From NCBI GenBank assembly GCA_965200245.1, contig CBDATS010000008.1, positions 288,001 to 352,000 on the forward strand: a stretch of 64,000 nt of DNA, read 5' to 3'. The stretch comes from a bacterium (GTDB lineage: Bacteria > UBA8248). A program made the translations under genes and the position numbers. Positions within the stretch are counted from its first letter, which is position 1. Each line of letters opens with the position of its first letter. The notes beneath the pieces were generated by a model, which made no database searches, was not told the origin of the DNA, and was given only the letters and a program-made list of their open reading frames with translations. Below, piece by piece: positions 1-64,000 of the stretch.

Positions 1-2335
<2,335 letters not shown>

Positions 2336-2416
2336 ATTTGAGATATCACTCATCGGTTCTCGGCCGGAGCCTCATGATGCCAATCGTGTGATTTGATTGT
2401 CAGGAATTTCAAAAAT

Positions 2417-2532
2417 TTCCGGTGGCTATAGCGGCGGGGCCACACCCGTTCCCATCCCGAACACGGCAGTTAAGCCCGCCAGCGCCTATGGTACTGCGGT
2501 CCTTTCCGTGGGAGAGTGGGTCGTCGCCGGAA
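2417..2532 (+). rRNA. rrf: 5S rRNA
   Basis: CACACCCGTTCCCATCCCGAACACGGCAGTTAAG and GGTACTG...GGGAGAGT motifs; terminal helix TTCCGGTG/CGCCGGAA; ~80 nt after 23S. Confidence 0.98.
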
Positions 2533-2542
2533 TATGAATCGG

Positions 2543-2577
2543 AAACCCCGCTGGTCATTACAGCCAGCGGGGTTTTT
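2543..2577 (+). terminator. Rho-independent terminator of the rRNA operon
   Basis: AAACCCCGCTGG-loop-CCAGCGGGGTTT followed by T run. Confidence 0.9.
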
Positions 2578-3144
2578 GTGTCTGTACAGGGAATGGCGAG
2601 CTTCGGGTATCCCCGAACGCTCGGGTACATATCGGGAATCTGTTTCGGATTTCCTGTCATGACGGGTGCCATGGAACTCGGCCTCGGTGGATTGTTCTAT
2701 GCTTTGCCCGATGTCCATGTCATCCCCTGGTATCTCGGTTACGTCTGTATCCCCTGAATGGCGCGGAAGATCGCTGTCGCCGACGGAATGGACGCAACAG
2801 GCGAAAACCGGGCAAGCCGTTTACCTTCCTTCTCGTGGTGTCATTCATCCTGGTTTTTCTCGGCCGGGACACCTTGAGCGGGTTGTCCTGGAAAGGAGTA
2901 ACGCGAAAGAGCAATCCTTACAACATCCAACTCTCCGGTAAGGGGATTCTCATCTTGCGCCCCGTTGGTGTCCGTTTTTCCGACTACAATCAGTGGCAAG
3001 TCGAAGCCGCCGGACAGCGTCGGAAGAAACGGGGAAAGGCAGTGTCGGCATATGGGTTTCTAGGCCTTATTGCCGCCTACGTTGGCCTGGGACTCATCTG
3101 TTACGGTATCTGCGTCACGGCGAAGGGTGCAGAAATACGCCTCG

Positions 3145-3243
3145 GTGGACTCAGAGCGCAAACACGCCGGGACGATGACCGAACCAGATTACAGGCACAA
3201 TGAGTTAATGGTCGAATCCGATTGCAAGCACACCGGATCGGTA
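3145..3243 (+). repeat. Three imperfect 33-bp tandem repeats (11-aa units VDSERKHAGTM / TEPDYRHNELM / VESDCKHTGSV)
   Basis: Units start at 3145, 3178 and 3211; His codon CAC and acidic positions are conserved in register. Confidence 0.55.
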
Positions 3244-3451
3244 GCAGCCCTGCGTGAAATCATCAAGCGCACCAAATCGCCGCGATTAGCCGGCCCGGTT
3301 TTCGTCCCTGAAAGACATTCACTCTCTCAATTGAAATCGGGACCAGTTTTCTGCAGCGTCCGCTGCATTTTTCATCGCTTTGTTGTATACTATTACACTT
3401 ACTCATTGAACATGCGCTGGCCACAATCTCGCCAACCGATGGAAGACAGCC

Positions 3452-4419
3452 ATGGCGCAAGAGGCTCACGCATCAAGAGAAGCTGCCACTCCTCAAGGGC
3501 GGCAATCGGCTTATAACGTACTGGTTCGCTTCGGCCCAGTCATCGGGCTCGCGTTCCTGTGTCTTGTTCTCTCCGTTACGTCCGAAGCCTTCCTGAACCC
3601 GGCGAACTTGATCAATGTCGCTCGCCAAGTCTCCATCAACGCCATCATCGCTGCTGGCATGACGTTCGTCATGATCTCGGGCGGGTTCGACCTATCGGTT
3701 GGCTCCGTCATGGCACTCTCGGGCGTGGTGGGCATCATGGCGATGAATGCCTTCGGTGACGCGGCGGGAATCCTGATCATGTTGGCCGTTGCCCTTTCCT
3801 GTGGCCTTTGGAACGGTCTGCTCGTCGCCTTCGCGCGCATCAACGCCTTTGTGGCCACGCTTGCCGGGATGACCATCTACCACGGCATCGCGCTCGTGGT
3901 GACAGACTCGTTTCCTGTCACGCGCTTCGGGGGCTGGTACCGCAACTTCGGCTAGGGGCACCTCTTCGGGCTGCCGATTCCGATCTACGTTCTCATCATC
4001 GTCTATGTCGTCGCCCACATCGTGCTGACGCGCCGTCGGTCTACGCCGTGGGCGGGAACGAGGAGGCCGCCCGCCTCTCGGGCATCAACGTGGAGCGCAT
4101 CCGCACGTCGGTATTCACCATATGCGGCTTCGGCGTGGGTATCGCCTCGCTTCTGATCATCGGGCGGTTGCAGTCCGCGCAGGCGAACATGGGCATTCAG
4201 GCTGAACTTGACGCCATCGCTGCTGTCGTCATCGGCGGTACGAGCCTCGCAGGTGGGGAGGGGCGTGTATTCGGAACCCTTGCGGGCGCCTTCACCATCG
4301 GGGTTTTAAACAACGGTCTGAACCTACATGACATCAGTGCACACTGGCAGCTTGTGGCCAAGGGCGTCGTCATTGCGCTCGCCGTTATCATTGATCGCCA
4401 ACTCGTGCACAGACAGTGA
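3452..4419 (+). pseudogene. rbsC: Ribose-type sugar ABC permease, disrupted
   Basis: N-half has AAGMTFVMISGGFDLSVG; in-frame TAG at 3953-3955; read-through gives GHLFGLPIPIYVLIIVYVVAHIVLTR; frameshift/deletion at ~4033-4035; C-half YAVGGNEEAARLSG...ELDAIAAVVIGGTSLAGGEG is in another frame. Confidence 0.88.
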
Positions 4420-4423
4420 GCAG

Positions 4424-5929
4424 ATGTCGGCGATGTTAACGATGGAAGGAATATCCAAGGCATTTCTGGGTGTCCAGGTGCTCTCGAAAGTCGATTTCGA
4501 GGTCATGCACGGCGAGGTGCACGCCTTGATCGGAGAAAACGGAGCGGGCAAGTCCACACTCATCAAGATACTCGCGGGTGTCCACCGGAGCGATGCAGGA
4601 ACGATACGCTTCGAGGGAAACGACTATAACGCCACCAATCCACATGAAGCGCTGGCGATGGGTGTAGCCGTCATCTACCAGGAATTGAACCTCGTCCAGA
4701 AGCTTACGGTGGCACAGAACATCTTCCTGGGCCATGAGCCCCTGCGACGTGCGGGTTTCGTCGCCACCCGTGAGATGAACTTGCGCGCCGGAGAAATCCT
4801 GAAAAAACTTGGTATCTCGATCGACCCGCGCACCCAGGTTGAGGAACTAGGTGTCGCCCAGAAGCAGATGGTAGAAATCGCAAAGGCGCTCTCTCGCGCT
4901 TCGCGCATCCTCGTGATGGACGAACCCACCGCTCCCCTCACGCAGAGCGAGATCGAGGTTCTCTTCCGCGTCATTGCAGGCTTGAAAGAAGAGGGAATGG
5001 GAATCATCTACATCTCGCACCGCCTTGATGAGGTTTTCCAGATTGCCGATCGCGTCACAGTGCTGCGCGACGGTGAGCGGGTGCATTCGAGTGAAGTACC
5101 CGAGACGCGGATCGACGAACTCGTCCTTGCGATGGTGGGTCGTCGCCTCGCCGAGGTGGAACCCCCACTTGATGTTCCTGAAGATGCGCCCGTGGTGCTC
5201 GAAGCGGATGATCTGGCTGATGGGAGGGTGGTGCAGGGCATCTCTCTGCAGGTGAGGGCGGGCGAGGTGGTTGGCCTGGCGGGACTCATCGGCTCGGGGC
5301 GCAGCGAGTTCGCGCACCTGCTCTTTGGTTCGGCAGCAGCAAGGGGTGGCGAGACACGCTTGTCGGGCAAGATGCTGAGTGGTGGCATCCCCCAGCGGAT
5401 CGCCGACGGTGTCGGCATGGTGCCTGAAGATCGGAAGCTCCAGGGGCTCGTGATGCAACTCCTCGTCAAGGAGAACAGCACGCTCGCCACGCTCGATAAG
5501 TACACGAACGGCGGATTTGTCCGACGCCTGGCTCACGAATCCCGCGTGCGAGAGATCATCGCGGAACTTCGCATCGCAACACGTGGGCCACGCCAGCCCG
5601 TCAAAATGCTGAGCGGGGGCAACCAGCAGAAAGTCATCCTCTCGCGCTGGATGGATACCGGCGCCCGCGCGCTCATCTTCGACGAACCCACGCGCGGAGT
5701 GGATGTGGGTGCCAAGGCGGAAATCTACGCCCTCATCCGGGAGTTGCAAAAACGTGGCGTCGCCATACTGATGATCAGTTCGGACCTGCCCGAGGTGCTG
5801 CGGATCAGCAACCGGGTCATTGTCATCAGGAACGGGCGCGTCGCGGGGGAACTTTCCCGCGATGAAGCCACTCAAGAGAACGTTTTGCGGCTCATGATGG
5901 GAGCCGCCGTATCGGGCAGAAGAGTCTAA
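4424..5929 (+). CDS. rbsA: Sugar ABC transporter ATP-binding protein (RbsA/MglA family, two NBDs)
   Basis: GENGAGKST, MDEPT, YISHRL, PEDRK, LSGGNQQKV, DEPTRGVDVGAK. Confidence 0.93.
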   Translation: MSAMLTMEGISKAFLGVQVLSKVDFEVMHGEVHALIGENGAGKSTLIKILAGVHRSDAGTIRFEGNDYNATNPHEALAMGVAVIYQELNLVQKLTVAQNIFLGHEPLRRAGFVATREMNLRAGEILKKLGISIDPRTQVEELGVAQKQMVEIAKALSRASRILVMDEPTAPLTQSEIEVLFRVIAGLKEEGMGIIYISHRLDEVFQIADRVTVLRDGERVHSSEVPETRIDELVLAMVGRRLAEVEPPLDVPEDAPVVLEADDLADGRVVQGISLQVRAGEVVGLAGLIGSGRSEFAHLLFGSAAARGGETRLSGKMLSGGIPQRIADGVGMVPEDRKLQGLVMQLLVKENSTLATLDKYTNGGFVRRLAHESRVREIIAELRIATRGPRQPVKMLSGGNQQKVILSRWMDTGARALIFDEPTRGVDVGAKAEIYALIRELQKRGVAILMISSDLPEVLRISNRVIVIRNGRVAGELSRDEATQENVLRLMMGAAVSGRRV

Positions 5930-5961
5930 ATGTAAAACCCTAACCAATGGAGGAACAAGCC

Positions 5962-6867
5962 ATGAAAAGAACTCTAGCTGTTCTTGCCCTCGGAATCGCA
6001 CTGGTAGTCGCGGGGGTGACGCCGGCTCAGGCAGCGATGAAGAAGCTCCGGTTCGGGGCGTCCTTCTCGGGCCTTCACCATCCCGCATACGCCACCGTGG
6101 CCAAGCATATGCGTTCGGAGGCGAAGAAACACGGCGTCAACATCATCATTACCGACAGCCAGGACAAGCTCGCCAAGCAAATCAACGATCTCGAGGACAT
6201 GATCACCAAGGGCTTGGATGTACTCTTCGTGAACACGGTTTCGAAAGGAACCGAACCCACTCTCAGAAAAGCTGCGGCCAAGGGCATCAAGGTCGTCGCT
6301 GTCCAGCGTTGGAACAGCGACCCCGCCGTGGTCCACTTCGTCGGTACGGACAACAAGGAAATGGGTCGCATTGGTGCCGAGTGGGTCGTCAAGCAAATGA
6401 AGGGCAAGGGGAACCTCGTTGTGATGTCGGGCATCCCCGGAGCCGCCTCATCGGATGATCGCAAGACGGGTTCGGACGCCGTGTGGGCGAAGCACAAGGG
6501 CATCAAGGTCGTTGCCCACCAGACGGGCATGTACAACCGCGTCAAGGCACTTGAGGTAATGGAGAACATTCTCCAGAAAAACAAGAAGATCGATTGGGTG
6601 TTTTGCTACAATGACTCGATGGCGATGGGTGTTCTCGGCGCCATCCGCGCCGCGGGCCGCAAGGGCATCAACGTCTTCGGTATGGATGCCATCAAGGACG
6701 CGGTGCAGGCCATCAAACGCGGTGAGATGACAGCCACCCTCGCGATTCCCTTTGATGAGGAAGGACGCGTTGCGGTGCGAAACGGCATCAAGTTGGCCAA
6801 GGGCGAGAAACTGGCCAAGTCTCATGTTATCCAGGCCTTCGTGATGACGAAGGGCAACGCGCCTTAA
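5962..6867 (+). CDS. rbsB: Sugar ABC transporter periplasmic binding protein (RbsB family)
   Basis: Signal peptide ending AQA; VGTDN..MG, GIPGAASSDDR, NDSMAMG, GMDA motifs; GGAGG RBS; exact ligand uncertain. Confidence 0.85.
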   Translation: MKRTLAVLALGIALVVAGVTPAQAAMKKLRFGASFSGLHHPAYATVAKHMRSEAKKHGVNIIITDSQDKLAKQINDLEDMITKGLDVLFVNTVSKGTEPTLRKAAAKGIKVVAVQRWNSDPAVVHFVGTDNKEMGRIGAEWVVKQMKGKGNLVVMSGIPGAASSDDRKTGSDAVWAKHKGIKVVAHQTGMYNRVKALEVMENILQKNKKIDWVFCYNDSMAMGVLGAIRAAGRKGINVFGMDAIKDAVQAIKRGEMTATLAIPFDEEGRVAVRNGIKLAKGEKLAKSHVIQAFVMTKGNAP

Positions 6868-6897
6868 AGCCTCAATTCACGCAGTCAACCGTAGCCG

Positions 6898-6937
6898 AAA
6901 ACCGGCGGTCGGCTTGTTCTGCCGGCCGCCGGTTTTT
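6898..6937 (+). terminator. Rho-independent terminator
   Basis: AAAACCGGCGGTCGGC-loop-GCCGGCCGCCGGTTTTT. Confidence 0.9.
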
Positions 6938-7066
6938 GTATCGATGCAAGCAGGCAGGCATCGACTTCCATAAGAGAAATAAGGATTGTGTGGTAGAACG
7001 CAGGGACAGGTCGCGTGCCCCCTGCAGGGTTCCGGAATTTTTTCAAATGAATGGATGAGAGAGGTA

Positions 7067-7297
7067 GTGGATCAAACAGATGTGAACCAGTACCTCTGTA
7101 TGTTTCGTCGGGAGCAGCCCAAGTATCCTTCCCGCAAGGCGCGAACTACCCTGCTATTCGACACCTGTACCGGCGATTTTAAGGTAGCATCCGCACACAA
7201 GGAGGATTATCTTACAGGGAAGGGTATATTACAGGTGGCGAATGTCACCACGCGACAGGAAGCGCATCTTCCCTGGCTGGTTGTGGGAATCGAGTGA
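7067..7297 (+). CDS. Small hypothetical protein
   Basis: Open frame with GTG preceded by GAGAGG; no recognisable motif. Confidence 0.3.
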   Translation: MDQTDVNQYLCMFRREQPKYPSRKARTTLLFDTCTGDFKVASAHKEDYLTGKGILQVANVTTRQEAHLPWLVVGIE

Positions 7298-7331
7298 GAC
7301 GAGAGAAGCCACCTTACGTGGAGGGTAGACG

Positions 7332-7760
7332 TTGTTCCCAATTCCCTGGGATGCACGCAGCGACGCGGGCGTTTTCCTGTTCAACCAGGGGGAATACTGG
7401 TACGCGCACGAGGCGTGGGAGGGAATATGGATGAACGCGGAGCCAGTGCCCAAAAAATTCTACCAAGGCCTCATCCAACTCGCCGCGGGCTACGTGAAAC
7501 TCCAGCAACGTCACTACAAGGGAGCACTCGCCAACTTGAAGAAAGGCCTCGAGCGATTCCGCGAAGTCGATGAGGCTGTGGGCGATCTCGACGTACCGAT
7601 TCTTTACAAGAAACTCGTGAACCAATCGCGCGGAGTGCGCGTGAGCCTGATCGATCAGGGAGAGATGCGCGTACTCGCCCACGCTTGGGATTTATGGCCG
7701 AAAATCGAATACGTCGCCGACGCGCAACGCAATTCGGTTTCCCACTCGCCGCTGGCCTGA
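7332..7760 (+). CDS. DUF309 domain protein
   Basis: FNQGEYWYAHEAWE..W and YQGLIQLAAG family signatures. Confidence 0.85.
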   Translation: MFPIPWDARSDAGVFLFNQGEYWYAHEAWEGIWMNAEPVPKKFYQGLIQLAAGYVKLQQRHYKGALANLKKGLERFREVDEAVGDLDVPILYKKLVNQSRGVRVSLIDQGEMRVLAHAWDLWPKIEYVADAQRNSVSHSPLA

Positions 7761-7769
7761 GGATGAGAG

Positions 7770-8324
7770 ATGAAACGTCTTGTTTTTTGCATTACCATGC
7801 TGGTTTTTCTGGGCGGATGCGGGGGTTTTGAGCTGAGCGACTCCCCGTTCCAGCGAATCACCCGCACCCAACAGAAGGATAGTTATCTGGTGGCCGTTCA
7901 GGCCAGGTTGGTTCCCACTTACTGGCATGTGTTCTCCCCATTCAGTCCCGAGGAGGCCGAAGTGCGTGAAGCCGCCTGCAAGGGATTGTCGTTCGCTCCC
8001 CGGTTCCGCTGCGTTCGGACGAACAAGGTCGGTGCTCTTCTGGAGAAACCCGACTATGTCGTCCAAATCGAGTACGATGTAGTTGAAACGAAACACTTCT
8101 TCCGAAGCCGATATTTTCGAAGCGTGCTCGTGAATGACTCCCGGGGTGATAGGGATGTTGAAGGAGACGACGTAGGTGATGCCAACTACGAGGTGCGCTG
8201 GGGTTTTCGGGTGATAAAGGCCAGCGGGTCCAAGCCGGTGTTCCAGAGTATTTTCCGCGAAGAAAGCCTCGATACTTGGAGTTTCGACGTCGAGCAGTGG
8301 ATGGAACGCTATTTTTCGGAGTGA
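7770..8324 (+). CDS. Hypothetical lipoprotein
   Basis: MKR + hydrophobic stretch + lipobox LGGC; GAGGA RBS. Confidence 0.7.
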   Translation: MKRLVFCITMLVFLGGCGGFELSDSPFQRITRTQQKDSYLVAVQARLVPTYWHVFSPFSPEEAEVREAACKGLSFAPRFRCVRTNKVGALLEKPDYVVQIEYDVVETKHFFRSRYFRSVLVNDSRGDRDVEGDDVGDANYEVRWGFRVIKASGSKPVFQSIFREESLDTWSFDVEQWMERYFSE

Positions 8325-8865
8325 ATCTGCATCAGACGGTTCTGGATTATCCGTGGAGGATTGATCCTCTCGGGCGAGTCGGTGGTCGGACGTATTTCCG
8401 GCCTACCTTGGCCCGTTAGGGCGCATCATCTGGCAACTGGAATGAAGGCGGGCCGCTTGAGGTGCTCACCGCTTTTCCTCGCGCATGACGGCGCTGGGCA
8501 ACGCCGTGTAGGCGTGCGGAATAACCCTCTCCTTGTTCTTGCGTGCCTTCGGCAAACACGCACTCTGGTCGGGCAGCATGTGATCTCACGAAGATAGAAA
8601 CGCCCCCGCCCATGGACCCACGCGGGACGCGTATTTCCCCGCATTTGTGATTGCCGGTTTTTTACGACTCGGGCGAGAATCCTTCGCGCGAAATTCCTGA
8701 AAATTGTCAATCTACGAATCGCTGCTCACCCCGTTATAACCACGGCACGAACGATCAGGTTCGTCAGTAGTTCCACTTGTATACGCTGGAGTTCAGATGA
8801 GCCGGTTTCGTATTCATCACAAATTGAAAAAGACGGGTTAAAAACGAGACTCAAAATGAAGGCTG

Positions 8866-9870
8866 TCAAGTTGGTTTAGTCAGGACGTTCACCGGATATC
8901 GGGGTTTCTTCCCGCTCAGGACACGGGCGATGTCCTCTCCCGCCCAAGTGGCGATAGTTTCCAGGCATTCGTGCGTGGAACCCGCCATGTGCGGCGTGAG
9001 AATGAGGTTGGGCGCGTCGAATATGGCACTTTCGGGATCGGGCGGTTCGCCTTCAAGGACATCAAGGGACGCCCCGCCGATTTGGCCGCTCATAAGCGCG
9101 CGCGCAAGAGCCTTCTCATCCACCAGCGGGCCTCTCGCTGCATTCACGAGGAACACGCCTTTTTTCATTCTTGAGATTGCAGCCCTATCGATCAGGTGGT
9201 AGGTCTTCGGTGTACTCGGCGCGTGAAGAGAGATGAAATCGGCCTGGCCCAGCAGGGTTTCGAACCGCGCGGGTCTTGCGCCTCGCGCCCGAATATCTTC
9301 ACTTTTTAGGCCTGGATCATGGGCCAGAACCTTCATGCCCAAAGCGGTTGCCATTTTCGTGAGCCTGCTCCCCACCTGTCCGATGCCAATGAGCCCCAAC
9401 GTCTTTCCGTTGAGTTCCATCCCCGTGTGGCGCGCTTCGCCCCATACACGCTCCGCTCCCACATAGGAGGCCACTTGGGGAATTCGTCTGGCGAGTGAGA
9501 GAATCAGCCCCAACGTAAGCTCGGCCACAGCGTTCGCGTTGGCACCCGGCGTGTTGGTGACGAGTACGTTATGCTCCGTGCAAGCTACCACATCCACCTG
9601 ATCCACGCCTGCACCATGCACGGCCACCATGCGCAAATCTGGCAGTAGAGCGAGCAGGGATGCGGTGATGTAGCCCGGGCGCAACAGAATCGCCTCTGCA
9701 CTCCGGAGTTTCTCCGAGAAGATGGTTTCTTCCTGTTCACTCAGAGGTCTGAAGGGTAGTGCCACGGCTCGAACGGGCGCTACGCCCGCCAACGCCTTTT
9801 TCACGGGATCCATGATTACAGGAAAATCAGATGTAGAAGTAACAGCGACCCACCGTTTTCTTGAAGACAT
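8866..9870 (-). CDS. D-isomer-specific 2-hydroxyacid dehydrogenase (SerA-like)
   Basis: GAGVD, NTPGANANAVAE, GIGQVG, NAARG, LDVLEGEP, TPHMAG. Confidence 0.92.
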   Translation of the reverse strand: MSSRKRWVAVTSTSDFPVIMDPVKKALAGVAPVRAVALPFRPLSEQEETIFSEKLRSAEAILLRPGYITASLLALLPDLRMVAVHGAGVDQVDVVACTEHNVLVTNTPGANANAVAELTLGLILSLARRIPQVASYVGAERVWGEARHTGMELNGKTLGLIGIGQVGSRLTKMATALGMKVLAHDPGLKSEDIRARGARPARFETLLGQADFISLHAPSTPKTYHLIDRAAISRMKKGVFLVNAARGPLVDEKALARALMSGQIGGASLDVLEGEPPDPESAIFDAPNLILTPHMAGSTHECLETIATWAGEDIARVLSGKKPRYPVNVLTKPT

Positions 9871-9878
9871 GGAATGAA

Positions 9879-11540
9879 CTACATGTCGACGACGGTGAAA
9901 TCGCCGTCATAATTGTATTTGGCTCTTGCTTTTTGAATGGAAAGCAAACCTTCCTGTAAATCGCGCTCAATGGCGTAAAAGGAACGATCCTTCGGGTCGC
10001 CGTAGCCTCCTCCACTCGGTACTTCCAGAACGAGTCTGTCGCTTTGATTCATTACCCATTGGCGCTTGGGATTTATGGGACGACCGTTCAGGGTCACCTT
10101 TCCAACACGTCCGTTGTTCCCGCCGAACAACCCGTAGGCGGGGTGCCGTGTACGCTCGCTCATGAACGTAAGGAGGATCGGCCCGTCGGAGAGCGATTTC
10201 ACGATTACCTGCTGGCCGTTGCCGCCGGCGTATTTGCCTGCGCCGCCACTGTCTCTGATAGATGCTTTCCGCTCTACCAGCAACGGCACGAGGTGCTCCA
10301 GGATTTCAATGGGCGTGTTCGACGTGTTCGAGGGGAAATCAAGGCATACGCGCCCATCGTGCCTGTCCGTCGCGCCCTGCCCTCCATGCAGGAAGAAATT
10401 GCCCGCAAAGTGCCGGTTCTCTTTCGTGATGCCCGCCGCATTGATAGCCCACGTGGGGCTCCCGCTGGCAGCTTGCACGAGATTGGGAACCGCCTTGCAC
10501 AGGGCGCCAAAAATGGCCGAGGGGATGAAGTGTCCCACCATGGAGCGACCGTTCACCGGGGCCGGATAGCGCGCATTGAGTATGCTTCCTTCAGGAGCAG
10601 ATACCGTCACGGGCCGGAAGTTTCCCTCGTTGTTGGGAATTTGTGGGCAGAACAGGCACTTGAGCGAATAGGCGGAGTAAGAATAGACGTAACTCAGCAC
10701 GGCGTTTAGGCCCCGGTCAACCTGTGGGGAAGAACCTGTATAGTCCACCAGGATGCTGCTGCCGCGAACCTTCACCTCCACGCGGATAACGAGCGGCTCG
10801 TCGTACCCATCTGTGGAAACCTGGAAACGGTATTCTCCGTCTTCGACTTTCTTGATGGCTTCGCGCATGGCGTTTTCGGAACGCTGGAAGATAGTGGTGG
10901 CGGATGCCTCAAGGTCGGCGAGTTTGTATTCTTCCAGAATCTCGCCGATGCGTTGGGCGGCGAGCCTGCTGGCGGACATGTGGGAGATCAGGTCTCCTTC
11001 CACCTGATTCGGAACGCGCACGTTTTTTCTGATAATTCGCAGAATGTCTGCGTTGATCTGGCCACCAGACATGTATTTGCAGGGCGGGAGCTGGAGTCCT
11101 TCTTCGTATATCTCGCGTACCTCGGGCGACCTCAGTTTCCCTCCCATGTCCGTCACCTGGGTGGTGATTCCGATGAGGGCGACAAGCTTCGATTTGTAGA
11201 AAACCGGTGTGAGGGAAGTGAGATCCTGAAGATGGCCAGTTCCCATCCAGGGGTCGTTTGTAAGGATGAGGTCATCTTGCTTGAGGGTTTCCTGCGGGAA
11301 AATCTGCAGGAGTTTCTTGGCCGTGATTGGTAATGCGCCGACGAAGCTAGGCATGGTGGACCTGGCTTGAGCGATGGACTGTCCACCAGGGTTCAAAATG
11401 ACAACAGCGAAATTCCTCGATTCACGTATCGTGGTGGAAAATGCGGTGCGCACGATCTCAGTAGCCGCTTCCTCGGCGATGGCGACGAAGCGGTTCCAGA
11501 GGACTTCCAAAGTAATCGAATCGATACCCTTGCGGGCCAT
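9879..11540 (-). CDS. Hydantoinase B / 5-oxoprolinase beta-type subunit
   Basis: RTAFSTTIRE, NDPWMGTGHLQD, IYEEGL, GGQGA, NTPIEILE, GGGYGDP. Confidence 0.92.
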   Translation of the reverse strand: MARKGIDSITLEVLWNRFVAIAEEAATEIVRTAFSTTIRESRNFAVVILNPGGQSIAQARSTMPSFVGALPITAKKLLQIFPQETLKQDDLILTNDPWMGTGHLQDLTSLTPVFYKSKLVALIGITTQVTDMGGKLRSPEVREIYEEGLQLPPCKYMSGGQINADILRIIRKNVRVPNQVEGDLISHMSASRLAAQRIGEILEEYKLADLEASATTIFQRSENAMREAIKKVEDGEYRFQVSTDGYDEPLVIRVEVKVRGSSILVDYTGSSPQVDRGLNAVLSYVYSYSAYSLKCLFCPQIPNNEGNFRPVTVSAPEGSILNARYPAPVNGRSMVGHFIPSAIFGALCKAVPNLVQAASGSPTWAINAAGITKENRHFAGNFFLHGGQGATDRHDGRVCLDFPSNTSNTPIEILEHLVPLLVERKASIRDSGGAGKYAGGNGQQVIVKSLSDGPILLTFMSERTRHPAYGLFGGNNGRVGKVTLNGRPINPKRQWVMNQSDRLVLEVPSGGGYGDPKDRSFYAIERDLQEGLLSIQKARAKYNYDGDFTVVDM

Positions 11541-11553
11541 ATCGGAAATTCTC

Positions 11554-13653
11554 CTAGAGTTCGATGATAAGATTCTGGAATTTGTCGACCTGGAAGTTCG
11601 AGCGCGGGCCAATGACAGTCGTTGTCATTTTTTCCTCTACCAGCGCGGGTCCCTTGAGCTTCTGGCCGGGTTTCAGCAGATAGCGATCGAAGATATTCAC
11701 CTTTCGGAAGCCCTTATTCTCCGGCATATAGATACGTCGGTTACCTTTCAAGGCGTTTTTGCCGCCATTTTCAGATAAATTCGAGAAATCGAAATTCACG
11801 TTGGGTTCCGGTCCCATACCGAAAATTCTCCAACCAAACACCTGGAGCGGCACTTCGTCGATGGCACGCCCATGGGCTGAGGCGTAGTGTTCGCGGTAGG
11901 TTTCGATGATTTCCCCGAAATGGCTTCGTGTCAGTTTTCCGCTCGGGATTGGAATGGTGAGCGGGAAGCCTTGGCCCTCGAAACTGATGTCTGCCATACG
12001 CTGGATACGGATTTGGCGTTCTTTCACGCCCGCGGTGGTGAGTACTTGACGAAGCCGCTTTTCCCGCCGGGTAAGTGTTTCGTTAAGTTTGGCGAGGTTC
12101 ACGTCTTCGAGAGCTATTACATGGCTGTCCACGGTGTCGACCTTGAAGGGGACGGTATGGAGTCCCAAGCTGGAAGCCAAGCCTGCGCCCGGCGGGCAGA
12201 CAATGCGCTTGAGCCCCACCTTGCGCGCGAGCCTGAAGGCATGGACCGGACCCGCGCCGCCGGTAGCCAAAAGTGTGAAGTGGCGCGGGTCCTTACCGCG
12301 TTCGGATAGCTTGATGCGCGCGGCGGCGGCCATGGTTTCATTCACCAGTTCATGAATACCCCAAGCCGCCTGGATTTCTTCGATTTTCATCGGGTCAGCG
12401 ATTTTGGTGCGGATGGCTTCGGATGCTGCTTCGGGGAAGACGGGCATTTCCCCGCCCAGGAAATAATCGGGATTGATGTAGCCAAGCAATAGATTCGCGT
12501 CTGTCACCGTAGGTTTTTCTCCGCCCAGTCCATAGCATGCGGGACCTGGAGAGGCTCCCTGGCTCTCGGGACCGACCTTGAGTAGTCCCAAGTCGTCGAT
12601 TCGCGCGATGCTTCCTCCGCCGGCGCCGACCTCGATGAGATCGATGCACGGCACCTGGATGGGCATGCCGCTGCCTTTCGTGAAGCGTTTCACGCGTGCA
12701 ATCTCGAATTGCACGGAGAGGTGGGGTTCCCCATTTTCGATGATGCAGGATTTGGCGGTGGTTCCGCCCATGTCGAAGGCGAGAAGATTCTCGAATCCGC
12801 CGAGTTTCCCGAAATAGGCTGAGGAGAGTGCTCCCGCCGCTGGCCCCGACTCGAACATGCGTATAGGGCTGCGCCCGGCGGATTGCGCTGTGGTGATTCC
12901 ACCGTTCGATAGCATGATGTAGAGCGAGACGTTCTCAAGGTTGACCTCGAGGTCTTCGAGATACTTCGACACAATTGGCTGAATGTAAGCGTTTGCCACC
13001 GTGGTGGAGGTTCTCTCGTACTCCCTGATCTCGGGACAAACCTGCGAGGAGAGGCTGAAGCTAACTTCCGGGAACGATTGCGCTATGGCTTCTCCGACTT
13101 CGGTCTCATGGGCCGGATTAGCGTAGGAGTGCAAGAGGCAAACCGCAATAGATTCCGCCCCTTTTTCGACGAGTTCCTGAATTGTAACCCGGACCTCCTG
13201 GGTGCTCAAAGGCTGGAGAATCTCCCCATTCGCGGAAATCCGTTCTGTTAATTCGCGGCGAAAGGGTCCAGAAACGAGAGGTTCCGGAAATTCAGGCACG
13301 ATGTCGTAGATATCGTACCTTGACTCACGACCTATCAACAGGATATCGGCGAACCCTTTTGTAGAGAGAAGGCCTGTGAAGGCTCCTTTTTTCTCGATGA
13401 TGGCATTAGTAGCGAGGGTGGTTGCGTGAATCGCCTGCCCAAGATCGCGGAACTTGAGATTTTCCTCGTCGAGCAGCGTGCGCAGGCCGGCAAGTGCACC
13501 GATGGATGGGTCGTTCGGTGTCGTGAGATACTTGCCCACCGAGGTCTTTCCGTTTGAAGGATTGTAGACCGCGATGTCGGTGAACGTACCCCCGATATCG
13601 ATAGCGGCAACAATTCTTCTTCTGGCTGTAGGGGATGATGCGGATTTGGCCAT
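11554..13653 (-). CDS. Hydantoinase A / 5-oxoprolinase ATP-binding subunit
   Basis: DIGGTFTD, HATTLATN, REYERTSTT, ESGPAAG, DMGGTT, GAGGGSIA, PTVTDAN. Confidence 0.93.
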   Translation of the reverse strand: MAKSASSPTARRRIVAAIDIGGTFTDIAVYNPSNGKTSVGKYLTTPNDPSIGALAGLRTLLDEENLKFRDLGQAIHATTLATNAIIEKKGAFTGLLSTKGFADILLIGRESRYDIYDIVPEFPEPLVSGPFRRELTERISANGEILQPLSTQEVRVTIQELVEKGAESIAVCLLHSYANPAHETEVGEAIAQSFPEVSFSLSSQVCPEIREYERTSTTVANAYIQPIVSKYLEDLEVNLENVSLYIMLSNGGITTAQSAGRSPIRMFESGPAAGALSSAYFGKLGGFENLLAFDMGGTTAKSCIIENGEPHLSVQFEIARVKRFTKGSGMPIQVPCIDLIEVGAGGGSIARIDDLGLLKVGPESQGASPGPACYGLGGEKPTVTDANLLLGYINPDYFLGGEMPVFPEAASEAIRTKIADPMKIEEIQAAWGIHELVNETMAAAARIKLSERGKDPRHFTLLATGGAGPVHAFRLARKVGLKRIVCPPGAGLASSLGLHTVPFKVDTVDSHVIALEDVNLAKLNETLTRREKRLRQVLTTAGVKERQIRIQRMADISFEGQGFPLTIPIPSGKLTRSHFGEIIETYREHYASAHGRAIDEVPLQVFGWRIFGMGPEPNVNFDFSNLSENGGKNALKGNRRIYMPENKGFRKVNIFDRYLLKPGQKLKGPALVEEKMTTTVIGPRSNFQVDKFQNLIIEL

Positions 13654-14068
13654 TGCTAGGCTATGAGAGAGCCTCTTGTATGAGGGTAATCAGTTAGAAA
13701 CGGCACCTTGTTATTCAGCATGATTCTTTGCAACTCAAATTCTACAACCTGCGAAAGTTAGATAAAAACAAGTGTTTTGTCAATTTTAATTTGGAATATG
13801 CAGGATAAGATGTTGAAATATAACGTGTTGTTCCTGTTTTTCTGGGGAGGGATGGTAATGAAAATTATAAAACAATACCGGAGTTGAACCATTAAATCAT
13901 TGATTTATTTATTGTTATTAACTCAAGAGCACTTCACTTGGTCTCTAACCAACAGTGTCGGGGGACAGGATCGGTTGCGTTCTTCGATGAATGATGACTG
14001 TTTGCCTATAAGACCCGAATATCCATAGGATAGGGTGTTTTCATGAATCAAGACTGAGGATTTTTCTA

Positions 14069-15083
14069 ATGGCGAAAAACACCAACAGATCGGAAGTCCG
14101 ATATGCCTTGGTGGATTGTGACCCAGGTGTGGATGACGCACTGGCCTTGGCGATGGGCTTCGCTTCGCCTTTTTTCAGGTACGACGCTGTGACGAGCGTA
14201 CATGGCAATGTTTCCGCGCGCCTGGCTTACCGGAACGCAAGAAGGCTTACCGTATTCTTGCGTAATCATCTCGCTTTTCCTGTCCCTGCCGTTCCCGTCT
14301 ATCCGGGAGCATCACTTGCTCTTGACGGAAGTCGTCTGAACCGGAGCGAATCACGCGCGATTCACGGCCCAGAAGGCCTTGGAGCGATGTTCGACAGGAA
14401 AAGGTGCTTGCGCCCTCCGGGCGGGAGAAATTCGAAACTGGCTTGGGAGGTGATCGCAGAGCGGGCCAAGGAGCGTGGTTCGGGGTTGACGATTGTCACG
14501 CTGGGGCCACTGACGAATCTCGCTCTGGCTCTCCGGCGTGCGCCTGGAGCCTTCTCCCGCGTGAGGCGAATTGTTGTCATGGGGGGGGGCCGCGAGGATG
14601 CCAGGGAACGTTACGCCTGCAGCCGAGTTCAACATCTATTGCGACCCGTTGGCGGCAAAGGAGGTGTTCGCATCTGGGCTGCCTATCACCATGGTGGGTC
14701 TCGACGTGACGAGACGCGCACTCATTCGTGTCGATGAATTCGAGGGTGGCGGGTCGTTCCGCGCGGCCATGAGGGATCTCATCCAGGTCTATGCGCGATT
14801 CGCCAGAAAAAGCAGGGGTGCCGAGGACATCACCCTGCACGACCCGCTGGTGCTGGCCGTCGCAATGAAGCCGGATTTGGTGGAGACCATTCCCTGTCGA
14901 GTTGACGTAGACGCGAGCCGTGGCATCGCACGGGGCATGACGGTGGTGGATCTGAGAGAGAACAGGGGTAGACGAGTTGAAAACCCGGTCCATGTGGCCA
15001 TGGACTTGGACGTAAAGGATTTTTTGGCGTTTTTCGTCTCTCACCTGCAAAATTACCGTGGCTGGGACGCCGATGAAGAATAA
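14069..15083 (+). pseudogene. Inosine-uridine-preferring nucleoside hydrolase, frameshifted
   Basis: DCDPGVDD, HG, LGPLTN in frame 1; GNVTPAAEFN, VGLDVT, LHDPL in another frame; shift maps to a G9 run at 14581-14589 (G8 restores MGGAARMPGN). Confidence 0.85.
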
Positions 15084-16032
15084 GAAAGGCCGCGTCCTTG
15101 TAGTGGGAAGCTCGAACATCGACATTGTCGTTCGCGTGGATAAGCTCCCCTCTCCAGGACAAACCGTACTTGGCGATGAGCGGCTTGAGTATTGGGGAGG
15201 GAAGGGGGCGAACTAGGCCTTGGCAGCCCTGCGCGCCGGGGCTGAGGTGCGCTTCGTCACGATGCTGGGAAACGACACGGGTGGCGATGCCTATGCCTGT
15301 CATCTTGCTGAGAGCGACATATCGCCCGATGGCGTGTTGCGCTGTAAGGCGAGCACGGGGACGGCGCTGATCGTGGTGGACTGGAATGGAGAGAACCAAA
15401 TCGCCGTGGCCCCCGGCGCGAATTCACTGCTCACGCCCGGGCGAATGAGAAAAAACCCCGGACTTCTCGATACCGGCAATGTTGTTCTGGCGCAGCTCGA
15501 GGTTCCGCTTCCTTCTGTCATGGCCGCATTCGTAAAAGGGAGAAGGCGCGACGCCTGCAACGTCCTGAATCCTGCGCCCGTGGCAGGGGAATTGCCCCAG
15601 GAACTGCTCGGCCTTACGGATGTAATCGTTCCCAATGAAAACGAAGCGGCGCAACTGGCGAAACTGGATCAGATACCCAAAACGGACGCGGAATTCCTGC
15701 ACGTCGCACGCGCCTTGCGGGCTTTAGGACCTTCGGGCGTGGTCGTAACCTCCGGGGAGAGAGGGGCTTTTCTGCTGGATGGGGAGCGCTTCTGGTTCCG
15801 GACACCTGCGGGAATCGAGACGGTCGATACTACGGGCGCTGGCGATGCGTTTTGCGGCGCGCTCGCGGCCAGGCTCGCAGAGGGCGCGCTGGTAGAGGAT
15901 GCGGTGCGTTTTGCTGTCTGCGCAGGATCATGCTCGGTGACGAGACGAGGTGCGCAGGACGGGTTGCCATCGCGCCGAAGGATTTTGAGAAATCAGACAC
16001 AAGTGCGTCAAAAACAAATTTGGGTTGGTTGA
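15073..16032 (+). pseudogene. rbsK: Ribokinase with premature stop
   Basis: VVGSSNID...GGKGAN-TAG(15214-15216)-ALAA where the family has GGKGANQA; downstream PNENE, DTTGAGDAF intact. Confidence 0.9.
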
Positions 16033-16137
16033 CTTGGAACCATAACGCGCATAGGGTGAAGTGGATGGGCGCTTGATGAGGCGAAATTTCGAGCTCCATC
16101 TCAACTAAATTTTCCGTCGCCGATAGGAGAGATGCTC

Positions 16138-17181
16138 ATGCCAATGGATTGGGATGAGTTCAAATCGAGAAGACAGGGTGGCGGTTCGGGAGGTGGTGGC
16201 GGCGGTATTCCGCCGCAGATCAAGCTGCCGCAATTCCGTCTGCCGAACTTCAAGCTACCCTCAGCGGCCATATTCGTCGTGGCGGGTCTGATCTGGCTGT
16301 CTTCCGGCATTTTCAGCGTGGGGCCGGACGAACAGGGGATCGTGCTTCGGTTCGGACGCATCGAGCGTGTGGTGTCCTCGGGCCTGAACTATCACTATCC
16401 CTTCCCGATCGAGACCGCCTACACGCCGAAAGTGACGGAAGTCAAGCGTGTGGAAATCGGTTTCCGAACCATCGATCCCGGCCCTCCGGCCAGATATTCC
16501 GACAAGTCCCATGAGTCGAGAATGCTGACCGGAGATGAGAACATGGTGGATGTTGACATGATCGTGCAGTACCGCATTGTGGAGGCGGACAAGTATCTCT
16601 TCAAGGTGCGCAATCCCAGGGAGACGGTCGTGCACGCCGCTGAGGCCGCCATTCGCCAGGTGGTAGGGAGCAAGCCCATCGACGAGGCACTCACCACCGG
16701 AAAGGGCGCGATTCAGCAGGAGACGCTCGTAGAGCTTCAAGAAATACTTGACCGCTACGAAACCGGCCTGCGCGTGGTGGCGGTGCAACTGCAGGACGTG
16801 ACGCCACCCAAGGAGGTTATTGACGCTTTCAAGGATGTAGCCAGTGCCCGTGAGGACAGGAACCGACTCGTGAACGAGGCGCAGGGTTACCAGAATCAGG
16901 TTATACCGGAGACCCGGGGTAAGGTGGCTGCCATCATCAGGAAATCGGAAGCCTATCGCGAGACCAAAATCCGCCACGCGCGAGGTGACGCGAATCGCTT
17001 CGTTGCGACGCTCAAGGAGTATAAAAAGGCGCCGTCGATCACACGCGAGCGTCTCTACCTTGAAATGATGAAGGAAGTGATGCCAACGGTGGACAAGGTG
17101 ATTCTCGATCAAGGCAAATCGGGCGTCCTGCCCATACTCCCCCTTCGGGGCAACGGAATCGAAGGAGTAACGAAACGATGA
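16138..17181 (+). CDS. hflK: FtsH protease modulator HflK
   Basis: Gly-rich N-terminus, TM segment, MLTGDEN, SPFH domain, TRERLYLE. Confidence 0.95.
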   Translation: MPMDWDEFKSRRQGGGSGGGGGGIPPQIKLPQFRLPNFKLPSAAIFVVAGLIWLSSGIFSVGPDEQGIVLRFGRIERVVSSGLNYHYPFPIETAYTPKVTEVKRVEIGFRTIDPGPPARYSDKSHESRMLTGDENMVDVDMIVQYRIVEADKYLFKVRNPRETVVHAAEAAIRQVVGSKPIDEALTTGKGAIQQETLVELQEILDRYETGLRVVAVQLQDVTPPKEVIDAFKDVASAREDRNRLVNEAQGYQNQVIPETRGKVAAIIRKSEAYRETKIRHARGDANRFVATLKEYKKAPSITRERLYLEMMKEVMPTVDKVILDQGKSGVLPILPLRGNGIEGVTKR

Positions 17182-18131
17182 GCGCCGAGGGCTCCGAATC
17201 CAGGAATATACCCAAAAAGACGATTGCCCTGGTTATCCTGGGTATCATCATCGTCTTTGGTGTCAATTCGTTTTTGTTCACGATTCGTGAAGACAGACAG
17301 GTTGTCGTTACCCGGTTTGGCAAGCCCGTTCGCGTCTTACGCAATGCAGGTCTTCACTACCGGGTACCCTTCATCGAACAGCTTTCGTTTTTCGACCGCC
17401 GATTGCTTGAATATGACTCCAACCCCACAGAAATCATCACGCAGGACAAGAAAAGCCTCGTGGTGGACAACTTCTCACGCTGGCTCATCATCGATCCGCT
17501 CCAGTTTCTCCGTACCGTGCGCAACGAAACGGGGGCGCAGGCCCGGCTCGACGACATCATCTACAGTGAACTGCGTCTCGAACTTGGTCGCAAGGACCTG
17601 ATTGACATCGTGGCGAAAGAACGGGCGCAGTTGATGGCCAAGGTCCGGGAAGAAAGCGACAAGAAAGCGCGTGCCTATGGCATCCAGATTGTGGACGTGC
17701 GCTTGAAGCGCGCGGATTTGCCCGCCGAGAACCTGAAGGCGATTTACGGGCGCATGCGGGCCGAGCGGCAAAGAATCGCCCGCCAATACCGCTCGGAGGG
17801 AAAAGAACAGGCCGAAAAGATACGGGCGGAAACCAACCGTGAGCGCGACGTACTTCTTGCCGAGGCCTACGAGAAAGAACAAACCATCAAAGGTGAGGGT
17901 GATGCCAAGAGCATCGACATCAACGCCAGGGCGTTCGGGCAGGATCAGGAATTTTATGCTTTCCTGAAGAGCCTGGAAGTCTATGAGCGCTCGCTCAAGG
18001 ACAAGACGACCTTGGTGTTGCCCGCCAGCAGCGATTTCCTGAGGTTCCTGCAAAGCTCCGAGAACAAGGGTTCGAATTCAACCAAAGCCGAGAGCAGACC
18101 TGAGGAAACAGCGAAAAAAAAATCCGAGTAA
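17178..18131 (+). CDS. hflC: FtsH protease modulator HflC
   Basis: TRFGKP, TQDKKSLVVD, DVRLKRADLP, RMRAER, FYAFLKSLEVY; ATGA overlap with hflK. Confidence 0.95.
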   Translation: MSAEGSESRNIPKKTIALVILGIIIVFGVNSFLFTIREDRQVVVTRFGKPVRVLRNAGLHYRVPFIEQLSFFDRRLLEYDSNPTEIITQDKKSLVVDNFSRWLIIDPLQFLRTVRNETGAQARLDDIIYSELRLELGRKDLIDIVAKERAQLMAKVREESDKKARAYGIQIVDVRLKRADLPAENLKAIYGRMRAERQRIARQYRSEGKEQAEKIRAETNRERDVLLAEAYEKEQTIKGEGDAKSIDINARAFGQDQEFYAFLKSLEVYERSLKDKTTLVLPASSDFLRFLQSSENKGSNSTKAESRPEETAKKKSE

Positions 18132-18150
18132 TACCGTCTCTCAAAATGCC

Positions 18151-18174
18151 AGCCCCCTCACGGCGAGGGGGGCT
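18151..18174. terminator. Hairpin after hflC (possible bidirectional terminator)
   Basis: AGCCCCCTC-ACGGC-GAGGGGGGCT. Confidence 0.55.
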
Positions 18175-18365
18175 ATTCTGTCCTGAACAGCACTGAGCAA
18201 CATCTGATGCCCGGGTTCCGCTTGTCCGCTTTCGTATTTAAGGGGCCCCGAGGTGGGAAAGGGGCAAGCGGATGCCCTGAAAGGCCGTTTCTCAAATGAA
18301 GATGAGGGGCGGATGCGCTTACCAGAAATCATGGTGAAGAAGTTTTTCTGTTACCCATAATATGA

Positions 18366-18394
18366 AATCTAGGCCGTATCTTTCTGGATGTCAA
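18366..18394 (-). promoter_or_regulatory. Sigma70-type promoter pointing leftwards
   Basis: Minus strand TTGACA-17 nt-TAGATT. Confidence 0.65.
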
Positions 18395-18402
18395 GGAATT
18401 TA

Positions 18403-18570
18403 AAACAAAATATAGTATATTTTTTTCTTGCCATACAATATATGGGGTCAGGCAGGCTATTTTAACCACAGTTTATCAAGATGAGGAAACGGGATAACCT
18501 CAAACAAAGCAATCGATTAGATAAAACCATATATGGTATGTCGATGAGTTGTGGATACAATATCTGGAGA
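18403..18570. promoter_or_regulatory. Four NrdR-box-like palindromes in two pairs
   Basis: Cores CAAAATATAG (18406), CAATATATGG (18436), CCATATATGG (18527), CAATATCTGG (18558) vs consensus CwAtATaTwG; spacings within pairs 30 and 31 bp. Confidence 0.6.
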
Positions 18571-18726
18571 TCAAAGGGAAATGAAGGTTTCTGGTTTCCC
18601 CCTGGTGCATATAGTTTGGGAAATCGCCGAACAAGCCGAAGTGCGTACCAAGCGATGTGCAGGAAAGGAGACCGTGCCACCCCGAAATTATGGCGCAAGC
18701 CCATCCTGTGGCAGGACAACTACTGG

Positions 18727-19089
18727 CTATTTATCTCTCAGGTAATTATCGCTTCCGTCGAGCCAGTCTTCACGAATGGGGGAGAAGATGTCGTAGTCTA
18801 TCGCTGTTTCATCGCCTACGACTTCCACGGAGTGAGGGACGTGCGGGGGGATGAGGAGCGTCTCACCAGGGCCGAGTTCCACGGTTTCATCGTCAATGAA
18901 GAACCGGAGTTTTCCCTTGATGACGTGGGATATCTGCTCGTGCTCGTGGCTGTGCAGGGGTACAACGCAACCGGGCTTGAGCTTGAGCCAGCAGAGCATT
19001 TCTTTTTCACCCACAACCATCTTTCTAGAGAACGTGTCGGTCAAAGCCTCCTCGGGCATCTCGTCCCAATTGTATTTCCGGGCGCGCAT
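18727..19089 (-). CDS. Cupin domain protein
   Basis: PLHSHEHEQ and IPPHVPH metal motifs, DIFSPIREDW; AGGAG RBS. Confidence 0.9.
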   Translation of the reverse strand: MRARKYNWDEMPEEALTDTFSRKMVVGEKEMLCWLKLKPGCVVPLHSHEHEQISHVIKGKLRFFIDDETVELGPGETLLIPPHVPHSVEVVGDETAIDYDIFSPIREDWLDGSDNYLRDK

Positions 19090-19151
19090 GGTTCATCTCC
19101 TTGGGGTCGGTTGTTTTGCTTTTGGAATGCGGTGAAAGTCGCCGGGCACAG

Positions 19152-19430
19152 TTACTGTTTGTACCCGGGGAGTGTTCTGCTGAAGCCCTCCCGCATGACC
19201 CGGCCTTTTTTCAGCACGTAATACCCCTCGCCGTAGCGGATGACGCTAGTGAGGGGCGGAATCCGGCATTCCTTCGAGATAATCAGGTTTTCTTGGGATT
19301 CGTCGCGGGGGAGGTAGCGGTCGGCGTCGTCGTCGGATAGTTGGATTTCGCGGTTGCAGTCATCTGCAGCTTTTTCGAATTCGCCTTGCAACTTTATGGT
19401 CTTGCATTCGCAAGAAATTACATCGCTCAT
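19152..19430 (-). CDS. Hypothetical protein (~92 aa)
   Basis: AGGAG RBS before ATG (MSDVISCECK...); co-oriented with cupin. Confidence 0.6.
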   Translation of the reverse strand: MSDVISCECKTIKLQGEFEKAADDCNREIQLSDDDADRYLPRDESQENLIISKECRIPPLTSVIRYGEGYYVLKKGRVMREGFSRTLPGYKQ

Positions 19431-19662
19431 CGAGGGTCTCCTGTATTCATCGAGAGCCTTCTGAAAAAGTGGGGCTATGCTAAAAAGGGGCCATCGTGGT
19501 GTCAAGACCGTCGGGGTGAAAAAGCATGTTTCATCACCGCAATGTATCGGGAGAGGTATGCTTCGGTTTGAAATGTCTTCTCCGCAGGAGTATAAATGAT
19601 GGCGTTTCAAGATTCGCTGCTTCAGGCTTTTTGGCCGCATTCATTTTCAGGAGGACGCATTC

Positions 19663-20163
19663 ATGCCAAGAATGACGGAAAAGATGATCGACTCGGGCGA
19701 TCCCTTCCCGAGTCTCGAGGTGAACCAGGTGGGAGGAGGCAAAATCTCCCTGCCCGGCGATCTCGCGGGCGATTGGGGGGTGGTTCTGCTCTACCGCGGA
19801 CACTGGTGACCGTACTGCAAGCAGCAGCTTACGGCCTTCGACAGGGCGGCGAAGCTCAAGGAAGAAGGCGTCAAAGTTGTTGCAGCCTCCGTGGACATGG
19901 AGGAGAACGCGAAGGGAACGGTCGAGGAATGCGGCCTCAGCTTCCCCGTCGGCTATGGTTTGGATAACAAGCATATTTCAGAACTTACGGGGTGTTTCTA
20001 CGAAGAAAAACGCCAGATCATCCACAGCACGGGCTATGTCTTGAAGCCAGATGGAACGGTGGCCGTCGCCGTCTACAGCACTGGCCCCATCGGCCGCCTC
20101 GTGTGGCAGGATGTGTTGGGCCTGGTTCAGTTCTACAAGAAGATGATGGCGTCCCAGAACTAG
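19663..20163 (+). CDS. AhpC/TSA (peroxiredoxin-like) selenoprotein, UxxC motif
   Basis: AGGAGG RBS; MPRMTEKMIDSGDPFPSL...VVLLYRGHW-TGA(19807-19809)-PYC-KQQL continues in frame into ORF 19891..20163; TGA at first Cys of the family motif YRGHWCPYC. Confidence 0.88.
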
Positions 20164-20176
20164 CGCATCTTTTTCG

Positions 20177-20215
20177 AACACCCCCTCGTTTATCCTCTTC
20201 GAGGGGGTGTTTTTT
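20177..20215 (+). terminator. Rho-independent terminator
   Basis: AACACCCCCTCG-loop-CGAGGGGGTGTT followed by T run. Confidence 0.88.
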
Positions 20216-20317
20216 ATGTGCAGGTTTGGAGGGATTTTTTTATGGCCTCGCAGGAGAGATAACATCGCAGGCGAGTGATACGATCACATTCATCATCACG
20301 AGAAAACGGAGTCCATC

Positions 20318-20845
20318 ATGCCGAAAGTGAACCAGTACTTTCTCGACACTGGGGATGATTTCCCGAATCTTGAAATTCCCAAGGTAGGCGGCGGAACCAT
20401 CACCCTGCCCGATGACTTGCTCGGTTCGTGGGGCGTCGTCCTTTTCTACCGCAGCCACTGGTGACCCTACTGACTCGCACAGATGGCGGGATTCTCCCGG
20501 GCGGGAGAAAGATTGGAAGCTGAGGGTATCAAGGTGGTGGCGGCGTCCACCGACCCGGAAGAGGAAGCACTGCAGTCCATCGAGGCGAGCAAAGTGAATT
20601 TTCCGGTGGGGCACAGTCTCGATCCCGCGCGTATCTCGGAAACGACGGGGGCCTTCTACTCGCCCGAGGCGGGCGAGAAGCCCAGGCCGTTTCTTCACGC
20701 GACGAACTTTCTGCTTTCACCTGACGGCAAGGTGAACATTTCGCTCTATAGTTCAGGTCCCCTGGGGCGGCTCGTCTGGCAGAATGTCATCCAGGCCGTA
20801 CAGTTCCGAAAAAAGCGCATGGCGGCCGTGCAGGCGCAGCAGTAG
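20318..20845 (+). CDS. AhpC/TSA (peroxiredoxin-like) selenoprotein paralogue, UxxU motif
   Basis: GGAG RBS; MPKVNQYFLDTGDDFPNL...VVLFYRSHW-TGA(20462)-PY-TGA(20471)-LAQ joins in frame to ORF 20483..20845; paralogous to upstream gene over full length. Confidence 0.8.
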
Positions 20846-21285
20846 TCGAACCACAACGGGCCGGAGGGGTATCTCCCTCCGGCCCGTTGTGGCGGTTGCG
20901 AATTTTTCAGGCGCTTGGTCACCTCGTCTGCGTCGGGCGCCTTGTTGTAGTCTTGATCCAGAGTGCCGTCGCCTGCGGGGCTTTTGACGGCGAAGAACTT
21001 CGCGGGTCCTTCGGTGATATGGATACCGTGACGTGTGTTTCTGGGAATATGTACCAGATCGCCGGGGCCGACCTCGTGGACCTCATCCCCACAGATCATG
21101 TTCATCTTGCCTTCGAGCATCAGGATGTACTGCTCCTCGTTGGGATGAAAGTGGGGTGGTGGGCCGTCGCCTTGGGGATAAATCACCCAGCCCACTTTCA
21201 TCAACTCTCCCGCTGTCGCGTGGTTTACGGCAGGACCCACCGCCGAGGATCCTTGGGGCAGGTCTTCCATTTTATAAAAGGGCAT
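20746..21285 (-). CDS. Cupin domain protein (homology ends ~20900; C-terminal read-through)
   Basis: PPPHFHPNEEQ, HIPRNTRHG; paralogue of next gene; tail runs through terminator into opposite-strand gene. Confidence 0.85.
   Translation of the reverse strand: MPFYKMEDLPQGSSAVGPAVNHATAGELMKVGWVIYPQGDGPPPHFHPNEEQYILMLEGKMNMICGDEVHEVGPGDLVHIPRNTRHGIHITEGPAKFFAVKSPAGDGTLDQDYNKAPDADEVTKRLKNSQPPQRAGGRYPSGPLWFDYCCACTAAMRFFRNCTAWMTFCQTSRPRGPEL
20851..20892. terminator. Perfect 18-bp hairpin between convergent genes
   Basis: CCACAACGGGCCGGAGGG-GTATCT-CCCTCCGGCCCGTTGTGG. Confidence 0.85.
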
Positions 21286-21302
21286 GGAAAATCTCCTTGG
21301 GC

Positions 21303-21707
21303 CTAGAAGTTGTCCTGCAAGGTGGATTCCAGTTTCTCCCGCGCCTCGTCGGCATCTTCAGCCTTGTTGTAATCTTGATACAGATCGCCGTCGCCCGCGG
21401 GACTTTTCACCGTGAAGAAGGCGAAAGGACCTTTCGTGATGCGGAGGCCGTGGCGCTCGTTGCGGCGTATGTGTACCAGATCGCCGGGTATGACAATGCG
21501 AGTCTCCTCCCCCAGAATCACGTTCGCCTCGCCCTCCATCACGAGAAGAAATTGCTCCTCGTTCGGGTGATAGTGTGGTGGCGGGCCGCCGTCTGCGGGG
21601 TAGGTGATCAGCCCCGCTTTCATGAGTTCACCGGCCACGCTTTGCGTCTGGGCCTTGCCCATGTCGATATGCCTGGTTTCCATCTCGGATATTCGGTAAA
21701 ACGGCAA
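21303..21707 (-). CDS. Cupin domain protein
   Basis: PPPHYHPNEEQ, HIRRNERHG; TTG start (LPFYR) aligns with MPFYK of paralogue, GAGG RBS. Confidence 0.88.
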   Translation of the reverse strand: MPFYRISEMETRHIDMGKAQTQSVAGELMKAGLITYPADGGPPPHYHPNEEQFLLVMEGEANVILGEETRIVIPGDLVHIRRNERHGLRITKGPFAFFTVKSPAGDGDLYQDYNKAEDADEAREKLESTLQDNF

Positions 21708-21724
21708 GTTCAGGTTCCTCCCTT

Positions 21725-22405
21725 TCAATCGAGCCGCGCGACCACGCGCGCGGGCGCGCCCTCGATTCTGTAAAGTTTCATCGGGAATGCGAACATCTCG
21801 AATTCCGTTTCTTCAAAAGTTTCGAGGTTGATGACGTGTTCTATAAGCGGGATCCCCCGCCCCAGCACGGTACGGTGACCTGGGGAATCCTCGTGATGGA
21901 CAACGGAGTCGGTTTGGAGACCCGGATCTATGGCGTGGTCCATGCAAAGGGCTTTCATGCCACAATCGCACAGGAAGTGGCACGCCTCCTTGTCGAGATA
22001 CGGGTTGGGGCCGAAATAATCGGGCGTGAAGAATTTCTCCTTCGACCAGCCTGTCCAGGAGATGGCGATGGATCCGTTCAGGCGCTGGGGGTCGAAGCCG
22101 GGGGAGGATTCGATCATCTCCCGGGTGATGGGGTTCGCTTCGCGCGCAATTCCTCTTAAATCTATCTTCACGGCGCGGCCGCAAAAAGTCTCGAGCGGCA
22201 TCTCGTCAATTGTCACGCCATCAGGATAGAAATGGTTGGGCGCGTCCAGGTGTGTTCCCTGATGGATCGCCATTTTCACTGCGCTGTTCTGGCGACCATG
22301 GGTAGGGTGTTCGTGAAACTGCCAGTATACCACCGGGGGGAAGGTTGGCACCTCGCAAAGGTCGGGGTGTCCGAGAGGGGCGGTGAGGTCAATCAATCGG
22401 CTCAT
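21725..22405 (-). CDS. Cyclase family metal hydrolase (kynurenine formamidase-like)
   Basis: IDLT, HQGTHLDAPNHF, H..LGRGIPLIE, EGAPARVVA; GGAGG RBS. Confidence 0.9.
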   Translation of the reverse strand: MSRLIDLTAPLGHPDLCEVPTFPPVVYWQFHEHPTHGRQNSAVKMAIHQGTHLDAPNHFYPDGVTIDEMPLETFCGRAVKIDLRGIAREANPITREMIESSPGFDPQRLNGSIAISWTGWSKEKFFTPDYFGPNPYLDKEACHFLCDCGMKALCMDHAIDPGLQTDSVVHHEDSPGHRTVLGRGIPLIEHVINLETFEETEFEMFAFPMKLYRIEGAPARVVARLD

Positions 22406-23270
22406 GGTTATCCTCCGTTGATTTGGCGACTGAAAGGTGGTGTTTTCTGAAAAAATCGTGAGCGATGGCGAGCACGGCCTCGGGCCTGTCGAGTTGTACA
22501 TAGCGGCCCGCCCCCTCGATGAGAACAGATCTGCAACGTCGAATCCTCGCCGAGAGGATTTGGGCGTCCTCGTGGAATTCGGGGTCTTCCTCACCTGTGA
22601 TTGCGAGCACGGCGCAGGAAACTTTGCAGAGGCGTTCCGTGAGGTCGGGCGCGAGAAGTTCGGCGTATCCCGCAGAAGAGTATCCTGAAGCGTCGTTTCG
22701 CAAGAACAGGCGGTGATGCTCCGCACGTTCCATAGGGGTCATGCCTCGGGGTTCCCTGCCTTCGCTTTTTCTGTTGCGATAGGCTTCCTGCATGTCTCCC
22801 GCCTCGACTAGGTGGATACGCTCGGCTACTCCTCTGCGCACGCTCTTGGCGGCGGGCGCGGCTCCAGTCGAAATGAGGATGAGAGCGCCGGGCAGGTGGG
22901 GCTGCTCGACGGCGAGCATGAGCGCCGCCTTGGCACCCAGGCCGTGTCCGATCAGAACAGGCCGGCTCAACTCAAGGCGCGCGACGAGGGCGCCTATGTC
23001 GCCTGCCATCTCGGTGAGCGTGTATTTTCCCGGTGGACTCGAGGAACGCCCGTGTCCCCTTGGTTCCATGACGATAACGCGGTGCATACTCGAGAGCGTG
23101 GGTACAATCTTGCGCCATACCCAGGACGTATCGCCCAGACCCGGAACGCAGAGGACGGGGGTTCCCTCACCCGATGATTCATAGCAGATGATGACGGGAT
23201 CGTTCGCGCCGGCGCGGCTCAGGTTCAAATACCTTGAAGTGCGCGAAGATTCGCCTGCGACCCGAACCAT
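22389..23270 (-). CDS. Alpha/beta hydrolase fold protein with degenerate catalytic triad
   Basis: G.G.PVL..PG, PRGHGRS; GHGLG at nucleophile elbow, GEED, GAGR. Confidence 0.82.
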   Translation of the reverse strand: MVRVAGESSRTSRYLNLSRAGANDPVIICYESSGEGTPVLCVPGLGDTSWVWRKIVPTLSSMHRVIVMEPRGHGRSSSPPGKYTLTEMAGDIGALVARLELSRPVLIGHGLGAKAALMLAVEQPHLPGALILISTGAAPAAKSVRRGVAERIHLVEAGDMQEAYRNRKSEGREPRGMTPMERAEHHRLFLRNDASGYSSAGYAELLAPDLTERLCKVSCAVLAITGEEDPEFHEDAQILSARIRRCRSVLIEGAGRYVQLDRPEAVLAIAHDFFRKHHLSVAKSTEDNHEPID

Positions 23271-23272
23271 AC

Positions 23273-24043
23273 CTAGAGTGAAGCCAGGTCTTCGATCAGC
23301 CCGCGCAGACGCGCGGATACGGCTTCGAAATACTGTGCCCCGGTTTCCGCCGTCGCGGCACTCGGAGTACCCGATACGCCCGATGGTGCGCGGTGCCTGT
23401 TGAAATCCACCGGGCGGAAAAGCATGCCACGGTGGTGCATATCCTTTGTTGCCAAAGGATGCGTGTTCGTGTTGGGTTGATCGACTACCTCTTCCATGTT
23501 CACCAGATCGGGGCGAAGGTGGAGCATCATTGCGGTTTCGAACTCACCGCTGTGGGCCATACCTCCTACGGGCGTTTTTCTGATCTCCGCAGAGATTTCG
23601 TTGCCAAGATGGAAGTAGGTGATCATCCAGATGGTGAGCTCCAGTTCGTAGCCGATGTCGTTCAGCGTGGCTTGTAACGGCTGTACGTTTCCGCCATGGC
23701 CGTTCACGACGAATATTTTCTTGTATCCGTGATGGGCCACGGAGCGGATGATGTCCTTGATGAGGGCGACATAGGTCTCAAGTCTCAAGGAGATGGTTCC
23801 CGGATACTCGAAGTGATGGTGCGACGTACCCGTCCACATCGTAGGTGTCAGGAGTACGTTATCGAGGCCCTCCAAGGCCTTTCGGCAAACACTGGTACAC
23901 AGAAGCGTATCCACCACGACGGGGTTGTGTGGCCCATGCTGTTCCATCGAGGCGAAGGGAATAACGACCACGGCTCCGTTTTGGACCATTTCCTTGTGTT
24001 GCGGCCAACTGAGTTCTTCCCAAAGCATAGGGGCATCCTTCAA
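23273..24043 (-). CDS. Creatininase family amidohydrolase
   Basis: SMEQHGPH, DT, SHHH, NGHGGN, HSGEFETA. Confidence 0.92.
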   Translation of the reverse strand: MKDAPMLWEELSWPQHKEMVQNGAVVVIPFASMEQHGPHNPVVVDTLLCTSVCRKALEGLDNVLLTPTMWTGTSHHHFEYPGTISLRLETYVALIKDIIRSVAHHGYKKIFVVNGHGGNVQPLQATLNDIGYELELTIWMITYFHLGNEISAEIRKTPVGGMAHSGEFETAMMLHLRPDLVNMEEVVDQPNTNTHPLATKDMHHRGMLFRPVDFNRHRAPSGVSGTPSAATAETGAQYFEAVSARLRGLIEDLASL

Positions 24044-24135
24044 TTTAGTGTGAGTAAGACCTCAAGGTTCTCAGGTTTTTTCATATCCGGCAAGAGCCGC
24101 GCCTCTCCGTGGCATACCTGGGGCGAGTTTCCCGA

Positions 24136-24164
24136 TTGACAACTCCAGGCGCTGCCGCCATGCT
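24136..24164 (+). promoter_or_regulatory. Sigma70-like promoter 7 nt upstream of the ATG (leaderless candidate)
   Basis: TTGACA-17 nt-CATGCT. Confidence 0.45.
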
Positions 24165-24171
24165 CCCCTGT

Positions 24172-25179
24172 ATGAAATTCTCTACCGAGATTACACGCCT
24201 CCTGAACATCGAACATCCGATCCTGCTCGCCCCGATGGGCGGTGTTGCGGGCGGCGCGTTGGCCGGCGCGGTTTCCGCCGCAGGTGGTCTGGGACTCATC
24301 GGCGCGGGTTATGCCGACCCTGCGTTCGGCTACGGCTCGGATGAGTGGATTCTAGGGGAGTTCAAAAAGGCGGGTGCCCGCGCGGTCGGCATCGGCTTCA
24401 TCACCTGGGCACTGGAGAAAAGAGCCAGCGCACTTGACGTCGCGCTTGAATGTGGGCCTCGGGCCGTCATGCTTTCATTCGGCGACATCTCGCCATACGC
24501 CGAGAAAATACTGGCTACCGATGCGACGCTGATCTGCCAGATACAGACCCTGGAAGACGCCAGGGAAGCGGCAGCGAGGGGCGCCGAGATCGTCGTCGCG
24601 CAAGGGACAGAAGCCGGCGGACACGGGGCTGATCGCTCCACGTTGCCTCTCGTTCCGGCGGTCGCCGACGCGATAGCGCCAATACCGGTCGCAGCCGCAG
24701 GCGGCATCGCAGATGGACGCGGACTCGCTGCCGCCCTGATGCTGGGCGCCCAGGCAGTCCTGATTGGCACCCGTTTTTGGGCCACGCGCGAAGCGCTGGG
24801 CCATCCGAACCAAAAAACGCTAATCGAGCGAACCAGCGGCGGCCATACGCTGCGCACCAAGGTCTTCGACACGGCCCGGGGCATCGCTTGGCCGGAATCC
24901 TTCACGGGGCGGGCCATCCACAACGCCTTCGCCGAAACCTGGCACGATCGCGACGACGAACTGAGGGAGCAGGGTGCTTCTACGCGCGAGCATTTCTTCG
25001 AGGCTCAGCGCGTGGGGGATACGAAGGTGGCGGTTACTTTCGCCGGCGAAGGTTTGGACCTCATCGCCGACCGTCCGGGTGCAGGCGAGATCGTCGACAG
25101 GATTGCAGTAGAAGCGGTCGACACGCTCAACAAGGCGCAGATTCGCTATCTCGGCCACGACTCGGTGGAGAGCGGGTAA
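24172..25179 (+). CDS. Nitronate monooxygenase / FabK-like flavoprotein
   Basis: HPILLAPMGG, AQGTEAGGH, AAGGIADGRG, IGTRF. Confidence 0.92.
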   Translation: MKFSTEITRLLNIEHPILLAPMGGVAGGALAGAVSAAGGLGLIGAGYADPAFGYGSDEWILGEFKKAGARAVGIGFITWALEKRASALDVALECGPRAVMLSFGDISPYAEKILATDATLICQIQTLEDAREAAARGAEIVVAQGTEAGGHGADRSTLPLVPAVADAIAPIPVAAAGGIADGRGLAAALMLGAQAVLIGTRFWATREALGHPNQKTLIERTSGGHTLRTKVFDTARGIAWPESFTGRAIHNAFAETWHDRDDELREQGASTREHFFEAQRVGDTKVAVTFAGEGLDLIADRPGAGEIVDRIAVEAVDTLNKAQIRYLGHDSVESG

Positions 25180-25288
25180 CCGCAAACAGTGCTTGGTTCA
25201 ACTCCGCTACCGGTCGCTTTTCGGCTTGTCAGAATCTACAATTCGTGGTCTTTTAAGGGCCGCAAGAAATACCGGTGGAGAAAGACAG

Positions 25289-25789
25289 ATGTATTCGAAC
25301 GATTCGGTGAGAGAAGACGAGCGCTGGATGGCCGAGGCGCTGGCACTGGCCGCACAGGCAGAAAAAGCGGGTGACGTGCCCGTGGGAGCGCTGGTTGTGC
25401 GCGATGGCCGGGTGCTTGGCCGAGGCTTCAACAGGCGAGAAGCCGCCTGCGACCCCACTGCACACGCCGAAGTCTTGGCGTTGAGAGAAGCAGCTCAGAC
25501 CGACGGCATTTGGCGGCTTGATGGTGCAACCCTGTACGTCACGCTCGAGCCGTGCCCCATGTGCGCGGGTGCCATTGTGAACTCGCGGATCGCACGGCTC
25601 GTCTTCGGGGCCACAGACCCCAAGGGAGGGGCCTGCGGTTCTTTGTTCGACATTCCCTCGGATCCGCGCGTGAACCACCGCGTGTCTATCACATCGGGTG
25701 TCATGGCCGAGGATAGCGCTGTGATGCTGCGTGCCTTTTTCGAGGAGCGCCGACGTGTCGCCCGTGAGGCGAGGCAGGCTGCGCGGTGA
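25289..25789 (+). CDS. tadA: tRNA adenosine(34) deaminase
   Basis: VPVGA, DPTAHAE, WRL, TLEPCPMCAGA, DPKGG. Confidence 0.94.
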   Translation: MYSNDSVREDERWMAEALALAAQAEKAGDVPVGALVVRDGRVLGRGFNRREAACDPTAHAEVLALREAAQTDGIWRLDGATLYVTLEPCPMCAGAIVNSRIARLVFGATDPKGGACGSLFDIPSDPRVNHRVSITSGVMAEDSAVMLRAFFEERRRVAREARQAAR

Positions 25790-25804
25790 AGAAATGAACT
25801 TTGC

Positions 25805-25896
25805 GGAGAGGTGGCCGAGTCCGGTTTAAGGCGGCAGACTCGAAATCTGTTGTGCAGGTAACTGCACCGGGGGTTCAAATCCCTCCCTCTCCGCCA
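25805..25896 (+). tRNA. tRNA-Ser (anticodon CGA)
   Basis: Acceptor GGAGAGG/CCTCTCC-GCCA, anticodon arm GCAGA-CTCGAAA-TCTGT, long variable arm GTGCAG-GTAA-CTGCAC, T-loop TTCAAAT. Confidence 0.97.
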
Positions 25897-26121
25897 TTCG
25901 CTGTGTTGGGTCACTTGCCTCGATCGTAAAATCATGGAAGTTGATTCAAACTATTTTTGATATTTGCTTCCTGAATGGCGTGGATGATTTCCTTGGTGTA
26001 ACTTGAAATCAAAACAAAAGCGGATTCATTGTAACTCCTGCGCAACCTGACGGGTTCGTGCAGGAGTGTGACATAAAAAGCCTCCTGGCTTCAAGAATCA
26101 GGTTGTCTGAACAAAGGGCGA

Positions 26122-27612
26122 TCAGGTGGAACCCGTCTTTTTGAAAAGAGAAGTCCTCTTCAGGAAAACACTTGTCAGGTAGAGAAGCGCCAAGAGAAGA
26201 AACACGAGGCTTATCGGCTTGCGAAAGAAAATGCCCGGATCGCCGTCCGAGAGGATGAGCGACATTCTCGCGTTTTTCTCGAATACCGGCCCCAGGATGA
26301 TCGCCAGCAATAGGGGCATGATGGGATAGTCGAACTTTTGCATGAGGTAGCCGAGCATCCCGAAGCCGATCATCAGGAAAACGTCGAAAAAGCTGTTTTG
26401 GAGCGCGAATGCCCCGATGACGCAGAACACCGCGATGCTCGGAAAAAGAAGCCCCGGCGGCACGCGCAAGACCTGGACAAACAGGCGTATGCCCAACAAT
26501 GCGATGACGATGGTCAAGAAAAGTGCGACGAAGAATGACCCGAAAATCGAGAACACGAAACCGCCGTGGCTTTCGAATAGCAGAGGCCCCGGCGCGAGTC
26601 CCTGAATGGTGAGTGCGCCGAGCATCACGGCGGTCACGGGGTCGCCGGGGATTCCAAGCGTGAGCATCGGTATCATCGCGCCGCCGGTCATGGCGCTGTT
26701 GGCAGCTTCGGGCGCGGACACGCCCTCCAGTTTCCCTTTCCCGAATGATTCGGGCTCGGTCGAGCGGCGTTGCGCCGTATTGTAGCTCAAAACGGCTGCG
26801 ACGGCGCTCCCCGTACCCGGTAGCAGGCCGATCGTTGTTCCGATGAAGGAGGATTGCACGAGCGTTCTCCAAAGACCGGCCAGAGTTTTCAACGAAGGAA
26901 GCAGGTCTCGCAGGCGTGTAGAAAAATCAGGCAGCGAGACGGCCGAGCCGCGCATGCCGGAGATGATCTCGGGCACCGCGAAAAGCCCAATCATCACCGG
27001 CAGGAAAGAGACCCCTTGCTGGATTTGCACAACGGAAAACGTGAAGCGCGGTATCGAATCGATGGGGTCCATGCCGACGGTGGAAAAACTCAAACCCAGC
27101 ACGCCCGAGATGAGTGCTTTGCTCATCGAGGTTTGCGCGAATCCGCAGATGAGACAAAGTCCCAGCAAGACCAGCGACGCCAACTCGGGCGCGCCGAATT
27201 TCAGGGCGAAATCCGCCAATTGGGGCGCGATGGTCACCAGGCAGACCAGGCTGAACAGTCCGCCCAGAAAACTTGAGAAAAAGGCTACACCCAGCGCGAC
27301 ACCGGCCCGGCCCTTGCGAGCAAGCGGGTGTCCGTCCAGGCTCGTGACGATGGCGGCGGGATTGCCGGGGATGTTGAGGAGGATGGCTGAGATACTGCCC
27401 CCCGTCATCCCGCCGACGAAAACGCCTACCAGAAGGCTCATCGACGTGACGCTCGCCATATGGAAGGTGAACGGCAACAAAAGGATGATGCCCATGCTCA
27501 CCGTGAGTCCCGGAATGGCCGCGAAAACGATGCCCATAAAACTGCCCAGGATGGCAAACAGAAAGGGCTTCCACGCCAGGGCCTGGACGAGGCCTTCCAC
27601 CAGGAGGCTCAT
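26122..27612 (-). CDS. tctA: Tripartite tricarboxylate transporter large membrane subunit
   Basis: ILLNIPG.PAAIVT..DG, APEAANSA, LTLGIPGD. Confidence 0.93.
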   Translation of the reverse strand: MSLLVEGLVQALAWKPFLFAILGSFMGIVFAAIPGLTVSMGIILLLPFTFHMASVTSMSLLVGVFVGGMTGGSISAILLNIPGNPAAIVTSLDGHPLARKGRAGVALGVAFFSSFLGGLFSLVCLVTIAPQLADFALKFGAPELASLVLLGLCLICGFAQTSMSKALISGVLGLSFSTVGMDPIDSIPRFTFSVVQIQQGVSFLPVMIGLFAVPEIISGMRGSAVSLPDFSTRLRDLLPSLKTLAGLWRTLVQSSFIGTTIGLLPGTGSAVAAVLSYNTAQRRSTEPESFGKGKLEGVSAPEAANSAMTGGAMIPMLTLGIPGDPVTAVMLGALTIQGLAPGPLLFESHGGFVFSIFGSFFVALFLTIVIALLGIRLFVQVLRVPPGLLFPSIAVFCVIGAFALQNSFFDVFLMIGFGMLGYLMQKFDYPIMPLLLAIILGPVFEKNARMSLILSDGDPGIFFRKPISLVFLLLALLYLTSVFLKRTSLFKKTGST

Positions 27613-27614
27613 CT

Positions 27615-28103
27615 CTAGAAGAGCCAGTCCTGCGGCAGGGGCACCTTCAGCAAATGGTGAAATACGTAGTTCACCGCCAAGGCGAAAACGACGACATAGG
27701 GGAGTGTGATTTTCCAGGAACGGATACCGCTCCACCGTATGGAGACGAAGAGAAACACGGCGACCGCGGCGCTAAAACCGATGTATTGCATCAAGAGCGC
27801 CAGGCCCGCCAGGAGGAGACAGAGGATCAAGGCGTCGAGAACACCTTTTCGCTCGATAACAACGATGTGCTCGCTCTTTCGGGATACGCAGAGAAGGTCC
27901 ACCCCCAGATCGACCAGTGTCAGGACGATGAGCAACGAAGCCCAGAGCCAAGGAATAAAAGAAGGCCCCAAGGGACCTTCTTCCCCCGGTCCCTGGGGCA
28001 ACTCCAGAATGATCGAACCATACCAGACGTAAAAAACCACCAAAAGGATCGGGACGAGGAGGCGTTCAACGCGCAACCTGATTTTTTTGTTCTCCCCCGT
28101 CAT
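27615..28103 (-). CDS. tctB: Tripartite tricarboxylate transporter small membrane subunit
   Basis: Four TM segments, LGPSFIP, VF..LLKVPLP; between tctC and tctA. Confidence 0.88.
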   Translation of the reverse strand: MTGENKKIRLRVERLLVPILLVVFYVWYGSIILELPQGPGEEGPLGPSFIPWLWASLLIVLTLVDLGVDLLCVSRKSEHIVVIERKGVLDALILCLLLAGLALLMQYIGFSAAVAVFLFVSIRWSGIRSWKITLPYVVVFALAVNYVFHHLLKVPLPQDWLF

Positions 28104-28157
28104 GAACACCGAATCCCTTGCCCTCGCGACATTTCTGCCTCGGCGCGATTCAGAAGT

Positions 28158-29120
28158 CTACTTCTTCTTTTTCTTCTTCTTGTCCAGACCCAGCGAAACG
28201 ACGATCTCCTTGATCAGGGCATTTTGTTTGGCCACAAAGGCCGGGAATTTGTCCGGTCCCATGTAGGAGACCAGGAAACCTCGCTTCTCGGCGGTGGCCA
28301 GGACTTTCGGATCCTTTGCAGCAGCAGAGAATGCCTGGTGAAGTTTTTGAACCGCCTCTTTGGGCGTTCCCTTGGGAACGTGCAGTCCACGGAACTGATA
28401 GAAGCCGACGTCCCACCCATGCTCGCTGAACAGGGGAACCTTGGGATATGCCGGATGGCGTTTCGGGAACGAAACGGCCAGCATGCGTACCTTGCCCGCT
28501 TTGTGCAGGGCCAGCACCTCAGGCGGATGGACGGAAATCGCGTCGACCTCGCCTCCAAGCAGGCTGGGCACACGGCGCTTGCCCAGGGGAACATGACGGA
28601 ACTTGAAGCCTGCCTTTTTGGCCAGTGCCGAAGCCGTAAGCCGTGTGAAACTGCCCGAACCAGCGCTTCCGATCTTGAGCGTCTTCGATTTGGCCGCCTT
28701 CACGAGGTCGGGAAGCGTCTTGAAAGGAGAATCTCCCCGCACGACGATGGCGGTTGCCTCGAACACCACGCGGGAAACGTAGTCCCAGGCGCGGTAGTCA
28801 TACGGCAGGCGCCCCATGTTCGTGCCGGTCAGGATCGAGGCCGAAAGCCAGCCGATCTTGTACCCGTCGGCAGGTGCGGTCTTGATGTACGCGAAGCCGA
28901 TCGTGCCACCGGCTCCCGGACGGTTCACGGCGACGATGGGCTGCCCGAATACTTTTTCGGCCGCTTTCGCCACGGTGCGGCCGGAGATGTCCGCAGCGCC
29001 TCCGGCCTTGAAGGTGATGGTCATCTCTACGGGTTTCGTCGGGTAGGCGGCCGAGGCGGGCGCAACCGAAAACCCCGCGACGGCGAAGGCGAGTGCGAAT
29101 ACCAGCAAAAACTTCTTCAT
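28158..29120 (-). CDS. tctC: Tripartite tricarboxylate transporter substrate-binding protein (Bug/TctC)
   Basis: YPTKPV, AGGAADISGR, NRPGAGGTIG, ADGY, PKGTP; signal peptide. Confidence 0.93.
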   Translation of the reverse strand: MKKFLLVFALAFAVAGFSVAPASAAYPTKPVEMTITFKAGGAADISGRTVAKAAEKVFGQPIVAVNRPGAGGTIGFAYIKTAPADGYKIGWLSASILTGTNMGRLPYDYRAWDYVSRVVFEATAIVVRGDSPFKTLPDLVKAAKSKTLKIGSAGSGSFTRLTASALAKKAGFKFRHVPLGKRRVPSLLGGEVDAISVHPPEVLALHKAGKVRMLAVSFPKRHPAYPKVPLFSEHGWDVGFYQFRGLHVPKGTPKEAVQKLHQAFSAAAKDPKVLATAEKRGFLVSYMGPDKFPAFVAKQNALIKEIVVSLGLDKKKKKKK

Positions 29121-29162
29121 GGGGAATCCTCCTTGAAATACGTCGGAACTAACGAAATCAGC

Positions 29163-30671
29163 TTAATCACGATTCCAGGAATGCCACCGCGAAAGTCCGA
29201 TGCAGACGCTTTTCACCTGCGTGTATTCGCGCAGCGCCTCCTCGCCATGCTCCCTGCCGATGCCGCTTTTCTTGACGCCGCCGAAGGGGATCTCGGAACC
29301 GTAGCGGTAGGTGTTGATGAACACGTTTCCACAGTCGAGTTCCGCAGCGAGTCGATGCGCCCGTCGCAGGTCACTCGTCCAGATGTAGCTCGCCAGACCG
29401 AATTCCGTGGCGTTCGCATCCCGGACTGCATCATCCAGGGAATCGAATTCGTGCACAGTAAGAACGGGGCCGAAAATCTCCTCGCACGCCGCCCGCATAC
29501 CCTGATTCACGCCTGTGAGCACCGTGGGCTGTATGAAGTTTCCGCCCGGCTCTCCCTCGGCTGCAGGACGACCACCACCACAGGCGACGCACGCCCCGTC
29601 ACTGAGCGCCGATTCGACATAGCCGACTACGTGGGCGAGATGATCGCGGGATATAAGCGGCCCCATGTCGGTCTCTGCATCCATCGCGTCGCCAACGCGA
29701 ATTCTCTTGACGCGTTCGACAATTTTCTCGACGAACACATCATGAATACCGCTCGGCAGAAACAGGCGGGTTCCGGCGAAACAGACTTCACCCTGGCGGG
29801 CAAACACCTGGCTCAGCACACCGTCTGCGGCTTCTTCCAAATCGGCGTCCTCGCAAACGATGATGGGCCCCTTGCCGCCAAGCTCCGCCAGCACCGGGGT
29901 CACGTTCTGCGCAGCGAGTCCCAGGACTTCCAAGCCGCCCTCGGTGCCGCCCGTAAAGACGATCTTTCTGATATCAGGATGGCCTACGATCTTGGCGCCT
30001 GTCGAGCGCCCCGAACCCGCAACGATGTTGATCACCCCTGGCGGGAACCCGGCGTCTTCCACCAGTTTTCCGAAATAAAGCACCGAGGCCAGAGCGACGG
30101 CGGAGGGCTTGATGATCACGGTGTTGCCGCAGGCCAGAGCAGCGGCCAGCCCCCGTGACATGAGTTTGAGCGGGGTGTTCCAGGGAACGATGATGGCCAC
30201 GACACCCAAAGGTTCCCGTATCGAATACATGAGGCGATCGTTCATCAATGGCTGCGCGCCGCCTTCCAGCTTGCCGGCCCAACCGGCGAAATACTCGAAA
30301 TGGCGCGCGGAAGAGGCGGATTCCAGGCGGCTTTCCCGAATGGGGATACCCGTGTTTATCGCTTCCAGCCTCGCGAGTGTTTCCGATTGTTCGCGCATCA
30401 GCGCCGCGAGTTTCATGATGAGTTTCCCGCGCTCAAGTGCGGGCATCTTCTTCCAGGACGCATCGTGATACGCCCGCCAGCAGGAGGCGACAGCCTCATC
30501 AACCTGCGCATCCGAGGCGGGGAACAACTGGAATATCGTCTCGTTGTTTGAGGGGTTGAGCACGTCTATCGGCTCGCCACGCTCGCCTTTGACCCAGACG
30601 CCGTCGATTAATTGTTGTTCCACTTCCTGGGTGAGTGGAAACTCGGTCACTTTCACCAGACTACCTGACAT
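29163..30671 (-). CDS. Aldehyde dehydrogenase
   Basis: PWN, IKPS, FTGG, ELGGK, GEVC, EEIFGPV, PFGGVKKSGIGRE. Confidence 0.95.
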   Translation of the reverse strand: MSGSLVKVTEFPLTQEVEQQLIDGVWVKGERGEPIDVLNPSNNETIFQLFPASDAQVDEAVASCWRAYHDASWKKMPALERGKLIMKLAALMREQSETLARLEAINTGIPIRESRLESASSARHFEYFAGWAGKLEGGAQPLMNDRLMYSIREPLGVVAIIVPWNTPLKLMSRGLAAALACGNTVIIKPSAVALASVLYFGKLVEDAGFPPGVINIVAGSGRSTGAKIVGHPDIRKIVFTGGTEGGLEVLGLAAQNVTPVLAELGGKGPIIVCEDADLEEAADGVLSQVFARQGEVCFAGTRLFLPSGIHDVFVEKIVERVKRIRVGDAMDAETDMGPLISRDHLAHVVGYVESALSDGACVACGGGRPAAEGEPGGNFIQPTVLTGVNQGMRAACEEIFGPVLTVHEFDSLDDAVRDANATEFGLASYIWTSDLRRAHRLAAELDCGNVFINTYRYGSEIPFGGVKKSGIGREHGEEALREYTQVKSVCIGLSRWHSWNRD

Positions 30672-30722
30672 CAAAACTCCTTTGGGTTAACGAAAATATC
30701 GGTCAGACACCTGCGCCCGGAC

Positions 30723-31412
30723 CTATAGTTTCTCAGTTTCGGGGCCGGACCAATCCTCATCGCTCAGCACGTCTTTGTGCACCACGTTTGCCTCGACGGA
30801 AGCGACGACATCCTTGGCCACCTGCTCATACCAGTCGGCCACGTCTTTCGGGTAGTCCGTGTGGCTGGGCAGATCCTTGATAAGAGGGCCTTCCACGGAG
30901 GGAATGTCGTGTACGCCGTCGAACTCCTGGGAGTAGGTCCGTCCTTTTCGTGCGGCGAATTCCTTGTCGATTGTGGCGTCGAGCTTGAGCCACTTCCCGT
31001 TCAGGTACGCCTCTCCCAGCGAGTGCCATGGCAGCTTGCGGTCGCCCCATATCTTGGCGACTTCTTCGTTCATGAAAGGTTTGTCCGGGCAATGAAGCTG
31101 CTGGAAACCGATGCGCGAGGGAATGCCCGATGCTCGGCAAAGAGCGGCGAACATGCTGGCCTTGCCCATACAAAATGCCTTGCCATTGTTCAGTACGTCG
31201 CTGGCCTGACGCTTCCCCTCGGCGAGATAGCGGAACGAGTCGAGAATGTCGTAGGGAAAATCGCGGACGAAATAATAGATATTGCCGAGTCTTTCCTTAT
31301 CGTCTGCGCAGCCGTCGGTGAGTTCCCGGGCTTTCGATACGATGTCGTGGTTGTTCGAGTCGATAAATTCGGTGGGCTCAAGGTAATCGGCCATGTCCTG
31401 GTGTTCGTTCAT
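30723..31412 (-). CDS. Transglutaminase-like domain protein
   Basis: YL.PT.FIDS, YYFVRD, C.GKA, CRA.GIP.R, H..E.YLNGKW..LDAT triad. Confidence 0.88.
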   Translation of the reverse strand: MNEHQDMADYLEPTEFIDSNNHDIVSKARELTDGCADDKERLGNIYYFVRDFPYDILDSFRYLAEGKRQASDVLNNGKAFCMGKASMFAALCRASGIPSRIGFQQLHCPDKPFMNEEVAKIWGDRKLPWHSLGEAYLNGKWLKLDATIDKEFAARKGRTYSQEFDGVHDIPSVEGPLIKDLPSHTDYPKDVADWYEQVAKDVVASVEANVVHKDVLSDEDWSGPETEKL

Positions 31413-31442
31413 CCGAGAATCTCCCTGCTCAATAGGAGGGCT

Positions 31443-32450
31443 TCAGCCCCCGTTCGACAGACTTCTGACCTCGGGGAGAATCTCCTCTCCCGCGAGGCGA
31501 AGCATATCCATTTCTGCGACATCGGGGATCGTATAGAGAAAATGTCGAACACCCGCGTTGACGTATTCCATCATCCTTTCCACGCATTCCTTCGGTGTAC
31601 CCGCGATTATACCCGTCTGCGGGATAGCGTCAAATCGCCTTTTTTCTGCCTCGATTCGGGCGCGATCATGACTCGGCAGGAGAAGGCACATCAAGGAGCG
31701 CCTGAGTGCTTCGGGGTCGCGCCCCGCCTCCTCGCAGTTGACGTCGATTTCTTCTTTACGTTCGAGATAGCGCTCCGGCGGCCACCAGCGCACGTTGAAG
31801 CCATCCGCATGCTTTGCAGCGACGCGGAGGACTTTCTTCCCCTCCCCGCCGATCCATATCGGTGGCGAGGGTTTCTGAACGGGCGGAGGGTCGCACACCG
31901 CGCCCTTGATCGTGTAATGCTCTCCCTCGAACGTGGGGTTGGGCTCCGTCCAGATTTTGCGGATCAACTGAACGGCTTCCTCCATCTGGGCGATGCGAAT
32001 CGACGCTCTCGGGAAAGGAATGCCGTAGGCCTCGTACTCCTCCTGCATCCAGCCTGCGCCGAGGCCCAAATCCAGCCGCCCGCTACTGATGTGGTCCAGC
32101 GTAGCACCCATCTTCGCGAGCACTGAGGGGATGCGGTAGGAATTGCTGAGAACGCTGGTCCCGATGCGAAGTTTCTTCGTGACTTGGGAGAGGGCACTGA
32201 GCGCCGTCCAGGTTTCGAGCAGGGGAATGGAGCCGGAACCGACACCTCCCGACTCTCCCTCGGTGTCAAAGCCTGCGTCTTTCGCGTACGAACTCGGGTC
32301 GAGCGTCAGGAAATGATCGCAAAGCCACACCGAATCGAAGTCCAGCTTCTCCGCCTCTTGGGCCACCAATTTCATGTCCTCGAAATTTCCGACAGCCAGC
32401 CCCCGGATGGTCAGCGCCATGATCAAACCGAACTCGACACGGGAGTTCAT
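31443..32450 (-). CDS. LLM-class flavin (probably F420)-dependent oxidoreductase
   Basis: FDSVWLCDH, LAKMGATLDHISSGRLDLGLGAGW, PPIWIGGEG. Confidence 0.9.
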   Translation of the reverse strand: MNSRVEFGLIMALTIRGLAVGNFEDMKLVAQEAEKLDFDSVWLCDHFLTLDPSSYAKDAGFDTEGESGGVGSGSIPLLETWTALSALSQVTKKLRIGTSVLSNSYRIPSVLAKMGATLDHISSGRLDLGLGAGWMQEEYEAYGIPFPRASIRIAQMEEAVQLIRKIWTEPNPTFEGEHYTIKGAVCDPPPVQKPSPPIWIGGEGKKVLRVAAKHADGFNVRWWPPERYLERKEEIDVNCEEAGRDPEALRRSLMCLLLPSHDRARIEAEKRRFDAIPQTGIIAGTPKECVERMMEYVNAGVRHFLYTIPDVAEMDMLRLAGEEILPEVRSLSNGG

Positions 32451-32487
32451 CCCAAAATCCTCCTCGTTTTCATTCATGAATAGAAAG

Positions 32488-33189
32488 TCAAACGGCCAGA
32501 TAGCGCGATTTCAATTCCTCATCTTCCTCTAGTCCAGCCACCGTACCGTCGAAACGAACCCTTCCATTATCGATGATGTAAACCCTGTCGGATAACCGGC
32601 ATGCGAAGCGGGCGTTTTGTTCCACCAGCAGAACGGCGATTCCCTCATCCTGGAGAGTACCGATCATCTCACCCAGGTCCCTCACGATGGCGGGTGCGAG
32701 GCCTTCGGAGGGTTCGTCGAGCAATACGAGTTTCGGCGCCCCCATCAAGGCGCGTCCGATGGCCAGCATCTGCTGCTCTCCACCGCTCAGTTGGTTTCCC
32801 TTGTGTGTCCTCAATTGCCTGAGTTTCGGAAAAAGACCATATATGCGCTCCAAAGTCCAATCGCTCGCCCGCTCAAGCTTGAAAGCGCCGATTTCGAGAT
32901 TCTCCTCCACGCTCAGGCGAGAGAAAATTCTCCTGTCTTCGGGAACGAAACCCACGCCCTTTCTGGCCATCTCATGGGGTATTGGGCGCTGCATCTCCTC
33001 GCCCAGCCAGCGCACGCTGCCCTCTCGCGGGGGCGTCAGCCCCATGATGGAGCGTAGCGTGGTTGTCTTTCCCGCGCCATTTCTGCCGAGCAGACTCACC
33101 ACCTCGCCTTCGGCGATGGCTAAATCCACGTCGAACAAGATGTGGCTGTCCCCGTAAAACGTATTGATTTTCTCAACGGAGAGAATCAA
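32488..33189 (-). CDS. livF: Branched-chain amino acid-type ABC ATPase
   Basis: GRNGAGKTT, LSGGEQQMLAI, LDEPSEGLAP, LVEQN. Confidence 0.92.
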   Translation of the reverse strand: MILSVEKINTFYGDSHILFDVDLAIAEGEVVSLLGRNGAGKTTTLRSIMGLTPPREGSVRWLGEEMQRPIPHEMARKGVGFVPEDRRIFSRLSVEENLEIGAFKLERASDWTLERIYGLFPKLRQLRTHKGNQLSGGEQQMLAIGRALMGAPKLVLLDEPSEGLAPAIVRDLGEMIGTLQDEGIAVLLVEQNARFACRLSDRVYIIDNGRVRFDGTVAGLEEDEELKSRYLAV

Positions 33190-33938
33190 AATTCTTCCCC
33201 CAGGTAGGCGAGGCGTACCAGGTCGTTCCTGCGAATTTCATCGGGCGTTCCCTCGGCGATAATGCTCCCCTGATGCAGAACGGATATGCGATCAGCGATC
33301 GAGAAAACCACGCTCATGTCGTGCTCGGTGAAGACGACCGTCTTGTCGTGGGATATCTTCTTGATGAGAGCGATCGTACTCGATGTCTCCTCGATCGACA
33401 TGCCGGCCGTCGGTTCATCGAGCAGGATCAGCCGTGGCTCAAGCGCGAGCGTAATCCCGAGTTCGAGGTTTCTCCGCTCCCCGTGGCCGAGTTCCGTGGT
33501 CGGGTGATGCGCCTTGTGTGCGAGTTCTACCTCGCCCAGTATCCCGAGCGCTTCATCTTGTTCCTGGATGTGTTTCCCGATGGGGGAGAACAGGTCCAGC
33601 GTCTTGCCCCGTCTCGCCAAAACAGCGATGCGGACATTGTCCAGAACCGAAAGTCTGGGAAATATGTTGGTTATCTGAAAGGAACGGCCCACGCCTTTCT
33701 TCACCACCGCGTGTGGAGGATAGCCGGTAATGTCTTCTCCCTCGAAGAAAACGCCGCCCGAAGTCGGTTCGAGTTTTCCCGAAATCAGGTTGAAAAAGGT
33801 GGTTTTGCCCGCACCGTTGGGTCCGATGACGGCGCACAACAATCCTTGCGGAACCTGAAAGTCCACCTCGTTAACCGCCAGAAGCGAACCGAACTGTTTG
33901 CTGAGACTTCGCGTCTCAAGAACGGGTGCTGTCGCCAT
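33186..33938 (-). CDS. livG: Branched-chain amino acid-type ABC ATPase
   Basis: GPNGAGKTT, RSFQ, LDEPTAGM, EHDM, AYLG. Confidence 0.92.
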   Translation of the reverse strand: MATAPVLETRSLSKQFGSLLAVNEVDFQVPQGLLCAVIGPNGAGKTTFFNLISGKLEPTSGGVFFEGEDITGYPPHAVVKKGVGRSFQITNIFPRLSVLDNVRIAVLARRGKTLDLFSPIGKHIQEQDEALGILGEVELAHKAHHPTTELGHGERRNLELGITLALEPRLILLDEPTAGMSIEETSSTIALIKKISHDKTVVFTEHDMSVVFSIADRISVLHQGSIIAEGTPDEIRRNDLVRLAYLGEEF

Positions 33939-34944
33939 GGTCTTCACCTGTCGATAATCTGGAGGTCCATCCCTCGAAGAACCCCAGGATACCACCGGGA
34001 AGGAACAGGACAAGGAGCACCAGAATGCTGCCGACGACGATTCGCCAGTACTCCATAAAATTCAAGACCGTGTCCCGGATGAAAAGGAGGAGTCCTGCAC
34101 CAAAGGCCGGCCCCAGAAAGGAATACATGCCGCCCAGGATCGTCATCAGAACGATCTCGCCCGACTGGGTCCAGTAGAGCAAATCGGGCGAAATATACCC
34201 CTGAAAAGTCGAGTAGAGGCCGCCCGCGAACCCGCCGAAGGTTCCTGCGATGATGAAGGCGTACAGCTTGTACCTGTGCACGGGCAGACCGATGAACTCC
34301 ACGCGTTCGGGATTTTCTCGAATGGCCTGCAACACCCTGCCGAAAGGGGAATTCACGAATTTCCACGCGAGGAAGATCAGAGTCAACACGATAATCAGCA
34401 CAAAGTAATAAAAATTCGTGAACGATTCCAGGGAGATGGTAAAGACGCCCGGAATCCCGATATCGGGTTTCGGGATGCCGAGCATCCCGTCGTCCCCGCC
34501 GGTGACGTCACGCCAGTAGTAGGCGACGGTGTAGATCACCTGTGAGAACGCGAGCGTCAACATGGCAAAATAAAGACCGGCCAAGCGCACACAGAATACG
34601 CCCATGAACCAGGCGAGAAGCGCGCACGATGCGCCCGCCACTATCAATCCGGCCCACATGGAGGGATAGACGTTCTTCGTCAGCAGGGCGAAGGCGTAGG
34701 CACCCACGCCCAAATACACTGCATGACCCAGGGAGACTAGGCCGGTGAAGCCGATCAGAAAATTCAGGCTGATGGCGAGCAGGCTCGCTATGAGGATTTC
34801 CGTGCAAAGCTGGATGTAATAATCACCCTGCGCCAGAAAAGGCACGAGTACAGCCAGGGCGAAAAGGGTCATGACGCCGGATCTCTTGGGAATGCGCCTG
34901 ATGAGGTGTCTTGAGAAAGAATTTCCGCTTGCTGAACTTCTCAT
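33916..34944 (-). CDS. livM: Branched-chain amino acid-type ABC permease
   Basis: GFTGLVSLGHA, YFAMLTLAF, TGGDDG, SPFGRVLQAIRENP. Confidence 0.92.
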   Translation of the reverse strand: MRSSASGNSFSRHLIRRIPKRSGVMTLFALAVLVPFLAQGDYYIQLCTEILIASLLAISLNFLIGFTGLVSLGHAVYLGVGAYAFALLTKNVYPSMWAGLIVAGASCALLAWFMGVFCVRLAGLYFAMLTLAFSQVIYTVAYYWRDVTGGDDGMLGIPKPDIGIPGVFTISLESFTNFYYFVLIIVLTLIFLAWKFVNSPFGRVLQAIRENPERVEFIGLPVHRYKLYAFIIAGTFGGFAGGLYSTFQGYISPDLLYWTQSGEIVLMTILGGMYSFLGPAFGAGLLLFIRDTVLNFMEYWRIVVGSILVLLVLFLPGGILGFFEGWTSRLSTGEDHGDSTRS

Positions 34945-34959
34945 GAATCTTCAACGTCC

Positions 34960-35841
34960 TTATATTGTTGTCTCGCCGAACAGGCCGCGTGGTCTCAGAA
35001 TCAAAATAGGCAGCACGAGGGCGTAGATGAAGATCATCGCAAAATTCTCAAGTATCTCGATACCGAACGCCTTGAGCATTCCGATGAGCACCGCGCCCAC
35101 GAACGCGCCCAGATAGCTCCCCATACCGCCCACGATTACGACGATGAACGACTCGATGATGATTTCCACCCCCATGCCGGGCTCCACGCTTCTCATGGGC
35201 GCGGCCAGAATGCCGCCGAGACTCGCGAGCCATGCCCCCAGGGCGAATACACCCGTGAACACCCGGTTCACGTTCACCCCCAAGGCATCGAGCATCTCGC
35301 TGTCCGTAGCGGCGGCGCGGACGAGTTTCCCAAAATTTGTCCGGTGGAGAACGAACCAAAGGAAAACGCCCAGCAAAGGCCCCACCGCGATGATAAAGAG
35401 AAAATATACGGGATAACTGAAATCCCCGATTGAGATTCGCCCCTCGAAAAGCGCGGGGATGGGAACGGACTTGTAATCCCGACCCCAAATCAGCAGAACC
35501 AGATCGTCGAGAATGAGCGTGAAACCATAGGTCAAGAGCAGGGTGTAGAGTCTTTCCCGGCCATAGAGAGGACGCAGGCAAAACGCTTCGATGATGGTCC
35601 CGAACCCCGCCACCACGAGAGGTGCCAGAAGCAGACCCACCCAGAACCAGCTTGGATTTTGGATGATGGAACTTGAGAAAATGAGAAAAGCGCCCAGCAT
35701 GTAGAACGAGCCATGGGCCAGGTTCAACACGCCCAACACGCCCAGGAGAATCGTCAGGCCCGATGCGATCAGGAAAAGAACCATCGCATTGGCCAACCCG
35801 TTCAGAAACTGGGTAAACCAAAAACTGATGTCCAATTCCAT
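34960..35841 (-). CDS. livH: Branched-chain amino acid-type ABC permease
   Basis: ASGLTI..GV.NLAHG, T.FGKLVRA, VIVGGMGS, RPRGLFG. Confidence 0.92.
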   Translation of the reverse strand: MELDISFWFTQFLNGLANAMVLFLIASGLTILLGVLGVLNLAHGSFYMLGAFLIFSSSIIQNPSWFWVGLLLAPLVVAGFGTIIEAFCLRPLYGRERLYTLLLTYGFTLILDDLVLLIWGRDYKSVPIPALFEGRISIGDFSYPVYFLFIIAVGPLLGVFLWFVLHRTNFGKLVRAAATDSEMLDALGVNVNRVFTGVFALGAWLASLGGILAAPMRSVEPGMGVEIIIESFIVVIVGGMGSYLGAFVGAVLIGMLKAFGIEILENFAMIFIYALVLPILILRPRGLFGETTI

Positions 35842-35868
35842 GCGAGGGGGCCCCCTGAGAGGTGAAGC

Positions 35869-35894
35869 GACGCCCCGTGGTTTCTCGGGGCGTC
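35869..35894 (-). terminator. Intra-operon hairpin after binding-protein gene
   Basis: GACGCCCCG-8 nt-CGGGGCGTC. Confidence 0.5.
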
Positions 35895-35914
35895 AACGGC
35901 TCCACGCTTGATGA

Positions 35915-37135
35915 CTATTTCCGGCAGCCTTGGCCCGTGTTCTCGTCGGGATGAGAACCCTCGACAGGAGATATTACCTGGATGTTCGAGAGAACCGGGA
36001 AAGGATATTCCTTGTTTTTCGAGATGACGCCCCAGAAGCTCGACTGCCAGCCCTGGTGGTCGGAGGGACGCATGATGATCCAACCCTCGGGAGCGTTGAA
36101 GGCGACACCGCCCATCGCGTCTATCGCCTTCTCCTTGTTCACGGTGCCCGCGCGGCGGATGGATTCCGCAATCACATGGACAGTCGAATATGCTTCACCG
36201 GCCGTCATGTCAGGATATACGTTGTACGCCTTGCGGAAGCTGTCCACGAAACGCTTGTTGTTCGCGGAAACCGGATAGTTGTGCAGATAGCGCGAACTTG
36301 CCCAGTGACCGTATGGTGCCTGATCGCCCAGCGCCTTGAGAACTACGTGGTTGCCGCCGAAATCGGTGAAAATCTTCACCTTCTCGTACATCCCGAATGA
36401 GCGGGCCTGCTTCATGAACTTGATGAGGTCCGCGCCGAACAGGCCTACGTAGATGGCGTCGGGCTCCGCTTTGAGCATCTTGTTAATGTAGGCGGAATAA
36501 TCATTCTCGCCCAGTTTTGGCCAGGCCGCGTAGGGGCGCTGCGCCTTGGGGTCGCGTTCTTTCAGATAGTTCCAGAACTGCCGGATGACGGAGCGGCCGT
36601 ATGAGAAATCAGACGAAATAGTCGCCCATTTCTTATAACCCAGACGATGGGCGATGACGGCACCCGCTCGCGAGGTCTGCTGCGCGCTGCTTCCTACGCG
36701 CCAGGTGTAACGGCTACAGAATTTCGTGTTGATCTCCTCGGTCGCCGCCCAGGGGAAATTCATTGTCTTGAGTTTCTTCGATTCCTGCAAGACGGCAATG
36801 GCCGCTCCCCCGTGCAAAGGCCCCAAGAGGGCGAAAACCTTGTCACGCAGAATCAGGCGCCGCGCCGTTCGCACCGAACTCGCTGGGTTGGTCTCCGAAT
36901 CCCGGATCAGTGCCTCGAACTTGTGGCCCAAAACACCGCCTGAGTCGTTGATTTCCTTGACGGCGAGGTTGATGCCCTGACTCGTTCTTTTCCCGACGAT
37001 GGAATACAGGCCCGTCAACGGAGAGAGAACGCCTATCTTGATCGTTTTCGCCGCAAACGAGGTGTTAGGACCCGATGCAGCAAGCGCCAGTGCCATCACT
37101 GTGGTGATGAGCGCCTTTTTCCGGAAACTGGACAT
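35915..37135 (-). CDS. Branched-chain amino acid-type ABC substrate-binding protein
   Basis: Signal peptide, IKIGVLSPLTG, AVKEIN..GGVLG, DFSYG. Confidence 0.92.
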   Translation of the reverse strand: MSSFRKKALITTVMALALAASGPNTSFAAKTIKIGVLSPLTGLYSIVGKRTSQGINLAVKEINDSGGVLGHKFEALIRDSETNPASSVRTARRLILRDKVFALLGPLHGGAAIAVLQESKKLKTMNFPWAATEEINTKFCSRYTWRVGSSAQQTSRAGAVIAHRLGYKKWATISSDFSYGRSVIRQFWNYLKERDPKAQRPYAAWPKLGENDYSAYINKMLKAEPDAIYVGLFGADLIKFMKQARSFGMYEKVKIFTDFGGNHVVLKALGDQAPYGHWASSRYLHNYPVSANNKRFVDSFRKAYNVYPDMTAGEAYSTVHVIAESIRRAGTVNKEKAIDAMGGVAFNAPEGWIIMRPSDHQGWQSSFWGVISKNKEYPFPVLSNIQVISPVEGSHPDENTGQGCRK

Positions 37136-37394
37136 GAGAAATCCCCCTGGAAGATGGAAAGATGCAGATCCGCACTGCCGGAATCGAATCCATTGCGGAT
37201 CCGACACCTGGAGCAAGTGTATATTCGAGTTCAGCATAGGAAGCAGGTTAGATAAGCCTCGATTCGGAGTCAAGGCCGCCTTTTTCGCGCCAAAAGTCCG
37301 CATTGTACTCATGGCGGGGGAATCGGCACGGCTTGATTTTCCGTATCCCGTGAACAGGCGACAACGCTCGGTTCCTTCTGGAGGACGCTCCGGC

Positions 37395-38492
37395 TCAGGA
37401 ATATCCCGGCTCATCCTCAGAAGTCGCGTAGAAGCGGAAGTAGGCGAGGGCAGCATATGCTTTCGCCTCGATGTGGTCGTCTTGAATCGTCAGCTTGACG
37501 TGGTTGATTCCCTTGTAGAGGATGGACATGCCTTTTTCCTCGAAAATCCTCTCGACCGCCGGGAAGTCGCGCAGACCTTCGCCCTTCTCAGGCAAACACC
37601 ATCGCATCTGTTCTAGGTAGTCCAACACGGAACTCCAGGCGTTGCGCCCCGACGTCAACCAGTAATTGAGGTTCGAGGGTTGTCTCGGCCTGTACATATC
37701 GAGTCCCAGGCGCGGCCCTACGCCGTCTGCACCGACATCGGACGACAGGCGGAAGATCGGTGTCAGATGGTGCATCTCTTCTATGATGTCCATCACCTTC
37801 TGGGTGGGGCCGTCCCATTTCAGGCGCTTCAGGAAAGCGGGTACGTTGCGCTGCTTCAGGTCATCGATGACGAGTCGAATATAGCGCGGTTCGCGCTCGG
37901 CCACGGCACCTATCTGGTCCACCACGCCGCTACGGGGCAGGGCGGCGAAGACGCGCTCCACGGCGATTCGCTCCTTCTCGTTCTCGTTCCAGCCGACGGC
38001 GCTCGCGACGGCGGCGGCCAGATTGTCGGGGGTTCGCTCGCGTGCAGTTTGTTCGTCGAGTTCAGTTTGCGGCTTGAGTGCCAGAAACACACCAGGGGCC
38101 AGGTGCCGTCCCGGAGGGACTTTCACGATGTCATATCCGAGCATCGACGCACGAAACCAGCCTGCCAGAGAGGGTTCAGAAGGGGGTCCCATCCCTTTTA
38201 TTCGGGAATAGGCCCGGCTCAGGGCCACCTCGGAAGCGTTGGCTCCCGTTTCCTCGCCACGGCGGATGAAATACTCCATGGAGGAACGCCCTGGCTCAAG
38301 CGAGACGAAATAATCGGCCGCAGGTTCAGGTTCGTTCAGCCGGAACTCGAATGCCGCGTAGTTCAAAGTCAGCCAACTGGGCAGGTCGCCGACGCGCTCC
38401 AGCAGGCACCCCCACCACGGGTCGTCCAGCAAGGTGGGGGGAATGAAGCGACGCAGCCTTGGGAAAGCATCTCCGAAACTCTCAGACATCAT
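37395..38492 (-). CDS. Uncharacterised ~365-aa soluble protein; candidate RiPP maturase (possible aromatic prenyltransferase fold)
   Basis: Directly downstream of and co-oriented with NHLP precursors; motifs FEFRL..ADY, LGYD, QIG..RE...IRL, DV...GVGPRLGLD, NHVKL...EAKAY; gene is well supported, function is inference. Confidence 0.7.
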   Translation of the reverse strand: MMSESFGDAFPRLRRFIPPTLLDDPWWGCLLERVGDLPSWLTLNYAAFEFRLNEPEPAADYFVSLEPGRSSMEYFIRRGEETGANASEVALSRAYSRIKGMGPPSEPSLAGWFRASMLGYDIVKVPPGRHLAPGVFLALKPQTELDEQTARERTPDNLAAAVASAVGWNENEKERIAVERVFAALPRSGVVDQIGAVAEREPRYIRLVIDDLKQRNVPAFLKRLKWDGPTQKVMDIIEEMHHLTPIFRLSSDVGADGVGPRLGLDMYRPRQPSNLNYWLTSGRNAWSSVLDYLEQMRWCLPEKGEGLRDFPAVERIFEEKGMSILYKGINHVKLTIQDDHIEAKAYAALAYFRFYATSEDEPGYS

Positions 38493-38697
38493 CGAACCCT
38501 GTTTCTTTGTCGGTAGGATACACGGTATTCGAGGCGGTGATGAGCGAACATTGCTATCGGATCTCCCTTCCACGAAGGACCGAAAATACGCTCAAACCCG
38601 CATGCCAAGAGTCCGAACAAAGTCCCTTTCGTGGATTTTGGCAGACCGAACGGGCAGACAGTTAAACTGTTTTGTTTGATATAGCCTATCGAGAGTT

Positions 38698-38976
38698 TTA
38701 GCTCAAGCTGTTCCATGCGTTGATGAAATTCGCATATGCCTGTGTGCCAGCCGCGACGGCGCTCAACTCCGCCTCGCTCAACTCGGAAGGTGGCAAGACG
38801 AGGTTGAAACTCATGATGCCGTCTTGATGCACACTGATTTGGAACTCCTCGGGAATGGCAACTCCCAACTCCCGCTCCATAGCGGCCTTTGGGTCAGCTA
38901 TTAGCTCGGTGCGGAACGCTTCGTTCTCACTGGCTTTTTTTGCGATTATCTCGCGAACTTCGTCTCCGGTTTTCAT
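38698..38976 (-). CDS. NHLP-leader (nitrile hydratase-like) RiPP precursor; core TQAYANFINAWNSLS
   Basis: I..KA....FR..L.ADPKAA...ELG..IP....I.VH......LVLPP..ELSEAEL.AVAAG leader; GGAG RBS. Confidence 0.92.
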   Translation of the reverse strand: MKTGDEVREIIAKKASENEAFRTELIADPKAAMERELGVAIPEEFQISVHQDGIMSFNLVLPPSELSEAELSAVAAGTQAYANFINAWNSLS

Positions 38977-39347
38977 TGTCTTGAAATCTCCAGATAGCAT
39001 TCGACCGGAAAGGATACTTGAGTCTTCCTTCCTGATTCAGGCAAAGTATAAAATATTGGCGGTTCGGGTTCAACCATATTCCATGCGTTAACGGAATTCG
39101 CAAATGCCTGCGTGCCAGCCAAGTTGGTCCTCAACTTCGCCTCGCTCAACTCGGCCCGCGTCAATACGAAATTGATGATCAAGGTACCGTCTTGATGCAC
39201 GCTGAACTGGAGCACCTCGGGAATGGCAATTCCCAACTCGCGCTGCATGGCGACCTTGGGGTACACCTGCAATGCGGCGCGGAACGTCTCATTTGAGACG
39301 ACCTTGCGAACGATTTCTTCCCACACTCCTTCCAAAGTTTTCACCAC
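38973..39347 (-). CDS. Second, divergent NHLP-leader precursor; core begins TQAFANSVNAWNM, C-terminal extension (possibly decaying)
   Basis: Colinear with first precursor (RELGIAIPE, SVHQDG, ELSEA..LAG|TQA.AN..NAWN); conserved leader residues changed (DPK to YPK, LPP to LTR, EL to KL). Confidence 0.75.
   Translation of the reverse strand: MVKTLEGVWEEIVRKVVSNETFRAALQVYPKVAMQRELGIAIPEVLQFSVHQDGTLIINFVLTRAELSEAKLRTNLAGTQAFANSVNAWNMVEPEPPIFYTLPESGRKTQVSFPVECYLEISRQ
39045..39073 (-). promoter_or_regulatory. Sigma70-like promoter for the intact precursor
   Basis: Minus strand TTGAAC-17 nt-TATACT. Confidence 0.5.
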
Positions 39348-39484
39348 CTCGGGTCCTCATCGTGTGAGCGCCCCAGGGCACCGCCGGGTACTTCGACCTG
39401 CTATGCCAGGTTCCCCTCGCGCGGAGACCTGTGACATAAAACCTTTTCTGCCCTGTACGAGCAAAAATAAGAACAACTCAGTAA

Positions 39485-39512
39485 AGTATATGCGTAGCGT
39501 TCGCTTCGTCAA
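39485..39512 (-). promoter_or_regulatory. Sigma70-like promoter upstream of the RiPP locus
   Basis: Minus strand TTGACG-16 nt-TATACT in AT-rich divergent region. Confidence 0.55.
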
Positions 39513-39754
39513 CAAAAATACGACATTCAGCGGTTACAAAATAAAACGAAATAGTAAAACACTTGTCCTGAAGCACCATGGGTTAGCTTGGAAAAACCGT
39601 GCAGGATACGTGATTTCGGCCCTGGGATGGCTGTCAAGGGCTTTTTTCTTGAGCAGGCCCGATAGCCTGTGAGAAACTTGCGCTCTGATTCAGGGTTATC
39701 AAACGTGAGTTCCACGCCAGCGAAGACCCGTTATCCGACAGGAAAGGAAGCGCG

Positions 39755-41479
39755 ATGAACAACGAGGACTCAGACCAGCACGTAAACACCGATGTGCGTT
39801 ACGAGGCTGATGAGAAGCCGCCGCCCCTGCTCGCGTTTGGCCTTGGGTTGCAACTCGCTGTACTCTGCGTGGGCGGCGTTGTGTTCACGCCCGCTATCGT
39901 GGTATAGGCAGCGGGCGGAACCGAGGACTATCTATCCTGGGCCGTCTTCGCCGCGGGTTACGTGCTCATCATGGGTACATCGGGCGCTTTCATCGCAGTC
40001 TGCATTGCAGCGCTCGCCCAAGGAGGGCCGGGGACGCTCGCCACGCTGGTCCTTGTTTCTTCATTGTTTCAGTTTTTGTTCTCGGAACGTCTCTCGCTGT
40101 TTCGTCGGGTGCTGACGCCCACGGTCGCGGGAACCGTCATCATGCTCATCGCCGTGACGGTGATGCCGATCGTCTTCGGCATGCTGGATGATGTGCAGAA
40201 GGACGCCTCGCCGCTCGCTGCTCCGCTGAGCGCCCTGACGAGTGTGGTTGTCATCGTCGGCATCGCACTCAAAGCAACGGGGACGCTGCGCCTCTGGGCG
40301 CCCGTCCTCGGCGTGATAGCGGGTTCGCTTGTAGGCCTCTATTTTGGCATTTATGATACGGTCCGCGTTGCAGAAGCCGCTTGGATCGGTCTTCCCAAGG
40401 GTGCCTGGCCGGGCTTGGATTTGAGTTTCGGGCCGGTTTTCTGGGCACTTCTTCCCGGGTTTGTGTTCGTCACCTTGATCGGCGCCATCGAGACCATAGG
40501 CGACGGTGCAGCCATCCAGCGTGTGTCCTGGCGGCATCCCCGGGCGGTGGATTTCCGGGCGGTGCAGGGCGCGGTGGCCGCCGACGGATTGGGCAACCTG
40601 CTCTCGGGCCTTATGGCGACGGTGCAGAACACGACTTATTCGACGAGCGTGTCCGTCACCGAACTCACTGGCGTCGGAGCGCGCAGTGTCGGTATCTTCG
40701 CAGGTTTCGTGTTCCTTGTCCTGGCGTTTTTGCCGAAGCTGGTTGCCGTGATCCTGGCGATACCCGCTCCCGTCGCCGCGGCCTACATCACCGTTTTGCT
40801 GGCGATGCTCTTTGTGGTCGGCATGCGCATGGTCATTCAGGACGGTATCGACTACCGCAAGGGCTTGGTGGCGGGCGTGGGCTTCTGGGCGGGCGTGGGT
40901 TTTCAGAATGGTGTCATATATCCCGAGTATTTCTCCACCTTCGCAGGCGGCCTGTTGAACAACGGAATGACCGCAGGCGGCCTCGTCGCCATAATACTGA
41001 CGCTGTTCGTTGAACTCACCCAACCTCGGCGCAGACGCCTGGAGGTAGAGTTCGAACTGTCGGCCTTGCCCAGGATCAGGGAATTTATCGGCGAGTTCGT
41101 CTCTTCAGGCAGCTGGGACGCCGCGATGGCACACCGCCTGGATGCAGCGGGTGAGGAGACGCTGCTGACGCTTCTACGCCAGAAGGAAGCCAGCGGAAGC
41201 AGTGAACGGCGGCGTCTGCTCCTGGTGGCGCACAAACAAGACAGCGGCGCGGTACTGGAGTTCGTCGCCGCAGGTGGGGAGGAGAATCTTCAGGACAAAA
41301 TCGCTCTGCTAAGTGAACAGACTGCTGGCGTGCCGCTAGAGCGGGAAGTCTCGCTCAGGCTGCTTCGCCATATCGCCTCCTCTATTCACCATAAGCAATA
41401 CCACGACACGGACATCGTGACCGTTCGCGTGGAACCCCAGGCGCGGGGTGCTTCAAGGGGAGTTGAGAAGCACGGTTGA
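39755..41479 (+). pseudogene. NCS2 (xanthine/uracil) permease fused to RsbW-like C-terminal domain; premature stop
   Basis: ATG 39755 with AAGGAAG RBS gives VRYEADEKPPPLLAFGLGLQ; in-frame TAG 39905-39907; probable in-frame deletion between AVFAA and GYVL; later TP.V.G.VI, ETIGD, ADGLGN, NTTYS motifs. Confidence 0.8.
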
Positions 41480-41543
41480 GTGCACCCTCAAAGAACGGGA
41501 CATATAGCTTGCGAGAGTAGAACGCCCGTGGCTTCAGGAAGCC

Positions 41544-42129
41544 TCATCTCCTCCCTCTCGGGTGGTGGTCAATGCCGCGAAAGGCTTCGATGAAGGCTGT
41601 GATGCGCTCTTCGTCAAAAGCCTCCAGAATGTCTATCTTACCCTAGGCGGTGAGGGCAATCCTGTGCTTCATGGAGGGGCAGGGAGCGAGGACGACGAAC
41701 TTCGGGTATCGGCGCACGATGGTTCTGAGTTTTTCCACGAGATCCGGGCAATCGGAGCAACCGTATTGTACGAGCACGCCGCCGTCTTCGAGATTATGTA
41801 CCTGAAAGCCCTTGTCGATAGGCTGCCAGTGCACGCCCCAGGAGACGATGGTCGGATAGTGTGGCCCCGAAGTAGGGGGATCCGTGTTGTAAGCGACGGC
41901 GCCGCTCGTGCCCACGCGGATGTGGCGATTGCCGAGCGAGGGTATGTCGCGCGCCTTGTTCGCGGATGCGCCCGAATGATAATAGGCGCCGAGGATGATT
42001 GCGGCGATGACGGTCGCCCACACGAGCAGGACGGTGTGGATTTTTCCGGATCCACTGGCCTTTGCAGTACGCGATTGATCACGATCGGCAGATCGGGAAT
42101 GTTTTACTCTTATTTGATTTTCGGGACAA
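41544..42129 (-). pseudogene. DUF3105 family membrane-anchored protein, disrupted
   Basis: YNTDPPTSGPHY, VHNLEDGGV; TAG at 41643-41645 replaces Trp of IALTAW, read-through gives GKIDILEAFDEERITAFIEAFRGIDHH; probable N-terminal frameshift near 42100. Confidence 0.82.
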
Positions 42130-42394
42130 AGCGGGACCTTTCTCTTTGAAGCGGCTGTCGGCGGCTTCTGCGCCCCCGAGGGGCCGACACGCCAAGGTAC
42201 GCAAAGGTTGATGCTTGAACAAGCAGTCGGCGGAAGAAAATCTGCGATTCTCTTTCATGCAACGGGGAACCGGCCATGCTCTCGGCTTGCGGAAAGGACG
42301 GAATAGAGTTGCACAAGAGGCAAGTCTTTTGTACTTTGTTCATTGAGAGGGATTGATAAGTTGCCTGAGCCGTTGATCAGGCACAGTACGGGAA

Positions 42395-42856
42395 ATGAGG
42401 AGATATTCACGTAATTTGGCTACTTACAAGATACTCATGGTGGACGACGAACCCGATCTCGAAGGTCTCGTGAGTCAGCGCATGCGGCGTGAGATACGAC
42501 GGGGCCTCTATTCGTTCGTATTCGCGCGCAACGGGGCCGAGGCACTCGAGCTGCTGAACGGGGACGATGAAATCGACATCGTCATCACCGACATCAACAT
42601 GCCGGAGATGGATGGCCTCACGCTGCTTGAGCAAATTCCCGCATACGACCCCAAGGTCCGCTGCGTAATCGTTTCCGCCTACGGGGACATGAAGAACATC
42701 CGCACGGCGATGAACCGGGGTGCGTTCGATTTTCTCAACAAACCGATTGATTTCGAGGACCTGCGTCAAACCATCGGCAAGACCGTCGAGCACATCATAA
42801 AAGTCCGGGAGATGTTTGAGGTACGTGGCAGGATGCTGACGGAGGGCGGATCATAG
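42395..42856 (+). CDS. Single-domain response regulator
   Basis: ILMVDDE, TDINMPEMDG, SAYG, KP. Confidence 0.9.
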   Translation: MRRYSRNLATYKILMVDDEPDLEGLVSQRMRREIRRGLYSFVFARNGAEALELLNGDDEIDIVITDINMPEMDGLTLLEQIPAYDPKVRCVIVSAYGDMKNIRTAMNRGAFDFLNKPIDFEDLRQTIGKTVEHIIKVREMFEVRGRMLTEGGS

Positions 42857-44070
42857 TGGAAGAGTCGCACAAGATACTAGTTGTGGATGACGAACCCGAT
42901 CTCGAAGACCTCGTGAAACAGCGCATGCGACGCGAGATACGGCGGGGCCGCTATTCGTTCATATTCGCGCGCAACGGGGCCGAGGCACTTGAGTGCTTGA
43001 GCGATGACAAAGACGGCCATTCCATCGACATGGTGCTCACCGATATCAATATGCCGGTAATGGACGGTCTCACGCTGCTCAAGCAAATTCCATTGGTCGA
43101 CCCCAACATACGTTCGGTGGTCGTCTCCGCCTACGGAGATATGGAAAATATCCGCACAGCGATGAACCGGGGTGCGTTCGACTTCGTCACCAAGCCGATC
43201 GATTTCGAGGATTTGCGGATCACCATCGAGCGGACCCTAGAACATCTCGCCATGCTTCGCGAAGCCCTTGAGGCGCGCGACAAGCTGGTCGCGATCAAGA
43301 GTGACCTTGCTCTGGCCAACAAGATGCAGCAGTCGATTCTAACGACCAAATTTCCAGAGGACTCCAACTTCGAAATATTCGCAGGTATGGTGCCGGCCAG
43401 AGACGTGGGGGGCGATTTCTACGACATAATCGATCTTGGCGATGGCCGCATCAGCGTCACTGTCGCTGACGTTTCGGGCAAGGGAGTGCCCGCCGCGCTT
43501 TTCATGATGTCGAGCTACATGCTGCTCAACAGCGTCACCGTTACGCGCGTGGATTCGGGCAAGGAACTCGGCGAGGTGAATCGTTTTTTACAACCCGGCG
43601 ACGTGCTCCGTGAGGTGAACCGGCGGCTTGAGGAAAACAACGACGCCGGGATGTTTGTCACGGTTTTCCTCTTGTTTTTTGATTCCGCGACAGGAGAAAT
43701 AGTATATGCCAATGGTGGCCACAACCCCCCGGTCATTATTCACGCCGATGGTTCCTCAAGCCTTCTTGCCGAGCAGCCGGGAGTGGCCTTGGGGATTGTG
43801 GCCGAGTTCAACTACGACATGTACAACGCAACTCTCGCGCCCGGCGAGGCTCTCATTCTCTATACCGACGGAGTAACGGAGGCGGAGAACGAGAAGACCG
43901 AGCAGTTTGGCCTTGATCGCCTTCAAGGGATTCTCGGAGGCGCATCACCGATCTCCGCCAGAGAGATCAACACCAAGGTTTTCGAGGCGGTCAACGAATT
44001 TGCTGGCAGTGCGCCCCAATTCGATGATGTCACCTGTCTGACCATTTTCCGCCGTGGTGAGAGCGAATGA
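42856..44070 (+). CDS. Response regulator receiver + SpoIIE/RsbU-type PP2C phosphatase
   Basis: REC domain, then VGGDFYD, ADVSGKG, MFVT, NGGH, YTDGVTEA, DDVT. Confidence 0.94.
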   Translation: MEESHKILVVDDEPDLEDLVKQRMRREIRRGRYSFIFARNGAEALECLSDDKDGHSIDMVLTDINMPVMDGLTLLKQIPLVDPNIRSVVVSAYGDMENIRTAMNRGAFDFVTKPIDFEDLRITIERTLEHLAMLREALEARDKLVAIKSDLALANKMQQSILTTKFPEDSNFEIFAGMVPARDVGGDFYDIIDLGDGRISVTVADVSGKGVPAALFMMSSYMLLNSVTVTRVDSGKELGEVNRFLQPGDVLREVNRRLEENNDAGMFVTVFLLFFDSATGEIVYANGGHNPPVIIHADGSSSLLAEQPGVALGIVAEFNYDMYNATLAPGEALILYTDGVTEAENEKTEQFGLDRLQGILGGASPISAREINTKVFEAVNEFAGSAPQFDDVTCLTIFRRGESE

Positions 44071-44486
44071 GCGCGAAACTTTCATTGACCATGGGGTTCG
44101 AACCCTCGGAACTCCCACAAGTTCAGTCCGCCATCAGTGAGTTCAGCCGAGAGCAGGAGTGGACGTCCGACATCGAATTCCAGGTTGACCTCGTGATCGA
44201 AGAATTGCTCCTGAACGTCGTGAACCACGGCAGCGACGGGGGAGACAATGAGATCAGCCTCGAACTCATCTCGGATGACGATGTGGTGATCATAGAGATC
44301 ATCGACGACGGCAAACCCTTCAACCCACTGACCGACGCGCCCGAACCGGACACAGAATCGGACATCGAAGATCGCGCCGTGGGTGGGCTTGGCATCCATC
44401 TGGTGCTGACGATGATGGACGAGGTGACCTGTCGGCGGGAGAAGGACAGGAACCATATGCGCCTCGTCAAGTTGAGGAACAAATGA
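44067..44486 (+). CDS. RsbW/SpoIIAB-type anti-sigma factor kinase (HATPase_c_2)
   Basis: EELLLNVVNHG, DDGKPFNP, GGLGIHLV..MD. Confidence 0.92.
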   Translation: MSAKLSLTMGFEPSELPQVQSAISEFSREQEWTSDIEFQVDLVIEELLLNVVNHGSDGGDNEISLELISDDDVVIIEIIDDGKPFNPLTDAPEPDTESDIEDRAVGGLGIHLVLTMMDEVTCRREKDRNHMRLVKLRNK

Positions 44487-45661
44487 AGAAGCTGCTCCGC
44501 ACTCGCCGGGCAGTTTTCCTCCTCGCCGCGGCACTTATTTGCTCGGCGTCCGGGGCAGTGGCGGCAGTACCCGGCGTATCCCCCGAGAAAGTTCTGTTCG
44601 GCCAGTCAGCCGCCTTGTCCGGGCCTGCGAAGGCTCTGGGCGAGGACATGAGGCGCGGAATCGAAACCGCCTTCCGCGTTGCGAACTTGCGCGGCGGCGT
44701 TCACGGGCGCCGGCTCGAACTCATTTCCCTCGACGATGCGTATGAACCCGAAGCCGCCGTCCTGAACACCCGGCGACTGATTGAGCAGAGCAAGGTATTC
44801 GCCCTTATCGGGGCGGTCGGCACGCCCACCTCTCGCTCGGCCACCCCGGTCGCCGCAAAGGCGGGCGTTCCCTGCATCGCTCCCCTCACAGGCGCCGCTT
44901 TCCTGCGTGACCCGAAATGGAAGAACATCATCAACCTGCGTGCCTCCTACTTCCAGGAGACCGAGGAGATAGTGAGCCGGCTGATCGGGGATTTGGGCTT
45001 CAAGAAGGTCGCCGTGTTTTATCAGGACGACTCTTTCGGGCTGGCAGGCTACGAAGGCGTACGCTTGGCTCTTGAGCGGCGCAAACTGAAGCCTGTGGTC
45101 ACTGGCGTGTATCCAAGAAATACGACAGCGGTCAAAACGGCCTTGCTCGATATTCGGCGCGCGAACCCCGACGCAGTAATTCTTGTGGGAGCATACAAGC
45201 CGGTCGCTACTTTCATTGCCTGGGCGCGGCGTACAGGTTTCACCCCGATTTTCGCGACGATCTCTTTCGTGGGCGGCAACGCGCTCGTGCGTGAACTTGG
45301 TCCCGCCGGCGTCGGCATCTATGTCACCCAGGTGGTTCCGCCCCCTTCATCGAAAGATATCCAGATAGCGTCGAACTATCGGCGGGATCTGGAGGCCCAC
45401 TCACCCGGCGCTGTTCCGAGTTTCGTGTCCTTCGAGGGCTATATGGCCGGTAGACTCGCCATCCGCGCCCTGGAATTGTGCGGGCGCAACCCCGACCGCC
45501 CCTGCCTGCTCGATGGGTTGCGCCGCGCGGCCACCATCGATCTCGGCGGATTCAAGTTGCGTTACGGCAAGGACGACAACCAGGGTTCGGACGCCGTTTT
45601 CCTCACCATCGTAGGGGAGAGCGGCCGCTACGTTCCGACCGATAAAATGTGGCGGCCCTAA
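44483..45661 (+). CDS. Periplasmic binding protein (LivK-like fold) embedded in signalling operon
   Basis: Signal peptide, GQSAALSGP, GGVHGR, LDDAYEP, VGTPT, RASY, YQDDSFG. Confidence 0.9.
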   Translation: MKKLLRTRRAVFLLAAALICSASGAVAAVPGVSPEKVLFGQSAALSGPAKALGEDMRRGIETAFRVANLRGGVHGRRLELISLDDAYEPEAAVLNTRRLIEQSKVFALIGAVGTPTSRSATPVAAKAGVPCIAPLTGAAFLRDPKWKNIINLRASYFQETEEIVSRLIGDLGFKKVAVFYQDDSFGLAGYEGVRLALERRKLKPVVTGVYPRNTTAVKTALLDIRRANPDAVILVGAYKPVATFIAWARRTGFTPIFATISFVGGNALVRELGPAGVGIYVTQVVPPPSSKDIQIASNYRRDLEAHSPGAVPSFVSFEGYMAGRLAIRALELCGRNPDRPCLLDGLRRAATIDLGGFKLRYGKDDNQGSDAVFLTIVGESGRYVPTDKMWRP

Positions 45662-45672
45662 AGATAAAGACA

Positions 45673-47862
45673 ATGAAGAGCGTACTCAGGAATATTCTGG
45701 ACAAGTGCTACAAGATATCGACGCAGCTCTACCTCAGCATCGGCATTGCTGCCTCCCTTACCGTCGTCGCGAGCGTGGTCGCGTGGATTTCGTTCGCTTA
45801 CGTGGGCAAGGTGCAAAATCGTGTGAATAAGGGCACCGTTCCTTTCCTGGCGAGCGCATTTGAAACGGCCCAGGCAAGCATCGCCCTGGTGGCCGCAGCT
45901 CCTCGTTTGGCCTCGGTCGTGAACCCGGATAATCTAGAGCAAGTCGCCACCGAGGTCGCCAAGGATCAGGAAGCCTTCGAGACGGTGCTGGTGTCACTCA
46001 TACGTCATGGAGATAACGAGGGTATCTCCATGGAAATCAAGAAACTGGGCGACACGCTGACCCAGAACCTCGGAGCTATCAAGCAATTGGTGCTGGAGCG
46101 CTTCAATTTGACCGACCTGCGCGATACGCTCCAACTCCAACTCGCATGGGTGCGCAAGGAACTGACCAATGTCCTCATTCCCGCTATCGACGATCAACTT
46201 TTCTACGTGATGTCGGGCTACCATACAATCAGTGAAGCACCAGACCCCCATGAAAAGCATTTCGCCGAAGAGGGAATCAACCTCTACCGCTACATCGCTG
46301 GTCTGCGCTCGGACGCCACCGTTGCAGCGCAGCTTCTCTCCACTGTTTTCAGCGTGTCGGACGTCGCCCTGATCGAACCGCTGAGCGAGCGCTTCGAAGC
46401 TACTGCGCGCAGCATCAGGCGGCAACTGGACGCTCTCGGGGCGATGCCGGTGCGTGCCACTCTCAAACCTCTTTTCGAGCAGATGATCGAGTTAAGCATC
46501 GGGGAGGAGGGGGGGATCAGCCTGCGCGCGCGCGAGTTGGCACTCGAGAGCAAACAAAAAGAGTTGCTTGCGTTCCACGAATCTTTGGAGTTACAAATCC
46601 TGGCCACCACGAAAAAGCTGGTGAACACGGCCCGCAATAGCGCGCGGCAAGTCACCCAAGATTCCGCTCAGGCGATCAGCATGGGCACCAATATCCTGTT
46701 CGCGCTGGGTGCCATCAGTTTTATCGGCGCCGTGCTGATAGGCTGGCTGTTCATCGGCCGTGTACTCTCGCGTCGGCTCGGGCAACTCTCGGACCGCATG
46801 CGTCGCATGGCCGACGGCGACCTGGAGGAGACGGTCGACATTGGCGGAAAGGACGAAGTGGCGGAGATGTCCGCGGCACTTGAGATCTTCCGTCGCCACG
46901 CCCTGGAGGTGCAGCGCCTGAACTTGGTGGAGAGACTTGCCGAGGAGATCAGGGCCAAGAACGAAGAACTCGAAGGCGCGCTCGGAGATCTGGAGAAAGC
47001 GCAGGATCAGATTGTCATGCGTGAGAAGCTTGCAGCGCTCGGTGAGTTGACGGCGGGCGTTGCCCACGAGATCAGGAATCCGCTGAACTTCATCAAGAAT
47101 TTTTCGGAAGTTTCCGAGGAACTGATGGAGGAATTGTTGGAAGAACTGGATAAGGTGGCACATCACGAGGGCAACGGGCAGGAGAACGGACAAAAAGCGG
47201 ACGAGGGGGAGAAAAAACAGGAGGAGGAAGACCCCTACGAGCTTATCACCGAAATCGGAGAGGACCTCACTGGCAACCTCAAGCGCATCCGCGAGCACGG
47301 AGAGCGGGCCAACAACATCGTGGAGAGCATGCTCCAGATGGGTAGGGGTTCGGGCGAAACGCAACCGGCCAACGTGAACAAACTGATCGACGAGCATACG
47401 CGTCTTGCCTATCACAGTGCCAAGGCGGCGGACCCGAATTTCAACCTCACGATCGACTGGGACCTCGACCCCGACATGGTGGAATTCGACGTTATTCCGC
47501 AGGATCTGGGCCGCGTCTTCCTCAATATGGTGAGCAATGCTTGCTATGCCACCGACGAGAAGCGTCGGGAGCTCGCCGCCTCGCCGGACGGGAACAAGCC
47601 TCCCTACGATCCTATTCTCATGATTGTCACCAAGTGCAGGCCGAACGACGTTGAGGTTCGCATTCGTGACAACGGAAGCGGAATGCCGCCCGAGGTCATC
47701 GAGAAGATTTTCACCCCCTTCTTCACGACCAAGCCGACGGACAAGGGCACCGGGCTCGGTCTATCGCTCTCCCACGACATCATTCGCCAGCACGGGGGTA
47801 GCGTACGGGTCGAAACCGAGCCCAACGAATTCACGGAGATGATAATCGAACTGCCCCGTTGA
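45673..47862 (+). CDS. Membrane sensor histidine kinase (TorS-like helical periplasmic domain, HAMP, HisKA, HATPase)
   Basis: Two TM segments, HAMP (GDL...DEVAEM), AHEIRNPL, N..SNA, DNGSG, PFFTTK, GTGLGL. Confidence 0.93.
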   Translation: MKSVLRNILDKCYKISTQLYLSIGIAASLTVVASVVAWISFAYVGKVQNRVNKGTVPFLASAFETAQASIALVAAAPRLASVVNPDNLEQVATEVAKDQEAFETVLVSLIRHGDNEGISMEIKKLGDTLTQNLGAIKQLVLERFNLTDLRDTLQLQLAWVRKELTNVLIPAIDDQLFYVMSGYHTISEAPDPHEKHFAEEGINLYRYIAGLRSDATVAAQLLSTVFSVSDVALIEPLSERFEATARSIRRQLDALGAMPVRATLKPLFEQMIELSIGEEGGISLRARELALESKQKELLAFHESLELQILATTKKLVNTARNSARQVTQDSAQAISMGTNILFALGAISFIGAVLIGWLFIGRVLSRRLGQLSDRMRRMADGDLEETVDIGGKDEVAEMSAALEIFRRHALEVQRLNLVERLAEEIRAKNEELEGALGDLEKAQDQIVMREKLAALGELTAGVAHEIRNPLNFIKNFSEVSEELMEELLEELDKVAHHEGNGQENGQKADEGEKKQEEEDPYELITEIGEDLTGNLKRIREHGERANNIVESMLQMGRGSGETQPANVNKLIDEHTRLAYHSAKAADPNFNLTIDWDLDPDMVEFDVIPQDLGRVFLNMVSNACYATDEKRRELAASPDGNKPPYDPILMIVTKCRPNDVEVRIRDNGSGMPPEVIEKIFTPFFTTKPTDKGTGLGLSLSHDIIRQHGGSVRVETEPNEFTEMIIELPR

Positions 47863-47995
47863 TCCATTCGGGTTCACGAGTCAAAAAATATTCGAGAAGA
47901 CTCCAGAAAATAGAGAAGGCTGCGACGCGTCCATCATGCTGTTGCACTGGCTTGAAGGCAGGTAAGATGGTTTTCGATCCCTGTCCTTTGGGTCG

Positions 47996-48334
47996 TCAGG
48001 AAGCGGTAGCGGCCAGTGCCTCCTCTTTCGAGCCGTGGAGTTGAATGATGCGGTCGAAACCGGATATTTCGAAAACCTCGCGAGTCAAATCTCCGAGGGA
48101 GAACAAGGCGAACTTCGTGTTGTTTTGACTCAGTTGCTTCGCAACCAAGAGAACAGCGCGGAGGCCAGCACTGCTGATATACGAGACGCCCTCGAAATTG
48201 ACGATGACGGCACGATCCTCTTCAACGATGGCGTTTTTTACCGTGCTCTCGAATTCAGGAGCGGTCGCACCGTCAATGCGACCCTCGACTTGTACAACCA
48301 AGGTTCCGTTTTCCTGCTCAGTTTTGATTTCCAT
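47996..48334 (-). CDS. STAS-domain anti-sigma factor antagonist (RsbV/SpoIIAA-type)
   Basis: GRID...AP.FE, YISSAGLR phospho-Ser motif, VFEISGF; GGAGG RBS. Confidence 0.93.
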   Translation of the reverse strand: MEIKTEQENGTLVVQVEGRIDGATAPEFESTVKNAIVEEDRAVIVNFEGVSYISSAGLRAVLLVAKQLSQNNTKFALFSLGDLTREVFEISGFDRIIQLHGSKEEALAATAS

Positions 48335-48642
48335 ACTTGCCTTTGCCTCCCAGCAGCGTGAAATTTCCCAAGCCTTTACCCTATGCCCGGATGGCACAAT
48401 CAGTTAATGCCGAAAAATTGAGTATTGTCAACTATCAATTTCACATAAACACAAGGCTATTCTCTGTATGTTTCAAGAAAAGCTTCCAAAAGCATATAGA
48501 ATTTCTCATTGTTTGGCAACTCAAGATATCTTCGAAAATCAAATTTTCCGAGGGTGTATCCAGGGCAGGGGGGTGCGTCAGGGCAAGGCCATTACCGAAG
48601 GATCGCCCGCAGGAAACGCCGACACGATCGCTGATGGCCTCT

Positions 48643-49698
48643 TCACAAGAGCGTCTCTTGTTTCCTGGACATCACCAGGGCCGCACGGCCGGTGACGAGT
48701 CCCTCTCTCAGGCGTTCATGTGCGAGATTCGCTTCCTCGAGCGGGTATATCTCGCTGACAAGCGGCCAGACATCGCCACGCGCCACGAGTTCGAGCGAGT
48801 CGACGACCTCTTGCCTTGTAGCGTAGCGGCTGCCCATGATCTGCTGCTCCTCGCGGAGAAACTCGCGCGGGGAGAAGGGAAACCGCTCTATTTGGTTCGC
48901 TCCCATGGCGAGGAAACGTCCCCCCTTGCCGAGGCCGCGCAGGCCGCCCACGACCCCTTCTGCGGTGCAGACGAAATCAACGATTACGTCCACCCCCGCG
49001 CCCCCGGTCAAATCCCTGAGCGCCTCCTCGAGATTTTCTTTCGACGTGTCCACCGTGTCGTGCGCGCCCATGTCGCGGCATTTGCCCAGCTTCTCGCTCG
49101 CGATGTCCACGGCGATAACGCGGGCGCCCGCCCAGCGGACCATCATTACCATGTGGATTCCCACGCCGCCTCCCGCGCCCACTACGGCCACGTTCTCCAT
49201 CGGGCGCACGTCCGCATGACGGAGGACCTTGTAGGGTGTGGCCACGGCGTCGGAGATGACGCCTACCTCGGCGGGATGCGCCTGGTAGTCCAGCCCCTCG
49301 GGCAGGGGGATGAAGTTCCTGGCCGGCAGTTTGATATAATTGGCGTAGCCGCCGTCTATCTGGCGGCCAACTTGGCCGACGAGGTTCTCGCACAAGGTCT
49401 CGCGGTTCACGCGGCACCAGCGACAGCGCCCGCAAGTGAGGTAATAATACGCCGTCACGGCGTCACCTTCCCCGAGCTCTTTTACTCCTGTACCCACTTG
49501 GGTGATTTCTGCGGTGATCTCATGACCGATCACGAGCGGGAAATTCCCGCCCATATTCCCTGCCCGCGTGTGCTCGATCGTAAGCCCCGCGCCGCAGGCC
49601 AGCACCCGGGCCACGGCTTCGCCCGGCCCCGCCTCAGGGATGGGCCGTTCCTCCGGAACGAAGGATGCGCCCGGTTCCGTCAATACCATCGCCTTCAT
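48643..49698 (-). CDS. Zinc-binding alcohol dehydrogenase (MDR family)
   Basis: GHE, CGRCRWC...C structural Zn, GAGGGVG; atypical CGAGLT. Confidence 0.9.
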   Translation of the reverse strand: MKAMVLTEPGASFVPEERPIPEAGPGEAVARVLACGAGLTIEHTRAGNMGGNFPLVIGHEITAEITQVGTGVKELGEGDAVTAYYYLTCGRCRWCRVNRETLCENLVGQVGRQIDGGYANYIKLPARNFIPLPEGLDYQAHPAEVGVISDAVATPYKVLRHADVRPMENVAVVGAGGGVGIHMVMMVRWAGARVIAVDIASEKLGKCRDMGAHDTVDTSKENLEEALRDLTGGAGVDVIVDFVCTAEGVVGGLRGLGKGGRFLAMGANQIERFPFSPREFLREEQQIMGSRYATRQEVVDSLELVARGDVWPLVSEIYPLEEANLAHERLREGLVTGRAALVMSRKQETLL

Positions 49699-49796
49699 GT
49701 CGTCTCCTGCTATGGGACCAAGTTATCTGCAGTATAAGACCTCGTACCCCTGCGAGATAACGCGCGGGGGAAAATTCGCCGGATTCTCGGATTTCG

Positions 49797-50786
49797 TTAG
49801 TCGATTCGTATCTCTTCCGCCCATTCGTGGTTGGCCACGTACCATTCCACCAGATGCGCGAGCCCCTCTGCAAGACTCACCCGGGGTCGCCAGCCCAGAA
49901 GTCTCTCCGCCTTCTCGATGTTCGCCCACGTGGTCTTGACGTCGGCGGGGTTCGTCTCTTCATGGTGGATGCAGGCTTTTTTCCCGACAAGGGTTTCGAT
50001 ACGGACGATAGCGTCGTTCAGGGCGACGGGCCCGTCCGACCCCAGATTGATGATCTCGTAAGAGAGCGGTTTGATGGCCGCTATCGTGCCCCTTGCGATG
50101 TCGTCCACGTAGGTAAAATCGCGTGATTGCGTTCCGTCTCCATAGACGAGCGCGGGTTTCCCCTCGGCTATCCACTGCGTGAAGCGGAAGAGACTCATGT
50201 CGGGTCGTCCTGCCGGGCCGTAGACGGTGAAATAGCGAAGCACCGTCACGTCGATATCGAACAGATGGTGATAGGTGTGGCAAAGTGTCTCGGCCGCTTT
50301 CTTGGAAGCTGCGTAGGGCGATAGCGGCCTGTCGCTCGGGGCGTCTTCACGAAAAGGCGCGGGTGTGTCTGCCCCGTAAGCGCTCGAGGTGGAAGCAAGC
50401 ACGAACTTGGTGATGCCGGAATCCCTGCACAACTCAAGCAGGTTCAGTGTGCCGGTTACGTTCGTTTCGAAATACGCCCGGGGATCCTCGATGGATTGGC
50501 GTACCCCCGCTCGAGCGGCCAGGTTCAGGACAGCGTCAAAAGGCGGCGCGGCGCCCTTGATTTCCGCAAACAAGGCGCGCAGGGGTTCGATGCGGCTCAC
50601 GTCCAGATGGTGGAACAAGAAGCACGGGCGTTCTTCCAGACGCTTGAGACGGTAGTGTTTGAAGCGAACGTCGTAGGCGTCGTTCATGTTGTCGATCCCC
50701 ACAACGGTGTGGCCTTTATCCAGCAGGAACTCGCACACCTTCGAGGCGATGAAGCCTGCGGCACCTGTGACGAGGTATCTGGCCAA
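49797..50786 (-). CDS. NAD-dependent epimerase (UDP-glucuronate 4-epimerase/CapI-like)
   Basis: TGAAGFI, AARAGVR.S, YAASK, FTVYGPAGRPDM, RDFTYVDD. Confidence 0.9.
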   Translation of the reverse strand: MARYLVTGAAGFIASKVCEFLLDKGHTVVGIDNMNDAYDVRFKHYRLKRLEERPCFLFHHLDVSRIEPLRALFAEIKGAAPPFDAVLNLAARAGVRQSIEDPRAYFETNVTGTLNLLELCRDSGITKFVLASTSSAYGADTPAPFREDAPSDRPLSPYAASKKAAETLCHTYHHLFDIDVTVLRYFTVYGPAGRPDMSLFRFTQWIAEGKPALVYGDGTQSRDFTYVDDIARGTIAAIKPLSYEIINLGSDGPVALNDAIVRIETLVGKKACIHHEETNPADVKTTWANIEKAERLLGWRPRVSLAEGLAHLVEWYVANHEWAEEIRID

Positions 50787-51004
50787 AATGGGTTTCTCCT
50801 CACAACTGACTCGTTGGTGGTAGAGTAAGGCTATCAGGGGTCGGCGGTTGTGGCAAAACGGGCGAGGGGACTGCGCGGCATATCGGTACCGTCGTTTTTT
50901 ATTTCAGCATAACTCGGCCCGTGGTTGAAATCCGCGCTACGATCCGTGATGGTTGGCTTTCCGCGGGAGCGGTGCATTTTAGGTTTTGGGGATTGGGGTT
51001 TTAG

Positions 51005-51934
51005 ATGGCGAACGTGGTGGTAACCGGAGGTGCAGGTTTCATCGGCTCACATGTAGCGGAAGCCTGCCTGGAAGCGGGCGATTCCGTCTGGGTGGCGGAT
51101 AATCTGACCTCGGGTCTGGTGGAGGATGTTGCACCGGGCGCGGTTTTTTGCGAGGGCGATGTGGCCGATGTTTCGTTCATGCGCCGCGTGGTGGAAGAGG
51201 CGCAACCAGGTGTCATCCACCACCTGGCGGCCCAGTCGAGCGTGACGAACAGCCTGGCCGATCCGTTGTGCGACGCGCGTGCGAATATCCTGGGCACATT
51301 GAGCATTCACGAAGCGGCCAGGAACATGGATGTGGTGCCCCGGGTCGTCTACGCCGCCACGGGTGGGGCGTGTTACGGGGATCCCGAAGAGGAGATTGTG
51401 GATGAGAGCCACCCCCTCGCCCCCGTATCCCACTACGGGATGAGCAAGGTGGCTGGCGAGCGGTATCTCGCATTTTACGGGGAGCATTTCGGGCTTCCTG
51501 TCGTCTCGCTGCGCCTCGCCAACGTCTATGGTCCAAGGCAGCGCCCAACGCTTGATGCGGGTGTGGTATCGATTTTCGCAGAAAAACTGGATAAAGGTGA
51601 ACCCCTCACCCTCTATGGACACGGACGTGCAGGACGGGACTACGTCTACGTGGAGGACGTGGCGGCAGCGTTCTTGAGGGCGGCGCAGGGTGGCGTGGAC
51701 GGCGGGGCCTACAACATCGGTACGGGCGTTGTCACCGATGTGGAGGCGCTGCTCGACATCCTCTGCCGCCTCATGGGGAAAACGCCCGTGAGTGTGAAGC
51801 GTGCGCCCCTGCGTCCGAGTGAGGTGTTCAGAATAGGCCTCGACGCGAGTGCGTTCGAACGAGGGACTGGCTGGCGGCCCCGCTGCACGCTCGAGGAGGG
51901 GGTTGGCGCTTTCCTGGAATCGCTGGAGGCTTAA
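51005..51934 (+). CDS. NAD-dependent epimerase/dehydratase (UDP-glucose 4-epimerase-like)
   Basis: TGGAGFIGSH, HLAAQ, YGMSK, NVYGPRQ, RDYVYV.DV. Confidence 0.9.
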   Translation: MANVVVTGGAGFIGSHVAEACLEAGDSVWVADNLTSGLVEDVAPGAVFCEGDVADVSFMRRVVEEAQPGVIHHLAAQSSVTNSLADPLCDARANILGTLSIHEAARNMDVVPRVVYAATGGACYGDPEEEIVDESHPLAPVSHYGMSKVAGERYLAFYGEHFGLPVVSLRLANVYGPRQRPTLDAGVVSIFAEKLDKGEPLTLYGHGRAGRDYVYVEDVAAAFLRAAQGGVDGGAYNIGTGVVTDVEALLDILCRLMGKTPVSVKRAPLRPSEVFRIGLDASAFERGTGWRPRCTLEEGVGAFLESLEA

Positions 51935-52356
51935 GACGGCAGGCGGCCGTATACGCGTTCGGGCGTCACCAGCACGGCGACCGCACCTTGGTCCATCATC
52001 GCTTGATCGTATTCGTCCCAGTCGGGGTGGTCCGAATCCCCGCAGGCGCGGTATACCTCGCGGAACATCACGCGCATCTCCCCTTTTTCGGTGTTCCCGT
52101 AGTCGAAAAGTCTGGCTTTTCCTTCCACGCTCACCCAGGTGCGCCAGTCGGGGGTGACGTAGACCACCGTACACTGGGGATTCGCGCGCAGGTTCTTGAG
52201 CTTCACTGACCAGCCGCGAACGATGACGAATGCGGCGCAATTCTCATATGCCCCGCACACGATGATGCTCGATTGTGCCGTGCCGTCCGGCCTTAAGCTC
52301 GTAACCATGCCCTTGTGGTTTTTTTCCATAAACAGCCTTGCATCTTCGAAGTTCAT
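51931..52356 (-). CDS. PPOX-class (split beta-barrel), probably F420-dependent enzyme
   Basis: T.RPDG..Q.S, K.KNLR.NP, W..WVSVEG, HPDWDEY..AM. Confidence 0.85.
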   Translation of the reverse strand: MNFEDARLFMEKNHKGMVTSLRPDGTAQSSIIVCGAYENCAAFVIVRGWSVKLKNLRANPQCTVVYVTPDWRTWVSVEGKARLFDYGNTEKGEMRVMFREVYRACGDSDHPDWDEYDQAMMDQGAVAVLVTPERVYGRLPS

Positions 52357-52443
52357 GAGATACCTCGCTTGGAATGTGAGAGAAACGAATTTTCGCCATT
52401 GTAGCAAAACTCGACCGGAAACGACTTCATAAGGAGAGCCCCT

Positions 52444-52971
52444 GTGAACCGACTCGCGTCGCTTGAACCCGAGAACATGCCATCCAGACAACGTGATGCC
52501 TATGAGGAACTTATTGCCAACCAGCGCGGCGGCGTGCGTGGACCTTTTGGGGTATGGGTGAGAAGCCCCGGCCTCGTCATCGCCCTTCGCGGGCTGATGA
52601 AGTTTTATTACGAAGAAAGCGTCATCACGGAAGACATACGCGAGCTCGCCATCATTATCACCACGCGTCATTTTGGGGCGACCTACGCCTTCTCCGCTCA
52701 CGAGGCACAGGCATTGGACAGCGGACTGACGCCCGCTCTCGTGGCAGCCGTGATGGCGCAGGAAACACCCACGGAGGGCACGTTACTTGAGCTTTGCGTG
52801 TACCGGTATTGCAAGGAATTACTCGATACGAAGAAGGCATCCGACGATGTCTACCGGGAGGCGTTTGCCCTTCTCGGGGAAAAGGGCGTTGTCGAACTCA
52901 CCGCTCTCGTGGGCTTTTATTCGGCCATCTCCCTGACTTTGAACGCTTTTGAAATTCCGCCGGTGACGTGA
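52444..52971 (+). CDS. Carboxymuconolactone decarboxylase family protein
   Basis: RGPF...RSP, RELAI, H...A...G, G..GVVEL..LVGFY. Confidence 0.85.
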   Translation: MNRLASLEPENMPSRQRDAYEELIANQRGGVRGPFGVWVRSPGLVIALRGLMKFYYEESVITEDIRELAIIITTRHFGATYAFSAHEAQALDSGLTPALVAAVMAQETPTEGTLLELCVYRYCKELLDTKKASDDVYREAFALLGEKGVVELTALVGFYSAISLTLNAFEIPPVT

Positions 52972-53014
52972 GTGGGGAGATTCGCTACGCCAGCGTTTGT
53001 TCTCCTGGTCTCCC

Positions 53015-54538
53015 TTACTCAGGCACCCGGCCACTGCGCTGGGTCATGCCCAGTAGTCTCTCCTGGATTTTCTCGTTCCATGCGCCAGCCCGCATGCGCC
53101 AGATCCAGTTGCCTCGCGGGACGCCGGGGCGATTCATACGCCCCTCGTTGCCGAGCCCCAATACGTCCTGGCCGGGGATAATGGCGAGAGCGGCTTGTGA
53201 TTTCATCGCCGCGCGGATCATCGACCAGTGGATGTCCTCGGGTTCACCGCCGAAGGTCCTGAGTGCCGTGGCACGCGAGATGGCGAAGCCAGCAGGAGTT
53301 TCGTTGTGTAGAATCGGATCCGCGCCGTGAAACCAGCCTTGGGCGGTGTCGTTGTCGTGTGTGCCGGTGTAGACCACCGCGTTCTCGGGGATGTTGTGGG
53401 GCAGGTGGGGGTTATCCGGGCTGCCGTCAAAAGCGAACTGCAGAACGTGCATGCTGGGCAGACCAAATCGATCTCTGAGGTCGTGAACGTCGTCTCCCAC
53501 CGAACCCAGGTCTTCTGCGATGAGCGGCAGATAGCCCAATTCCTCTTCCAGGGCGCTGAAAAAGGCCTCCCCCGGTCCCTCGCGCCAAGTCCCGTCTTTG
53601 GGTGATTCCGCATCGGCCGGAATTGTCCAGAATCGCGCGAAGCCGATGAAGTGATCGAGACGCAAAACGTCGAAACGGGCGATGTTCACGGCGAGGCGCA
53701 TCTTCCACCAGGCGAAATTCTCCTCGCGGTGCGCGGCCCAGTCGTAGAGGGGATTCCCCCAGTGCTGGCCCTCCTCGTTGAAGTAATCGGGCGGCGCGCC
53801 CGCATAGGCGGTCGGCCAGCGTGATTCGTCAAGTTCGAACAGGTGTGTCTGCGCCCATACATCCGCCGAATCATGGGCGACGTAGATGGGGATGTCGCCG
53901 ATGAAACCGACCCCTTTGTTTGCGGCATGTTCCTTGAGGTCACGCCACTGACGGTCGAAAAGAAACTGCTCGAAATGTGTGTAGCGGATGTTTTTTTCGA
54001 ACCCGGAGGTATCGGGACAGCGTTCCCTGGCGTCCCTGGGCCAATCCCACCAAGGGGAACCGCCGAAAGCGCGTTTGAGTGCCTGGAACCTTGCGTAATC
54101 GGTCAGCCAGCCGCCCTGGACTTCGCAAAATCCGGAATACGCCGCGTCATTCGTTCCGCCGCCGTTCGAGAATGCCTCGAAAGCCTGGGACAGTAGAGAT
54201 TCATGTGTTTCGAGTGCCTGGGCCAGTCCTGTTTCCCCTTCGGCGGGGCGGTGGGTTTTCAGGGCTTTCGCGGAGAGAAGGCCATCTACCACGAGTCTTT
54301 CGAGAGATATCAGCAGCGGGTTTCCCGCAAAAGTGGATGAGGAAACGTAGGGAGAACCCATCTCGTCGGTGGGGCATACAGGCAGCATCTGCCACCAACT
54401 CTGGCCGGAGGATGCGAGCAGATCGACGAATTCGAAAGCTGTGGGTCCCAAGTCGCCGAAACCCGCTCCGTTTGGCAGCGAGGTGGGGTGGAGCAAGATA
54501 CCGCTCCTTCTGGCGTGAAGCGGATTCTCAAGGCTCAT
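53015..54538 (-). CDS. malQ: 4-alpha-glucanotransferase (amylomaltase, GH77)
   Basis: SGILLHPTSLP, GDIPIYV..DSAD, GAPPDYF, RLDHF, IAEDLG, YTGTHDNDT. Confidence 0.96.
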   Translation of the reverse strand: MSLENPLHARRSGILLHPTSLPNGAGFGDLGPTAFEFVDLLASSGQSWWQMLPVCPTDEMGSPYVSSSTFAGNPLLISLERLVVDGLLSAKALKTHRPAEGETGLAQALETHESLLSQAFEAFSNGGGTNDAAYSGFCEVQGGWLTDYARFQALKRAFGGSPWWDWPRDARERCPDTSGFEKNIRYTHFEQFLFDRQWRDLKEHAANKGVGFIGDIPIYVAHDSADVWAQTHLFELDESRWPTAYAGAPPDYFNEEGQHWGNPLYDWAAHREENFAWWKMRLAVNIARFDVLRLDHFIGFARFWTIPADAESPKDGTWREGPGEAFFSALEEELGYLPLIAEDLGSVGDDVHDLRDRFGLPSMHVLQFAFDGSPDNPHLPHNIPENAVVYTGTHDNDTAQGWFHGADPILHNETPAGFAISRATALRTFGGEPEDIHWSMIRAAMKSQAALAIIPGQDVLGLGNEGRMNRPGVPRGNWIWRMRAGAWNEKIQERLLGMTQRSGRVPE

Positions 54539-54659
54539 TTTCTGCCCGTTCACATGAAAAGGTTTGGTTGCGCTTTCGATACCTCCCGTGACGGCTTCGC
54601 CGCCTGCATGATCATATCGCATGGACGCGACGCTTGTTCAAGCCCCGGAAGGTTTTGGC

Positions 54660-55760
54660 CTAGTGCCCCTCTCCCAGGGGGAGCTTCACGGTCTCGCCGG
54701 TGCGGGCCGATTCCTCCATGGCGATGGTCACTTCCAGAGTCTGGCGCGCGTCCTCCGCCGTGGCGAGGTGGCAGGGTCGCCCCGTTGCGAGGTGATCCAG
54801 CCAATTCCTGGTCTCGTCGCCTATGGGGCCGTACATGGTGTCGAGCGCCCAGTCGCCAGACGACGTGCTGCCAAGAAAGACCATTGGCAGGTGGTGGTCA
54901 GGCACATATGCGTGAGGATAGCCCTTTTCGGTGTAGAGGATGTTCTCCTTGTGGTCTTCGTCGAAGAGCATCACACCTTCGGTGCCGATGACTTCCAGGC
55001 GAATGCTCTGCCCCGCCGTGGGGTATTTTGCGGGAAGGGCGTAGCAGATGCCGAGGTTCACACTCGCACCGTCGGCGAAGGTGATGATCGACCAACTCAC
55101 GTCGTCCACCTTGGGATAGCCCGCCTCTCTGAAGACGAAGCCACCGCCCCGGCACACGACCTCGACAGGCGGGTTTCCCTCCATGAACCAGCACATCATG
55201 TCGACCCAATAGGTGAGCACGTCGAGGACGGGAGTGGCGTCGGCGGAGCGCTTGAGTATCTCGAAAGCCTGTGCCCTGGTGTTGAACACGCGGCCCGTAG
55301 CGCCGATGATTTTTCCCAGGCGGTCTTCCCTGATTTGTTCTTTCCCCAGAAAATAGCGCCGCTTGTAGCGCATGATGTAGCCCACGCGGAGATCCGTCTT
55401 GTATTTCTCTGCTACGCTCAAGAGCCTGTCGGCATCCTCCAATGTCATGGCGATGGGTTTTTCCACGGGCACGGACTTTCCGAGTTCCAGCGCCTGAATC
55501 ACCGGCTCCACGTGCGCGTATTCCGAAGTCGAGACGATGACGGCACTCACATCGGGATGGGAAATAATCTCCTCATTGTTACCCGAAGTCACCTGCGCGC
55601 CGACACGGGTACCCAGGGCTTTCGCCAGTTCAGGCTCGGCGTCAGAAATCGCCAGAAAGCGAACGGCGGGGTGCTGCGCGGCGAGACGCGAGCGGTGCGT
55701 TCCAATGCGTCCGGCACCCACGACGGCGACGCCGAGTTCCTTCCTCTCGAAAAGCGCCAA
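54660..55760 (-). CDS. Gfo/Idh/MocA family oxidoreductase
   Basis: VVGAGRIG, H, VEKPIA. Confidence 0.9.
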   Translation of the reverse strand: MALFERKELGVAVVGAGRIGTHRSRLAAQHPAVRFLAISDAEPELAKALGTRVGAQVTSGNNEEIISHPDVSAVIVSTSEYAHVEPVIQALELGKSVPVEKPIAMTLEDADRLLSVAEKYKTDLRVGYIMRYKRRYFLGKEQIREDRLGKIIGATGRVFNTRAQAFEILKRSADATPVLDVLTYWVDMMCWFMEGNPPVEVVCRGGGFVFREAGYPKVDDVSWSIITFADGASVNLGICYALPAKYPTAGQSIRLEVIGTEGVMLFDEDHKENILYTEKGYPHAYVPDHHLPMVFLGSTSSGDWALDTMYGPIGDETRNWLDHLATGRPCHLATAEDARQTLEVTIAMEESARTGETVKLPLGEGH

Positions 55761-55907
55761 GACGATCCTCCGGAGTGAAGTGCAATGGAAAAGACGTGGA
55801 CATTCTACGTCGCGCGTCTCTCGCCTTCAATCAGAAAGCAGGAGACGCGGTCTCGACCCCAGATTGCTGGTGGTTACTGCGTGCTGCCGGAATCGGGAGC
55901 GCGCATC

Positions 55908-57137
55908 TCAAAGCAGCAGGCGTTCGTCCATGCGCGAGCGCGTCAGTACCTCATGCCCGTCCTCTGTGATGAGCACTGTCTCCTCGATGCGCACACCGCC
56001 TCCTCCAGGCACGTCGGGTACCCAGATTAGCGGCTCGATGGCGAATACCATGCCCGGTTCCAGGTCCACCTCTTCGGAATCGGGGTCGGGTTCTCCGATG
56101 TAGGGAGGCTCATTGGGCGAGGTTCCCACCGCGTGGCCGATGCTGAGCGAGAACCAGTTCTTTCGCAAACCATACTTCTCGCCCGTCTCCCAGATTCGCT
56201 CGGCCACCTGTTTGTTCGAAAACCCGGGGCGGGTGCGCTCAAGACCCAGCTGAAGGGATTCATGCACGGCGGTGTATATCTCCTTTTGCCGTTTCGAGGG
56301 TTTGCCGCAGATCATCGTCCGGGCCACATCGCCGAAATATCCGTTCCACTGCGCGCCGATGTCGATGAACACCAAATCGCCGTTACGGATAATCTTGTCG
56401 CTAGCGAAGCGGCAGGGCGGCGACATGTGCTCGCCCGAGGCGACAAAGGGGGAAACCAGGTGCGCCATTTCGCCCCCATAGTGGTGGAGCACTTTCATAG
56501 CGTCTGCGGCCACGTCGCACTCGCGTTTTCCGGTACGCACGCTGTCCATGGCCTCTTCGTTCACGGCGTCGGCAATCGCGCAAGCCTCGCGGATCATGTA
56601 GACCTCCTCGGGCACCTTGTGTCTGCGCACCTTGTGCATGAACGAATCGCCGTTCACGAACTCCACGTCGTCCAGATATTTCCGGTAAGCGCTGAACTGG
56701 ATGAACGTCATGAGGTCAAGGCCCACCCGTTTACCGATCAGGCCGAGTTCCTCAAAGAGGGGACGCAGGCTCTCGCGGACCATCTTGTCCACGAGGGGTT
56801 GTTCCTCCATCTTCGCGAGGTGATGGAACTTCTCTATCCAGGGCATGTCGCGCGAAACGCGGGGTATCTCGCCCCCGTTGGTCATGATGTGCGCCTTGCC
56901 CTCTCGCGGGAGGATGACGGCGTTTCTCGTTCCTTCGCGGTGTGCCAGAAAAGAAGATCGCATGCTCGTAAGGTAACGTACGTTCTCGACCTTCCAGAGG
57001 AAGAGGGCGTCGATGTCCTGCTCGGCCATTGCCTTTTGCGCCCTGTCCACGCGCTTTTGGCGAAGCGCGCCCACATCGACACGCTCCTCGTAGTCGACGA
57101 TGAATTGGCCTCGCGCGAATCCCGGCATGAGTTTCAT
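55908..57137 (-). CDS. M24 family (Xaa-Pro) metallopeptidase
   Basis: N-terminal creatinase-like domain (NVRYLT); ligands DIG, GDVART, GHAVG, IEP, RIEE. Confidence 0.92.
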   Translation of the reverse strand: MKLMPGFARGQFIVDYEERVDVGALRQKRVDRAQKAMAEQDIDALFLWKVENVRYLTSMRSSFLAHREGTRNAVILPREGKAHIMTNGGEIPRVSRDMPWIEKFHHLAKMEEQPLVDKMVRESLRPLFEELGLIGKRVGLDLMTFIQFSAYRKYLDDVEFVNGDSFMHKVRRHKVPEEVYMIREACAIADAVNEEAMDSVRTGKRECDVAADAMKVLHHYGGEMAHLVSPFVASGEHMSPPCRFASDKIIRNGDLVFIDIGAQWNGYFGDVARTMICGKPSKRQKEIYTAVHESLQLGLERTRPGFSNKQVAERIWETGEKYGLRKNWFSLSIGHAVGTSPNEPPYIGEPDPDSEEVDLEPGMVFAIEPLIWVPDVPGGGGVRIEETVLITEDGHEVLTRSRMDERLLL

Positions 57138-57218
57138 CTCCCGTAGTGGGGACGTCTGCGCGGCGGGTATGGAAACCTGCGATTGACGCCCCGTATGTAT
57201 TGCATGAAAAATGAACCG

Positions 57219-57602
57219 TTATTCAGGTTCTTCCACCAGTTCGATCACGACGTTGTCGGGCGCGATGATGAAAGCTGTCCGTGAACCCAGAACACCATCG
57301 CCCGGTTTTTTCGTGAAGACAACGCCCGCCTTCTCGAGGCGTTCGGCAACCTCGTCAAGGCCCGCCACCTGGATTCCGAAGTGGTGGAGACCGCGTCCCA
57401 CCTTCGCCATCGAATCGTCCTCATCGGCTCTCAAGCCGCGAATGCGGATTTCCACCTCGCCCAACATGACGCTGATGTAGGGGGATCCACGGTATTCGAT
57501 CTCGGGCGTGAACAACTCGCCGTCGAAGTGGTTGATATAGAAATCCGCCGCCGCCTGCGGGTCCTTGGCGACGTGGTGCACGTGATGAGTTCGTGACGCC
57601 AC
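57219..57602 (-). CDS. VOC (glyoxalase) family protein
   Basis: HHVH...D...AADFY, GLHHFGI.V, FI.APDNV.IELVE; GGAGG RBS before GTG. Confidence 0.9.
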   Translation of the reverse strand: MASRTHHVHHVAKDPQAAADFYINHFDGELFTPEIEYRGSPYISVMLGEVEIRIRGLRADEDDSMAKVGRGLHHFGIQVAGLDEVAERLEKAGVVFTKKPGDGVLGSRTAFIIAPDNVVIELVEEPE

Positions 57603-57630
57603 CCTGTTTCCTCCCTTGTTCTCGGTGGGC

Positions 57631-58908
57631 CTATAGGCCGTCGCCAACGGAGACATATGCGCCGCCGGGCACGGGGTTTTCATCGCCGCTTCGTGCGCCC
57701 CACTCGCCGGTGATGGCGTACATCGCGCGTACCTTCTTCATGTTGTTGCCGCCGTCGCTCGAAAATAGCATGTTGTGCGTGTCACGGAACCATTTTTCCA
57801 GGAAATTCTCGCGTTGCACGCCCACGCCCGCGTGAATCTCCATCGCCATCTTTGTAACGTCACACGAGATTTCATGCGCGAAGGCGCTGGCGGTGAGCGT
57901 CATGGGCGGGTCGATGGGAATCTCGTGTCGCATGTCCTGGCGCCACGCCGCATAGTGTACGTAGGCCCGCGCTGCCTGGATTTTCGTGTACATGTCGACG
58001 AGTTTGATGCCGACCGACTGGTGATGTGCGATGGGGCGTCCACTCTGGATGCGACCTTTCGCGAATTCGAGCGATTTCTCATACGCCGCGCGCGCCACGC
58101 CAATCTGGCCCGCCGCGTTGATGAGGGCGTCGCCGCGCAGGTGACGCCTGATGTAGGAGACGCCACAGTTCTCGGGGCCCAGTCGGTACTTGGCGGGGAT
58201 TATCGCGTTATCGAAAATGATCTCCGCATTCTGGTTCAGACGGTAGCCCATCTTGTTGTGCACCTTGCCCATCTTCACGCCGGGTGCGTCCATGGGCACC
58301 ATGAGGAGCGAAGCGCCCTGCTCGACGCCTACGTCGGGATTCGTGCGCACGAACGTGAACATGAGCCGCGCCCAGCCCACGTTGGAGATAAAGTGTTTTT
58401 TCCCATTCACAATGTAGTTGTCCCCGTCGAGCACGGCGGTGGTCTGGTATCCGCCGTCTGCTCCGTTGTAGGGGATCTGGTTCTCGGACCCCGAAACAGG
58501 CTCGGTAGTCGCCGTGCCGATCAAGAACGTGGGGTCGTTCACGTACTCGCGCATCCAGTAGTCCGCCAGTTCCGGGTCTCCCAAAAGCTCGCTTGAGAGG
58601 ATGTGGGAGATCTTTGTGGAAGAGAGCATGAATCCCGTGGCACCCCTGTCGCCCCAGGATATCTCCTCGCCCACAATGCAGTGGGTGAGCAGGTCGTCCA
58701 CGCCGCCGCCGCCGTATTCCTTGGGGATACTCATCGTTCTGAGACCCGTCTTGTCGAGTTTTTCGAGAAGATGGGGCATGTAGGCGCATTCCAGCGGGTC
58801 TTCCTTGTGGTCCAGTTCCAGGCTGATGGGCCGGATTTCGTCCCGCGCGAATTCATGCGCGACTCTTTGGTACTCTTTTTGCTCATCCGTCATTCGGTAG
58901 TCGTACAT
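57631..58908 (-). CDS. Acyl-CoA dehydrogenase family protein
   Basis: IPKEYGGGG, TEP.SGS, NGKKHFISN, KMG.R, R.Q.G.PI..HQ, HAG.G, RD. Confidence 0.92.
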   Translation of the reverse strand: MYDYRMTDEQKEYQRVAHEFARDEIRPISLELDHKEDPLECAYMPHLLEKLDKTGLRTMSIPKEYGGGGVDDLLTHCIVGEEISWGDRGATGFMLSSTKISHILSSELLGDPELADYWMREYVNDPTFLIGTATTEPVSGSENQIPYNGADGGYQTTAVLDGDNYIVNGKKHFISNVGWARLMFTFVRTNPDVGVEQGASLLMVPMDAPGVKMGKVHNKMGYRLNQNAEIIFDNAIIPAKYRLGPENCGVSYIRRHLRGDALINAAGQIGVARAAYEKSLEFAKGRIQSGRPIAHHQSVGIKLVDMYTKIQAARAYVHYAAWRQDMRHEIPIDPPMTLTASAFAHEISCDVTKMAMEIHAGVGVQRENFLEKWFRDTHNMLFSSDGGNNMKKVRAMYAITGEWGARSGDENPVPGGAYVSVGDGL

Positions 58909-58953
58909 CGGTCTCCTTCCTTCCCAGGTGAAGGCGGGTTTGTCCCGCCGTGT

Positions 58954-59985
58954 CTAATTGCCTTCTTCGAGCACCTCGGCTACTTCCACGGGCTCACCGC
59001 GCTCCCATGAGCGCATCGCCGCCCACACCGCGCCGAGAACGTGGAGTCCCTCGGCTCCGCCCACTTCGGGCAGGCGGCCTTCGCGGACGGCGCCTTCGAA
59101 ATCCCTGAATTCTTCGATCAAATAATCCTGTCTGGGGTATTCCTCGTAGGGAATCTCTTCACGCTTCTCCCCGTCTTTGCGAAGGATTTTGATGCCCTCC
59201 CACCTGTCGTGGTAGAGGTTCGCCTCATCCCCGTAGGCGTTCATGAAGTAGGTGTAGCGTCCGTTTGGCGTGCGAGGGCTGATGAAACTCGTCCCAAGCG
59301 TGCCGAGCAGGCCGGATTCGAATTCGAACCACACGACGCTCACATCGGGGATTTCCGATTTCGTCTTCACCTTGCTGAACGCCGCCGACGCTCGCTTTAT
59401 CGGCCCGTAGAGATAGAGGAGGTTGTCCACCTGGTGGATGGCCACCTGAAGCAGCGGGCCGCCGGGAGAGCCTTCCCTGTACCATTGCCAGTTGTCCGGC
59501 GTGTAGTGAAGCCCCCGGTCGTTCGAATAGTTGGTCTCGGCCATCGCGAGGGTGCCGATGGTTCCCTCATCGAGTAGTTGCTTGAACAGGCGATGGCCCC
59601 GGAGCCACCTCGAACTTGCGCCCACCGCCAAGGTGACGCCTGCGTCCTCGCAGGTGCGGATCATCTTCCTGGCGTCCGGCAGGGTGGCGGCTATCGGCTT
59701 GTCCACGAACACGTGTTTCCCTTGCTCGGCCGCCGCCATGGCGAGCTCGGCATGCTTGTTGTTGGGTGCTGCGATGACTACGGCATCTACCTCGGGGTGT
59801 CGCACCACCGCCTCGTAGCTCTCCTCCTCGCCGCAAGAAAATTTTTCGCGGAACGCCTTTCTTTTTTCGGGCGTTCTGGTGAAGCAGGTGGTGATTTTCA
59901 TCCCGGGCGTTCTTTCGATGTAGGACGCCAGGGTGTTGCCCCAGCGGCCTAGCCCGACAACGGCTACCCTCAACGGATCGCTCAT
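58954..59985 (-). CDS. Gfo/Idh/MocA family oxidoreductase
   Basis: VVGLGRWG, PN..H, GKHVFVDKP, GGPL...IH..D. Confidence 0.92.
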   Translation of the reverse strand: MSDPLRVAVVGLGRWGNTLASYIERTPGMKITTCFTRTPEKRKAFREKFSCGEEESYEAVVRHPEVDAVVIAAPNNKHAELAMAAAEQGKHVFVDKPIAATLPDARKMIRTCEDAGVTLAVGASSRWLRGHRLFKQLLDEGTIGTLAMAETNYSNDRGLHYTPDNWQWYREGSPGGPLLQVAIHQVDNLLYLYGPIKRASAAFSKVKTKSEIPDVSVVWFEFESGLLGTLGTSFISPRTPNGRYTYFMNAYGDEANLYHDRWEGIKILRKDGEKREEIPYEEYPRQDYLIEEFRDFEGAVREGRLPEVGGAEGLHVLGAVWAAMRSWERGEPVEVAEVLEEGN

Positions 59986-60014
59986 CTTGTTTCTCTCCTC
60001 ATCACGCAACGAAC

Positions 60015-60920
60015 TCACAACGATTTCAAACGCGGATCCAGCACGTTTCTCAGCCAGTCGCCCACCAGGTTTGCTCCCAGAACCGTTACTGTAATCGCCA
60101 AACCGGGCAGGGTGACGACCCACCAGGAGGTGTAAAGGTGCACCTTGCCGTCACTGAGCAGACCGCCCCATGTGGGCGTGGGCGGCGGCACGCCCAGTCC
60201 CAGGAAGCTCAGGCCCGCCTCGATGATTATCATCCGTCCCAGATAGAGGGAGGCGATGATGATGACGGGTGCCAGGACGTTCGGAAGAATGTGGCGGACG
60301 ATGATGCGGAAATGACTTCCGCCGATGCTCCGCGCTGCCTGGACGAACTCCTGCTCGCGCAACGTGAGCACTTCGCCGCGTACGACACGGGCGTAGATGA
60401 CCCAGATGCGCATTGACATCACGAATATGAGTACGACGAGGCTCGGCCCCACGATGGCGATGGTCGCCAGTGCCAGCAGGATGAACGGAAACGAGAGTAC
60501 CAGATCAACGAGCCGCATGAGCAGGAAATCCACTTTTCCGCCGAAATAGCCCGCCACCAGTCCCACGCAAAGCCCGAAGCATCCGGTGAGCAAGACGGCG
60601 AAAAAGCCCACCAGCAGCGATATGCGCGCGCCGTAGATGAGTCTACTCAGGAAATCCCGTCCCAGGTGGTCCGTGCCGAGCAGGTAAATTTGCTGACCGT
60701 CCGACCACATGGGCGGTTTCAGGTTTCTGTCCAGCATTTGTGCCTGGGGGTCCATGGGCGCGAGCAGCGGCGCGAAGACGGCCATGATCACCACCGACAG
60801 GAGGATCACGAAGCCCAGGAGCGCTGATTTATCTTTCCACAGAGATGTCCATACTTTCGGGCGCTTGGGGAGCGTTTCGAGCTCCATGGATTCCTGAATG
60901 GCGAGTGTTTGTTCTCTCAT
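60015..60920 (-). CDS. Peptide/nickel ABC permease (DppC/OppC family)
   Basis: LGTDHLGRD, GARISL, EFVQAARSIG, HILPN, LSFLGLG. Confidence 0.93.
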   Translation of the reverse strand: MREQTLAIQESMELETLPKRPKVWTSLWKDKSALLGFVILLSVVIMAVFAPLLAPMDPQAQMLDRNLKPPMWSDGQQIYLLGTDHLGRDFLSRLIYGARISLLVGFFAVLLTGCFGLCVGLVAGYFGGKVDFLLMRLVDLVLSFPFILLALATIAIVGPSLVVLIFVMSMRIWVIYARVVRGEVLTLREQEFVQAARSIGGSHFRIIVRHILPNVLAPVIIIASLYLGRMIIIEAGLSFLGLGVPPPTPTWGGLLSDGKVHLYTSWWVVTLPGLAITVTVLGANLVGDWLRNVLDPRLKSL

Positions 60921-61834
60921 TCGTAGGTAATCCTCGGGTCGAGATAGGCGTAGACCAGATCCACGGTCAGATTGATCAGCACGAACCCTGACGCCAGAAG
61001 AAAGACAGCGGCCTGGACGATCGGGAAATCACGGTTCGCGATTGAATCGACCACCAGCCGTCCGACCCCCGGCCACGCGAAAACCACCTCGATGATCACC
61101 GTGCCGCCAAGGAGAATACCCAGATCCAGCCCCATGACGGTCACGATCGGAATCGAGGAATTTTTCAGGGTATGCACCATGAGCACGATTTTTTCGCTCA
61201 TCCCCTTCGCCCGCGCCGTCATGATGTAGTCCTGGCGCAATACCTCCAGCATCTGGGAGCGCATGAGCCTTGCGAGCCGGGCGAGGTGATACGTGGAGGC
61301 GGCGAAAGCCGGCATGATGAAATGCTCCCACCCCCCGCGACCGAAAGACGGCAGAAGCCCCAGTGTCACCGAGAAGAACATGATGAACATGATCGCCAGC
61401 CAGAAATCGGGGACCGCCTGCATCAGCACGGTGATACCCACGCAGCCTTTGTCGTAGGATGAGCCTTCCTTGAATGCCGCCAGACACCCGAAGGGAATAC
61501 CGATGAGCACGGCAAAGACGAAGGCCCCCACTGCCATCTCTATCGTCGCCGGGAAGTGTTCCAGGACAAGTCCCATGGCTGATTCACCGTGTTCGGTGGA
61601 TTCGCCGAAATTCCCCTGCAGGGCGTTTTGGAAAAAACGCCCGTACTGCACGTAGAGCGGCTGGTCGAACCCCATGAGTTTTCGCAGGTGCTCGATGTCT
61701 TCCTGGGTCGCATCGGTATCGAGCATCACGAGAACAGGGTCGCCCGTCATGTGGAGCAGGAGAAACACGATAATCATGACGCACTTGAGGAGGACTATTG
61801 CCTGGAGCAAGCGCTTTACAACGTATCCGGCCAT
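60917..61834 (-). CDS. Peptide/nickel ABC permease (DppB/OppB family)
   Basis: GDP, G.DQPLYVQY, DYI.TARAKG, EVVFAWPGVG, DPRI. Confidence 0.93.
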   Translation of the reverse strand: MAGYVVKRLLQAIVLLKCVMIIVFLLLHMTGDPVLVMLDTDATQEDIEHLRKLMGFDQPLYVQYGRFFQNALQGNFGESTEHGESAMGLVLEHFPATIEMAVGAFVFAVLIGIPFGCLAAFKEGSSYDKGCVGITVLMQAVPDFWLAIMFIMFFSVTLGLLPSFGRGGWEHFIMPAFAASTYHLARLARLMRSQMLEVLRQDYIMTARAKGMSEKIVLMVHTLKNSSIPIVTVMGLDLGILLGGTVIIEVVFAWPGVGRLVVDSIANRDFPIVQAAVFLLASGFVLINLTVDLVYAYLDPRITYE

Positions 61835-61950
61835 AAGAACCACCCTGCGGCAAGGAAATCCGGTTTTTGAATTTCGAGGACGATGTCTGCCTCTCCGCCA
61901 CTGGGCTGCGTCAGATGCGAATCACCCGACTGTGGGCGTTTCGCGCACTT

Positions 61951-61989
61951 CTCCGGCCAGGGCGGGTTTGCGCCTGCGCCTGGCCGGAG
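61951..61989 (-). terminator. Intra-operon hairpin after binding-protein gene
   Basis: CTCCGGCCAGG...CCTGGCCGGAG. Confidence 0.55.
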
Positions 61990-62015
61990 CTTCGCCTCGA
62001 ACCAGGGAAATGGAT

Positions 62016-63530
62016 CTACTTCAAGCCGACCTCGGCGGCTATCAGCTTCCCGTCGGCGCGCGGTTTCCAGTTTATCTTCTTGTTCGCGCCGAAGATACGG
62101 AAGGTCTGATACAGCGGAATGATCGGCACCTTCTTGTGTCGCAGCACGCTTGCGATGTTCTGGTATTTCTTCTCCCGTGCCTTGTCGTCCAGTGTTGAGC
62201 GCGCATCATTGATCATCGCGTCAACGGCCTTGTCGCGGAACCCGCCGTAGGCCGAGCGGCTGCTGATGGCGCCTGCGAACATGTGCTCGGCGCTGAAGGC
62301 CGTGTTCATGCGCGCAAGATAGTAGAGGAACGGTTTCACGTTCTTCTTATACTTGCTGAAGATCACCTTCTTCATCGCGCCCCATTCCATCACGCGGACG
62401 TTCGCCTTGAGGCCGACCTTTGCCCACTGGCCCGCGATGCCCTCGAGTGCCTCCTTGCCCATCATGAAACGTCCGCGGGGGATGTACACGTCGAAGGAGA
62501 ATCCTTTCGGGAATCCGGCCTCGGCGAGCAACTTCTTCGCCTTTGCGGGATCGTAGGGATAGGGCTTGAGTTCGGGGTTGTAGCCGAAACTCGCGGGACC
62601 CTGGATGATCGCCACCGACTTGGCGAAGCCCATCATCACGTTTTTGGTGATGGCCTCGCGGTTGATGGCGAGGTTCATGGCCCGGCGCACCCGCACATCC
62701 ATCCAGGGTGCCCCCTCCTTGATGACCATCAGGATGTAGTTGGTGCGTGGCGACTGCTTGGCGATGACGTCCGTCTTGCCACTCGCGCGGACGCGTTCGC
62801 TCAGGGCCGGAGGCAGATTGTCGATCACGTCCACATCGCCCGAGATAAGCGCGGAGACGCGCGTGGTGGACTCGGGAATGAATTTCACCACCGCCGTCTT
62901 CACCCTGGGCTTTCTCCAGGCGTTGGGGTTCGCCTCGTAGACGACCTCTTGGCCCTTGCGCCATCTCTTCATCACGAAGGGCCCGCTTCCCACCGGGTTG
63001 CGGGAGAGGTGTTTCTTGTCGTGTTTCTTGTAGTAGTTGGGTGGCACGATGAAGCCGTAGATTGCCAGAAACGGCGGGAGCATGGGGTCGGGTTTTTTCG
63101 TGTGAATCCGGACCGTGTGTTCATCGACCACTTCCAGCTTCGCCATGCTCTTGAAGTAGCGGTATTGTCTCGATTTCATCTTGGGGTCGAGAATCCGCTC
63201 GAAACTGAATTTCACGGCCTCTGCGTTCACAGGGTCTCCGTTGCTGAACTTCACGCCCTTCCTGATCTTGAACTCCCACACCTTGGGGCTCACCATCTTG
63301 TAGCTTTCGGCGAGCTGGTTCGTCATGGAGCCGTCGGGAGCGCGCGCGAGCAGCGTCTCGAAGACGTTGGGATGGTGCATCGAAATCGGCAGGGAAGAGA
63401 AGGTGTGCGGATCGAACGTCGTCAGCGCACCGGCCATCCCCAGCACCACCTTCCCCTTAGGCGCCGCCTTTACTCCCGCGGAGAGCAGCAACAGCGATAG
63501 TACGACCATCCAGAGCCAAAGCCTCTTCAT
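62016..63530 (-). CDS. Peptide/nickel ABC substrate-binding protein (family 5)
   Basis: Signal peptide, LAES, RKGVKFS.G, PVGSGPF, D.RVRRAM..AINR, YDP.KAKKLLAEAG. Confidence 0.94.
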   Translation of the reverse strand: MKRLWLWMVVLSLLLLSAGVKAAPKGKVVLGMAGALTTFDPHTFSSLPISMHHPNVFETLLARAPDGSMTNQLAESYKMVSPKVWEFKIRKGVKFSNGDPVNAEAVKFSFERILDPKMKSRQYRYFKSMAKLEVVDEHTVRIHTKKPDPMLPPFLAIYGFIVPPNYYKKHDKKHLSRNPVGSGPFVMKRWRKGQEVVYEANPNAWRKPRVKTAVVKFIPESTTRVSALISGDVDVIDNLPPALSERVRASGKTDVIAKQSPRTNYILMVIKEGAPWMDVRVRRAMNLAINREAITKNVMMGFAKSVAIIQGPASFGYNPELKPYPYDPAKAKKLLAEAGFPKGFSFDVYIPRGRFMMGKEALEGIAGQWAKVGLKANVRVMEWGAMKKVIFSKYKKNVKPFLYYLARMNTAFSAEHMFAGAISSRSAYGGFRDKAVDAMINDARSTLDDKAREKKYQNIASVLRHKKVPIIPLYQTFRIFGANKKINWKPRADGKLIAAEVGLK

Positions 63531-63566
63531 CTCGTGTCCTCCTTTAGATAAGAATCAAACAAGCCG

Positions 63567-64000
63567 TCAGAGACAAACCAGTTCATCCGTACTCGTGTTC
63601 AGTGGTTCATGGCCATCTTCGGTGACCAGATAGGTTTCGCCCCAGAAAATCTGGCGATTGGATCCCAGGTTGAACATGGGGTGTGTCGTCACCACCATGC
63701 CGGGCTGCAACTCTCCCTCGGAGATCGGTGTGATCATGTAATCGGTAAGATCCAGGCCCGTAAGATGCACGAGGCCATAGGGCCACACCTCGTAGCCATG
63801 CTTTTCGAATACGTCGTTCATCGCCGTGACCATGCCGACCATCGGCTCTCCCGGCTTCATGTGCTCCAAGGAAGCGTCACGCGCCTCGCGCACCACCTGA
63901 TGGGAATCGACCAGCCATTTTTCCGCATCGCCCAGCGCCAGAACCCGCACGATCTGGTTCCAGTAACCTCGAACGCGCGGGGAGATTTCCAGCAGCACAG
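63567..64000 (-). CDS. M24-fold protein, partial (5' end outside window), non-canonical metal ligands
   Basis: EISP..GYW.Q..R, H..GLD, L.PGMV.T.HP, GET.LVTE.G.E.L. Confidence 0.8.
   Translation of the reverse strand, partial: VLLEISPRVRGYWNQIVRVLALGDAEKWLVDSHQVVREARDASLEHMKPGEPMVGMVTAMNDVFEKHGYEVWPYGLVHLTGLDLTDYMITPISEGELQPGMVVTTHPMFNLGSNRQIFWGETYLVTEDGHEPLNTSTDELVCL

Follow-up and report, generated by a model that had tools for sequence, protein, structure and literature searches.

In their passages on the family, two reviews (PMC9312934, 2022; PMC13188914, 2026) describe a bacterial 'Prx-like thiol:disulfide oxidoreductase' with a PF00578 domain, the motifs 'UxxC, UxxU' and one or two selenocysteine (Sec) residues, and UxxU sequences were found in another Prx-like family in an ocean-sampling study of 2008 (PMC2398784). 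Since the reviews list these motifs and the ocean sampling contained UxxU, a bacterial Prx-like UxxU protein is already a known kind. SelL is a UxxU selenoprotein of aquatic eukaryotes for which a diselenide has been reported (Shchedrina et al., 2007, as cited in the passage on this protein in PMC2397514), and for the UXXU-type hydrogenases the relevant part of a 2026 publication (PMC13582414) considers it possible that both UGAs are decoded by one SECIS downstream of them. Two Sec codons lying three codons apart pose a mechanistic question in bacteria. In E. coli, the distance between the UGA and the SECIS has to be a defined one; for E. coli fdhF, a tight UGA-to-SECIS spacing was reportedly found, and the sharing of one hairpin by codons 9 nt apart is therefore not self-evident.

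The locus described here comprises two adjacent genes within the window, that is, the whole stretch of 64,000 nucleotides that was analyzed; both genes, the RNA elements within them and the terminator-like hairpin after gene A lie on the plus strand. Gene B (20318..20845) has 175 codons and encodes a predicted AhpC/TSA-fold (Prx-like) protein with the motif W-U-P-Y-U, while gene A (19663..20163; 166 codons), directly upstream, carries W-U-P-Y-C (UxxC). The frame of gene B is open apart from TGA at 20462-20464 (UGA1) and TGA at 20471-20473 (UGA2), and terminates at TAG 20843-20845. With both TGAs written as U, the translation reads ...VVLFYRSHW-U-PY-U-LAQMAGFSRAGE..., or, in a longer form, ...GVVLFYRSHW-U-PY-U-LAQMAGFSRAGERLE.... 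Alignment of the proteins of genes A and B (each U replaced by C) with 71 full-length Cys homologues (73 rows in total) revealed that W48, C49, P50 and C52 are invariant, and that both TGA sites fall on the Cys residues of W-C-P-x-C. UGA1, which occupies the N-terminal one of the two positions of the CxxC-type motif, aligns with the invariant C49, and UGA2, which occupies the second, aligns with the invariant C52 and, in true peroxiredoxins, with the peroxidatic Cys, being placed opposite the C of TPVC in the AhpC-type protein 7kuu. The original prediction, an intact frame with TGAs at both Cys positions of the family motif, was borne out by this alignment. The few Cys homologues that carry a source name are from actinobacteria.

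Gene B matched Pfam PF00578 (AhpC/TSA) with an E-value of 3.4e-19 and 69.4 bits, above the cutoff of 26, and Redoxin was its weaker second Pfam match. The AlphaFold2 model of the protein, built from the 73 aligned sequences, reached a pLDDT of 93.1 and a pTM of 0.89 and consisted of one compact domain, with residues 49 and 52 predicted at either side of the start of helix 50-61. A Foldseek search with this model returned peroxiredoxins first; the best match was 3hjp Bcp4 (TM 0.75/0.83), followed by AhpC and Prx6 types at 16-23% identity. The N-terminus of the protein had no hydrophobic segment visible by eye. Directly 3' of the gene B stop, an 18-bp perfect hairpin (20851..20892) was read from the sequence between convergent genes; this hairpin, which has no T run, was absent from the terminator-site scan.

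Orthologues were collected from the GTDB collection, at one genome per species, with a profile of the C-terminal part of gene B. The scan yielded 28 loci with 63-92% protein identity, all from metagenome-assembled genomes, and those with a named phylum belong to Nitrospinota, Nitrospinaceae or Candidatus Tectomicrobia. UGA1 was TGA in all 29 copies of gene B (the window and the 28 loci). UGA2 was TGA in 15 of the 28 loci (L005, L010, L011, L012, L014, L015 and L017-L025), or in 16/29 copies including the window, and a Cys codon stood at the second site in 13 loci (TGC in 12 and TGT in one, L016). The comparison of both positions among relatives, which the original prediction had proposed, thus gave one constant and one divided site, and its possibility that all close orthologues carry TGC at the second site was not what was found. 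Two of the UxxC orthologues appear damaged, L027 by a frameshift and L028 by a 47-codon gap; both were kept in the gene tree and excluded from the codon statistics.

The maximum-likelihood tree of 56 proteins of genes A and B, rooted on gene A, showed gene A as a separate clade (100/100 support) and placed UxxU on all the deep branches within gene B. At least five changes between U and C have occurred at the second site, and the well-supported branches alone force five. Counted on this tree, an ancestral UxxU with repeated change to Cys would take fewer steps than the reverse, which makes this direction the more economical one but does not prove it. The Sec codon of the first position was kept in 56/56 copies of genes A and B. 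By these counts the first Sec appears to be indispensable and the second facultative, since Sec and Cys have been switched at least five times among the relatives. The base following UGA1 was C in 29/29 copies; the base following UGA2 was C in 13 of 16 copies, and that following TGC or TGT was C in 4 of 13, counts that are uncorrected for relatedness. UGA-C is a weak termination context.

The SECIS-type hairpin of gene B is located at 20492..20509 and consists of a 7-bp stem (TTCTCCC/GGGAGAA) with the apical loop GGGC. Counted from the ends of the two TGAs, its first loop base, 20499, stands at positions 35 and 26, respectively, as had been predicted originally for a hairpin at these positions, and thus 34 and 25 nt lie in between. 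The hairpin was compared with the consensus model of the bacterial SECIS (bSECIS) given in the legend to Fig. 2 of a 2026 review (PMC13188914). The apical loop of 4 nt (consensus 3-9 nt), the stem of 7 bp (upper stem, 4-16 bp), the loop start GG (G at loop position 1 or 2, or at both), the spacing from UGA to loop of 34 nt for UGA1 and 25 nt for UGA2 (16-37 nt) and the minimum free energy of -9.9 kcal/mol for 18 nt or -10.6 kcal/mol for 24 nt (-7.5 kcal/mol or lower) all agreed with this legend, and therefore one hairpin qualifies for both UGAs. The suggestion that two Sec residues three codons apart might be served by one SECIS was in this way strengthened, together with the retention of UGA2 in 15/28 relatives and the purifying selection described below.

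The hairpin is part of the minimum free energy structure in the fold of 20462-20535. The stability of this 74-nt region did not exceed that of shuffled sequence (z = -0.46), so that fold stability alone is no evidence. Codon usage in the hairpin was compared with that in the rest of the gene. The residues F59, S60, R61, A62, G63 and E64 are each encoded by a single codon in 26 sequences, and such synonymous invariance was found in 6/6 hairpin codons versus 1/80 of the other degenerate columns (Fisher p = 1.5e-8); when the divergent L026 was kept, the figures were 5/6 and 1/80 (p = 1e-6). The stem is identical in 28 of the 29 copies, with L026 as the divergent one, and the loop is GGGT in L009 and L013. 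In the AT-richer L023-L025, the 18 nt of the hairpin are unchanged and the adjoining codons drift. The invariant stem showed no covariation, the sole stem change being that of L026, which keeps UGA1 but has at this place a weak 5-bp hairpin whose loop does not start with G. A search of Rfam gave no match to a SECIS family in the whole window at the gathering threshold, nor in 19600-20900 at E <= 10, where matches were at chance level only. The gene B hairpin is under constraint at the RNA level and fits the SECIS consensus for both UGAs.

Gene A, a tandem paralogue which the original prediction did not mention, shares 53-54% identity with gene B, depending on the alignment, and matched PF00578 with an E-value of 1.2e-18. 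Its sole in-frame UGA (19807..19809) lies within W-U-P-Y-C. The gene was found in the window and in 26 of the 28 loci, the exceptions being L020 and L022, and the UPYC motif was conserved in all 27 copies. A candidate SECIS region of gene A (19834..19869; boundaries uncertain), at the place homologous to the gene B hairpin, comprises an outer stem GCCUUC/GAAGGC and a variable inner hairpin. In the alifold structure of the region, positions 28-33 pair with positions 58-63, a pairing that is kept through G-U changes, and 0/9 of its codons were synonymously invariant. A terminator-like hairpin lies between gene A and gene B (20179..20215; perfect 10-bp stem 20179-20188/20200-20209, then TTTTTT), and the terminator scan lists a terminator-like site at 20191-20209 with a T tail. 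In the protein search with gene A, many of the best 120 matches listed were 91-115 residues long and not full-length, which suggests that Sec forms are widespread.

A second small hairpin of gene B, helix 1 (20475..20489; arms 20475-20479 and 20485-20489), lies between UGA2 and the SECIS-type hairpin, and in the window it has 4 bp and an A.G mismatch. In the 23 distinct of 29 alignment rows, pair 18:24 was CG in 11, GC in five, AU in two, GU in two and other in three, and pair 15:27 was CG in 17, GC in three and other in three. Helix 1 thus showed compensatory changes at two pairs, 93.9% of its cells were paired, and its covariation score was reached by none of 500 shuffles. In the slide control, the +3 register scored 0.165 versus 0.151 for the true register, but only 54.5% of the +3 cells pair. 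Taken together, these comparisons give moderate support for helix 1 as an RNA helix.

The compensatory changes at two pairs would also be expected if gene B contained two RNA elements, helix 1 (20475-20489) acting for UGA1 and the invariant hairpin (20492-20509) for UGA2. Helix 1 begins 10 nt after UGA1, which resembles the minimal SECIS element of E. coli, with its spacing of roughly 11 nt. Such a division between two elements is nevertheless unlikely. The first two positions of the CAGNU loop of helix 1 lack a G, and the distance between UGA1 and this loop is only 15 nt; on both points helix 1 lies outside the bSECIS consensus. Helix 1 is also kept in the UxxC orthologues, where both helices are unchanged, and in gene A, where there is a single UGA, the candidate hairpin corresponds in position to the invariant hairpin and not to helix 1. 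The covariation itself is qualified by the slide control, in which the +3 register scored as high as the true one.

No selA, selB or selD was found among the Pfam matches of the 67 window ORFs or in the 28 loci, and ARAGORN detected no tRNA-Sec in the window and the 28 loci, only tRNA-Ser(CGA). Indirect evidence for Sec decoding comes from the genome of L019, FO_M_Nitrospinota_01, which Table 2 of the BSepDB paper (PMC13326102) places in the GTDB phylum UBA8248 and ranks, with 54 selenoprotein genes, as one of the ten bacteria richest in them; as stated in that paper, a genome had to carry two or more of SelA, SelB and SelD to enter BSepDB. The text of one BSepDB supplementary file has no mention of UxxU, Prx-like thiol or FO_M_Nitrospinota_01. 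In the literature searched on selenocysteine or selenoproteins of Nitrospina, Nitrospinae or UBA8248, this paper was the only relevant one.

The residue inserted at the UGAs could also be Cys. One or both UGAs would then be read by a tRNA of the tRNA-ReC / selC* type, dependent on SECIS and SelB, or by near-cognate read-through, and the product would be UxxC, CxxU or CxxC. According to the part of PMC13582414 that treats these tRNAs, tRNA-ReC-like genes occur in ~56% of the genomes with UXXU-type hydrogenases versus ~2.3% of other Sec-type genomes, so that Cys might be inserted at one or the other UGA; in gene B, position 2 tolerates Cys in 13 of the 28 relatives. For the present locus we regard decoding as Cys as quite improbable: no such tRNA was found in the window or the loci, which are a small part of each genome, and the long retention of a costly UGA over TGC would be hard to explain if Cys were made.

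The repeated exchange of Sec and Cys, with five or more changes, implies that the chemistry of the second Sec is dispensable in many lineages. UGA2 might on this account be mainly a selenium-dependent checkpoint, which would terminate translation when Sec-tRNA is scarce and so tune the yield, the second Sec being catalytically not needed. Against this, UGA1, 9 nt upstream, would already give the same checkpoint, and a regulatory role of UGA2 is very improbable.

Translation past both TGAs was evaluated from the region downstream of UGA2. Over codons 53-115, the dN/dS of the window against nine UxxU orthologues ranged from 0.02 to 0.26 in eight of the nine, and dS was saturated in the ninth (L023). 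The only nearby Met of the window protein, at codon 56, is replaced by Leu (CTN) in 14 of 27 copies; a restart codon is thus not conserved, and separate translation of the C-terminal part from Met56 was ruled out. TGA is the normal stop of 20 of the 44 Pfam-supported window genes and of several gene A or gene B orthologues, which excludes an alternative genetic code in which TGA would be Trp or Gly everywhere. Public gene calls for the closest orthologues, among the matches listed, are fragments of ~100-122 residues, and the aligned fragments begin after the second TGA; proteins of the gene B type are for this reason easily missed in annotation. Gene B is intact, conserved and under purifying selection, and UGA2 is conserved.

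Many nonsense mutations had been attributed to the window in the original prediction, which allowed that the second TGA might be a TGC-to-TGA lesion; the analysis revealed only two split genes among ~50 Pfam-matched window genes, both frameshift-like and one at a run of nine G. These few splits, and the single base that separates TGC from TGA at a site where 13/28 relatives have TGC or TGT, could be cited in favor of a lesion, a sequencing error or pseudogenisation that would leave a 51-residue peptide as the only product, but this explanation is hardly credible given the recurrence of TGA in 15 of the 28 independent genomes and its presence across all deep branches, the downstream dN/dS of 0.02-0.26, the want of a conserved internal start and a single-domain fold that, as modeled, would need both halves.

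Gene B probably encodes a cytoplasmic selenol/diselenide oxidoreductase, both UGAs of which are decoded via one SECIS, a degree of confidence that applies to the explanation as a whole. SelB carrying Sec-tRNA(Sec) would be recruited by the one coding-region hairpin at 20492-20509, and Sec would be inserted first at the UGA at 20462 and then at the UGA at 20471, nine bases on. In the folded protein, which would presumably remain in the cytoplasm, the two selenols would lie where the first helix of the thioredoxin-like fold begins, and there they may cycle between the diselenol and an intramolecular diselenide.

The gene B protein would be a low-potential oxidoreductase and not a classical peroxiredoxin, a reading that is based on its motif, on the alignment to 7kuu and on NCBIfam scores below the cutoffs. 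A motif of the thioredoxin/ResA type, W-C-x-x-C, is here carried by a peroxiredoxin scaffold. The HMMER alignment with the 1-Cys peroxiredoxin 7kuu places the T of TPVC opposite U49 (the motif here being YRSHWUPYU), the peroxidatic Cys opposite the second Sec and the catalytic Arg opposite Ala128, the last in a stretch where the alignment is weak and gapped. All NCBIfam peroxiredoxin models scored far under their cutoffs; assignment to the ResA/TlpA type was likewise not supported, the score with NCBIfam ResA (NF002854) being 25.5 bits versus a cutoff of 170.

A more specific form of the mechanism, which we put forward as doubtful, would give helix 1 the role of a collapsible spacer while one invariant SECIS serves the two UGAs. 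Helix 1, when folded, would shorten the path from UGA1 to the SECIS, and its melting by the advancing ribosome would bring UGA2 to a similar effective distance. The diselenide would in addition be a switch of very low potential that is recycled by the UxxC paralogue. If so, genes A and B would form a natural selenium relay of two steps, whose second Sec has given way to Cys on five or more occasions.

With regard to the decoding of closely spaced UGAs, the locus represents a compact natural test system: the loop of an invariant 18-nt hairpin lies 34 and 25 nt beyond the two UGAs, close relatives are distinguished solely by whether their second site is TGA or TGC, and a one-Sec paralogue is adjacent. 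The first Sec, which was never lost, set against a Sec at the resolving position that is exchangeable, also bears on why cells pay for Sec.

In the literature searched, neither a tandem pair of UxxC and UxxU genes in Nitrospinota/Tectomicrobia, nor at least five switches at the second site, nor the absolute invariance of the shared hairpin was found. Nor do the passages of the two reviews on the Prx-like family mention a shared hairpin, repeated exchange of U and C or the tandem arrangement in Nitrospinota/Tectomicrobia. As far as those passages describe them, the bacterial Prx-like thiol:disulfide oxidoreductase selenoproteins resemble gene B in the PF00578 domain, in the Sec within a CxxC-type motif, in the existence of Cys homologues at both positions and in the coding-region SECIS. 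Membership of gene B in this family is supported at the level of the predicted domain and motif, as the reviews define it; the family exemplar WP_010940744.1 was not recognized among the best 120 matches listed in either the gene B or the gene A search. Within the family as the reviews outline it, genes A and B would provide both the one-Sec and the two-Sec forms.

SelL and gene B have in common a peroxiredoxin-like fold, distantly, and the UxxU motif, and SelL, as far as it is described in the passage cited above, provides the precedent for an intramolecular diselenide. Gene B is not a member of the SelL family, which the original prediction had named, since it scored 27.7 bits with the NCBIfam model SelL_rel_redox (NF040769) versus a cutoff of 120. 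Unlike SelL, gene B has a bacterial SECIS-type element in its coding region. In eukaryotes, the SECIS is located in the 3'-UTR and imposes no spacing problem. The canonical peroxiredoxins, including the Sec form PrxU (TxxU), share the fold with gene B, the second Sec of which is placed at the peroxidatic Cys; they differ from it in that the first Sec of gene B takes the place of their motif Thr, so that PxxxTxxC is not found in gene B. The UXXU-type hydrogenases, as described in the relevant part of PMC13582414, likewise have bacterial UGAs three codons apart and a mosaic switching of the motif. Their UXXU, however, is metal-binding and belongs to an unrelated enzyme, whereas gene B would carry a redox pair in a thioredoxin-like fold, and its two-UGA state is more deeply conserved than that of the hydrogenases in the account given there.

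Gene A, located at 19663-20163 (+), is a paralogue of gene B (20318-20845, +) arranged in tandem with it, and carries a single Sec codon in the motif W-U-P-Y-C. The pair is conserved, with gene A adjoining gene B in 26 of the 28 related loci from Nitrospinota/Tectomicrobia genomes, and a terminator-like hairpin lies 3' of gene A at 20179-20215. The original prediction did not mention this paralogue.

Analysis of the base following each UGA of gene B revealed that position 20465, after UGA1, is C in all copies (29/29, the window and the 28 related loci). Of the 16 copies with UGA2, 13 have C at the next position (20474 in the window), while C follows TGC or TGT in 4 of 13, both being raw counts over related copies. 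Selection for a context in which termination is weak may explain the C after UGA1 and UGA2, as judged from sequence counts uncorrected for relatedness. A small hairpin was also found at 20475-20489 (+), after UGA2 and before the SECIS-type hairpin; comparison across relatives showed compensatory changes at two of its base pairs. In the window, its stem contains an A.G mismatch.

At the 3' end of gene B, the last 100 nt are overlapped by a cupin-domain ORF on the opposite strand (20746-21285, -), within which an 18-bp hairpin (20851-20892) also falls. The true stop of the cupin-domain ORF may be earlier than these coordinates imply. Two of the UxxC orthologues of gene B, which have TGC or TGT in place of UGA2, appear damaged: the L027 copy (2856-3452) has a frameshift after about codon 116, while the L028 copy (6001-6387) has an in-frame gap of approximately 47 codons, and these may represent assembly errors or decaying copies.

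Two genes elsewhere in the window are split. The nucleoside hydrolase gene lies in two frames, with the break at a run of nine G at about 14581-14590 (+), where comparison with the relative L011 showed no extra base in the latter; the branched-chain permease gene (3452-4419, +) is likewise divided into two overlapping frames. Either sequencing errors at homopolymers or genuine frameshifts could account for both splits, which probably underlie the "many nonsense mutations" ascribed to the window in the original prediction.

The window starts with an incomplete 23S rRNA gene and a 5S rRNA gene (1-2532, +). A tRNA-Ser(CGA) gene (25805-25896, +) follows gene B at a distance of about 5 kb, and such a gene occurs at a comparable distance (2.5-5.5 kb) in 20 of the 28 related loci.

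Further along the window, two small paralogous genes lie side by side (38698-38976 and 38973-39347, both -), contained in a 184-nt direct repeat of 80% identity. Their neighbour, an ORF of 392 amino acids (37395-38573, -), matched no Pfam or NCBIfam family. The gene at 38698-38976 encodes a RiPP precursor of the NHLP leader peptide family, scoring 62.7 bits with the model TIGR03793 (cutoff 50.9), to which its paralogue at 38973-39347 is a weak match (31.1 bits).

Follow-up and report, generated by a model that had tools for sequence, protein, structure and literature searches.

Prenylation makes peptides lipophilic and often bioactive, and few peptide prenyltransferases are known: those of the cyanobactin F type, ComQ/PalQ, MppC and NctPC/ChrPC. 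The ABBA or PT-barrel fold consists of five alpha-alpha-beta-beta repeats that together make up an antiparallel, ten-stranded beta-barrel; in its lumen, basic and Tyr residues hold the prenyl diphosphate and protect the cation. PalQ and ComQ are trans-IDS-like Trp prenyltransferases, with an all-alpha isoprenoid-synthase fold and Asp-rich motifs. NctPC was reportedly described by Hubrich et al. (Chem 2024).

MppC is a soluble, leader-dependent ABBA prenyltransferase of a Nif11-leader lanthipeptide; it is Trp-specific, geranylates C5 of the indole and requires the leader in cis (PMC12715784). The system described here lies in a 64-kb window (the whole stretch of DNA analysed), and resembles MppC in that a protein of ABBA type is paired with a ribosomal precursor carrying a long, structured leader of the Nif11/NHLP class (PMC12715784). 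MppC, however, needs a core that LanM has cyclised through lanthionines (PMC12715784), whereas no LanM was found among the 36 window ORFs scanned and the core is without Cys; the combination of a LanM-cyclised Cys core with a Nif11 leader is not seen in the window. The F-family enzymes of the cyanobactins (PagF, LimF, KgpF) also combine a PT barrel with peptide substrates, as is proposed here for the window enzyme, and KgpF prenylates Trp (available excerpt of PMC13290415). They are leader-independent, act on released, mostly macrocyclic cores and are encoded together with PatA/PatG-type proteases (PMC12715784). The window, in contrast, has an NHLP-type precursor with a linear core, and no subtilisin-like protease of the PatA/PatG type among the 36 ORFs scanned.

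In the excerpts available of PMC13290415 and PMC13647313, NctPC is a prenyltransferase-cyclase fusion, namely a Trp geranylgeranyltransferase-cyclase of a 'steromaze'-type terpene-RiPP pathway, and the first of these excerpts gives its prenyl donor as C20. The same excerpt (PMC13290415) has PalQ prenylating the C-terminal Trp of a ribosomal peptide, a target that recalls the related cores ending in Trp (65 of 142, see below), but the fold of PalQ and ComQ is quite different, so that any likeness to the window enzyme is convergent. The srp proteusins share NHLP leaders with the window family. As far as the available part of the preprint describes them (bioRxiv 10.1101/2023.06.09.544420), a YcaO cyclodehydratase and a flavin halogenase are encoded in the srp clusters and act on a conserved, Cys-rich core (LCCCW), the C-terminal Trp of which is brominated. 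The cores of the window family differ in being hypervariable and Cys-poor, and their partner is a PT-barrel protein. An srp-type cluster was ruled out for the window, as neither YcaO nor halogenase was detected among the 36 ORFs scanned and the core, as read, is not Cys-rich. The barrel of five alpha-alpha-beta-beta repeats is also common to the window enzyme and to its best structural matches, the DMATS/ABBA indole prenyltransferases of bacteria and fungi (PriB, IptA, TleC, CymD, FgaPT2) and Orf2/NphB/CloQ, and the DMATS/ABBA enzymes have the indole acceptor that is proposed here. Both groups differ from the window enzyme in that their substrates are free amino acids or small molecules and not peptides with a leader, and neither shows detectable sequence similarity to it (TM about 0.5). 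An earlier description of a PT-barrel enzyme paired with NHLP precursors was not found by full-text searching of open-access papers, where MppC, the srp proteusins and reviews surfaced.

The maturase gene and its tandem precursors

The window carries two precursor genes followed directly by a single maturase gene (Table 1). This position, the conserved Trp of the precursor cores and the aromatic-prenyltransferase fold described below make prenylation of a peptide the most likely function, and we consider it probable that the maturase is a stand-alone peptide prenyltransferase of a sequence-distinct ABBA branch, that it serves as the sole maturase in a minimal RiPP locus, and that it alkylates Trp11 of the core. 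The ORF proposed in the preliminary description proved to be real, and starts with the ATG at 38492 or that at 38489. An alternative GTG further upstream (38573) would give a protein of 392 aa, but is less likely to be the start, since homologues begin at the M(M)SE position in an alignment of 25 family sequences. An antisense artefact was ruled out by 33 database relatives, by flanking genes common to 13 of 68 related loci and by the confident predicted fold.

Table 1. Features of the maturase locus (nucleotide positions within the window; motifs by residue of the maturase)
Feature	Position	Strand	Details and evidence
Maturase, candidate peptide Trp prenyltransferase	37395..38492	(-)	365 aa; ORF and translation
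Maturase stop codon	37395-37397	(-)	ORF reading
FEFRL motif	E49, F50, R51, L52		invariant or at least 90% conserved, 25-sequence alignment
ADY motif	A59, D60		invariant or at least 90% conserved, 25-sequence alignment
LGYD motif	L118, Y120, D121		invariant or at least 90% conserved, 25-sequence alignment
QIG..R motif	G195, R200		invariant or at least 90% conserved, 25-sequence alignment
IRL motif	R206, L207		invariant or at least 90% conserved, 25-sequence alignment
DV..GPRLGLD motif	D252, G257, P260, R261, G263		invariant or at least 90% conserved, 25-sequence alignment
NHVKL motif	N330, H331, K333, L334		invariant or at least 90% conserved, 25-sequence alignment
EAKAY motif	A343, K344, A345, Y346		invariant or at least 90% conserved, 25-sequence alignment
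Spacer, precursor 1 to maturase gene	38493..38697	(-)	205 nt; sequence reading
Precursor 1, NHLP-type leader ending ...LVLPPSELSEAELSAVAAG	38698..39000	(-)	100 aa; TIGR03793, E 2.7e-17
Precursor 1 core, TQAYANFINAWNSLS	38701-38745	(-)	15 aa; sequence reading
Trp11 codon of precursor 1 core	38713-38715	(-)	sequence reading
Precursor 2, diverged tandem copy	38973..39347	(-)	124 aa as ORF; TIGR03793, 31.1 bits
Sigma-70-like promoter match, TTGACG, 16 nt, TATACT	39485..39512	(-)	10/12; consensus scan

Precursor 1 scores 62.4 bits with the NHLP leader model TIGR03793 (cut-off 50.9), and has in addition a cleavage motif of the Gly-Gly type, its leader ending in AVAAG, and a short core that contains no Cys. 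If the leader is cleaved after this motif, Tyr4 and Trp11 had been numbered correctly in the preliminary description. Precursor 2 falls below the same cut-off (31.1 bits), and its leader is degraded (FVLTRAELSEAKLRTNLAG). Its core opens with TQAFANSVNAWN, after which the frame stays open for a further 34 residues (MVEPEPP...ISRQ) and runs into the start of precursor 1. The two precursors are 54% identical in the clade alignment, with the residues A-W-N retained. In the spacer that separates precursor 1 from the maturase gene, consensus scanning detected no terminator-like site on the minus strand. The sigma-70-like match, about 140 nt upstream of precursor 2, is possibly the operon promoter, as judged by consensus alone; the scan found 3 sites, compared with 1.3 +/- 1.2 in shuffled sequences.

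The 36 larger window ORFs that were scanned include neither a prenyl-diphosphate synthase nor a terpene cyclase nor a C39 exporter. The degraded leader and read-through tail of precursor 2, together with the lack of an exporter or peptidase among these 36 ORFs, would suit a locus that is decaying or silent, with the enzyme and precursors as remnants without a current product in the host. We judge this very unlikely, because the maturase ORF is intact and keeps all residues that are invariant in the 25-sequence alignment, precursor 1 lies above the curated NHLP cut-off, and 13 related MAG loci keep the precursor-enzyme pair, at 68-73% protein identity, between the same permease and DUF3105 genes.

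Predicted fold and conserved residues

Searches of Pfam and NCBIfam (E<=1) gave no family match for the maturase, only two sub-threshold chance hits, which is consistent with the absence of a Cys cluster, Rossmann or ATP-binding motif reported in the preliminary description. The gathering cut-offs of PF11991 (Trp_DMAT), PF11468 (PTase_Orf2), PF19156 (DUF5838) and any NCBIfam prenyltransferase model were not reached. Twenty-five distant relatives likewise gave no hit in these databases, with no prenyltransferase model reached at E<=0.1, and the sole name given in any source is 'hypothetical protein', so that the earlier label of an unassigned family remains apt. Family profiles of 25 and 78 sequences retrieved no prenyltransferase from among the PDB sequences, the best matches being to unrelated proteins (E 1.5 and 0.32), and the 78-sequence profile recovered from a set of 5.8 billion proteins unannotated relatives only, except for two odd ORFs, P0204 and P0205. 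The family comprises 821 clusters at 50% identity (E<=0.001). No longer, fused forms were found among proteins of 696-2000 aa, which is weak evidence. The named neighbours of the maturase in a protein language model carry PF11991 Trp_DMAT (75% of members), PF11468 PTase_Orf2 and PF19156, with scores of 0.88-0.89 that serve as a lead only.

AlphaFold2 gave a confident model of the maturase (pLDDT 88.6, pTM 0.88), with a predicted layout of (beta-beta-alpha-alpha)x5, that is, the ten-stranded barrel of five repeats that marks the ABBA superfamily. The alternation of helices and strands that had been seen by eye corresponds to the strand pairs of the model (46-51/59-65, 113-120/134-139, 190-196/205-210, 246-254/257-267 and 321-337/340-355), with helices after each. 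Foldseek found 73 matches in the PDB at E<=0.001, and among those listed (the best 50 of 73) all were ABBA aromatic prenyltransferases with a probability of 1.00. They include PriB (5jxm, E 1.3e-6), IptA, TleC, AmbP1, NphB/Orf2, CloQ, CymD, AnaPT, CdpNPT and FamD1; no cyanobactin F enzyme was among the matches listed (best 50 of 73). The check by structure prediction and Foldseek, in which any other fold would have counted against the earlier proposal, thus returned a PT barrel. The structural likeness is only moderate: TM values, when normalised to the query, lie at 0.43-0.52, and the rmsd is 7-9 A.

All of the motifs picked out in the preliminary description are present, and each falls on strongly conserved columns (Table 1). 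In a 78-sequence family alignment with a mean column identity of 29%, Y346 is still invariant, and E49, D60, D121, G195, R200, R206, G263, H331, K333 and K344 are at least 90% conserved. The conserved polar residues fall on barrel strands 1-3 and 5-10 of the model, and strand 4 has conserved G134 and L137 only. R51, R200, R206, R261, H331, K333, K344, Y120 and Y346 are placed by the model on barrel strands or next to them, which does not imply an inward orientation.

A PT-barrel protein could also have been recruited for some other chemistry, such as the transfer of a non-isoprenoid alkyl group or of a diphosphate-activated group, or could act as a non-catalytic, leader-binding scaffold or chaperone, a role reported for inactive ABBA proteins, of which PatF is an example. 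The maturase has no sequence similarity to any active prenyltransferase, its TM values reach only about 0.5, and isoprenoid genes are absent among the 36 window ORFs scanned, all of which would agree with such a role. It is nevertheless unlikely, since the polar and charged residues of the barrel strands are invariant or almost so at a mean column identity of 29%, which argues for catalysis over mere binding, and all PDB look-alikes listed (best 50 of 73) are prenyltransferases. In addition, relatives adjoin or are fused to class II terpene cyclases (see below), an association that needs a prenylated substrate.

Tryptophan in the cores of related loci

Ninety-one genes of the family were found in 68 MAG loci, the labels of which span at least nine phyla, and these phyla interleave in a quick enzyme tree with SH-aLRT support. 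In 67 of the 68 loci an NHLP precursor was matched by tblastn beside the enzyme gene, in 52 a precursor on the same strand ends not more than 400 nt upstream of it, and precursors form arrays of up to 12 per locus. Genes for C39-peptidase ABC transporters (25/68 loci) and HlyD-type proteins (11/68) also occur, as would be expected for NHLP peptides with a cleavage site of the Gly-Gly type.

The 142 unique cores are hypervariable except for Trp, which is present in 130 of them and forms the C-terminal residue in 65. It makes up 8.83% of core residues (201/2277) but 0.06% of leader residues in these peptides (7/11481); the core counts are drawn from related sequences and do not represent independent events. 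The suggestion that a prenyltransferase would fit a Trp-containing core has gained much from this comparison, as Trp is the one recurrent feature of the cores across the 68 loci. Within the clade of the window, core positions A-W-N alone are invariant while the position of Tyr4 is occupied by Y, F, W, M or P, and Trp11 is therefore favoured over Tyr4 as the modified site. The 12 cores that lack Trp indicate that some family members, at least, act on something other than Trp, or that those peptides stay unmodified.

The same fold evidence would also accommodate a peptide prenyltransferase that modifies a site other than Trp, by O-prenylation of Tyr4 or by attack on the freed N-terminus or on the side chain of Ser, Thr or Asn. 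The F-type enzymes of cyanobactins prenylate varied nucleophiles, and W or Y is present in 140 of the 142 cores, 10 of which have Y but no W. This alternative seems distinctly unlikely given the variable Tyr4 position next to an invariant A-W-N in the clade, and given that the enriched and often terminal residue is Trp, not Tyr.

The fold, the conserved columns, the close linkage to NHLP precursors, the Trp bias and the terpene-cyclase association of relatives come from the analysis itself, whereas for alkylation of Trp11 we infer prenyl transfer, leader dependence and the roles of single residues, and the same applies to the donor with its chain length and to the modified atom. The maturase is probably leader-dependent: with MppC, itself a leader-dependent ABBA enzyme, as the model, the structured NHLP leader of about 85 aa would dock on the enzyme surface, and the short linear core would enter the ten-stranded barrel at its open end. 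R51, R200/R206, R261, H331/K333 and K344, on successive strands, may hold the prenyl diphosphate in the centre of the barrel, where the conserved Y120 and Y346 may shield it. The acidic residues E49, D60, E119/D121 and D252 could bind Mg2+ and/or form a hydrogen bond with the indole NH. Ionisation would give an allylic cation, and this would alkylate the invariant Trp on its indole. The leader would then be cleaved at ...AG/T (the slash marking the cut), probably by an ABC exporter of the C39-peptidase type, with its gene elsewhere in the genome.

Wider family and association with terpene cyclases

If active, the family adds a sequence-distinct and very widespread set of peptide prenyltransferases, and gives a function to hundreds of clusters of 'hypothetical protein'. 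It appears to take highly variable linear cores that need little beyond Trp, with the large NHLP leader steering the reaction, and this combination of core tolerance and leader steering would be attractive where designed peptides are to be lipidated enzymatically. An active family would also flag many minimal loci that consist of precursor genes and one enzyme gene only, and rule-based detection of gene clusters may miss such loci because the enzyme has no family model.

A wider reading, which is possible but should be taken as tentative, is that a large, unannotated family of leader-dependent PT-barrel enzymes gives rise to a new RiPP class, of linear proteusin type, with a prenylated Trp as its only fixed feature and a horizontally mobile cassette. 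The prenylated Trp would then often be C-terminal, and the peptides would come from hypervariable precursors in arrays of as many as 12. On this wider reading, the way in which phyla are interleaved in the quick enzyme tree would reflect horizontal transfer of the cassette between uncultured bacteria.

The relative P0205 consists of the C-terminal part of the maturase family joined to an MstE-like cyclase domain. It matches the profile of the maturase family with an E of 5.2e-10 and shares, in the last 129 columns of the alignment, 33% identity with P0001 (E 2e-12), and its cyclase domain matches MstE (6sbb) with an E of 6.3e-54. NctPC, as described in the available excerpts, has the same domain order, a prenyltransferase part and then an MstE-like cyclase. 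Any kinship of the maturase family to NctPC is one of matching architecture, as compared by description. In contrast to P0205 and NctPC, the window enzyme stands alone (365 aa, no extra domain), and cyclase queries found no match in the 64-kb window; nor did the MstE-like domain of P0205 give a tblastn match in the 68 loci or the window.

In 14 of the 68 related loci, a class II terpene-cyclase-like protein of about 320 aa is encoded as a separate neighbour, and not fused as the cyclase of NctPC is; in one of these loci (L043) the cyclase-like gene spans 4618-5577 and the precursor 5667-5951, and the enzyme gene begins at about 5902. The cyclase-like protein belongs to a different and more distant family than the MstE-like domain of P0205. 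Its AlphaFold2 model (pLDDT 88.5) is most similar to drimenol synthase (Foldseek, E 5.2e-12, TMq 0.77), followed by MstE and SHC, and its alignment shows an invariant D-x-D inside the DxD(D/S) motif. If the new-class reading holds, some lineages would use this new, monodomain class II terpene cyclase to process the peptides further, giving cyclic terpene-peptide hybrids. The co-occurring cyclase-like protein would enlarge the small group of terpene-RiPP hybrid pathways.

Gene, family and predicted fold of the candidate maturase

The ATG start of the candidate maturase is the likely one because homologues in a 25-sequence alignment of the family (A1) begin at the same M(M)SE position; an alternative GTG at nt 38573 would add 27 residues. 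The gene coordinates in the preliminary description are thus those of the likely gene, and the motifs named there were all found, each on columns of A1 that are invariant or at least 90% conserved. Most are kept in a wider alignment of 78 sequences (A2, mean column identity 29%), in which Y346 is invariant and E49, D60, D121, G195, R200, R206, G263, H331, K333 and K344 are conserved at 90% or more.

The enzyme has no Pfam or NCBIfam match above cut-off, in keeping with its initial listing as a protein of unassigned family. Pfam gave only a sub-threshold match to DUF3088 (13.7 bits vs cut-off 26.4), and the NCBIfam match to WcaI (12.9 bits vs cut-off 800) is meaningless. Among 25 distant relatives, no prenyltransferase family was matched at E≤0.1, and the A1 and A2 profiles gave no relevant match when run against 177,635 distinct PDB sequences, where unrelated proteins scored best (E 1.5 and 0.32, respectively). 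The family comprises 821 clusters (50% identity) at E≤0.001, 262 at E≤1e-10 and 82 at E≤1e-30, and 'hypothetical protein' is the sole name that any source gives its members.

AlphaFold2, with A1 as input, returned a confident model with mean pLDDT 88.6 and pTM 0.88 (five models span 86.9–88.6). Three N-terminal helices are followed by five strand pairs with helices after each pair, an order that, in the model, is the alpha-alpha-beta-beta repeat of a PT barrel. A Foldseek search of the PDB gave 73 matches at E≤0.001 (best E 1.3e-6; probability 1.00 throughout the listed matches), and every one listed among the best 50 of the 73 is an aromatic prenyltransferase, including PriB, IptA, TleC, AmbP1, Orf2/NphB, AnaPT, CymD, CloQ, AmbP3, CdpNPT, FamD1 and 5- and 6-DMATS enzymes. 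Model and search together bear out the PT-barrel fold that had been guessed by eye. The likeness is moderate (TM 0.40–0.52 on the query, rmsd 7–9 Å, identity 8–15%), so the enzyme is a distant member of the fold and no close kin of any solved enzyme.

Conserved polar residues are distributed across barrel strands 1–3 and 5–10. Conserved positions are E49 and R51 (strand 1), D60 (strand 2), E119 and Y120 (strand 3, with D121 just past its end), G195 and R200 (strand 5 and the 5–6 loop), R206 (strand 6), D252 (strand 7), R261 and G263 (strand 8), H331 and K333 (strand 9), and K344 and Y346 (strand 10); strand 4 has only G134 and L137. Such a spread is as expected, on the model, for an enzyme with the barrel lumen as active site, and the polar residues would be oriented inwards.

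Coordinates of features in the window and in related loci
Feature	Location	Coordinates (nt)	Strand	Details
Candidate maturase	window	37395..38492	-	365 aa; stop end 37395, ATG at 38492
Precursor 1	window	38698-39000	-	100 aa; TIGR03793 NHLP leader 62.4 bits vs cut-off 50.9, E 2.7e-17
Precursor 2	window	38973-39347	-	diverged tandem copy, 54% identity to precursor 1
Binding-protein ORF	window	35915-37456	-	513 aa; Pfam domain from residue 138
Probably spurious frame	window	27654-30158	+	834 aa
Aldehyde dehydrogenase gene	window	29163-30674	-
Signalling genes	window	42395-44486	+	response regulator, response-regulator-SpoIIE phosphatase, HATPase_c_2 anti-sigma-type kinase
Cyclase-like gene (example)	L043	4618-5577	+	~320 aa
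JmjC/cupin-domain protein	L046	3764-5317		PF08007, E 1.2e-23
Oxidase	L068	7081-8550		FAD_binding_4 + cytokinin-dehydrogenase-like
Leader with long tail	L049	7112-7846	+	Hint_2 16.9 bits
Leader with long tail	L062	7181-7948	+	Hint_2 17.3 bits

Precursors, related loci and the putative acceptor residue

Both precursor genes lie directly upstream of the enzyme on the same strand. The C-terminal end of precursor 1 reads ...LVLPPSELSEAELSAVAAG in the leader and TQAYANFINAWNSLS in the core. Precursor 2, with a core beginning TQAFANSVNAWN, reaches 31.1 bits, less than the TIGR03793 cut-off, and has a degraded leader end (FVLTR... in place of LVLPP, and LRTNLAG); its frame extends 34 residues beyond the conserved A-W-N into the region of the precursor 1 start codon. 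In the same clade, 13 related loci have a single precursor each, against two in the window. Decay of the whole locus, a reading to be weighed between this degraded copy and the above-threshold leader of precursor 1, is considered very unlikely.

Genes downstream of the enzyme encode an ABC-type uptake system for amino acids, together with a luciferase-like oxygenase, a protein resembling transglutaminases and an aldehyde dehydrogenase; those upstream, on the opposite strand, encode a permease of the xanthine/uracil type and a DUF3105 protein. No other RiPP enzyme, C39 exporter, polyprenyl synthase or terpene cyclase was seen among the 36 larger ORFs of the window, and the locus is therefore minimal, consisting of precursors and one enzyme. 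The 513-aa binding-protein ORF, inside which a signal-peptide-like MSSFRKKALITT... occurs, is over-extended at its 5' end, so that its overlap with the maturase gene is apparent, not real. The 834-aa ORF, part of which runs antisense to the gene for the aldehyde dehydrogenase, is probably spurious.

When one genome of each species was scanned by pattern, 147 stretches matched, 93 of which encode a relative; 80 were kept, representing 68 distinct loci, all from metagenome-assembled genomes (MAGs). They are labelled Nitrospinota, Alpha- and Gammaproteobacteria, Binatia, Spirochaetia, Dehalococcoidia/Chloroflexota, Vicinamibacterales/Acidobacteria, Gemmatimonadetes and Acidimicrobiia, and carry 91 family genes (maximum four per locus). 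NHLP precursors were found in 67 of the 68 by tblastn with precursor 1 (median 2 ORFs per locus, maximum 12), and in 52 a same-strand precursor ends no more than 400 nt upstream of the enzyme. In a quick tree of 91 rows, the window's protein is the deepest branch (identity to the others ≤72%) of a fully supported 14-row clade whose other members are labelled Nitrospinota or 'bacterium' and whose loci share the permease and DUF3105 neighbours. In this quick tree, Binatia, Alpha-/Gammaproteobacteria, Spirochaetia and Acidobacteria labels are interleaved in well-supported subclades, and single genomes hold up to four paralogues, a pattern which suggests that the cassette has been horizontally transferred and duplicated repeatedly.

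From 224 precursor ORFs, 192 could be split by pattern at the leader end (32 were dropped as over-long, interrupted by a stop codon or off-pattern, among them 11 of the 13 precursors of the window's clade), giving 144 unique cores, 142 of them ≤60 aa. These 142 are hypervariable, and Trp stands out: it makes up 201 of 2277 core residues (8.83%) as against 7 of 11481 leader residues of the same peptides (0.06%), an effect that is very large even though the cores are related sequences and binomial p-values overstate their independence. Trp is present in 130 cores and is the final residue of 65; Trp or Tyr occurs in 140. The majority of the 12 cores without Trp have Tyr, and one acceptor need not be common to all family members. 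Among 12 aligned precursors of the window's clade, A-W-N (A10-W11-N12 of precursor 1) are the sole invariant core positions, and the residue aligned with Tyr4 is variously Y, F, W, M or P. Of the two, Trp11 is thereby the better candidate for modification, and an acceptor other than the Trp is judged quite unlikely.

Terpene-cyclase-like proteins in related loci and the proposed reaction

P0205, an N-terminally cut family protein of 461 aa, was matched by the A2 profile (E 5.2e-10). [quoted passage not shown] In P0116, the end of a cyclase-like protein stands ahead of a full family domain, and this fragment led to a ~320-aa cyclase-like neighbour adjoining PT-barrel genes in 14 of the 68 loci (L027, L028, L031, L032, L033, L036, L039, L041, L043, L045, L046, L049, L054, L065); it was not found in the 64-kb window.

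The neighbour has no Pfam family above cut-off and matches squalene-hopene cyclase (SHC) models at sub-threshold scores only. Its AlphaFold2 model (pLDDT 88.5, pTM 0.89; other four models 66.9–87.7) best matches drimenol synthase (9m7f_B, E 5.2e-12, TMq 0.77, rmsd 3.2 Å), followed by monodomain SHC-like cyclases, MstE, drimenyl diphosphate synthase and SHC. D101 and D103 are invariant, within PPDLDSLS, PPDADDTS or PDLDDT (a DxD(D/S) motif). DxDD is the acid motif of class II cyclases, and D101/D103 occupy its place; MstE has DADT at this site in the comparison with P0205. The neighbour probably represents, from its model, a new family of monodomain peptide-terpene cyclases. Terpene cyclases require prenylated substrates, which makes their association with the PT-barrel enzymes of this family the strongest argument from context for prenyl transfer by the latter; the groups transferred are probably C15 or longer, at least in cyclase-bearing lineages. 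P0205 has the architecture of the fusion enzyme NctPC, which according to a review (PMC13290415) puts geranylgeranyl on Trp, with cyclisation afterwards; the present family may be akin to it.

The enzyme is likely to be a peptide prenyltransferase, whatever its acceptor, and on balance is probably a Trp prenyltransferase. The main weaknesses of the latter reading are that no active prenyltransferase could be linked to the family by sequence, that TM-scores are moderate, that the window holds no isoprenoid genes and that twelve cores are without Trp. Use of the PT-barrel fold for some other chemistry, or for a role without catalysis, would accommodate the first three points, sits less easily with the cyclase association, and is regarded as unlikely. 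The analysis shows the fold, the conserved columns, the precursor linkage, the Trp bias and, in relatives, the cyclase association; the catalytic route to Trp prenylation, including the need for a leader, the part played by each residue, the length of the donor and the regiochemistry, we infer as follows. The structured NHLP leader would dock on the enzyme, by analogy with MppC, which needs its whole Nif11-type leader in cis (PMC12715784), and the linear core would reach the mouth of the barrel. Conserved Arg, Lys and His would bind the prenyl diphosphate, Tyr would shield it, acidic residues would bind Mg2+ or the indole NH, and the allylic cation would alkylate Trp11. The leader would then be removed between AAG and T by a C39 exporter encoded elsewhere.

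PT-barrel prenylation of ribosomal peptides is already known from cyanobactin F-type enzymes, MppC (PMC12715784) and NctPC (PMC13290415). In contrast to these, the present family has neither model nor name; the enzyme stands alone with NHLP precursors as its only partners; the cores are linear and hypervariable with Trp as the sole fixed feature; and precursor arrays and enzyme paralogues occur in MAGs of many phylum labels. No description of a PT-barrel enzyme paired with NHLP precursors was found in full-text searches of open-access papers.

Other partners and unusual precursors

Partner counts in the 68 loci are approximate, as the clustering started from greedy ORF calls: C39-peptidase/ABC exporters occur in 25, HlyD-type proteins in 11, JmjC-domain proteins in nine, and FAD_binding_4 plus cytokinin-dehydrogenase-like oxidases and methyltransferases in five each. 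The exporters agree with Gly-Gly-type leader cleavage of NHLP peptides. The JmjC/cupin-domain protein recurs by PT-barrel genes and may be a peptide hydroxylase, a further tailoring enzyme. The oxidase lies beside the PT-barrel gene in L042, L052, L059, L066 and L068, all labelled Chloroflexota or Gemmatimonadetes, where cores often lack Trp and have Tyr (VDVYPV, VDIYRV). Since N-isopentenyl groups are what cytokinin dehydrogenases oxidise, the oxidase at these five loci may tailor a prenyl group.

In the window itself, the three consecutive signalling genes form a partner-switching module; next come genes for a periplasmic binding protein and a histidine kinase with a HAMP domain, and no link to the enzyme was seen. 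At L049 and L062, an NHLP-type leader is followed by a tail of ~160 aa (starting ...CFRPDALVRL) and no short core; the tails match Hint_2 weakly, below the cut-off of 28.4 bits, and may be intein-like, self-cleaving domains fused to the leader. P0204 (530 aa, matched by the A2 profile), a very long branch in the enzyme tree, combines a divergent family domain with a C-terminal NHLP-type precursor (...LEAVAGGVEPVPPPSW, final residue Trp), and represents either a genuine fusion of enzyme and substrate or a read-through gene call.

Follow-up and report, generated by a model that had tools for sequence, protein, structure and literature searches.

A predicted ABBA-fold enzyme beside tandem NHLP precursors suggests a compact locus for a prenylated ribosomal peptide

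The 64,000-nt stretch of bacterial DNA analysed here (the window) contains, on its minus strand, a small locus that is probably a satellite module for a prenylated ribosomal peptide, in which a leader-guided peptide prenyltransferase would act on Trp88 of an NHLP-leader precursor, as judged from the predicted fold of the enzyme and from gene context. All parts of the locus are co-oriented on that strand in the order pB (38973..39347), pA (38698..38976) and an ORF of 365 aa (37395..38492), which agrees with the two tandem NHLP-leader genes and the co-oriented ORF of about 365 aa described in an initial annotation of this DNA. The pB stop and the pA start overlap as ATGA at 38973-38976, and a 205-nt spacer (38493..38697) separates pA from the enzyme gene. 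This spacer is conserved (77% mean column identity over 11 orthologous loci); RNAalifold gave no support for an RNA fold (covariation term +0.54), and no Rfam family was matched, with only msiK appearing below threshold (E 0.79). A Pfam scan of 60 window ORFs (E<=1e-5) detected no radical SAM, YcaO, LanM, halogenase or C39/exporter gene, as had been claimed, and no macrocyclase or further biosynthetic gene was detected at the locus among the same ORFs.

Sigma70-like promoters had also been proposed. A consensus scan places a promoter-like site upstream of pB at 39485..39512 on the minus strand (TTGACG, 16-nt spacer, TATACT; 10/12 consensus matches) and a second one upstream of pA, within the pB tail, at 39045..39073 on the same strand (TTGAAC, 17-nt spacer, TATACT; 9/12). 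The signal is weak, with 3 sites in 3 kb versus 1.3 +/- 0.9 in shuffled sequences. We also considered a duplicated promoter for pA and pB and rejected it, because the regions upstream of the two genes have only one 8-mer in common.

The two precursors differ in their fit to the NHLP leader model (TIGR03793, curated cut-off 50.9 bits). The HMM search suggested earlier places pA above this cut-off (62.4 bits), whereas pB falls below it (31.1 bits, E 1.6e-7) and counts as a diverged relative only. The pA ORF covers 38698..39000, and its likely start is the ATG at 38976, giving a peptide of 92 aa; 12 orthologues begin at the homologous codon and have the same GGAG box upstream. The peptide consists of a 77-aa NHLP leader with an L(X)4L motif, ending in ...ELSAVAAG, and a 15-residue core, TQAYANFINAWNSLS. 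The pB leader ends in ...TNLAG and is followed by the core TQAFANSVNAWN, whose beginning reads TQAFANSVNAWNM, and by a tail of 33 residues extending across the pA promoter-like site. The two peptides are 55% identical (leader Ka/Ks 0.30/0.90), and pB may be decaying because of its sub-cut-off NHLP score and its read-through tail. The cleavage region of both (LSEAEL...AVAAG in pA, LSEAKL...TNLAG in pB) has a Gly-Gly-type motif with an acidic L(X)4L stretch before it, as described in PMC12715784; across related loci, 171 of 214 leaders end in GG, 34 in AG and 4 in GA. Among 13 aligned precursors of the window's clade, A87-W88-N89 are the sole invariant core residues, and Cys is absent from the cores of pA, pB and the 12 orthologues. 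At core position 4, pA has Y and pB has F, with W, M or P among the orthologues, and the earlier suggestion that Y4, F7, I8 and W11 share one helix face was not supported: positions 4, 7 and 8 all vary among orthologues.

The 365-aa protein is, on the basis of its AF2 model (pLDDT 89, pTM 0.88), an ABBA/PT-barrel aromatic prenyltransferase fold that belongs to no named sequence family. It matched no family in Pfam (E<=1) or NCBIfam, and PF11991 (Trp_DMAT), PF11468 (PTase_Orf2) and PF19156 (DUF5838) gave no match at E<=1. None of 16 further family members reached a Pfam cut-off in a scan at E<=0.1, and the precomputed Pfam field is "-" for 50 of the 52 family matches listed, the other two having non-prenyltransferase domains. 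Profile searches against the PDB returned no match with 27 members and six chance matches with 53 members (E 0.64-0.99), none of which is a prenyltransferase. This unnamed family comprises 821 clusters at 50% identity, and its members are named only 'hypothetical protein' in their sources. In the model, 11 strand elements alternate with helices and the barrel spans the full length of the chain. Foldseek returned 76 PDB matches at E<=1e-3, with ABBA prenyltransferases making up all of the matches listed. A Foldseek-independent search of 48,161 chains gave ABBA prenyltransferases as all of its first 19 matches (Z 16.0 to 11.3, with alignments of 255-307 residues over model residues 1-355), with MpnD as the best match (Z 16.0, 298 residues) and a different fold at rank 20 with a Z of only 5.6, and a further structure comparison yielded 132 chains at Z>=8, the best 50 of which are all ABBA prenyltransferases. 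Similarity to the solved prenyltransferases lies at 5-11% sequence identity and an rmsd of 4.2-5.1 A, and a protein atlas points to clusters of DUF5838, Trp_DMAT and PTase_Orf2 (0.88-0.89). The protein had been described as a single unknown enzyme; it is indeed unnamed by sequence, but its kind is no longer unknown because the AF2 model is an ABBA prenyltransferase barrel. The shared fold alone is no proof of activity.

Gene neighborhoods link this enzyme family to NHLP precursors. An analysis of homologues of 37395..38492, which had been named as a check, was strongly positive: of 77 related loci, which come from many phyla, 73 have an NHLP ORF next to the enzyme gene, and no precursor was found within the locus DNA searched in the other four. 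The nearest precursor is separated from the enzyme gene by a median of 149 nt (<=266 nt in 65/73 loci), is co-oriented with the enzyme gene in 64/73 and scores at or above the TIGR03793 cut-off in 71/73, supporting the proposal of a small RiPP system with a non-standard maturase. In each of the 13 orthologous loci examined (L010-L022), a single precursor lies some 200 nt upstream of the enzyme. Within the genome itself, all eight places with enzyme relatives have an NHLP match within 2.5 kb; as the 39 NHLP matches in 3.68 Mb amount to about one per 94 kb, such pairing is far above chance. One database protein (P0205) combines, in a single reading frame, the enzyme and an NHLP precursor with Trp as the last core residue, and in another family member (P0206) the enzyme is joined to a squalene-hopene-cyclase-type domain (32.5 bits, cut-off 26.1); longer fusions (659-2000 aa) were not recovered in a search that carries little weight. 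The enzyme tree used here is a quick tree in which the long-branch rows L011 and L021 are misplaced, and only its well-supported 12-row clade was considered. Because greedy clustering of neighbor ORFs captured many antisense shadow ORFs, only Pfam-confirmed clusters are reported. JmjC (9), methyltransferase (7), FAD oxidase (6) and P450 genes recur in some loci, where their products could also act on aromatic residues, and no radical SAM, YcaO or LanM gene was seen among the neighbor ORFs scanned, including 83 of 166 singletons.

The initial annotation had pointed to Trp as the likely modification site, and the cores of the family strengthen this view. Besides the invariant A-W-N of the 13 clade precursors, Trp is present in 152 of 165 distinct short cores, making up 8.7% of core residues versus 0.1% of leader residues; it is the C-terminal residue in 68/165 cores and lies within the last five residues in 96/165. 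It is unlikely, though the best placed of the alternatives, that the enzyme is a peptide prenyltransferase with an acceptor other than Trp88, such as Tyr4 in the core of pA, the N-terminus exposed by cleavage, or a different side chain. Cyanobactin prenyltransferases accept Tyr, Ser/Thr, Arg and His. Thirteen of the 165 cores have no Trp, 11 of these contain Tyr, and cores beside paralogues in the same genome include NLYY and YRLDIF. ABBA peptide prenyltransferases as a group are described as modifying many residue types (PMC12715784). Nevertheless, the cores without Trp go with enzymes from other tree branches than that of the window, and position 4 varies (Y, F, W, M, P) while W88 is invariant in 13/13 precursors. 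The 38 NHLP cores of the genome provide no internal control remote from enzyme genes, because nearly all of them are short and Y/W-rich wherever they are located.

Residue conservation within the enzyme is compatible with a prenyl diphosphate site. E49, D121, K333 and Y346 show no variation among 53 members with identities down to 22% and are kept in the window copy, and R200, R206, H331 and K344 are conserved in at least 90% of these members. E49, D121 and the conserved basic and Tyr residues occupy alternating positions on barrel strands and may face the lumen, as suggested by strand periodicity only. Position 119 is Gly in the window copy, whereas 90% or more of the family and all five orthologues checked have Glu there (L-E-Y-D motif), and this E119G change could alter or weaken the activity of the enzyme. 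It is also unlikely, a shade more so than a different acceptor, that the window copy is catalytically weakened or dead through E119G, or serves only in leader binding, and that the locus is a decaying duplicate module. ABBA-fold proteins that have been solved yet show no detected activity do exist, PatF being an example, pB has diverged and lost its normal stop, and three of the eight paralogue places in the genome have an internal stop. On the other hand, the ORF is intact, all other invariant and near-invariant residues are retained, and comparison with five orthologues (Ka/Ks about 0.17/0.75) indicates that the enzyme gene is under purifying selection. Its ratio against orthologues (about 0.23) matches that between the orthologues themselves (about 0.2), pA and pB have diverged at a Ka/Ks of 0.3, and the locus is covered by RNA-library contigs.

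It appears considerably less probable that the barrel protein performs other peptide chemistry, such as a different alkylation, an aromatic cross-link or transfer from a non-isoprenoid diphosphate donor. The lack of sequence similarity to characterised prenyltransferases and the name 'hypothetical protein' throughout the family, which make the function a prediction, would leave room for such chemistry; but all structural neighbors exceeding Z 8 in the set of 48,161 representative chains are prenyltransferases, one member carries a fused terpene-cyclase-type domain, and the conserved basic and Tyr strand residues fit a diphosphate site. Least credible is prenylation of a small aromatic metabolite with incidental precursor adjacency, since, although the closest structures (MpnD, CymD, DMATS1 and FgaPT2) use small molecules or free amino acids, precursors adjoin the enzyme in nearly all related loci of many phyla, close by and mostly co-oriented, an enzyme-precursor fusion exists, and the window's locus has no other biosynthetic genes.

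Under the favored reading, prenylation of Trp88, the NHLP leader, a structured one, would serve as the docking site of the enzyme, as the examples of MppC with Nif11 leaders and PalQ with an NHLP precursor suggest. The barrel might hold a prenyl diphosphate, either DMAPP, GPP or a longer one, by means of R51, R200, R206, R261, K327, H331, K333, K344 and Y346, all of them conserved basic or aromatic residues, and the prenyl cation would be transferred to the indole of Trp88 within the invariant A-W-N motif, with the invariant E49 possibly serving as an indole-polarising residue or base. Two polyprenyl diphosphate synthases are present in the genome. The leader would then be cut after A-G and a 15-residue lipopeptide exported, which could function in signalling, as with ComX, or act on membranes. 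Cleavage and export may be provided by genes about 100 kb away. A genome search for a C39 peptidase-ABC exporter, which had been recommended, identified an NHLP-type peptidase/ABC gene (TIGR03796, 902.2 bits, cut-off 853.3), and this gene lies together with a TIGR03797-like ABC gene (683.9 bits, under the cut-off of 709.4) and an HlyD-like gene (TIGR03794, 81.9 bits, under the cut-off of 156.2) at C8:219599-225625, on the same contig and outside the window. The only C39 match of the genome lies outside the window. Hence the term "minimal" is apt for the locus itself, but an NHLP-type peptidase/ABC exporter set is encoded elsewhere on the contig. Among the 77 related loci, 22 have a TIGR03797-like ABC gene next to that of the enzyme.

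Several known systems resemble this locus in part. The lanthipeptide system MppC/MppE of Moorena producens PAL, as described in PMC12715784, likewise has a soluble ABBA prenyltransferase, leader-dependent in the case of MppC, a long structured leader with L(X)4L, and a short core that is modified on a Trp side chain. However, the MppE leader is of the Nif11 type and MppC is reported there to prefer a LanM-cyclised core, whereas the window has an NHLP leader and Cys-free cores; this comparison is based on the published description of the system. PalQ/PalX of Paenibacillus alvei is similar in that an NHLP-type precursor and one prenyltransferase form a minimal cluster, the short core has a conserved Trp at or near its C-terminus, and the leader enhances the PalQ reaction (PMC10853753). 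According to the same source, PalQ has an all-helical isoprenoid-synthase (trans-IDS/ComQ-like) fold and needs a terminal Trp, whereas Trp88 is followed by four residues in the window. No isoprenoid synthase is among the structural matches listed for the window enzyme. Because its model is a beta-barrel ABBA fold rather than the all-helical fold with Asp-rich motifs of the ComQ/PalQ type, the window enzyme would solve the task of PalQ by an independent route. ComQ/ComX of Bacillus would be comparable in its product, a short ribosomal peptide with a prenyl-Trp near the C-terminus, but ComQ has a trans-IDS-like fold and ComX is described without an NHLP leader (PMC13290415), in contrast to the ABBA model and NHLP leader found here; a ComX-like signalling role for the window's product is speculation.

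Among ABBA enzymes, the cyanobactin prenyltransferases (PagF, PatF and DciF; PF19156) share the barrel (Z 11.3-12.2) and peptide substrates, but they act once the leader is removed and, according to PMC12715784, without leader recognition. The window protein is about 60 residues longer, has no PF19156 match at E<=1, and fits DMATS-type enzymes somewhat better (Z 15-16); no PatA/PatG-type protease is encoded among the 60 window ORFs, and the precursors have an NHLP leader and a linear core without recognition-sequence flanks. The DMATS-type enzymes (MpnD, CymD, DMATS1 and FgaPT2; PF11991) align over the whole chain (295-307 residues) and use indole acceptors, but their substrates are free Trp, diketopiperazines and other small molecules, and the window protein shows 6-11% identity to them and no PF11991 match. 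With regard to precursors, the srp proteusins of sponge microbiomes are also widespread NHLP precursors with a modified terminal Trp, but their cores are of the LCCCW type and are described as processed by YcaO and a brominase (bioRxiv 10.1101/2023.06.09.544420), whereas the present genome contains no YcaO gene, the cores have no Cys, and the neighboring enzyme has a predicted prenyltransferase fold. Polytheonamide-like proteusins, which have radical SAM epimerases or methyltransferases nearby, have only the leader type in common with the window; the designation "proteusin-type" is therefore appropriate for the leader but not for the maturation genes, no radical SAM being present among the 60 ORFs.

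The enzyme-precursor pairing suggests an undescribed route to lipid-tagged Trp-containing peptides. A 2026 review distinguishes three groups of peptide-prenylating enzymes, namely eukaryotic, cyanobactin-type and trans-IDS-like (PMC13290415), to which one leader-dependent ABBA enzyme for lanthipeptides has since been added (PMC12715784). Full-text literature searches found no pairing of an ABBA prenyltransferase with an NHLP precursor; the supplement of PMC12715784 (Figures S67-S71), which concerns further prenyltransferase clusters, may bear on this novelty. With roughly even odds, the whole family (about 800 clusters at 50% identity) might consist of leader-guided Trp prenyltransferases. Combined with tandem precursor arrays of as many as 12 members, they would produce libraries of short linear prenyl-Trp lipopeptides, which horizontal transfer would spread through bacteria of nine or more phyla that live in association with sponges. 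In that case 'prenylated NHLP peptides' would be a new RiPP class, and their enzymes a third independent solution to Trp prenylation beside the cyanobactin-type and ComQ/PalQ-type enzymes, and the products could be ComX-like signals in symbiont communities. Peptide prenylation is in demand as a means of lipidating peptides, and gene context here ties an un-annotated family to a repertoire of over 160 different natural substrate cores, of which nearly all have Trp. If the proposed activity is true, there would be a new class of ribosomal lipopeptides, enzyme/substrate pairs would be at hand for engineering, and a function could be assigned to many 'hypothetical proteins' and orphan NHLP precursors of symbiont genomes. 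The present genome alone has 38-39 NHLP precursor ORFs with no YcaO found in it; a LanC-like search was also empty, but it was weak since its control matched nowhere either.

Contigs from two metatranscriptome runs cover the locus with zero mismatches, and one RNA-library contig of 1134 nt connects pB and pA with the enzyme gene at its 5' end; these RNA contigs come from one study, possibly the source of the window DNA, and DNA carry-over is possible. The RNA-library contigs of the two runs end downstream of the promoter-like site at 39485..39512, one at 39455 and the other at 39403, which is a weak hint of its use, and contigs of a further run, whose library type is unrecorded, continue across that site. 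Runs X8 and X9 accounted for small shares of the stretch.

The peptide locus lies on the minus strand, in the order pB, pA, spacer and enzyme gene. The initial annotation had described it as a minimal proteusin-type locus of two NHLP-leader precursors and one co-oriented 365-aa ORF (37395..38492), and this description was borne out, as was its statement that radical SAM, YcaO, LanM, halogenase and C39 proteins are missing, none of which was found in a Pfam scan of 60 ORFs of the window. The precursor gene pA (38698..38976; mechanically annotated as an ORF at 38698..39000) encodes 92 aa from a likely ATG start at 38976, the homologous codon of which is used by 12 orthologous genes, each with the same GGAG box 11 nt upstream. 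Its product scores 62.4 bits against the NHLP leader model TIGR03793 (cut-off 50.9), whereas that of pB (38973..39347), 55% identical to it, reaches only 31.1 bits (E 1.6e-7) against this cut-off. Both leaders contain an acidic L(X)4L stretch and terminate in A-G, and are followed by the cores TQAYANFINAWNSLS (pA) and TQAFANSVNAWN (pB). In pB, the core continues into a 33-residue tail that runs across a promoter-like site of pA, and the stop of pB overlaps the start of pA (ATGA, 38973-38976). The tail looks as though an older stop was lost, and pB may be a decaying copy. One precursor per locus was observed in 13/13 orthologous loci of the window's clade. Ka/Ks between the leader parts of pA and pB is 0.30/0.90, so the duplication is old and did not drift freely throughout its history. 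The 205-nt spacer between pA and the enzyme gene (38493-38697) is 77% conserved across 11 loci (about 3801-4000 in the orthologous loci L010-L022). Within it, GCTCATCG is predicted to pair with CGATGATG in the enzyme start region; covariation support for this helix was absent across the aligned loci, and no Rfam family matched the spacer.

No Pfam or NCBIfam model matched the 365-aa enzyme, every named database relative is a "hypothetical protein", and none of 16 sampled family members reached a Pfam cut-off. An exhaustive HMMER search placed 821 clusters in the family at E<=1e-3; at E<=1e-10 and E<=1e-30, the numbers were 262 and 82, respectively. The AlphaFold2 model, built on 27 relatives (pLDDT 89, pTM 0.88), predicts strands alternating with helices over the whole chain. 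Foldseek returned 76 PDB matches at E<=1e-3 and, among the matches listed, all are aromatic prenyltransferases. In an independent structure search of 48,161 representative chains, ranks 1-19 were occupied by ABBA prenyltransferases, followed by an unrelated fold at Z 5.6. The top match was MpnD (Z 16.0, 298 residues aligned); DMATS1, CymD, FgaPT2 and FunA scored about 15, NphB/Orf2 13.1, PatF 12.2, PagF 11.5 and DciF 11.3, and a second pass gave 132 chains with Z of at least 8. Since identity to the matched prenyltransferase structures is 5-11%, the enzyme represents a distant branch of the superfamily that has as yet no name. Among 53 family members (down to 22% identity), E49, D121, K333 and Y346 are invariant, and conservation reaches at least 90% at D60, E119, R200, R206, H331 and K344. 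These residues occupy alternating positions on strands in the model, the pattern expected if they line a diphosphate-binding barrel lumen. The window enzyme deviates at only one conserved position: residue 119 (38136-38138, minus strand), at the end of strand 3, is Gly (GGA), where 90% or more of family members and 5/5 orthologues checked have Glu (GAA/GAG; motif L-E-Y-D). Ka/Ks between this enzyme and its orthologues (about 0.17/0.75) equals the level among the orthologues themselves.

Association with NHLP precursors was examined in 77 loci encoding enzyme relatives, sampled from one-genome-per-species contigs and assigned by their record titles to Nitrospinota, Gamma- and Alphaproteobacteria, Binatia, Dehalococcoidia/Chloroflexota, Spirochaetia, Acidobacteriota, Gemmatimonadota and Acidimicrobiia. 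Using an HMM made from the NHLP leaders of the window's own genome, we detected NHLP ORFs, as many as 12 of them in tandem, in 73 of the 77 loci. The nearest precursor reached at least the curated TIGR03793 cut-off in 71/73 loci, was co-oriented with the enzyme in 64/73 and lay within 266 nt of it in 65/73 (median 149 nt). The own genome encodes enzyme relatives in eight places (tblastn and profile search), three of them with one internal stop, and all eight have an NHLP match within 2.5 kb. In one database protein (P0205), the enzyme and an NHLP precursor (core VEPVPPPSW) form a single in-frame fusion. In another (P0206), a squalene-hopene-cyclase-type domain is joined to the enzyme's C-terminal half, a lone but independent hint of isoprenoid chemistry.

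After duplicate removal, 165 distinct cores of 4-39 residues (median 15) were available, two cores longer than 60 aa and matches whose leader alignment ended early having been left out. Trp is present in 152 of them, among the last five residues in 96 and terminal in 68, and accounts for 8.7% of core residues versus 0.1% of leader residues; Tyr occurs in 11 of the 13 Trp-less cores. In the phylogenetic tree, the window enzyme falls into a fully supported clade of 12 rows, whose precursors all carry NAWN; in the cores of the window's clade, A-W-N is invariant and the preceding N nearly so, and other positions vary freely. Because a predicted indole-type prenyltransferase fold thus adjoins cores whose one constant is Trp, we propose Trp88 of pA (within A87-W88-N89) as the acceptor of a putative prenylation.

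Several related systems have been reported. PalQ/PalX is a minimal cluster of an NHLP precursor with a conserved C-terminal Trp and a prenyltransferase; PalQ is an isoprenoid-synthase-fold enzyme (PMC10853753), whereas an ABBA barrel is predicted here. MppC is an ABBA enzyme dependent on an entire Nif11-type leader; its substrate core is lanthionine-cyclised and receives a geranyl group on Trp (PMC12715784). Cyanobactin prenyltransferases have the ABBA fold in common with the window enzyme but ignore the leader. A 2026 review groups peptide prenyltransferases into eukaryotic, cyanobactin and trans-IDS-like enzymes (PMC13290415). Full-text literature searches, covering the main text of accessible papers, retrieved no description of NHLP precursors that are accompanied by an ABBA-fold enzyme. 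Leader-guided peptide prenylation is already known, both as chemistry and as logic; what is new is the enzyme family, the combination of leader and predicted fold, and the scale.

The own genome contains 38-39 NHLP ORFs over five contigs, nearly all with very short, Tyr/Trp-rich cores (such as YWM, GYLWPY, YYDWDDAF and APWYNDGWPE). Several loci occur in duplicate on contigs C2 and C15, and the contamination estimate of the genome is 8%. Two polyprenyl diphosphate synthases are encoded in it; no YcaO was found, and LanC-like proteins gave no match, though the search control gave no match anywhere. The sole C39 peptidase of the genome is part of a TIGR03796 protein (C8:222519-224708; 902.2 bits, cut-off 853.3) within an NHLP export set about 100 kb from the window locus (contig C8, 219599-225625), which also includes an HlyD-like protein and a TIGR03797-like ABC protein, the latter 980 aa in length and considerably extended at its N-terminus. 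This set is adjoined by an enzyme paralogue broken by TAG and an AcrB-type pump (L087, C8:216386-225625). At another locus (L088, C2:3352-8393), a cytochrome P450 gene (C2:3836-5128) separates two NHLP precursors, one of which has the core NLYY, from two enzyme paralogues; such a pairing of a P450 with a short Tyr-rich core presumably resembles biaryl cross-linked peptides.

Recurrent neighbours in the 77 loci include a TIGR03797-like ABC protein (22 loci), a JmjC protein (9), a methyltransferase (7), an FAD oxidase (6) and HlyD (5). The 517-aa JmjC/cupin protein (L024, L042, L045, L047, L048, L061, L063, L073 and one more), beside which cores often contain the motif FWDD[FY], may be a second tailoring enzyme. 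In two Vicinamibacterales loci (L066:5121-5843 and L072:5190-5945), the NHLP leader, together with a stretch that contains Trp, is extended by about 160 C-terminal residues, which start with C-F-R-P-D-A-L-V-R-L-A-D-G and may form a Hint/intein-type domain. The enzyme family was detected in 15 of 22 other species genomes of the own genus and in 0/18 more distant relatives searched. The same or near-identical cores (FERHEGFYNINW, GDWNITSDW and ARPRGQEWDPRTW) occur with closely related enzymes in records titled Binatia, Gammaproteobacteria and Alphaproteobacteria (L029, L047, L063, L046, L031 and others), and a VDVYP[VI] core in Acidimicrobiia and Chloroflexota records. Given such cores in different phyla, the module looks horizontally mobile, and metagenome binning errors could contribute to this pattern.

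The stretch is present in runs labelled "sponge metagenome", and 64-67% of its sampled words were found in two metatranscriptome runs, both from one study that is possibly the source of this DNA. Metatranscriptome contigs have zero mismatches in the precursor region, and one of 1134 nt (38322-39455) spans pB and pA and takes in the enzyme gene's 5' end; in both runs, nothing is covered past 39455, just downstream of a promoter-like site. This shows that the locus is present in RNA libraries and falls short of proof of a transcript or an operon. The locus is followed downstream by a Liv-type amino-acid ABC transporter operon, and a xanthine/uracil-type permease lies upstream on the opposite strand. 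Signalling genes for a response regulator, a response regulator with a SpoIIE phosphatase domain, a periplasmic binding protein and a HAMP histidine kinase are located 3 kb upstream of the peptide locus (42395-47859), on the other strand.
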